Source of the DNA: Candidatus Aenigmatarchaeota archaeon
GTDB taxonomy: Archaea > Aenigmatarchaeota > Aenigmatarchaeia > QMZP01
Length of the DNA: 17,652 nucleotides
Direction of reading: 5' to 3'
Assembly: GCA_039091855.1 (NCBI GenBank)
Contig: JAWCLA010000013.1
Span: 1 to 17,652 of the forward strand
Below are positions 1-17,652 of the stretch, piece by piece. The notes under the pieces were generated by a model. That model was not told the DNA's origin and did not search any database. It worked only from the letters and a program-made list of their open reading frames with translations. How positions within the stretch are numbered: the first letter of the stretch is position 1; the number at the start of each line of letters is the position of its first letter. Made by a program: the position numbers and the translations under genes.

Positions 1-1083
1 GTCTGCACATCTAGGATTGCCCGCGTTGCCTATGCAGAACCTTGCCAGCTCTGCTGTCACAATCCTGCACTGAACAGGATGCTCGTTGCAGTACTCCCTG
101 CATTCATCCCTGTTAGGTTCCTGCATACACCTTACTGCCAAATTTGCAGCGAGCCTTACACAAGCCTTCGGTTTGTTCTTACAGTATTCAAGGCATTCTG
201 AATGGTTTGCATTGTCAAGGCAGAATTCCGCAAGGTTCCTCACTATGCTTCTGCACTTGTCAGGGTTCTGCTGGCAGAATCCCCTGCACTTCCCATGGTC
301 TGCATCAGTTGCACAGAAGTCTTCCAGCTTCTTCTGTATAGCATTGCATACAGGGGTGTTCGGGTGTTCCTTGCAGTAATTTTCGCTTCTCTCTATCGCG
401 AAAAGCCTGCAATCTGTCTCTTCAGGATTGTCCTTGCACCAGCCCTTCATAAACTCCCTGCATCTTGAATCATCAATGTTGTTCTTCCTTATGCAGAAAG
501 CCTTGAAGAGCGCGAGACATCTGGTATCGGTTGGGTTGTTCTCGCAATAGCTTTCTATTCCAGCGCTGCAGTTTCCTGTTTCCCTGCAGTATTCCCTGAG
601 CTTTTCCCTCCACTCATTCTTCTTCATTATCCTTGGGGCCTGAAGTATGTGGACATTGTAGGTCGTTCCGTCAACAGTAAGCGTTCCTGCCCACACTTCT
701 GTGTCTTCCTTTATCACTGACTTCACGCTTATAGAACCTGCCATTGTATCATTCCTGTAAAGGTCTCCTGTCGCAGAACCGTTCTCTATCGCAACATTCC
801 TTATCCTGAACTTCTCCTCATCAAGGAAGAGAACGCCTATTGCGACCTTTGTTTCAGTGTCATTTACAGTTACCTTCATTTTTGCCACACCAACCTTCAC
901 TATCTTGAAATTGGTGGGATCAGAAGGCAGGGACGCTATACCCTTTCCGAGGAAGCCCAACGTTTCTATAGCAGGAGCTGTTGCTGATGTCTGGCCCCCA
1001 AGGTTTTCTTCTCCCAGAACGAGTGCAGGAGCTGCCACAACAAGCATTGCTGCAACTGAAATCAATAAAGCCTTTTCTCTCAT
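1..1083 (-). CDS. Secreted Cys-rich repeat protein, 3'-truncated by the window edge (not in the ORF track)
   Basis: My translation from ATG 1083 stays open for 361 codons to base 1. It begins with a signal peptide (MREKALLISVAAMLVVAAPALVLG), then a beta-rich region, then Cys-rich helical repeats, ending in 31-aa units C-x8-C-x3-C-x6-C-x10. An RBS-like GGTGA lies at 1095-1091. Confidence 0.9.
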   Translation of the reverse strand, partial: MREKALLISVAAMLVVAAPALVLGEENLGGQTSATAPAIETLGFLGKGIASLPSDPTNFKIVKVGVAKMKVTVNDTETKVAIGVLFLDEEKFRIRNVAIENGSATGDLYRNDTMAGSISVKSVIKEDTEVWAGTLTVDGTTYNVHILQAPRIMKKNEWREKLREYCRETGNCSAGIESYCENNPTDTRCLALFKAFCIRKNNIDDSRCREFMKGWCKDNPEETDCRLFAIERSENYCKEHPNTPVCNAIQKKLEDFCATDADHGKCRGFCQQNPDKCRSIVRNLAEFCLDNANHSECLEYCKNKPKACVRLAANLAVRCMQEPNRDECREYCNEHPVQCRIVTAELARFCIGNAGNPRCAD

Positions 1084-1101
1084 TTTCTCATCACCTGTTT
1101 T

Positions 1102-1152
1102 TTATAGTGCGATTCGGTAAAGAGTTGATTTATCACTCGAACCACACTATAA
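1102..1152 (-). promoter_or_regulatory. 15-bp stem-loop upstream of the secreted-protein gene
   Basis: Minus-strand arms TTATAGTGTGGTTCG (1152-1138) and CGAATCGCACTATAA (1116-1102) pair fully, with two G-U wobbles. Confidence 0.5.
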
Positions 1153-1209
1153 CAAATATATGGTTTCAACTACTAAAATATTGGATGAAACGATATGAAA
1201 CGGTAGAAA

Positions 1210-1644
1210 CTAATCAATCCCGTAGAAAAGTTTAATGCAGCTGTCAAGGTCCTCCATCAATTCCATATCAATTGCATCAGCAGGAGTTACCCACCTGTAC
1301 TCCCTGTGTTCTTTGTTTATCCTAACCTTTGGCTTTTTCTCAAAACCTGTATGGAAAATGTGATATACAAAGTCAAAATCAGGATACCTTAAGAAAAATC
1401 CCGAGAAGCGTCTGAGCTTTTTTGGATTAAGAATTATCCCTGTCTCTTCCTCTATCTCCCTTGCCATTGCCTCTTGTGGCGACTCCCCATTCTCAATCAC
1501 TCCTGAGGGTATGCACCACTTATTCGCTTCTATGTCATCGTCCTCTCTCCTGAGCAAAAGAAGTATCTTTGAATCATATTCGCAAAAGCATCCCGCTGCC
1601 CGAAGCTTTGGTTTGAAATCTTTGGGAGGAATTACATAAAGCAT
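1210..1644 (-). CDS. Nudix hydrolase (MutT-like)
   Basis: Complete Nudix box GVIENGESPQEAMAREIEEETGI, the preceding LLLRR and WCIPSG strands, and the C-terminal EHREYRWV motif. Confidence 0.93.
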   Translation of the reverse strand: MLYVIPPKDFKPKLRAAGCFCEYDSKILLLLRREDDDIEANKWCIPSGVIENGESPQEAMAREIEEETGIILNPKKLRRFSGFFLRYPDFDFVYHIFHTGFEKKPKVRINKEHREYRWVTPADAIDMELMEDLDSCIKLFYGID

Positions 1645-1657
1645 ATTGATTAATGGA

Positions 1658-1675
1658 AATAAAAAAATAAAAAAA
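1658..1675 (-). terminator. Probable archaeal oligo-T terminator of the 1704..2360 gene
   Basis: Two runs of seven T on the minus strand about 30 nt after the stop codon. Confidence 0.4.
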
Positions 1676-1703
1676 GATGGTATGGTAAATTACCATGCCC
1701 TTT

Positions 1704-2360
1704 TTATACGCATGCCCCATTCAGGCAGGCCGTGAAGTTTCCGGTACATGTATAATTACCTATGTTGTACGCATAGTTGCCTACACAGTACCACTCGCTG
1801 AGCGTCCAGTTGTTAATACAAATATCCGTGTAAGAGTACTGGTTGCCATTATACACACCGCTTACTGTTCCACGTGTCCAAACGTTTACTCCACCATCTG
1901 AGTCGCTGCACGAGTCAGAAGGCGGCAAAGAGCATGTGCCATTAATGCAGCCATAAAGGCAGTCTTGTTGCAATATTTGTGTTATGTTAGAGCCGCATGC
2001 CCCATTGGCACAGTAATAGTCTACATAATTTCTGTAAACGTCACCGTTTAGACAGTAGTTGTTGCCAATATAGCCATCTGTCCCGCAGTTTTGCTGTACG
2101 CTTGATTTGTATTTGTCAGTGCAGTAGTATTCCATAACAACTTCAGAACTCACGCAATAGTCACTGTTGAAGTATGGCTTGTTTTTATAATAGCCTGAAA
2201 CAGCCCCAAAAACACTTGGAACTATTCCACCGTCAGAATCACTGCAGGAATTTACTACCCTTGCTGCTTCCACCGAAATGGCTGTTATCGCTATTATGAA
2301 TATCCATACCTGGATAAAAGCCCCGTAAACAGTTATCTGCGTCCATCTGTCCCATTTCAT
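1704..2360 (-). CDS. Secreted or membrane-anchored Cys-rich protein with two CSDSDGG repeats
   Basis: N-terminal hydrophobic segment. Two modules CSDSDGG...G.VSG.Y....Y...D.C......E.YC, several CxNGxC motifs and multiple N-glycosylation sequons (NIT, NGT, NWT, NYT, NFT). Strong RBS GGTGGAGGT just upstream. Confidence 0.85.
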   Translation of the reverse strand: MKWDRWTQITVYGAFIQVWIFIIAITAISVEAARVVNSCSDSDGGIVPSVFGAVSGYYKNKPYFNSDYCVSSEVVMEYYCTDKYKSSVQQNCGTDGYIGNNYCLNGDVYRNYVDYYCANGACGSNITQILQQDCLYGCINGTCSLPPSDSCSDSDGGVNVWTRGTVSGVYNGNQYSYTDICINNWTLSEWYCVGNYAYNIGNYTCTGNFTACLNGACV

Positions 2361-2457
2361 TATTTACCTCCACCTTTTTATCAGTGTTGATTGTTTGTAA
2401 TATATTATTAGTTTACAAATAATTTATAGACCATTGCACAGGCGAGTGAAATGTAAA

Positions 2458-2809
2458 TTTTTAAATACCCTGTTGTTGCCCACTCGCTTATTCAACAGGC
2501 ATATAATTAGGTAATGAGACTGAAATTTCGGCGATAGTTTTTTTTGGAACGGAAAGCACATCACCACTGATCGCAGACTATGGAATTCTTTATTTTAAAT
2601 GCTCGGTTAATTTGCCCGCTCGCCTATCCACCAGTCACATGCAATAGGTGAATAAGACTGGTGGAATTTCGGCGAGCACTGTTAATTGGCGATAAGACGC
2701 TAATTTATCATTAAGATGGTTTTTGTGAGATTGCTGATGGTGACTTTTTGGGACGGACTAAGCCCATACCCACCACCGGTCACAGACCGGTGGAATTCTT
2801 TATTTAAAT
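2458..2809. repeat. Degenerate tandem duplication with conserved hairpins
   Basis: Copy 1 (about 2458-2600) and copy 2 (about 2593-2809, with an extra internal segment) share TTGCCC.CTCGC.TAT, AATTTCGGCGA, TTTTTGG.ACGGA and CAGAC...TGGAATTCTTTATTT. Perfect stems at 2627-2636/2656-2665 and 2773-2781/2785-2793. Confidence 0.7.
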
Positions 2810-3663
2810 CAGCCCTTCCACTCAATCCTCCTGTTCTTTCCGCTCTTCTCCTTCTGTATAAGCCCCTTTCTTTCCAGCGACTTTGTTATCCTGCTCACCT
2901 TCGCCTTGGAGAAACCCAGTTCCCTAACCAATTTGTTCTGGTAGCACACCTTCCTTTCCCTCAAAATCTCCACAACCTTCCTCTCGTCCTCCGTGAATCC
3001 TTTCAGGAAGACCTGAGCGTTCCTTTTCCTGAACCAAAGAAAAAGCCACAAAATGCTTGCAAAAAAAATTGCCACAACGGGAAAAACCAGGAAATCCGTT
3101 GAGTGATAGGGATTGCGAATCTTAATGGAAATTGGTATGTCATCCGGGTTTTCAATTGACCATTTCAGGTATATCCTCCTCCCGTCCGTTGTTTTTAACA
3201 GGCTTTCAGGATATAGCATATCATTGTAAACAGAAAACCCCTCGGGAAGTATTGCCGTTATCTCTGCCCTCTCCAACCCCTCCGGAAACCTTATAACAGT
3301 GAAGAACTGCATAGTGTTTTCCTTCCAGAAAACGAGCTCGTTGGTGAAGAATTGTATGAATATATCCCTTGTTCCATTAGGAACAAGAATTCTTATTTTT
3401 TCGCCGTTTGCAGTTTTATCTATATTGTAATGCATTTTATTTTTCCCGTCCGTAACCTCCAACCCGGAGATTTCGCCTTCAACCGTGTAGGTGAAATATG
3501 ACTCCCCAACCTCTCCTGCAAAGGAGATGTGAATTTCCTCCTTTACAGTTCCCGATGGCTGGATGTCAAACACGACCTCGTGCCCTGATATGTCAACCGC
3601 CCTTACAGGGGTGGCAAAAAGCAATAAAACCATGCAAAACAAAAACAGGACATTTTGCCTCAT
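2809..3663 (-). CDS. Membrane-anchored protein with C-terminal winged helix-turn-helix (COG2512-like)
   Basis: Signal peptide, extracellular beta-rich domain, one TM helix (FLVFPVVAIFFASILWLFLWF), then a wHTH (TEDERKVVEILR...QNKLVRELGFSKAKVSRITKSLERKGLIQKEKSGK). ATG 3663 is preferred over TTG 3669 because it lies 22 nt from the TATA-like box. Confidence 0.85.
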   Translation of the reverse strand: MRQNVLFLFCMVLLLFATPVRAVDISGHEVVFDIQPSGTVKEEIHISFAGEVGESYFTYTVEGEISGLEVTDGKNKMHYNIDKTANGEKIRILVPNGTRDIFIQFFTNELVFWKENTMQFFTVIRFPEGLERAEITAILPEGFSVYNDMLYPESLLKTTDGRRIYLKWSIENPDDIPISIKIRNPYHSTDFLVFPVVAIFFASILWLFLWFRKRNAQVFLKGFTEDERKVVEILRERKVCYQNKLVRELGFSKAKVSRITKSLERKGLIQKEKSGKNRRIEWKG

Positions 3664-3682
3664 AACCAATTTTTATTCAAGG

Positions 3683-3698
3683 GGCTTATAAATAAGCC
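3683..3698. promoter_or_regulatory. Palindromic TATA-box region in the divergent promoter
   Basis: GGCTTAT-AA-ATAAGCC is an inverted repeat that contains TTATAAA / TTTATAA, between divergent genes at 3663(-) and 3742(+). Confidence 0.55.
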
Positions 3699-3741
3699 TT
3701 CCATTATTAGGTTGTAAATCATCTGTTTAAGGCGGTAGATA

Positions 3742-4692
3742 ATGGCTGACATATTACAGGAATATTTTATTAACCCGATACTCATAAACGGCTGGTTCAA
3801 CCCGGTGAACACACTGCTTTGGGGCATAATCCTCGTAGTGGCATCTTTCCTTGTTTACAACAAAATCCTCAAGCCACTGAAAATTCCTGTTGACAGGCAG
3901 TTCGCTTTTGCAACCCTTCCATTTGTCTTTTGGGCATCTTCCACAAGGGTTCTAAGGGATTTCTTCTATGGCGTTGCCCGTGAGGCATCCGTAAGCCAGC
4001 AGTTTATGACAGATATAGTTTATCAGGCATCCCAGATACAGCAAACCGCTTATTCACAAATTCTCGGTTTTATCCCCCTTCCCCCTTTCGCGTGGCTTTT
4101 TTCCTGGATTATAGCCTTATTCCCCACGCCGGGAAGCTACGTTTTCACTTTCATTTTTGCACTTTTCGCCCTTTTGCTTGGATTGATAATACAGAGGCTT
4201 TCCAAAATCCAGTATTGGAAAGCAATGCTAACGACAGGGGCTTTCGCCTGCCTGGTTAACATCTTTATGATTCCTCTCAAAAACCCTTTGGGACTTGGGA
4301 TGATACTGGGAATAACAATCTCTTTTTCAGGGATTTTTTTCCTTCTAACCCTCATTCAGGAAAGGAAGGTTTTAAGAATTCCCCAACTCAGTATTTTTTC
4401 CAGGGCCAATTCCGCCATACTTTCCTGCCACATCCTGGACGCCTCTGCAACGTTTGTTTCGGTCACTTATTTCGGCTACCTCGAGCAGCACCCTGTGCCG
4501 AGGTTCTTCATAGAGTCATTCGGAGGATGGACGTTCTTTGCACTAAAGCTTGCCGTTTTGCTGCCTTCTTTGTGGATAATAGACAAGTACGCAAAGGAGG
4601 GTGAATTCAGGAACTTCCTGAAGATTGTTATTCTTATCTTGGGCTTGGCACCTGGGTTAAGAGACGCGATAAGGCTTGGCGCCGGTGTTTAA
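3742..4692 (+). CDS. DUF63 family archaeal polytopic membrane protein
   Basis: Family-like motifs GWFNPVNT, RVLRD, TPGSY, HILDASATF...GYLEQH..P and LGLAPGLRD..R. Many TM helices. Confidence 0.85.
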   Translation: MADILQEYFINPILINGWFNPVNTLLWGIILVVASFLVYNKILKPLKIPVDRQFAFATLPFVFWASSTRVLRDFFYGVAREASVSQQFMTDIVYQASQIQQTAYSQILGFIPLPPFAWLFSWIIALFPTPGSYVFTFIFALFALLLGLIIQRLSKIQYWKAMLTTGAFACLVNIFMIPLKNPLGLGMILGITISFSGIFFLLTLIQERKVLRIPQLSIFSRANSAILSCHILDASATFVSVTYFGYLEQHPVPRFFIESFGGWTFFALKLAVLLPSLWIIDKYAKEGEFRNFLKIVILILGLAPGLRDAIRLGAGV

Positions 4693-4796
4693 TTTTTCCC
4701 AAGTAATGTTCTCCGTTTTGCCAGCTTAAATTTTCATTCAACCACAAAGTCAATTTGCAATTTATGAATGATAGAGAGTCTGGCACAAAATCAACT

Positions 4797-6533
4797 TTAA
4801 CACTTTGGCGCGCAAACGCCCTTTCCTCCCGGAACCTCAGGGCAGCATTTTTGGTCCTTTGCGCAGTCGTCATCGGTGCAGCACCAGCTGCCAAAATCTA
4901 CTTTGATTATTTTTTCCTGTGAAATCGAGTAAGTGTATTTTGCTTTGGCTGTTATAACATACGATTTTGTGGGGCTGTTTCCAAGCTTAACTTCCAGTTT
5001 TTTAACATGGCAATAGAAGTATTTATCTCCAGATTTCATACTTTCCCATTTAATGGTGCAATGACTATCTTTGCATTCTGGTTTTGCATATGGAACGCAA
5101 TTATCAATATCAAAATCCTTTGGATAAGTGAGTTCCACACTCTCAATATTTTCTATCTTACCACCTTTTTGTGCGCTTAGAATGCTAAGACCTATGTGGA
5201 AATCCTGGTCCTCCCTTATTGGGCTCTTCAATCCTGGTGTTCCTATAGGGAACCTGACAGGCCCGCTTGTGTATTCTGACTGAACGTCCTTGAGCTGTAG
5301 CTTGTCCATTTTTGAAAGCCTCTCCCACTCGTCTTTGCTTATGAATTCGAGCTTTTCAGTTCCCTTGCCTAAAACCGAGTCAGTTGTGTATTTGTATCTA
5401 AGGGTTATGTTTATGGGTATGTATTTTTTCCTTAAGTCATAATCTTTAACAGCTTTACATTTTACGTTACCTGAATAATAAGTCTGCCATATGTTTTGGC
5501 GTGGGAAATTGTTATCTTGTTTTTCATCAAAATAGTAAACACATCTATAATCCTTATCATTATTCTTGCATTTATCGGTGTTTATGCCGAGCTCACTTAT
5601 TTTTATACGTGAGCCTGATGAGGACATAGGAGCATTGGAACCAGAACTGATTTCTATCTCTACATTTTGGGCGTCATATCCCCCACTGTTCTTTATATTA
5701 GCAGTTATCATAAATGGTTGCTCAATCAAAACGGGCGTCACCTCGAAGCTTGTGATTTCCAACCCGTAAGCACCTGTTTGTCCCACAGGATTGTAAGCAT
5801 AGCTTCCATTCATAAGCATTGTTGCATATCCCACAGGATTTGTCAGCAACATCCAGGCATTGCCTATAGTACCGCTTAACTGGGACCAAGCATTTCCAAG
5901 AGGCTGGAAGACAGATGAAGCATAGTTATGAACAGTGGGCCACCATTCGCCAAAGAAGGCAACACCTACATCCTGGGAACCAACACCTATTGCATAAATA
6001 ATAAAGGACCCTATGATTATAAAAATCCCAGTTGTTGTCCTTGATTCTATGTCACTAGCCAATCCTGAGACGAGCCCGAAAAGCCAAATGCCTGTGAAAA
6101 TTATCGCGCTGGTATTCCACTTCCATGGTTCCATCATCAACATTGAAAGGAAAATCAGGCCAACGCCTATGAGCAGAAATATGGAATTTTTGTTCCAGAA
6201 AGAAATACCGATAAAGAAAGCTGCACCAAAGAAAACAACAATTCCCAAGTAAGGCACGACTCCTGACACACCCAAGTCAAGACCCAGACCTATTGGACTA
6301 TCTCCAAAGCCAAATGCCCAAAACAAAAGAATACCCATAACTATTCCAAAAACCATTCTGTTTATAGTGTTCTCGGCGTTCCTGTTGGTAAAGGGTATGA
6401 AAAAAAGGAAAGCCCATGCCAAAACACAAAGGAACCAGGAATTAAATGCATAAAGAAAAGCCAACCCAACAAATAGACCAAAGGCTGACTTTGACCATGC
6501 CTTAATCAAATTCTCAAAGTCATATCCGGGCAT
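4797..6533 (-). CDS. Large membrane protein: multi-TM N-terminus, extracellular Ig/CARDB-like beta domains and a Cys-knot-like tail
   Basis: About eight hydrophobic segments in the first 190 aa. CARDB-like string FMITANIKNSGGYDAQNVEIEI. C-terminus WCCTDDDCAKDQKCCPEVPGGKGVCAPKC. Confidence 0.75.
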   Translation of the reverse strand: MPGYDFENLIKAWSKSAFGLFVGLAFLYAFNSWFLCVLAWAFLFFIPFTNRNAENTINRMVFGIVMGILLFWAFGFGDSPIGLGLDLGVSGVVPYLGIVVFFGAAFFIGISFWNKNSIFLLIGVGLIFLSMLMMEPWKWNTSAIIFTGIWLFGLVSGLASDIESRTTTGIFIIIGSFIIYAIGVGSQDVGVAFFGEWWPTVHNYASSVFQPLGNAWSQLSGTIGNAWMLLTNPVGYATMLMNGSYAYNPVGQTGAYGLEITSFEVTPVLIEQPFMITANIKNSGGYDAQNVEIEISSGSNAPMSSSGSRIKISELGINTDKCKNNDKDYRCVYYFDEKQDNNFPRQNIWQTYYSGNVKCKAVKDYDLRKKYIPINITLRYKYTTDSVLGKGTEKLEFISKDEWERLSKMDKLQLKDVQSEYTSGPVRFPIGTPGLKSPIREDQDFHIGLSILSAQKGGKIENIESVELTYPKDFDIDNCVPYAKPECKDSHCTIKWESMKSGDKYFYCHVKKLEVKLGNSPTKSYVITAKAKYTYSISQEKIIKVDFGSWCCTDDDCAKDQKCCPEVPGGKGVCAPKC

Positions 6534-6535
6534 AC

Positions 6536-8206
6536 TTACACTTCATCCTGGGATATAATCCTGCTCAACCATCTTGCCCTGCCACCTTCATGCACTCCTG
6601 TATCGGTTCTTTGGAACTTTATACTTGCATAAGCAATAAGGGCCGCTATTACTCCAATTGGTTTTGCAAGGGGTATTGATGACAAAACAAAAGCGAGGCT
6701 CAGGAGCGCAAATCCAGCTACGTGCAAAAGATGCTTGAATCCAGTTGACCAGGCAACGCTCTCCATCCTGAAATCCCTCAGCATAGAGATGGTTATCATT
6801 GTGTCATTCTTTCTCTGCTCTTCAATCTGTGCCTCAACGTCGGCACCCGCCTTTGAATATTTTTCCGATTTCTTCAGGTTTTCATAATACTCATTTATTT
6901 TCTCTATCCTATCCCTTATCTTACTGTAATTGTTTGGGGTTGGCAGGATTGAGGAAATCAAAAAGCAAATAAATGCGAAAAAGAAAAGGGGGCTCCCTAA
7001 AATGGCAGATGCAACAACACCTGCAAAAAGGAACCCTGCGCTTTTTGTTATATTTGATTTCAGGTTTCCTGTCATGTCAGAAAATATGTTGACCTTTCCT
7101 ATTGCACTAGGTACATATCTTACGCTTCTCACATCAAGTGAATTATCTTTTTCCTTGAGCCTCTCCATCTCCCATTTTAGCATCTCCCTTTTTGCCTCAT
7201 TCAGGTCATAATCAAACATCTGTCTTATGTATTTTGCATTCTCCTCTGGAACAACACCTGCCTTTACAAGAGCCCTTAGCCTCCTATCCAATTTGTCTCT
7301 ATCAAACCTTATGCGCTTGTAATGCGCAAATATCTTCCTTATTCTCTCTCTTGTTTCCCTTGTGCCTCCTGTGAAAGAAACCTTGTGACTCATTTCTTCA
7401 AGAGGCTTAAGCTCGAAATTTTGGTGAGCAGTATCAGGTGGCGGAGGTATTACAACCTTGTCAACATATTGGGAAAGGTATCCTCCTTCTGCTCCTTCTG
7501 CAATATACTCTCCTGCTTGTATTTTTTCAGGCTTAACTCGTCTTTCAGCCATCATATGGTATTCGCCAGGAGGAAGGTTGTAGATTTCATAATGACCCCT
7601 GTCATCGGTGGTTACACTTATATCAGCGTAAGGTCCCCAAATCCTAACCTTTGCACCAGGAACTCCCTTCCTCCATTTTGGAAATTGGGGATGATGTTTT
7701 CCCAAATAAGCTGTTTCTTCCGACCCTTCAAAATGGCCGTGCCAGACAAAACCTTCTATCGAAGGTTTAGGCTTTTGTTCATCTCCAAACAAATACTTTT
7801 CAGGCGAATACCTTTTGAATTTCAGATTTCTCTCAGGTGATTCCTTAAAGTCTTTGTATGCTTCATCTACCGCTCTTCTAATATGCTCGTCAAAACCGAA
7901 AGTAATATTGCCTATCCCCTTAGATTTATAAAAGGGTTTACTGAATTGCTCTCTCATCACTTTGATCGCTTCGTTTTTTGAATATGATTTAGCTCTTAAT
8001 AATTCTGCGGTTTCTTTAAGATTCAGATTTTTTAGATTCAGGTCAGAAGAGTGTTTTATTATCATATATATTTCTTCAGGTCTAAGATCACGATATTTAT
8101 CTTGATAATATGCTACTTGTTCAACCTCTTCATTGGTCGGTTTAAATCCTGCATCTAATAAAATTTTCTTTATTTTAGCTTCTGTTTCAGTAACCATCAC
8201 AACCAC
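6536..8206 (-). CDS. Membrane protein with an internal carboxypeptidase-regulatory-like (prealbumin-fold) domain and two C-terminal TM hairpins
   Basis: GVPGAKVRI...VTTDDRGHYEIYNLPPGEYHMMAE is the typical signature. Hydrophobic pairs near aa 390-420 and 490-530. The stop is 2 nt from the next start. The start may be ATG 8197. Confidence 0.75.
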   Translation of the reverse strand: MVVMVTETEAKIKKILLDAGFKPTNEEVEQVAYYQDKYRDLRPEEIYMIIKHSSDLNLKNLNLKETAELLRAKSYSKNEAIKVMREQFSKPFYKSKGIGNITFGFDEHIRRAVDEAYKDFKESPERNLKFKRYSPEKYLFGDEQKPKPSIEGFVWHGHFEGSEETAYLGKHHPQFPKWRKGVPGAKVRIWGPYADISVTTDDRGHYEIYNLPPGEYHMMAERRVKPEKIQAGEYIAEGAEGGYLSQYVDKVVIPPPPDTAHQNFELKPLEEMSHKVSFTGGTRETRERIRKIFAHYKRIRFDRDKLDRRLRALVKAGVVPEENAKYIRQMFDYDLNEAKREMLKWEMERLKEKDNSLDVRSVRYVPSAIGKVNIFSDMTGNLKSNITKSAGFLFAGVVASAILGSPLFFFAFICFLISSILPTPNNYSKIRDRIEKINEYYENLKKSEKYSKAGADVEAQIEEQRKNDTMITISMLRDFRMESVAWSTGFKHLLHVAGFALLSLAFVLSSIPLAKPIGVIAALIAYASIKFQRTDTGVHEGGRARWLSRIISQDEV

Positions 8207-8297
8207 TCAAAATACTCATTTGGCGTCTTACCTTCTATTAATAATTATGTTAATTTGAATAAAAATAAGATAGTCTTTATTTGATTGCGATAACTTA

Positions 8298-8370
8298 AAT
8301 CTGGAATTTGAGCAAAGGCCAAAGGCTGGCCTTTAACCTGTAAGCTTTGATGCCACTTAACTTCCAGATT
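8298..8370. other. Nested inverted-repeat element in the intergenic region
   Basis: Outer arms AATCTGGAATTTGAG (8298-8312) and CTTAACTTCCAGATT (8356-8370). Inner perfect hairpin AAAGGCCA-aaggc-TGGCCTTT (8314-8334). Confidence 0.55.
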
Positions 8371-8429
8371 GAAAGCGCTTCCAAATTAATAGTTTTACAG
8401 AATTAAATTCGCAGAGACCTTTGTTTCTA

Positions 8430-9521
8430 TTATTCTCGTGTTTCATTAATCTCTTTTTCAAGCTTTTTCATCTCCCTTTCCTTCTTTTCCTGAATCTCTT
8501 TTTCAAGCTTTTTCATCTCCCTTTCCTTCTTTTCCTGAATCTCTTTTTCAAGCTTTTTCATCTCGTACTCGCGTTTCTTTTCCAAGCGAGCTTGCCATTT
8601 GTCTAATAATGGTTTCATTGTTTGCCAGTTTATGACATCGTTCAAATATCTGCATTTGATCATGAACCTGTCTATCACAGCCTTGAAGTATCTTTCTTCA
8701 AGTATTTTCATAGCAGCGCATGAATCCATTATTTGATAAAAGAAATGTCCAACAACCTGATTTTTCGACGAATATTCTAGCAATTCCTCTAACTTCAAAT
8801 CCTTTATCTCCCTTTTAATTTCTGGGAATGGGTCTAGACTCATTGGCAAATAATAATAAAAAAGATACAGTGCAACGTTATCCCATGTGTCATTATTTTT
8901 TTCAACGTTTATTCTTCTGGAATTCAGTTCATTCAACAAGTTATGGCTTACAGTGAGGTATTTCGACTGTTCTGCCGACGTCGAATAATCCTTCATTCGC
9001 GAATGGTAAATCCTAAAAGAGTAATGCATTGATTCATGCAGTGGTGTATGCGTATTCTCATATGCCTTTTTAATAAAGCAAAATGGACCTGAATTAATCC
9101 CTCTTACACTTGTACCCATTTTTAAAATTCTGCAAAATTTATCCCATTTATCATCCGGCACAATGATAGTTACATCATAAAGTCGCAGTCCTCTTTCAGA
9201 TTCTAAATTGTTGAATTTTTTAATTTCAGCATTTTTAAGACAGTCTTTTATTTCAATTTTTTCTTCATCTGTTTCTGATAGACAAGTTGAAACATACTCA
9301 AAAAATGCATTTCTATTCTCATTTGCTAATTCCAAAAGAAGGTTTTGGTTCCTTTTAGCTGTTTTCAAGTCAGATAGAAGTCCTCTTACATTACTCATTA
9401 TAAGGGCCCGCTCCGCTTTAAAACTAAATCCACAAGAAGTGCAGTACTCATTTAATGTTTCGTTTAGCTTTCCACAACGTGGGCATTTCTTATACTTTAT
9501 TATTTTTATTTCTTCATCCAT
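8430..9521 (-). CDS. Zinc-ribbon + putative HExxH metallopeptidase + coiled-coil repeat protein
   Basis: N-terminal CPRC-x10-CTSC. PLHESMHYSF with a downstream NELNS as a candidate third ligand. C-terminal repeats of EKKEREMKKLEKEIQ. Confidence 0.7.
   Translation of the reverse strand: MDEEIKIIKYKKCPRCGKLNETLNEYCTSCGFSFKAERALIMSNVRGLLSDLKTAKRNQNLLLELANENRNAFFEYVSTCLSETDEEKIEIKDCLKNAEIKKFNNLESERGLRLYDVTIIVPDDKWDKFCRILKMGTSVRGINSGPFCFIKKAYENTHTPLHESMHYSFRIYHSRMKDYSTSAEQSKYLTVSHNLLNELNSRRINVEKNNDTWDNVALYLFYYYLPMSLDPFPEIKREIKDLKLEELLEYSSKNQVVGHFFYQIMDSCAAMKILEERYFKAVIDRFMIKCRYLNDVINWQTMKPLLDKWQARLEKKREYEMKKLEKEIQEKKEREMKKLEKEIQEKKEREMKKLEKEINETRE
8448..8564. repeat. Perfect 45-bp coding tandem repeat, 2.6 copies
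   Basis: The unit AATCTCTTTTTCAAGCTTTTTCATCTCCCTTTCCTTCTTTTCCTG occurs at 8448 and 8493, with a 27-bp partial copy at 8538. Confidence 0.95.
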
Positions 9522-9565
9522 TTATTATAATTATATAAATCTCTAATAAAAAATTGTTTTCTGAT

Positions 9566-10156
9566 TTACAATTCAAAAGATCTCTCATAATTGTATTCCG
9601 GCAGGTTGTCCTTCAGTTCTCGTGCGTGCCCGTCCCCTATTATGACCAAATCAGGCATGTATTTCTTTATTTTCTCAAGCATATGTACCTCTCGCTTCTT
9701 GTTCGAACTTTTCCATAGTTTCATCACGTCTTCCAACCCCTTGGTGTTATTCAGAATATCAAGAATGTTCTTGTATCTGTTTACCAGGAATTCGATATCC
9801 CTTATTAGCTCAGGTGACATATAGGGAGTGATTTTCATATTCCTTACTTCTGCCTCTTCGATTTCCACCTGCCTTCTTGTGATTTTCCCTTCGTAAACGG
9901 CTTTCGCCACCTCTATTGCATAATGGTAATCAACTGTAGCGGAATCTTCCAGCGGAATGACCTTGGTGCCTTTATCTTTGAGATAGGAAGTAATATCGCT
10001 GAAGAAGAAGATTGTATAACCAATATCCTCCTTTTCCATATAGTCTTCAGGTAGCTCAATGCCGGCTATGGAAGGGATATAGATATCTATTCTGCCCTTT
10101 ACCTTTTCCAACTCCTGTTCGCTCTTATGTCCAACCCCCAATAATATTTTATTCAT
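9566..10156 (-). CDS. Hypothetical protein, possible TraB/ChaN/EreA-like fold
   Basis: The motif order LLGVGH ... GIE ... RE.HM...I ... VIIGDGH matches that superfamily. ATG 10156 is preferred over TTG 10177 because the TATA box lies 22 nt upstream. Confidence 0.55.
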   Translation of the reverse strand: MNKILLGVGHKSEQELEKVKGRIDIYIPSIAGIELPEDYMEKEDIGYTIFFFSDITSYLKDKGTKVIPLEDSATVDYHYAIEVAKAVYEGKITRRQVEIEEAEVRNMKITPYMSPELIRDIEFLVNRYKNILDILNNTKGLEDVMKLWKSSNKKREVHMLEKIKKYMPDLVIIGDGHARELKDNLPEYNYERSFEL

Positions 10157-10178
10157 ATAACTATCTAAAAGTAACAAT

Positions 10179-10193
10179 TATATAAAGATTTCC
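10179..10193 (-). promoter_or_regulatory. Archaeal BRE/TATA promoter (leaderless transcript)
   Basis: The minus strand reads GGAAATC-TTTATATA, with 22 nt between the box and ATG 10156. Confidence 0.6.
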
Positions 10194-10337
10194 TTGGGAC
10201 TACCTTTATGAAAATAAATGTAAGACGGGTTTTATTAGAATGGTGTGAAAATATTAATGGTCAAATTCATCCCCAATTTTCACCTCGTATCTTTGGTTGC
10301 TGAACCAGGAAGGTTATTTCAGGCATAAAAGAGGCAC

Positions 10338-10847
10338 TCAAGCAAACACATAGAAAGTTGACTTTCCCGAGCCGCACTTTCTCAGTATCTTCATCCTTAC
10401 CATTTTGTTCAGGTCCTGTGTTGCAGTCCTTTTGGAAACCCTGTTTATCTGCCTGTATTCCGATGCTGTTATCTGCCCGTACCTGTAAACGTAATCTATT
10501 GCCTTTCTTTGTTTTTTGTCCGTTCCCCTTGGATATTCTGTGCTTCCGAAATCGTAGTCAATACCTTTTGAAGAGCCGGGGACAGCCCCAACCTTCCTTT
10601 TCATCATTCCCCTGTACATAGCCTCCAACACGTCATGTCCGCCGAACCCGGCGAAAAACGCCAGCAGATGGCTTTCAGGCTCTATTATTATTGCGGTTAT
10701 TATTCCTATTATAAGGGAGGTGGTTATGGTGAACAAAACCTTGTCCCTGCTGAAGCCGAAGCCAGTCTTTCTTTTTGATATACCTATCAGAACTCTCATC
10801 AGCCCGCCTGCAACCGCTGCAACGACAGTTTCCGTAAGCGTCAGCAT
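10338..10847 (-). CDS. Small 3-TM (holin-like) domain fused to a C-terminal winged HTH
   Basis: N-terminal AGGLMRVLIG ... AGFGGHDVLE membrane module. C-terminal ITASEYRQINRVSKRTATQDLNKMVRMKILRKCGSGKSTFY is a DeoR/HTH_11-like wHTH. Confidence 0.7.
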   Translation of the reverse strand: MLTLTETVVAAVAGGLMRVLIGISKRKTGFGFSRDKVLFTITTSLIIGIITAIIIEPESHLLAFFAGFGGHDVLEAMYRGMMKRKVGAVPGSSKGIDYDFGSTEYPRGTDKKQRKAIDYVYRYGQITASEYRQINRVSKRTATQDLNKMVRMKILRKCGSGKSTFYVFA

Positions 10848-10855
10848 GTTTTCCC

Positions 10856-11137
10856 CTAAATTGCTATTTCCCTTTTCCTCAAAATCTCGAAAAGGCTGTT
10901 CATCAGGTCAACACCAACATAGCCAACCAGCACCGCAGCAAACACAACCTTCCAGGAAACCATAAGGTAGAGAGAGCCCTCAAAATAGAAAAAAGCAAAG
11001 GCAGAAACTACACCAACAAACCCTGTGATTGCCAAAACCAGCGGTATGTTCTTGTTTTTTGGCTTACCGTGGGAAACAAAGCCCAACAACGACCTCAAGA
11101 GCCCCCCAACAAATCCCCAGAGAGCAACCTCAATCAT
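10856..11137 (-). CDS. Small 3-TM membrane protein, paralogue of the N-terminus of the next gene (holin-like)
   Basis: VGGLLRSLLG ... VGYVGVDLMN aligns by eye with AGGLMRVLIG ... AGFGGHDVLE. Basic C-terminal tail. Confidence 0.7.
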   Translation of the reverse strand: MIEVALWGFVGGLLRSLLGFVSHGKPKNKNIPLVLAITGFVGVVSAFAFFYFEGSLYLMVSWKVVFAAVLVGYVGVDLMNSLFEILRKREIAI

Positions 11138-11175
11138 GACATTATATTGTCAAAGGCTGAATAAAAAACAAACCC

Positions 11176-12924
11176 TCACACAACTGCCTCTGTCTGTTTC
11201 AGGTAGGCAGCGTAATCCCTCCTGAAAGTCATCACGTAGTCAACGAGCTGCCTTGTCTCTATTGGCAGGCGCTTCCTTATCTTGCTGTAATCACTTCCAT
11301 ACCTGTTTACGAGCCTTTTCAGGTTGCCGTAACCATAATTGTATGCAGCCAGGGCAATCCTCTCATCACCAAACTTGTCAATAAGGAATCTCAAATAGTT
11401 TGTCCCGCACCTGGAATTGACATCAGGGTCAAAAAGACTTTCCCTCGTTTTGTCCCAGCCATATCCCTCTGCTGTTGAGGGAAGAAGCTGCATCAAACCA
11501 ACCGCCCCCGATGGGCTCACAAGATTCGGGTTCCATCCGCTTTCCTTGTGGACAAGGGCAAAAACCATATCCCTTTGCAGGGAGTTTCTCATCGCATTTG
11601 CGGAAACTATCCTTCTTAAATTGTCAGTTCCCGGAACAGGTATCTCGGGCTTGACAAGGGAAACAGGGACGTATCCTGCATCAGTTTTTATGTCAGGCTC
11701 CTCCTGAACCATAGCATAAAACAACATTTCGCAGTAGCTTTTTTCATAACAGGGCTCCGTGTCTATCACATTCCCGTTGCTGTCATATGAAACAAATGCG
11801 AGAAGTTTGGTGTTGTATTCCAAAACCGCCGCTTCCTTCATAAGCTCCTCCGGAGAGTAGCTGAAAACAAAGACCAGAGTCAATGGGCTCATCACAACCC
11901 TCTCCCCATCATACACCGGGAAAGTCTGGTCATCCCTTGTGTTGGTTATATCAAACCTGACTTTGACATCAGGTATGAATTCCAGCTCAGACTTGACCCC
12001 TCCCTGAAACACCTCGTGGCTTTTCTCAGTCCATAGAAGGTTAATCTTCTGCACATCAACCGAGATGTCATAATCCACGCCTGTCTCTGAAAGCTTGTGT
12101 AGTCCTGTTTTTGCCTTTTCTATGAAGGTTTTGTTGATTTCAGAAAGCTTTCTTCCGAGCTCCTCTTCTGACGTTGCCGTTATCTGTTCAGGAGGGTTCG
12201 TTTCTTCAATAGCCCTGTCCACGACAGATCGCGCTGAACTGAAAGCTTCCAAACCCTTTGCATAAATACCGTAACAATCTATCGAATACTCTCCCTGCAA
12301 AAACCCGTATTTTTCCAGCCTTATCCTCTCGCCGCTTTCCTGCATTTTTTCAATCCAGAAGTTGCTGTTGTTCCAAGCCCCAACGGACAGCTGGTAGGGC
12401 TGATACATCACCACGTCCACTTCATAAGCAGGGATGTTAACAAGATAGTCAGTCATGAACCTGTAGGGGCTTTTCCTGTAAAGCTCGAGGTTGCTCTTTA
12501 TGGATTTTTTCAGCTCGCCTTCAATCTCTTCCTCTTCAGGATAAGTTCCTACGGAACTCCATATTGCATATCCATTGTATGTTGGCTTTCCCTTCAGGCT
12601 CTCCCAACCACCATTCCTTAGGGTGTCATAACAAGCCTGATAGGTGGAATAAGCCAGAGACGTTTCCATATACAGCTTTGCCGCTTCAAGGGCGTTGCCC
12701 ATTATGTGAATCTCAGAGCGGACTTCTATGTCTTTCTCTATCTGCCCCGTCTTCAGGTAGGGAATGTTTATGGCTGCAATTAAAATTGCTATTATAATTC
12801 CTGCTGTGATTGCAGGCAAAACGAGGCTCGTGCCTTTCAGCTTTACGGAAGTAAGGCGAGCGTCGCCAAAAGTCCTATCAATTTCACTCTTATTTCCGGG
12901 CTCTTTTTTCATGCTCAATCCCAT
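11176..12924 (-). CDS. Pilin-like (class III signal) protein with a C-terminal SLT lytic transglycosylase domain
   Basis: KLKG followed by the hydrophobic TSLVLPAITAGIIIAILIAAI. SLT motifs: ALVHKESGWNP (catalytic Glu), SPSGAVGLMQL, LFDP..N...GTNYL, ALAAYNYG and ETRQLV. Alternative start ATG 12912. Confidence 0.9.
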   Translation of the reverse strand: MGLSMKKEPGNKSEIDRTFGDARLTSVKLKGTSLVLPAITAGIIIAILIAAINIPYLKTGQIEKDIEVRSEIHIMGNALEAAKLYMETSLAYSTYQACYDTLRNGGWESLKGKPTYNGYAIWSSVGTYPEEEEIEGELKKSIKSNLELYRKSPYRFMTDYLVNIPAYEVDVVMYQPYQLSVGAWNNSNFWIEKMQESGERIRLEKYGFLQGEYSIDCYGIYAKGLEAFSSARSVVDRAIEETNPPEQITATSEEELGRKLSEINKTFIEKAKTGLHKLSETGVDYDISVDVQKINLLWTEKSHEVFQGGVKSELEFIPDVKVRFDITNTRDDQTFPVYDGERVVMSPLTLVFVFSYSPEELMKEAAVLEYNTKLLAFVSYDSNGNVIDTEPCYEKSYCEMLFYAMVQEEPDIKTDAGYVPVSLVKPEIPVPGTDNLRRIVSANAMRNSLQRDMVFALVHKESGWNPNLVSPSGAVGLMQLLPSTAEGYGWDKTRESLFDPDVNSRCGTNYLRFLIDKFGDERIALAAYNYGYGNLKRLVNRYGSDYSKIRKRLPIETRQLVDYVMTFRRDYAAYLKQTEAVV

Positions 12925-14006
12925 TGCTTGAACGTTATCTTTCCCCTCACGTTTCCTGATTTTGCCCCAGGAAGTGGGATGTCAGTCTCGTAGCTTCTTA
13001 CAGATTTCCCTTCTATAATTCCTGAAACGTATTTGCAGGCAGCAACCTCCTTATGTTCGCAACTGCCCGAAACTCCCGTAAGGTCTAAAAATAAACACGG
13101 ATTTATGGCAGTTTTGTCAGACGGGAATTTTTCTGTCCCGACCTCAAAATGCAGGTGATAGCCCGTCTGTCCAACAGTGAAACCCGTGTTGCCTGACTTT
13201 CCGATTATTCTCCCATTCTTTCCCGCGACAGGTATTTCATCACCCACCTTCACATTGATAGAACTAAGGTGGGCATAAAACGTGTAGTAATCATATTTTT
13301 CAGGCTTTCCTGCAGAAACCAATCCAGGTATTGGATGTCCTATCACCACAAGATTCCCATAACCACCATAAGAACCTGCAAAAACCACCTTCCCGGGCGC
13401 GGCTGCATACACATCCACTTCCTTTCCTGCTATGTCAATTCCACCATGGCAGTCACATTTCCTGTCTCCCAAATCCCTGCCGCCAAACCCCGATGTTATC
13501 TCTTTGGAGTCTGAGGGCCACTTAAGCTTGCCGTTATTCTCTATTTTCTTTTTCAGTTCTTCAGGAACCTCCTGAAATGAGGTTGGACAGTTTAAAATGA
13601 CTTTCCTTGTTTCATCTGTCAGAGTCTCGGGCACGTTCTTGCTGAACTTCACTGAGCTTCCTGCTGCTGTAAAAGTGAAGTCATAACCCCTGTAAGCCTC
13701 GTCCATAGTTTTCTGCAAGGGATTCAGGCGGCTGGACCTTTCCTCTGCTATCCCTTCAGCAACATACCTGCCCAAAAGCTCTATATGCTTCACATCTGTG
13801 GTTTTCGCGTTAAGCAGGCTGACAAGCTCTGTGCCTATGTCATCATTAACCATAAATATGTGAAGCGTTCCCTTGATGCTTATTACCTTATAAACAATGC
13901 CAAAATAGTTGGCTATGAAATCGCCCACCAAAACTATTGCCGCTATTATAATAACCATCAATAGTAGAAGCATAAAATCCACTGCCGACTTCCTTCTCCT
14001 ACTCAT
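12915..14006 (-). CDS. Pilin-like protein with an M23 family zinc endopeptidase domain
   Basis: Basic leader MSRRRKS followed by the hydrophobic AVDFMLLLLMVIIIAAIVLVG. M23 motifs: WP...ITSGFGGR, HGGID (HxxxD), GGYGNLVVIGH, YAHL, SGNTG, HLHFEV (HxH) and INP. Confidence 0.92.
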   Translation of the reverse strand: MSRRRKSAVDFMLLLLMVIIIAAIVLVGDFIANYFGIVYKVISIKGTLHIFMVNDDIGTELVSLLNAKTTDVKHIELLGRYVAEGIAEERSSRLNPLQKTMDEAYRGYDFTFTAAGSSVKFSKNVPETLTDETRKVILNCPTSFQEVPEELKKKIENNGKLKWPSDSKEITSGFGGRDLGDRKCDCHGGIDIAGKEVDVYAAAPGKVVFAGSYGGYGNLVVIGHPIPGLVSAGKPEKYDYYTFYAHLSSINVKVGDEIPVAGKNGRIIGKSGNTGFTVGQTGYHLHFEVGTEKFPSDKTAINPCLFLDLTGVSGSCEHKEVAACKYVSGIIEGKSVRSYETDIPLPGAKSGNVRGKITFKQWD

Positions 14007-14466
14007 ACACATTCACCTTAAGGCTTGCTAGATAGTTTCTTTCGCCATCCGTAATGGTAACGAAAATCCTGTGCTTGTATTTGCCTGACTCATCATAATT
14101 GAAGTCATAGTAATCTCCCTTTTTCGGGCCTCCCTTGACAAGCCCGCCTTCCAGATACTCCACCCTTGCCCCTGTTTTTGCATTACATTTGCATAAATCC
14201 GGCGAACATATTTGGCTGCCTTCTTTACTTTTAAGAAGGCTTGCCTGTATTGTCCCGTCCATTCCAGTAAGGCAGCTCTTTACTATGTGTGCAGCATCTA
14301 CTGCTTCTATCTGCTTCTCAACTATCCTCATGTCAGCCGCATAGTTCAGCATGTTTGCCTGCACGAACATAATAAGCGCGACAACCGCACCAACGAATAT
14401 CACTATGCCCAATGGGGTTGTCACATATTCGTAATCTCCTTTCAGCCTCTTTGAAAATTTCAGCAT
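13999..14466 (-). CDS. Pilin-like protein (class III signal peptide)
   Basis: MLKFSKRLKG followed by DYEYVTTPLGIVIFVGAVVALIMFV, then a small Cys-containing globular domain. ATG 14466 overlaps the upstream stop. Confidence 0.75.
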   Translation of the reverse strand: MLKFSKRLKGDYEYVTTPLGIVIFVGAVVALIMFVQANMLNYAADMRIVEKQIEAVDAAHIVKSCLTGMDGTIQASLLKSKEGSQICSPDLCKCNAKTGARVEYLEGGLVKGGPKKGDYYDFNYDESGKYKHRIFVTITDGERNYLASLKVNVYE

Positions 14467-15479
14467 AATTTGCACCCCTGAAGCGCGCAGGTGTTTTGAG
14501 CATAACAGCTGTTTCTGTATGAAAGAACACCATTAACATATCCTCTTGTCTGTTTTGGGAGGCATTCGCAATTCGTTATATCTTGCAATGTTGACTTGGC
14601 ACCAAGCCCGCATATCTTTATGCATTCGTGGCAGTTCTGCTTATTACCTTCACTGCATTTGTCTTTTTCAAGAAGCCATCCCGGACCTGTGTTGTAAGCA
14701 ACCAGTCCGAGCTCCACGCTGCCAAAAGCCTTTATTTGGTCCGAAAGGTATTTTGTTCCCAACATAACATTGGTCCTGGCATCAAAAACATTCTTGTCAG
14801 CCTGACCTGTATCAATCCCTTCCGCGGTGCTTGGCATAACCTGCATAAGCCCAACTGCACCTTTTGAAGATATTGTGTAAGGGTTTCCCTCCTTGCAGTC
14901 TTTGCAGTGGCAAGCCTTGCTCTCCTGCGTTATAACCGCTTTTATGAGGTTTGCGTCCACATTGTACTTCTCCGAAGCCTCTTTCACGTAACTCTTTATC
15001 TCTTCCATAGATGGCTGTCTTGTGCATATTTCGCCTGTTGGAATCCATTCCCACCCACCTGTTATCTCCCCCTTCAGAGAAATCTTCCCGTCCAAGCCCT
15101 TTATAACAGAAATCTTGTTGGCTGTTATAGGAGAAACAGGGTCTATCTTTACAAGGAGCGGCACTTCAAAGAAATTACCCTTCTCGTCATAAGTTACCTT
15201 CACGTACATCACGCCCTTCTTGTCATATATCTCAACCCTCATCGGCTGGGAACCCTTGGTAAGGCTGAAATCCTTCTCCACCCTTCCAGCATCCATAGTT
15301 GATAGGGTGTTCACAGAAATCGCAATCATATTTGCCATCACCCTTGCCTGCCCTTCCCTGCTCGATTCAAGTCCGGCAAGCAACCTTACCACAACGACGA
15401 GGGCAAGCATGCAGATAACAAGGGCTCCCATGAGGAAAATCATCCTTTCCTTGGCTTGAGCCTTTTTCACTTTGCGCAT
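14460..15479 (-). CDS. Pilin-like protein with a Cys-rich SLT lytic transglycosylase domain
   Basis: Class III signal MRKVKKA|QAKERMIFLMGALVICMLALVVVV. SLT motifs: YNVDANLIKAVITQES, SSKGAVGLMQVMPST, NVMLGTKYL, AYNTGPG and QTRGYV. Confidence 0.92.
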   Translation of the reverse strand: MRKVKKAQAKERMIFLMGALVICMLALVVVVRLLAGLESSREGQARVMANMIAISVNTLSTMDAGRVEKDFSLTKGSQPMRVEIYDKKGVMYVKVTYDEKGNFFEVPLLVKIDPVSPITANKISVIKGLDGKISLKGEITGGWEWIPTGEICTRQPSMEEIKSYVKEASEKYNVDANLIKAVITQESKACHCKDCKEGNPYTISSKGAVGLMQVMPSTAEGIDTGQADKNVFDARTNVMLGTKYLSDQIKAFGSVELGLVAYNTGPGWLLEKDKCSEGNKQNCHECIKICGLGAKSTLQDITNCECLPKQTRGYVNGVLSYRNSCYAQNTCALQGCKLC

Positions 15480-16186
15480 GGGTATTCAACTATACGATAA
15501 ACATATCCTGCCTTATTGTTTTCACTCACAGGAGAATCCACCTTCAGCGGCTTGTAGCAGTATTCAAAAGCCTTCTCGTTTTTTAGTATGTCCATCTTGA
15601 GTTGGGAAAGGTCGTTGGGATTGCAAATTCCTTTGGGTATGCAGTAGGGATAGTTGCTTCCAACAGTATTGTCAAATGGTACATCAAGCGTCTTGCATAT
15701 AGGCTTTATCCTCACTATGTATTGCCTTCCCTCTTCCCAAACTTGTTTAAAACTCAGGTATGGATGTTTTATCCATTCAGAAAACTTTGAGAAAAATCCC
15801 TTGTCCTTTCTTGCCTCCTCTGCCAGCGTCTTGTAGGGAATTACCAGTATGTAAGCCTTCACAGTATCAGAGTTCGCGCACCTGTCATTTATCACCTCGG
15901 AAAAGCCAAGCCCCTTGTCATCATCCTTGTTGAACATTATAATACCACCAACACAGTCGCCTGCTGTTATCTTCAAGACTTCCTGAGATTTCTCATCGTT
16001 TGAGTTTTTTGCTTTTGCAAGGCTTGATTTTATGGAATCTGCTGTTTTGTCAGCATCCGCCCAGCACTTTCCCTGGGTTATCTCGATGAACTTGTTCAGT
16101 GCCCAAGATATAACAACGGCAACAAGTATTATCCCAAAAGCAATGAAAATTATCACCACAAGCGCAGGTATCGCAGCCTTTCTCAT
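15467..16186 (-). CDS. Pilin-like protein (class III signal peptide) with a Cys-containing globular domain
   Basis: MRKA followed by AIPALVVIIFIAFGIILVAVVISW. ATG 16186 is preferred over GTG 16207 because it gives a canonical short leader. Confidence 0.75.
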   Translation of the reverse strand: MRKAAIPALVVIIFIAFGIILVAVVISWALNKFIEITQGKCWADADKTADSIKSSLAKAKNSNDEKSQEVLKITAGDCVGGIIMFNKDDDKGLGFSEVINDRCANSDTVKAYILVIPYKTLAEEARKDKGFFSKFSEWIKHPYLSFKQVWEEGRQYIVRIKPICKTLDVPFDNTVGSNYPYCIPKGICNPNDLSQLKMDILKNEKAFEYCYKPLKVDSPVSENNKAGYVYRIVEYPCAK

Positions 16187-16235
16187 AGTATAGTTATTGG
16201 CTTCCACGCTTAAATTGATGAGAAATGTGGCTTTA

Positions 16236-16385
16236 TCAGGGCTTTATGTTAATGTCCCATCCCATAAGCTTTCCGGTCAGGAACCATATTATTGCAATCA
16301 CAGCTATTGTGATTATAACTGCTATAATCAGCCAGAGCATAATAGAAGCCACGCCTTTCCTGAATTTTACCAAAAATCCGAGCAT
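16236..16385 (-). CDS. Very small pilin-like peptide (49 aa)
   Basis: MLGFLVKFRKG|VASIMLWLIIAVIITIAVIAIIWFL. ATG 16385 lies 2 nt after the upstream stop. Confidence 0.75.
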   Translation of the reverse strand: MLGFLVKFRKGVASIMLWLIIAVIITIAVIAIIWFLTGKLMGWDINIKP

Positions 16386-16387
16386 AA

Positions 16388-16507
16388 TTATCCCCAAATC
16401 CTGAATTTTGTCAGTGCGTACCACACAAGCACAGCAACAATAATAATTGTGGCAAAGAAGAATATAAGCCAGTGCGCAATTGCCTCGCTCTCTCCCTGCC
16501 CTTTCAT
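16388..16507 (-). CDS. Very small pilin-like peptide (39 aa)
   Basis: MKG|QGESEAIAHWLIFFFATIIIVAVLVW has KG-Q and a Glu at +5. ATG 16507 overlaps the upstream TGA (ATGA), so the 16633 start in the ORF track is unlikely. Confidence 0.75.
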   Translation of the reverse strand: MKGQGESEAIAHWLIFFFATIIIVAVLVWYALTKFRIWG

Positions 16508-16713
16508 GGCTTGTTTCCTCCCGGAAGATTCAAGGGCGACCCTGTTCCAGCAGGAGGCTTTGCCTGACCGCTCAATACCTGCCTGAACCATTCCTGCAAC
16601 CCTTTCAATATGCTTCCTGATTCGCCTCCCCAAATCCCTATCAGAGCCACAAACACAACAAAGGCTATCACAATCAGGACAATCACGACAAGGACTTTTA
16701 TTGTGAATTCCAT
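16504..16713 (-). CDS. Small pilin-like membrane protein lacking a basic leader (69 aa)
   Basis: MEFTIKVLVVIVLIVIAFVVFVALI, then an amphipathic helix and a Pro/Gly tail. GGAGG upstream. Starts 2 nt after the previous stop. Confidence 0.7.
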   Translation of the reverse strand: MEFTIKVLVVIVLIVIAFVVFVALIGIWGGESGSILKGLQEWFRQVLSGQAKPPAGTGSPLNLPGGNKP

Positions 16714-16715
16714 AG

Positions 16716-17651
16716 TTAACCTATTCCTCCATCGGGCCAGTTATGCTGGCTTACAAGCTGGGCGAATCCTAGAAGACAATTGGCTGCTGTGCTGGCTGCC
16801 CATGTCGCAGGATGGGGTATCCTTTTAGCGATGGCGTCTATGGCAAACACGGTTGTTGTTGCCGCAACGCCATTGAACCATGGCTCTACCGCATAACAGT
16901 AGTTAGGGTTATCCTTTGTAGACTTGTAATTTTTGGCATTGACCGTTGTCGCTACGCCTCTTACCCAGCAGTTCCAGTACGAGACGGCGTCTATATCCCC
17001 GTTGGTGTTCTGATCATCGAACACGAAGGCCTTGGCATCTTCGGGTATCCTGTTATCGACTATCTGATTTGGGAATAGCGCAAACTCATCCCATCTTCCA
17101 TCCAGATTGCTATCCTTGAAGAATGCAAGGGAACTCCTTCCAGGATCGCCTGAGAATATCACCATCTCAAATACATTAGGGTAATATTTTTCTACGCCAT
17201 TGAAATAATATTCGTCGTTGTCATTACTTTTGTAACCATCGATCCACTGCCATTTGGTGTCATATAATCTCTCCTTTATCCAGATAATCTCTCCTGCTTC
17301 CAGAGACGAAACACCCTGGATGCCTGTGTCCCTCTTGAACTTTTCATATGCATCTATCTTGTAGACATCAGCGGGATCGATGTAAATGAGGCAAAACTCA
17401 GAGTATTGTTCATTCGTGTTTTCTTTAAAGAGGTTTTCCAAGATATTAACCCCCTTTATCTTGCTGAGGGTTTCAGGGGTCAAGCCCAGGACTTCCACGA
17501 AGTCTGAATAAGAATTGCCGCAAACTATTTGAAGCCCTTGGATTTTCTGTTGTCCGTTATCAAATAAATTCGCCTTGTAGCAGACTAATCTGTCAGGTAT
17601 GCCGGAGCAGTCGCTTCTTTCTATATCCTGCAGATACGCTGTGGAGCTGGC
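16716..17651 (-). CDS. C-terminal part of a larger, probably extracellular protein, 5'-truncated by the window edge
   Basis: The frame is open upstream of GTG 17498 to the window end (ASSTAYLQDIERSDCSGIPDRLVC...). It has Dx[DN]xDG-like loops (DSNLDGRWDE, DQNTNGDIDA) and an Ala-rich hydrophobic C-terminus ending NWPDGGIG. Confidence 0.8.
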   Translation of the reverse strand, partial: ASSTAYLQDIERSDCSGIPDRLVCYKANLFDNGQQKIQGLQIVCGNSYSDFVEVLGLTPETLSKIKGVNILENLFKENTNEQYSEFCLIYIDPADVYKIDAYEKFKRDTGIQGVSSLEAGEIIWIKERLYDTKWQWIDGYKSNDNDEYYFNGVEKYYPNVFEMVIFSGDPGRSSLAFFKDSNLDGRWDEFALFPNQIVDNRIPEDAKAFVFDDQNTNGDIDAVSYWNCWVRGVATTVNAKNYKSTKDNPNYCYAVEPWFNGVAATTTVFAIDAIAKRIPHPATWAASTAANCLLGFAQLVSQHNWPDGGIG

Positions 17652-17652
17652 A

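Follow-up and report, generated by a model that had tools for sequence, protein, structure and literature searches.

A putative pilin-like scaffold with an M23 endopeptidase domain inserted into its β-sheet in an Aenigmatarchaeota archaeon

How does an enzyme of the kind that cuts bacterial cell walls come to lie in the middle of a small, pilin-like archaeal protein, and what might it do there? The question is raised by gene C (365 aa; positions 12915..14012, minus strand, with the stop codon at 12915-12917 according to the ORF list) of Candidatus Aenigmatarchaeota archaeon (GCA_039091855.1, contig JAWCLA010000013.1). The window, i.e. the whole stretch of DNA analysed here, comprises 17,652 nt; it is contained in five DNA sequencing runs, all hot-spring metagenomes from two studies and one of them perhaps its source, and no RNA runs are listed. 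A first-pass annotation had read gene C as an M23 enzyme plugged into a loop of a minor pilin whose tail completes the pilin fold. Twenty-five full-length homologues of the protein were found (30-76% identity, 87-99% coverage), and its scaffold occurs as a single copy per genome across the order.

The protein (all coordinates on the minus strand) starts with a short, basic leader ending in K-S (residues 1-9; 13986..14012), a candidate class-III (prepilin-type) signal, followed by a hydrophobic helix (residues 10-44; 13881..13985), which AlphaFold predicted as a helix spanning residues 6-44 and which is the counterpart of the long helix 5-60 in the model of an enzyme-free ('bare') scaffold. The scaffold N-module (residues 45-125; 13638..13880) carries a conserved DDxGTE motif, two helices and the strands b1 (109-116) and b2 (119-125). 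An entry linker with the invariant C142 (residues 126-159; 13536..13637) has no equivalent in the alignment of bare scaffolds, is modelled with low pLDDT at residues 132-147 and leads into the M23 zinc endopeptidase domain (residues 160-314; 13071..13535), as delimited by Pfam, PDB sequence matches, structural Z scores and invariant residues. Next come an exit linker (residues 315-335; 13008..13070), likewise missing from bare scaffolds and with C318, H320 and C326 invariant, and the tail (residues 336-365; 12918..13007), which holds the scaffold strands b3 and b4 and an IPLPG motif. The insert cassette, i.e. entry linker, M23 domain and Cys/His-rich exit linker, amounts to ~210 residues. Originally, ~160 residues had been assigned to the pilin-like N-terminus; this stands for residues 1-125, whereas residues 126-159 are part of the insert. 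The short β-rich tail was recovered as two strands (336-346 and 356-364) in the model of the window protein, and the cysteines noticed on either side of the M23 domain are conserved to the letter: C142, C186, C188, C306, C318 and C326 are invariant throughout the 26-member full-length family, as are H320 and the tail residues P346, P348 and G349. Pfam reported Peptidase_M23 as the only passing match on gene C, in line with the earlier remark that LysM and coiled-coil domains are missing.

If the enzyme had been plugged into a pre-existing scaffold, insert-free homologues were to be expected, and they turned out to be the majority: among the best 150 cluster representatives of a scaffold profile search, 112 were shorter than 200 aa, in an operon slot shared with gene C. 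These bare relatives (134-180 aa) have the N-module and the tail contiguous, with no enzyme. The tail motif lies within the last 35 residues in 101 of the 112 short proteins, and an M23 domain followed by the tail motif is seen in 49 of 57 long ones. Using hhalign, the bare scaffold aligned to the M23-bearing family over the N-module with a probability of 99.4% (E 7.5e-22), and the tail of gene C aligned to the 25 residues with which the bare scaffold ends, with a probability of 97% (E ~1e-11). The AlphaFold model of the bare scaffold (pLDDT 89.1) shows the helix 5-60 and four strands (101-106, 112-117, 123-137 and 140-150), the last two corresponding to tail strands 336-346 and 356-364 of the window-protein model, in which strands stand at matching places on both sides of the M23 domain. 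Since the tail aligns to the end of the bare scaffold, where it forms strands 3 and 4, it belongs to the scaffold and not to the M23 domain, and the latter occupies the loop between strands 2 and 3. Alignments and models thus indicate the M23 cassette to sit in the strand 2-3 loop of the scaffold sheet, with the tail providing the protein's own strands 3 and 4, as the cassette proposal had it. Within the window protein, in which the tail has a pLDDT of only 51-74, we infer the packing of the tail from homology and secondary structure. A split-protein complex test (residues 30-128 and 129-329, with 330-365 as partner) scored 0.23, below the mark of 0.32, and is given no weight in either direction. 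Both features that define a modular pilin of the GspK/ComZ type, a carrier that occurs alone and an added module that interrupts its sheet, are found in the scaffold of gene C.

The first reading had gone on to suggest a swappable warhead, and the relatives of gene C fit that description well. In-sheet inserts followed by the tail comprise SLT domains (P0148 and P0155), a glucosaminidase (P0173) and a GDSL hydrolase (L043). Other relatives carry their enzyme appended after the tail: M23 in L040 and L041, M15_4 in P0250, L042 and L045, and NlpC/P60 plus M23 plus carboxypeptidase in P0256, whose extension is resembled by that of P0187, for which Pfam returned no match. A cysteine spacing like that of the exit linker also trails the appended M23 domains of L040 and L041. 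Judging from these sequences, the scaffolds of genes A, C and D would be interchangeable carriers for SLT, M23, glucosaminidase, GDSL/SGNH, Amidase_3, M15, NlpC/P60 and PG_binding_1 modules, and the coexistence of bare and differently armed relatives suggests a plug-in toolkit against bacteria.

The M23 domain itself had been placed at about 13100-13520 with all zinc ligands and a YAHL motif; it maps to the slightly wider interval given above, with every motif present. Peptidase_M23 (PF01551) matched residues 189-295 (E 1.1e-20; score 74.1 bits, cut-off 28.7), with the same outcome in a genome-wide search, and an alignment with lysostaphin covers residues 174-314 with coinciding motifs. In the structural search with VIA, the AlphaFold model (residues ~147-312) superposed on solved M23/LytM domains, the best match being 7qrl_A (Z 16.4, rmsd 2.1 Å, 133 aligned residues), with LytM (2b13_A) at Z 15.5 and 66 chains at Z >= 8. 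The translation contains HGGID (H189, D193), YAHL (H248) and HLH (H286, H288). Across the 26-member family, H189, D193, H286 and H288 never vary, and H248 is kept in at least 90% of the sequences. We take H189, D193 and H288 to be the zinc ligands and H248 and H286 to be the catalytic histidines, following the roles described for LytM and lysostaphin. By its conserved residues and predicted fold, the M23 domain of gene C should be a catalytically intact zinc endopeptidase. The KCDC preceding the first histidine, singled out early on as unusual, is indeed a mark of these domains, CxCH being present in 37 of the 51 M23 domains borne by scaffolds versus 0 of 94 others. As to where the domain came from, the hope of tracing a donor lineage by phylogeny was disappointed: in an unrooted M23 tree of 145 rows, the 51 scaffold-borne domains fell on one side of a branch with an SH-aLRT of 0, so that no donor can be named. 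The tree leaves room for a single origin of the scaffold-borne domains, and the nearest bacterial sequences share just 30-48% identity with that of gene C across the domain.

Gene C is embedded in a cluster specific to one order, which consists of the genes X-A-B-C-D and a protein of ~1000 aa. Gene X (15467..16207, minus strand; 246 aa), the first of the small cluster genes, encodes a K-A motif and a hydrophobic N-terminus in its translation and has homologues upstream of gene A in the relative loci L035 and L036. Gene A (14460..15479, minus strand; 339 aa) has an SLT lytic transglycosylase domain (Pfam SLT at residues 164-274, E 2.2e-23) C-terminal to its pilin-like scaffold A, and bare homologues of 137-138 aa were matched in two of four unarmed relative loci (L033 and L034). 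Gene B (13999..14475, minus strand; 158 aa), which overlaps the start of gene C by 14 nt, is pilin-like in its translation (K-G, acidic residues, hydrophobic helix) and had phmmer matches in 7 of 10 relative loci. Gene D (11176..12924, minus strand; 582 aa) overlaps the end of gene C by 10 nt and joins scaffold D to a C-terminal SLT domain (Pfam SLT at residues 442-543, E 6.4e-26); in relatives, scaffold D is either bare (249-377 aa) or bears PG_binding_1, SLT, or GDSL plus Amidase_3. The 3′ part of the large protein (16716..17651, minus strand), which is cut by the contig end, matched a 973-aa protein adjoining the cluster in L030 (E 3.4e-10), and in L032, L033 and L038 the cluster is flanked by proteins of 969-1005 aa whose N-terminus is similar.

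With SLT on A, M23 on C and SLT on D, the cluster of the window is predicted to combine glycan-cutting and peptide-cutting activities. Since four of the 11 loci examined were wholly unarmed, the core function of the scaffold must be something other than wall hydrolysis. The scaffold was detected in 29/34 (f1), 3/3 (f2), 22/23 (f3) and 10/11 (f4) genomes of the families of the order, and in one of 229 genomes outside it. The cluster is flanked by housekeeping genes and syntenic across the four families, which is consistent with a chromosomal, vertically inherited locus. Elsewhere in the window, positions 8001-10000 form a low-GC stretch (33-35%). None of the scaffolds (A, B, C, D and X) matched a family in Pfam or NCBIfam; in the ESM Atlas, the nearest clusters were unnamed archaeal hypothetical proteins (0.95-0.96), and the named clusters DUF7287 (0.84) and DUF7288 (0.79) were both under the level that counts.

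Is the carrier a pilin? The description of gene C as a minor pilin held for its class-III-type signal and predicted topology, but not for a match to a pilin fold or family. A K or R followed by G, A or S directly precedes the hydrophobic helix in 101 of the 112 bare homologues (78 KG, 16 KA, 5 KS, 2 RG). The consensus of the gene C family is RKG/RKA, the K-S of gene C being a rarer variant (5 of 112), and a signal of the same type (K/R, then G/A/S, then a hydrophobic stretch) also starts X, A, B and D. The topology of the bare model is compatible with the pilin fold. However, Foldseek returned nothing from the PDB at E <= 0.001 for this model, and a wide VIA search gave a best Z of 6.1, which is in the noise range, and 13 chains at Z >= 5, none of them at Z >= 8; these matches were PAS/Cache-type sensors or generic, with no pilin among them. 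A profile search of PDB sequences yielded only a Pyrococcus archaellin (E 0.44) and one further match (E 4.2). As for assembly, an A24 prepilin peptidase was detected in 72 of the 76 genomes of the order, in 69 of them above cut-off. Peptidase, ATPase and platform genes are all found genome-wide in the archaeon itself: five T2SSE ATPase matches, six T2SSF platform matches and an A24 candidate of 288 aa slightly below the Pfam cut-off (25.8 versus 26.5 bits in the genome search; 19.5 bits when scanned alone as a 281-aa ORF). The genes adjoining the cluster include no ATPase, platform or peptidase gene. Several small prepilin-like proteins together with one of ~1000 aa would resemble the set encoded by bacterial minor-pilin/tip operons.

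Neither Mur ligases nor PBP transpeptidases were found in the archaeon's own genome (84% complete), and it does not appear to make peptidoglycan; all added modules are murein-specific by family annotation. We consider it probable that the product of gene C is a modular surface protein of pilin-like build that carries an M23 cassette, is displayed outside the cell and digests the peptidoglycan of neighbouring bacteria. When bare, the carrier would be a module of ~150 aa made up of a short basic leader with K-G/A/S at its end, a long hydrophobic helix, a small helical part and an antiparallel sheet of four strands. The cluster proteins may be processed by the A24-type prepilin peptidase of the genome and would then be displayed outside the cell, most likely within a type IV filament as its minor-pilin/tip complex, or else simply anchored by their N-terminal helices. 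From there, the enzymes could digest the peptidoglycan of neighbouring bacteria for attachment, host access or feeding. Bolder, and to us somewhat doubtful, is the idea of an order-wide type IV filament whose minor-pilin tip complex is a plug-and-play peptidoglycan drill, the loops and ends of three carriers taking up cassettes and lineages switching between armed and unarmed states with varying enzyme sets. If true, these DPANN archaea would physically breach bacteria rather than archaea, in cross-domain episymbiosis or predation.

The same M23-in-scaffold architecture could also do without a filament, the helix being a plain membrane anchor and the cluster a membrane-bound ecto-enzyme complex at the surface. 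The scaffolds' want of a pilin fold or family match, the cluster's want of assembly genes and the scarcity of type IV filament systems in DPANN according to a 2026 survey (PMC13705601) speak for this. Yet a plain anchor has no need of the K/R-then-G/A/S signal that nearly all bare scaffolds and every cluster protein have directly before the helix, the order almost universally keeps a prepilin peptidase, the archaeon's genome has several ATPase/platform pairs, and the gene set would resemble bacterial tip operons; we regard this reading as rather unlikely. That the tail might instead extend the M23 domain or be disordered, making gene C an ordinary N-terminally anchored M23 enzyme, could be argued from its modest pLDDT and from the exit linker, which seems to travel with M23 given the spacing in L040 and L041. 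The comparative data contradict it, as bare scaffolds carry the tail right after strand 2 without any M23, SLT, glucosaminidase and GDSL inserts are followed by it as well, and in family f4 it precedes the appended M23, so that we give this option hardly any credence.

Two further readings concern the enzyme and its substrate. Degenerate LytM factors are defined by the loss of zinc ligands or catalytic residues, and the M23 domain could be such a regulator (EnvC/NlpD-like), activating or binding a separate hydrolase instead of cleaving peptidoglycan: its top structural matches include DipM and EnvC, whose LytM domains are non-catalytic, DipM, ActS and NlpD are the strongest of the weak NCBIfam matches, and an SLT partner is encoded on both sides. 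Against this, gene C retains its zinc ligands and both catalytic histidines, conserved family-wide, which makes a regulatory role highly improbable. Equally hard to credit is that the enzymes' target is the envelope of the archaeon itself or an archaeal (pseudomurein) partner, or that they form a viral or mobile lysis module. The low-GC stretch hints at foreign DNA, but a search of the 84% complete genome for murein synthesis genes found none, SLT, Amidase_3, glucosaminidase, M15, NlpC/P60 and PG_binding_1 are annotated as specific for bacterial murein, and the cluster is single-copy and syntenic in four families between housekeeping flanks.

The modular pilin-like reading has its closest parallels in bacterial modular type IV pilins (PMC8179133), such as Streptococcus sanguinis PilB (vWA) and PilC (lectin), and in T2SS GspK (α-domain) and Thermus ComZ (β-solenoid), whose modules are inserted into the pilin β-sheet; a tip location has been proposed for such bulky subunits (PMC8179133). 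As in those proteins, a small carrier with a class-III signal presents a functional module of a kind not confined to pilus biology, and scaffold C uses both grafting modes, the in-sheet one of GspK and ComZ and that of PilB, in which the module follows the pilin part (PMC8179133). Unlike the pilins treated there, the carriers here are archaeal and bear peptidoglycan hydrolases in place of modules for adhesion or DNA binding; the available text of PMC8179133 mentions one peptidase signature, and neither peptidoglycan nor archaea. A further difference is that the same scaffold occurs both on its own and joined to members of at least six enzyme families, while its membership of the pilin fold is putative.

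Archaeal peptidoglycan hydrolases that kill bacteria have been described in Halogranum salarium, namely Woldo and Danwoldo (PMC12352652). Gene C shares with them a bacterial-type M23 domain in an archaeon, bacterial walls as the proposed target and domain shuffling. Woldo and Danwoldo are secreted, carry PG_binding_1 wall-binding domains and were found by requiring a known binding domain (PMC12352652), whereas gene C has a catalytic domain, no recognised wall-binding domain and a pilin-like carrier, pilins going without mention in the text available of that paper. Given this, the screen of PMC12352652 would not have listed gene C. PG_binding_1 was seen only on scaffold D of a single relative (L038). 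In Woesearchaeota and other DPANN archaea, lytic murein transglycosylases have been read as signs of a predatory or 'vampiristic' lifestyle (PMC9723730), and the likeness to the present cluster lies in murein-degrading enzymes of DPANN archaea from which an attack on bacteria is deduced. Those are large GH23 proteins from CAZy screening, however, and the portion of PMC9723730 consulted, in which 'pili', 'pilin' and 'M23' do not occur, describes no M23 domain, pilin-like carrier, insertion or armed/unarmed series.

Structural matches at Z 10.8 were the phi29 tail protein gp13 (3csq) and the LytM domain of the T4SS protein PrgK (8s0u), examples of machine-mounted M23 and SLT enzymes of phages and bacteria. 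In these, as is proposed for gene C, M23 is fixed to the end of a penetrating or assembling nanomachine and often paired with a glycan-cutting module; their carriers are unrelated, and the enzymes open the wall for the passage of their own machine or for DNA injection, whereas the producer here appears to lack a murein wall. With the canonical active M23 endopeptidases lysostaphin and LytM, the domain shares the HxxxD and HxH zinc motifs, the catalytic histidine and the fold, but it differs in having no SH3b or other targeting domain, in the CxCH before the first zinc ligand and in being an insert. Full-text literature searches, covering main texts, retrieved no account of archaeal murein hydrolases carried by pilins.

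Partners and lifestyles are known for only a minority of DPANN archaea. A conserved surface apparatus equipped solely with murein-specific enzymes is a concrete, testable sign that one lineage engages bacteria, and the cluster supplies named proteins for tagging, imaging and assay. Screens for archaeal antibacterial hydrolases that depend on a known wall-binding domain would miss the class of gene C. The scaffold widens the modular-pilin idea to archaea and to enzymatic cargo, and it offers a natural series in which one small carrier occurs bare, with an insert or with an appended domain, at least six enzyme families being involved. Such a series reveals a loop and a terminus tolerant of domain grafting and may be useful for studying the evolution of domain insertion and for the design of enzyme display.

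Gene C (12915-14012, minus strand) is a single ORF of 365 aa with Peptidase_M23 as its sole Pfam domain (residues 189-295, E = 1.1e-20, 74.1 bits at a cut-off of 28.7), and its residues 174-314 align with lysostaphin. In an AlphaFold model of the protein (26 homologues as input, mean pLDDT 73.9), residues ~147-312 superposed on solved M23/LytM domains, headed by 7qrl_A (Z 16.4, rmsd 2.1 Å, 133 residues) and including LytM 2b13_A (Z 15.5), with 66 chains at Z >= 8. The translation contains HGGID, YAHL and HLH motifs, and three full-length homologues (P0015, P0020 and P0023) carry the source label Candidatus Aenigmarchaeota/Aenigmatarchaeota. Within the 26-member full-length family, there is no variation at H189, D193, H286 or H288 and little at H248, which argues against a degenerate LytM factor; judged by these residues, the domain looks like a catalytically intact enzyme. 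Domain assignment, lysostaphin alignment, fold, motifs and invariant residues together confirm the M23 domain described in the first-pass annotation.

That annotation had further taken the enzyme to be a cassette plugged into a loop of a minor pilin, with the protein's tail (residues 336-365) completing the pilin fold. The window protein, used as a query against 301 genomes from the phylum, returned full-length matches and also others confined to residues ~2-119, whose ORFs measure just 117-180 aa; ten loci with such short-ORF matches were fetched for comparison. All ten contain the same gene row as the window, and the slot of gene C holds a 134-180 aa protein (the bare scaffold) with the N-terminal module including its D-x-G-x-E region, a tail motif (I/L-P-L/V-P-G, then about 12-20 residues to the protein end) and no M23. 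In a profile-profile comparison of eight bare with 26 M23-bearing proteins, the N-terminal modules matched with a probability of 99.4% (E = 7.5e-22), and comparison of the C-terminal ends only paired window residues 340-364 with the last 25 bare residues (97%, E about 1e-11). In an AlphaFold model of the bare scaffold (L019, 151 aa, built on 112 sequences, mean pLDDT 89.1), one long helix spans residues 5-60. Besides two short helices, the model has four strands in succession (101-106, 112-117, 123-137 and 140-150), whose connecting loops are two to five residues long, and the tail motif falls in strands 3 and 4. Since the strands of the gene C model flank the insert (109-116 and 119-125 ahead, 336-346 and 356-364 behind) as they follow one another in the contiguous bare sheet, the M23 cassette is predicted, on homology and secondary structure, to interrupt the strand 2-3 hairpin of its carrier, with an entry linker (126-159), the enzyme (160-314) and a Cys/His-rich exit linker (315-335). 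The cassette-in-a-carrier reading is thus supported by bare homologues in the same operon slot and by both profile matches, and the tail belongs to the scaffold.

A bare-scaffold profile run against 1.84 billion cluster representatives retrieved 215 proteins at E <= 0.001, and among the best 150 of these, 112 are under 200 aa and 38 longer. M23 is the only Pfam domain in 31 of the 38 longer proteins (25 of 32 newly scanned plus six previously known homologues). Two bear SLT (P0148 and P0155), and one each a glucosaminidase (P0173), Peptidase_M15_4 (P0250), NlpC/P60 with M23 and a carboxypeptidase-like domain (P0256), or an extension like that of P0256 that lacks a domain assignment (P0187); P0183 was rejected as a false positive, a coiled-coil GTPase. 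P0148 and P0173 have their enzyme inserted after strand 2 and ahead of the tail, and in P0155 a strand-2-like segment comes after the SLT, suggesting an insertion one loop nearer the N-terminus, while P0250, P0256 and P0187 have a complete N-terminal scaffold with enzymes or extension appended behind. By motif count, 49 of 57 long scaffold proteins have M23 followed by the tail motif, three another insert followed by the motif, two the motif ahead of an appended module and three no motif by the pattern used; the motif ends 101 of the 112 short proteins. In family f4 of the window's order, a complete scaffold is followed by M23 (L040, L041) or M15_4 (L042, L045), and this appended M23 may be a separate event. 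A 592-aa protein from the window's own family (L043; G196:C37, protein 239-2014) holds two enzyme modules, an inserted GDSL (157-338) within the sheet and an M23 (445-536) beyond the tail (377-393). The occurrence of one scaffold with SLT, glucosaminidase or GDSL inserted instead of M23 lends support to the "swappable warhead" proposed earlier.

Gene C is part of a tightly packed row of similar carriers on the minus strand, two others of which bear SLT in the window genome. The order is a large protein truncated at the contig end, X (246 aa), A (14460-15479, 339 aa, SLT at 164-274), B (158 aa, overlapping C by 14 nt), C, and D (11176-12924, 582 aa, SLT at 442-543, overlapping C by 10 nt), and the window is the whole 17.6-kb contig of a 689-kb genome; the sequencing runs that contain this stretch are hot-spring metagenomes only. 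Across the window and ten relatives (11 loci), scaffold A occurs either without an added module (137-159 aa) or with SLT at its C-terminus (297-396 aa), and scaffold C either bare or with M23; scaffold D carries PG_binding_1 (L038:9776-10939), SLT (window, L035) or GDSL with Amidase_3 (L031:7765-9834), being bare (249-377 aa) in five of the ten relatives. Four of the 11 loci are wholly unarmed (L030, L032, L033, L034), and six of the seven armed ones pair SLT on A, which cuts glycan, with a module that cuts peptide or amide bonds; in the remaining one, L039, gene A was not identified. All added modules belong to murein-specific families, and neither a Mur ligase nor a PBP transpeptidase was found in the window genome (84% complete).

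A third SLT of this genome lies outside the window (contig C7:10247-10558, minus strand, in a 299-aa open frame, E = 3.4e-19). Downstream of D, 10338-11137 encodes a 93-aa and then a 169-aa membrane protein, the latter with a weak winged-helix-like C-terminus; a genome of the same genus, G107, keeps both (L035:17083-17960, E = 3.4e-32 and 3.6e-88), but on the opposite strand and ~7 kb away from the cluster. Positions 8001-10000 (ORFs 8430-9521 and 9566-10177) have a GC content of 33-35% compared with 40-48% in the rest of the window and may be foreign or fast-evolving DNA; the 363-aa ORF there combines an N-terminal zinc ribbon (weak Pfam matches) with near-identical C-terminal Lys/Glu-rich repeats.

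Every product of the row starts with a few charged residues ending in K/R-G/A/S, directly followed by a hydrophobic helix. This motif is present in 101 of the 112 bare C scaffolds (78 KG, 16 KA, 5 KS, 2 RG), with Q as the commonest +1 residue; eight of the other 11 have apparently miscalled starts inside the helix and three no clear helix. Of 76 genomes in the order, 72 have an A24 prepilin peptidase (69 above the Pfam cut-off), among them 23 of 23 high-quality ones; the candidate in the window genome (288 aa) scored 25.8 bits, slightly below the cut-off of 26.5, and 19.5 bits when scanned alone. Searches of the window genome further returned five matches to the T2SSE ATPase and six to the T2SSF platform protein; the assembly genes do not adjoin the row. 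The predicted long helix and four-stranded sheet are compatible with a pilin. Searching with the bare scaffold, Foldseek returned nothing at E <= 0.001 and VIA gave PAS/Cache sensor domains in the noise range (best Z 6.1), neither yielding a pilin; curated families did not match the row's scaffolds, and the scaffold profile found only an archaellin among PDB sequences (E = 0.44). We therefore call the carrier "pilin-like", as signal, machinery and predicted fold fit, but fold and family searches gave no pilin. A few kb upstream of the cluster, family f3 has small genes (98-163 aa; L039:2855-3148, L039:3188-3562, L037:5179-5490, L038:5501-5989) that start M-R-x-S-L-E followed by a hydrophobic helix and match no NCBIfam family; they may encode a candidate major filament subunit.

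Within the window's order, the scaffold occurs in 29/34, 3/3, 22/23, 10/11 and 0/1 genomes of families f1 to f5, with one match per genome, and outside it in one of 229 genomes (E = 6e-4). Among 66 scaffold matches, 21 lie in open frames of <=200 aa (two at contig ends) and 44 in longer ones; the remaining one falls in an open frame of 236 aa, and the ORF there (218 aa) has no insert. An origin of the cluster in a mobile element or virus is disfavoured, since housekeeping genes flank it and relatives keep the row in synteny. As to the enzyme, in a tree of 145 M23 domains one branch separates the 51 scaffold-borne ones from the rest (fewest label changes 1, as low in 0 of 500 label shuffles), which is compatible with a single origin, albeit with the branch unsupported and the tree unrooted; no donor lineage can be named from it. 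A CxCH precedes the first zinc ligand in 37 of the 51 scaffold-borne domains as opposed to none of the 94 others. All cysteines listed in the first-pass annotation are present and, like H320, invariant in the 26-member family, and these six plus H320 surround the M23 domain (residues 142, 186, 188, 306, 318, 320 and 326; nt about 13035-13588). The distribution of CxCH points to disulfides, or else a second metal site, as a peculiarity of the scaffold-borne clade. The carrier also has a conserved D-x-G-x-E motif.

Bacteria are known to have modular type IV pilins, with appended modules in S. sanguinis PilB and PilC and modules inserted into the pilin sheet in GspK and ComZ (PMC8179133); the passages on modular pilins available from that article mention neither archaea nor peptidoglycan. 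Halogranum has archaeal M23 hydrolases that kill bacteria, and the underlying screen, which required a known wall-binding domain, lists 10 archaeal genomes with M23, of which four are Nanoarchaeia (PMC12352652); pilins do not appear in the sections available. Excerpts of further work describe lytic transglycosylases of Woesearchaeota, with a proposed "vampiristic" lifestyle (PMC9723730), and a 2026 survey in which archaeal type IV filament systems are scarce in DPANN and whose main text, as far as available, mentions no hydrolases or modular pilins (PMC13705601). Our full-text literature search found no description of pilin-borne murein hydrolases in archaea. As read from its sequence, gene C would bring together, in a new form, two groups already described: the modular pilins and the peptidoglycan hydrolases of archaea.

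Comparison of sequences and predicted structures places in gene C an intact M23 cassette, seated in the loop that joins strands 2 and 3 of a small carrier bearing a putative class-III-type signal. We propose that the carriers are processed and then presented at the cell exterior, in a filament tip complex or in an assembly anchored by the helix; were they to assemble into filaments, a tip position would be expected by analogy with bulky bacterial modular pilins. There, the SLT modules would cut the glycan strands, and M23 the peptide cross-links, of a neighbouring bacterium's wall, which would permit attachment, access or feeding.

Follow-up and report, generated by a model that had tools for sequence, protein, structure and literature searches.

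In a 17,652-nucleotide stretch of archaeal DNA (the window), a closely packed group of nine genes (A, B, C1, C2 and D to H) runs on the minus strand from 17652 to 11176. It is this genome's version of a set of chromosomal genes conserved in one order of Ca. Aenigmatarchaeota. Across this order, the pilin-like scaffolds encoded by the set have repeatedly captured murein-directed modules. We favour, with moderate confidence, the explanation that the operon encodes modular subunits resembling minor pilins, which would form part of a type IV filament and present a set of murein-cutting enzymes. The repeated grafting of wall-cutting enzymes points to a contact-dependent tool, a means of attacking bacteria or of living off them.

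Gene layout, conservation and genomic background

The host genome (0.69 Mb, 84% complete) is archaeal: its relatives are Ca. Aenigmatarchaeota (DPANN archaea), it encodes the archaeal marker Ribosomal_S3Ae, DUF63 and DUF7343 are among the families of the window, and no phage or plasmid match was found for the window. A search of the 84%-complete genome for Mur_ligase_M and transpeptidase families found neither. Both results agree with the original prediction, which took the contig to be neither bacterial nor viral and its host to lack peptidoglycan synthesis.

Genes A and B are separated by 2 nt, as are C1 and C2; the ATG of C1 overlaps the TGA of B (ATGA), C2 and D lie 28 nt apart, and the D/E, E/F, F/G and G/H junctions are overlaps of 7–16 nt, the value depending on start codon choice (Table 1). 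The co-orientation and tight coupling described earlier hold, but the coordinates define nine open reading frames rather than eight.

Table 1. Genes of the operon and their features in the window
Gene	Position	Strand	Features
A	16716-17652	(-)	5' end cut by contig end; C-terminal 311 aa present
B	16504-16713	(-)	69 aa; hydrophobic helix from very start
C1	16388-16507	(-)	39 aa; leader M-K-G (three residues), then one helix
C2	16236-16385	(-)	49 aa from internal ATG; leader ends R-K-G, then one helix
D	15467-16207	(-)	246 aa; pilin-like leader ending K-A; no known domain
E	14460-15479	(-)	339 aa; leader ending K-A; SLT 14658-14990
F	13999-14475	(-)	158 aa; leader ending K-G
G	12915-14012	(-)	365 aa; leader ending K-S; M23 endopeptidase domain 13128-13448
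H	11176-12924	(-)	582 aa; leader ending K-G; SLT 11296-11601

Protein A is large and Cys-rich with a pilin-like leader, reaches about 740–1150 aa in relatives and matched no Pfam family among 22 members scanned. Its N-terminus lies on another contig of the same assembly (C37:27282-27844), in a fragment 54.5% identical to residues 1–99 of the 740-aa orthologue at locus L018; the operon starts on this contig, adjoining opposite-strand genes. B belongs to a family of small proteins (45–125 aa) that are candidate major subunits of the filament, and two B-related genes at C26:2969-3583 encode basic leaders whose last residue is Gly or Ala.

A profile of H matches 83 of the order's 90 other genomes, and the gene order D-E-F-G-H recurs in 47 loci of related genomes, so the layout reflects more than chance; the synteny comparison proposed in the original prediction thus places the operon across one order of Ca. 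Aenigmatarchaeota. In 26 of the 47 loci an Alba gene is among the first two ORFs downstream of H, which indicates a stable chromosomal locus. No SLT or M23 domain was seen in 19 of the 47, so the scaffold has a function independent of the hydrolases.

Leaders, predicted folds and filament machinery

In seven proteins (C1, C2 and D to H), one more than first counted, a single hydrophobic helix comes after a basic leader whose last two residues are KG, KA or KS; B, as anticipated, has the helix and lacks the basic leader. These N-termini resemble archaeal class III (prepilin-type) signals, in which a short basic leader, its last residue Gly or Ala, precedes some 20 hydrophobic residues forming the start of a long alpha-helix, and all operon products would be bitopic surface proteins. 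They might instead be uncleaved signal anchors of a membrane-bound surface ecto-enzyme complex, with neither prepilin processing nor a filament, which we regard as unlikely. The residue after the last Lys or Arg ahead of the helix is Gly or Ala in 26 of 27 H leaders (20 Gly, 6 Ala), 21 of 25 G leaders (19 Gly, 2 Ala; Ser in one other) and 17 of 21 F leaders (16 Gly, 1 Ala; Ser in one other), against 29 of 189 (11 Gly, 18 Ala) ORFs of the same genome that have a hydrophobic segment at the N-terminus, a difference that argues against plain anchors. Gly31 of H is invariant in a 15-row alignment (A1) despite variable leader length. Conversely, anchors would fit the finding that no operon protein matched a pilin or class III family in Pfam or NCBIfam, and the charged residues that follow the K-G or K-A in E. 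Such charges between the putative cleavage site and the helix, found in E and some D proteins, are atypical of class III signals, as is the K-S of G in the window copy, where most orthologues have K-G.

AlphaFold2 models of F and of H(1-360), each with pLDDT 88.6, have N-terminal helices at residues 15–69 and 35–103; at 55–69 residues these far exceed a membrane span, again unlike simple anchors. F adds a four-stranded sheet. In VIA-align (wide) comparisons, H is most similar to GspK (3ci0_K; Z 7.3, rmsd 2.5, 93 aligned), followed by the TT_C0855 competence pilin (Z 6.6), PilV (5.6) and PilX (5.2), all values being below 8, a range that can reflect merely a shared arrangement; type IV pilins or pseudopilins make up about 18 of the 50 matches listed and between them span both halves of the model. 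Whereas the likeness of H to GspK and minor pilins speaks against uncleaved anchors, two results lean towards them: F matches Cache/PAS sensor domains (Z <=7.0), with no pilin among the 50 VIA-align matches listed, and Foldseek against the PDB gave no match for F or H at E <= 0.001. With hhalign, only the six-residue leader aligned between F and H (probability 2.3%).

F, G and H are predicted to contact one another. The H + G + F complex (partner G) scored 0.77, a mark that 58 of 80 solved complexes and 2 of 110 mismatched pairs attain; the best of three controls scored 0.16. The score is the model's own confidence, and the prediction used our own alignments and three chains, unlike the calibration. 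At least 85% of contacts agree between runs, partner pLDDT is at least 71, and a conserved C-terminal strand of G (341-355) docks on H. Leader conservation, long predicted helices, the matches of H and this predicted complex support the pilin-like reading of the original prediction and, with the module evidence below, its view of pilins displaying a glycan- and peptide-cutting toolkit.

The original prediction suggested looking upstream for a pilus ATPase. Neither within the operon nor next to it is there an ATPase, platform or peptidase gene, whether in the window, in the continuation on contig C37 or in locus L018, and a scan of the 47 loci limited to the operon's own families showed no ATPase in the operon; this absence of assembly genes would suit uncleaved anchors. 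The genome as a whole does hold five T2SSE matches, six T2SSF matches and one A24-like peptidase candidate ORF, and canonical pilin-like genes adjoin ATPase and platform genes on the contigs labelled C1 and C2. The A24 candidate is sub-threshold (25.8 versus the Pfam cut-off of 26.5 bits; E 0.0014 for the called ORF). A24 peptidases are near-universal in the order (81 of 91 genomes, and 23 of the 23 that are of high quality, have a match above the cut-off), which tells against anchors that are never processed.

The same proteins could also belong to an apparatus for type IV secretion or conjugation, with VirB8-like anchored proteins and VirB1/PrgK-like hydrolases, possibly on a mobile element. 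PrgK/TcpG-type hydrolases are parts of monoderm conjugation systems, which the combination of SLT, M23 and small anchored proteins recalls, and Foldseek gave weak matches to TcpC and OrfG (VirB8-like; E 0.03–0.08, probability <=0.18). These matches are at noise level, however, and pilins head the VIA-align list of H; no window ORF contains a VirB4, VirD4 or relaxase family, plasmid and phage matches are lacking, and the chromosomal site near Alba is kept in 26 of 47 loci. We consider such an apparatus highly improbable.

In the favoured filament model, the operon proteins would enter the membrane, the candidate A24-type prepilin peptidase of the genome would remove their leaders, and assembly would fall to one of the genome's several ATPase/platform pairs for type IV filaments, whose genes lie elsewhere. 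D to H would make up a minor-pilin-like complex, with F, G and H as predicted mutual binders and H likened to GspK, the type II secretion tip pseudopilin. This complex may sit at the tip of, or prime, a short filament of the small B and C subunits, with the large protein A as a further surface or adhesin subunit.

Murein hydrolase modules

Three proteins carry hydrolase domains, all with matches above the curated Pfam cut-offs: SLT at residues 442-543 of H (90.7 bits) and 164-274 of E (82.5 bits), and Peptidase_M23 at 189-295 of G (74.1 bits). The catalytic Glu-Ser, GLMQ and AYNxG motifs are present in both E and H, and the HxxxD, central His and HxH motifs of G align with lysostaphin and TagE; the SLT Glu and the M23 motifs are each intact in 11 of 13 orthologues. 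The claim of three murein hydrolases with complete catalytic motifs is thereby borne out. E consists of an N-terminal module of about 150 aa, the SLT lytic transglycosylase domain and a Cys-rich tail; in G, M23 is inserted into a loop, ahead of the conserved C-terminal strand shared with orthologues of about 150 aa that lack M23; and H joins a GspK-like double pilin-like module (residues 1-360; 11845-12924) through a linker to its C-terminal SLT. A third SLT in the genome belongs to a LysM fusion protein.

The modules change from lineage to lineage. Among 47 H proteins scanned we found PG_binding_1 (6), SLT (5), Amidase_3 (2), GDSL (2), VanY (1) and YkuD (1); among 41 G proteins, M23 (24), Glucosaminidase (2), M15_4 (1) and GDSL (1); and among 73 E and F proteins, SLT (20). 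The 31 long H-family representatives in a global library carry SLT (14), Amidase_3 (3), GDSL (2) and one each of M23, YkuD, M15_4, Glucosaminidase and PG_binding_1. A set of 20 loci was chosen partly for long H frames, so the share of fusions is inflated. At least seven further murein-directed Pfam families, including Amidase_3, VanY/M15, YkuD, glucosaminidase, GDSL and PG_binding_1, thus occur on the same scaffolds in sister lineages, which strengthens the view that the target is murein.

Because the archaeon has no murein, the substrate would have to be a bacterial wall, and because the enzymes are tethered to the cell they would act on contact. E, G and H, presumably active, would between them cleave both glycan chains and cross-linking peptides, and in this way breach or degrade the sacculus of a bacterium that is host, prey or neighbour. 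The hydrolases might rather have shifted to a polymer other than murein; the candidates are pseudomurein or a different glycan of an archaeal host, a chitin-like substance, and the envelope of the archaeon itself. To our knowledge, all DPANN hosts confirmed by cultivation to date are archaea, and chitin-like glycans can also be cut by GH23 or bound by LysM domains. Yet the catalytic motifs are kept as in bacterial enzymes, and the captured modules include Amidase_3, VanY/M15, YkuD, M23 and PG_binding_1, whose substrates are MurNAc-L-Ala and D-amino-acid peptide bonds, absent from pseudomurein; re-targeting is improbable.

The purpose might also be nutritional: the tethered enzymes would digest free wall debris or dead bacteria and so supply amino sugars and amino acids for uptake, with no breach of a living cell, which we consider possible but doubtful. 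Many biosynthetic pathways are missing from DPANN genomes, the available text of PMC11537232 proposes feeding on peptidoglycan necromass for Pacearchaeota, and the exo-acting or trimming modules in the toolkit (VanY/M15, Amidase_3, YkuD) would suit complete wall breakdown. Pilin-like tethering and PG_binding_1/LysM modules favour action at a contact site, which is still compatible with debris as the substrate. We infer that a living bacterial host is the likelier target within the filament reading.

Comparison with known systems

We found no published description of such an operon, in keeping with the earlier statement that no characterised pilin-fused, operon-encoded system was known; the architecture dataset of PMC8179133, a source available to us in part, could contain SLT or M23 cases. 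The available text describes more than 1,200 modular type IV pilins of bacteria in 264 architectures, with a peptidase module in one class and examples such as Streptococcus sanguinis PilB (vWA module) and PilC (lectin module). As in these, a protein would here combine a pilin module, class III signal included, with a grafted functional module for filament display. Bacterial modular pilins are, according to the same part of PMC8179133, defined by the IPR012902 N-methylation motif, whereas the operon proteins match neither motif nor family. The operon further differs in its archaeal host, in having three modular subunits together, and in grafts that are murein hydrolases for another organism's wall.

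The gspK gene is the last of its set and encodes the largest product, as does H. The best structural match of H is GspK of the type II secretion minor pseudopilin tip GspI-GspJ-GspK (PDB 3ci0; Z 7.3), likewise a hetero-complex of neighbouring gene products, here a predicted one; G, like GspK as described in the available part of PMC8179133, has a domain inserted in its pilin-like module. The operon is unlike that tip in its archaeal host, enzyme-bearing subunits, modest Z and lack of sequence homology and of secretin/T2SS genes.

In the Sulfolobus bindosome, sugar-binding proteins carry class III signals and are not filament subunits. Together with the binding proteins in the available text of PMC13705601, they rely on prepilin-type signals and type IV filament machinery for archaeal surface display, as the products of our operon would, but they bind solutes for uptake. 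That text reports type IV filament systems as scarce in DPANN, and its main text never mentions peptidoglycan, transglycosylase, M23 or hydrolase.

Halobacteria secrete peptidoglycan hydrolases that kill bacteria, as described in the available text of PMC12352652; these hydrolases are likewise archaeal M23-type enzymes of bacterial origin directed at bacterial murein. They are soluble, modular and bacteriocin-like, with PG_binding_1 domains and a patchy distribution; the main text never mentions 'pilin' or 'class III'. Large extracellular SLT-domain proteins of Woesearchaeota and Pacearchaeota (available parts of PMC8204110 and PMC9723730) are also DPANN murein lytic transglycosylases, proposed to bind or degrade bacterial walls. 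Giant SLT frames of 1,046-3,646 aa also occur in other families of the Aenigmatarchaeota phylum. In the same parts of PMC8204110 and PMC9723730 the proteins are single giants, as long as 3,000 aa, for which neither an operon nor a pilin-like context is described. The operon, by contrast, spreads its enzymes over pilin-like subunits and combines glycan, peptide and amide cutting.

An operon with three murein hydrolase domains

Nine minus-strand genes, designated A, B, C1, C2 and D to H, form a single operon at one end of the window. The original prediction had counted eight; its tightly coupled, co-oriented genes are nonetheless correct, because gaps and overlaps can be read from the sequence itself. 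Gaps of 2 nt separate A from B and C1 from C2, B and C1 share an ATGA overlap, and the ORF coordinates give overlaps of 7-16 nt at D/E, E/F, F/G and G/H.

Genes of the operon and the domains found in their products
Gene	Coordinates	Strand	Basis	Domain or remark
A	16716-17652	-	ORF call	runs off contig
B	16504-16713	-	ORF call	
C1	16388-16507	-	ORF call	
C2	16236-16385	-	ORF call	
D	15467-16207	-	ORF call	
E	14460-15479	-	ORF call	Pfam SLT, residues 164-274
F	13999-14475	-	ORF call	
G	12915-14012	-	ORF call	Peptidase_M23, residues 189-295
H	11176-12924	-	ORF call	SLT, residues 442-543

Three products had been predicted to be catalytically complete hydrolases, and both profiles and motifs bear this out. 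The SLT domain (PF01464) scores 90.7 bits in H and 82.5 bits in E against a Pfam cut-off of 21.3, and Peptidase M23 (PF01551) scores 74.1 bits in G against 28.7. E and H contain Glu-Ser, GLMQ and AYNxG, which we take to be the motifs of family 1 lytic transglycosylases, and G aligns with TagE and lysostaphin across the HxxxD, central His and HxH positions. Among the domains examined, catalytic residues are retained in 11 of 13 M23 domains (exceptions at the related loci L055 and L061) and, including the Glu, in 11 of 13 SLT domains (exceptions L047 and the partial L064). A phmmer search of E against PDB sequences gave no match at E <= 1e-5. The six products besides E, G and H matched no family in Pfam or NCBIfam, nor did 22 members of the A family match one in Pfam; in the ESM Atlas the large, Cys-rich A reached scores of at most 0.81, to archaeal clusters without a name.

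The contig is archaeal, as had been supposed. Ribosomal protein S3Ae, of archaeal/eukaryotic type, is found in the genome, the window holds DUF63 and DUF7343/MarR-type genes, and relatives of H in named assemblies come under the titles Candidatus Aenigmatarchaeota or 'uncultured archaeon'. The GC content of the window is even (0.34-0.48) and inside the range of the other contigs. A viral source is not indicated either: the operon DNA had no match in a phage collection (blastn), nor the H module in a plasmid collection (tblastn). The assembly, in which the window makes up all of contig C5, comprises 689,355 bases in 38 contigs, rated 84.17% complete and 0.13% contaminated. The expectation that this host would not make murein also agrees with its gene content, as no Mur_ligase_M or transpeptidase domain was found in the genome, which at 84% completeness is absence of evidence and not proof. 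It contains one M23 and three SLT domains. The third SLT protein, of 292 aa, is encoded by a lone gene outside the operon (C7:9968-10846; L016:1222-2100, minus strand) and has a signal/anchor-like N-terminus, an SLT domain of 66 bits and a C-terminal LysM of 28.3 bits (Pfam).

Several contigs of the assembly contain short runs of N. Across the 689 kb, ARAGORN identified just 4 tRNA genes, three of them intron-bearing, and SSU rRNA was not detected. The low tRNA count and missing SSU rRNA may reflect binning or masking rather than the biology of the organism. Part of the window occurs in five DNA runs labelled hot springs metagenome, of which only one includes half or more of the sampled words; no RNA run was among the matches listed.

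A conserved scaffold and its changing modules

The operon is widespread in its lineage. A profile of the H family matches 127 of 371 genomes of the phylum and 83 of 90 other genomes of its own order (by family, f1 to f6: 43/46, 1/1, 5/5, 12/14, 1/1 and 21/23), counts for which a match to the N-terminal part of the profile or to its SLT part sufficed. We fetched 46 further loci, giving 47 with the window, of which a second batch of 20 was picked partly for long H frames; ORFs came from a simple longest-ORF script, so start codons are upper bounds, and families were assigned by jackhmmer seeded from the window's proteins. The gene order, large A, small B and C, then D, E, F, G and H, recurs throughout these loci, answering the question of synteny that the prediction had raised. 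In 26 of the 47, an Alba gene follows H within two ORFs, which argues for a stable chromosomal locus and not a mobile element.

The window itself lacks Alba at its usual position after H. Two small membrane-protein genes stand just downstream of H (10338-11137, -), whereas in a same-genus genome, G318, they lie upstream of the operon on the other strand (L045:17083-17960, +); together, these displacements point to a local rearrangement. Contig C37 supplies, at its end, the N-terminus of A (27282-27844), which shares 54.5% identity with residues 1-99 of its orthologue at the same-genus locus L018. Genes on the opposite strand precede the first operon gene both there and in our own assembly, so the pilus ATPase sought upstream of the window is absent. 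Contig C21, which begins with T2SSF genes, had been considered as the adjoining contig, an idea given up when C37 proved to carry the N-terminus of A.

Elsewhere in the window, the products of 1-1083 (-) and 1704-2360 (-) are two predicted surface proteins rich in Cys, neither with a Pfam family; the first, which runs off the contig, has a signal-like N-terminus followed by many short Cys-containing helical repeats. Two large overlapping genes at 4797-8206 (-) encode 578 and 556 aa, one product being multi-span with a Cys-rich C-terminal part and the other having a weak carboxypeptidase-regulatory-like domain and C-terminal membrane helices. A 363-aa product (8430-9521, -) combines an N-terminal zinc-ribbon (weak Pfam match) with near-identical, Lys/Glu-rich 15-residue repeats at its C-terminus.

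Across lineages the scaffolds occur with and without enzymes, and the enzymes vary by lineage and are nearly all murein-directed. By jackhmmer assignment, 20 of the 47 loci carry both SLT and M23, 5 SLT only, 3 M23 only and 19 neither. Pfam censuses of the scaffold proteins (E <= 1e-4) extend the list, with fusion shares that are overstated because long H frames partly guided the choice of the second batch. An 82-aa H fragment (L056), three pieces of a split E (L044) and a 70-aa F fragment (L077) were left out.

Modules detected on scaffold proteins, by number of proteins
Proteins	Scanned	Modules
H	47	PG_binding_1 6; SLT 5; Amidase_3 2; GDSL 2; VanY 1; YkuD 1; PKD 1
G	41	M23 24; Glucosaminidase 2; Peptidase_M15_4 1; GDSL 1
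E and F	73	SLT 20
Long H-family proteins, global library	31	SLT 14; Amidase_3 3; GDSL 2; M23, YkuD, M15_4, Glucosaminidase, PG_binding_1 and Peptidase_M64 1 each; PKD and fn3-type spacers

Individual proteins illustrate this range: one H of 1,203 aa bears PKD, YkuD and Amidase_3, another of 690 aa GDSL and Amidase_3, and a third of 530 aa VanY, while in some G proteins Glucosaminidase replaces M23 and one G has GDSL plus M23. At L047 (5076-5639, +) and L085, the SLT domain has a gene to itself (about 190 aa), located upstream of the large A, unfused to E and with its own leader of the same type; the L047 copy lacks the catalytic Glu. A check independent of locus choice came from 1.84 billion representatives, among which the H-module profile picked up 480 proteins at E <= 0.001 (290 of them at <= 1e-10, 183 at <= 1e-30); the 31 proteins of at least 469 aa among the best 150 were scanned. 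Altogether, at least eight murein-directed families have been captured on the scaffold: SLT, M23, Amidase_3, VanY/M15, YkuD, glucosaminidase, PG_binding_1 and GDSL esterase.

Prepilin-like N-termini, filament genes and predicted structures

A basic leader, a Gly or Ala and about 20 hydrophobic residues, as in class III, prepilin-type signals, are found in F, G, H, C1 and C2 and are conserved across orthologues. For the first 27 loci we recorded which residue succeeds the final Lys/Arg ahead of the hydrophobic stretch: the leader ends in Gly or Ala in 20 and 6 of 27 H proteins, in Gly, Ala or Ser in 19, 2 and 1 of 25 G proteins and in 16, 1 and 1 of 21 F proteins, against 11 Gly and 18 Ala among 189 own-genome ORFs with an N-terminal hydrophobic segment; the counts are of orthologues and hence not independent. 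The two-residue motif is common to five paralogous families with leaders of 2 to about 30 residues, and its retention despite this varying length points to a constraint on the predicted processing site. The window's D and E leaders end in K-A and that of G in K-S. Those of D and E are weaker: in E, charged residues stand between the putative site and the helix, and in many E proteins our simple rule picks a second basic residue located after K-G. B has no leader, the helix starting the protein directly.

Pilus machinery, which had been sought beside the operon, is present in the genome and unlinked to it, with five T2SSE and six T2SSF matches. On contigs C1 and C2, canonical pilin-like genes adjoin T2SSE/T2SSF genes. 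A 281-aa multi-span ORF on C37 is a weak Peptidase_A24 match, at 25.8 bits short of the 26.5-bit cut-off and with E 0.0014 for the ORF as called, and its same-genus orthologues reach about 36 bits. In the order as a whole, 81 of 91 genomes have an A24 match above cut-off, and so do 23 of 23 high-quality ones. Contig C26 (2969-3583) carries tandem B-type genes of 99 and 93 aa, each with a three-residue leader ending in Gly/Ala and a near-identical hydrophobic helix, from a small-protein family located inside the operon in other lineages. These two genes are candidates for the major filament subunit.

The operon would work like a modular pilin, yet lies outside the bacterial class defined by IPR012902: none of its proteins matched an N_methyl-type family, the bacterial prepilin motif, at E <= 0.01 (Pfam), nor any pilin family in Pfam or NCBIfam. 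We also considered type IV secretion of the VirB/Prg type, which is very unlikely: VirB4, VirD4 and VirB6-like Pfam families were lacking among the 19 window ORFs scanned.

For both F and H, AlphaFold2 predicts the extended N-terminal helix typical of pilins, where it is about 50 residues long, with a beta-sheet head. The F model (21-row alignment, pLDDT 88.6) has a 55-residue N-terminal helix (15-69) followed by a four-stranded sheet, and that of H(1-360) (31 rows, pLDDT 88.6) a 69-residue helix (35-103) and two alpha/beta lobes. Foldseek found nothing in the PDB for either model at E <= 0.001, and hhalign could match F to H over no more than the six-residue leader (probability 2.3%). With VIA-align, F resembled Cache/PAS-type sensor domains (best Z 7.0), with no pilin among 50 rows. 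For H, the first match was the type II secretion tip-complex protein GspK (Z 7.3, rmsd 2.5, 93 aligned), with a Thermus competence pilin (Z 6.6), PilV (5.6) and PilX (5.2) also found and FimU, EpsI/J, XcpV/W, PilA4, PilA5, ComZ and S. sanguinis PilA and PilB matched on either lobe; pilins and pseudopilins make up about 18 of the 50 rows. We take the modelled resemblance of H to pilins as supportive and not decisive, because all Z values fall in the range that the tool calls middling.

The multimer modelling that had been proposed predicts a complex of F, full-length G and H(1-360); scored on G as partner, it reaches 0.77, the best of three controls 0.16. Of solved complexes 58 of 80 attain this mark, and of mismatched pairs 2 of 110, in a calibration from which our own alignments and three-chain job differ. 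Three runs share at least 85% of contacts, with partner pLDDT of at least 71, and the model is support, not proof, for binding among H, G and F. Its closest predicted contacts join the C-terminal strand of G (341-355) to H residues 84-96, 149 and 336-338. Short G orthologues without M23, of about 150 aa, also conserve this strand, which indicates that M23 is an insertion inside the scaffold and not a tail.

Function and relation to known systems

The simplest account is that the operon encodes minor-pilin-like subunits of a type IV filament that carry functional modules, in many lineages murein hydrolases. Amidase_3, VanY/M15, YkuD and PG_binding_1 recognise features that pseudomurein lacks; since, in addition, a murein-less organism has no use for such a toolkit, the target is most likely the bacterial wall. 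Action at a contact site is most likely, as the enzymes remain attached to the cell; what follows may be predation, entry into a living host or the breakdown of debris. This agrees with the original prediction, in which pilins displaying glycan- and peptide-cutting enzymes breach bacterial walls; computation supports it as far as it goes, and the comparative module evidence strengthens it considerably. The mechanism beyond domain content is inferred. The 19 loci without SLT or M23 show that the scaffold has a more general role than hydrolase display, probably adhesion, to which the large A may contribute. A bolder and rather doubtful proposal casts the Aenigmatarchaeota of this order as cross-domain episymbionts of bacteria or as predators on them, using a dedicated type IV filament with an enzymatic tip drill whose interchangeable modules are matched to host walls. 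If so, pilin-borne glycan-, amide- and peptide-cutting modules would bore through the bacterial sacculus on contact, and module sets would be swapped between lineages to suit host wall chemistry.

To our knowledge, all DPANN archaea in cultivation live on other archaea, and the possible exploitation of bacteria by some DPANN has so far been argued from isolated SLT genes. The evidence here is systematic, with one conserved pilin-like scaffold and many murein-directed captures. It offers a genetic marker for bacteria-directed Aenigmatarchaeota, defined proteins that can be assayed and a hypothesis for hot-spring enrichments.

We found no description of this operon in the literature, in line with the earlier unfamiliarity with any pilin-fused, operon-encoded system; supplements and subscription journals lie outside that coverage. 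The main comparative study of Aenigmarchaeota (PMC8407114) mentions type IV pili once and no peptidoglycan, murein or transglycosylase. A 2026 survey of archaeal type IV filaments (PMC13705601) reports few systems in DPANN, and its main text nowhere uses the words peptidoglycan, transglycosylase, M23 or hydrolase. Four papers describe SLT genes in DPANN, chiefly giant proteins of Woesearchaeota and Pacearchaeota, and read them as a sign of interaction with bacteria (PMC8204110, PMC9723730, PMC10936187, PMC11537232). Other families of the same class likewise have SLT matches in frames of 1,046-3,646 aa (for example G211:C6, G193:C3 and G321:C24), an architecture that differs from the operon and is similar to the giant extracellular SLT proteins of other DPANN. 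Peptidoglycan hydrolases secreted by Halobacteria kill bacteria (PMC12352652), and bacteria have modular pilins (PMC8179133). The operon combines known kinds of element, namely modular pilins, archaeal class III signal display and DPANN murein hydrolases. As predicted here, it would be the first archaeal case of enzyme-bearing modular pilins. It would also add to the known roles of type IV filaments a new one, presenting enzymes that degrade the walls of organisms from another domain of life.
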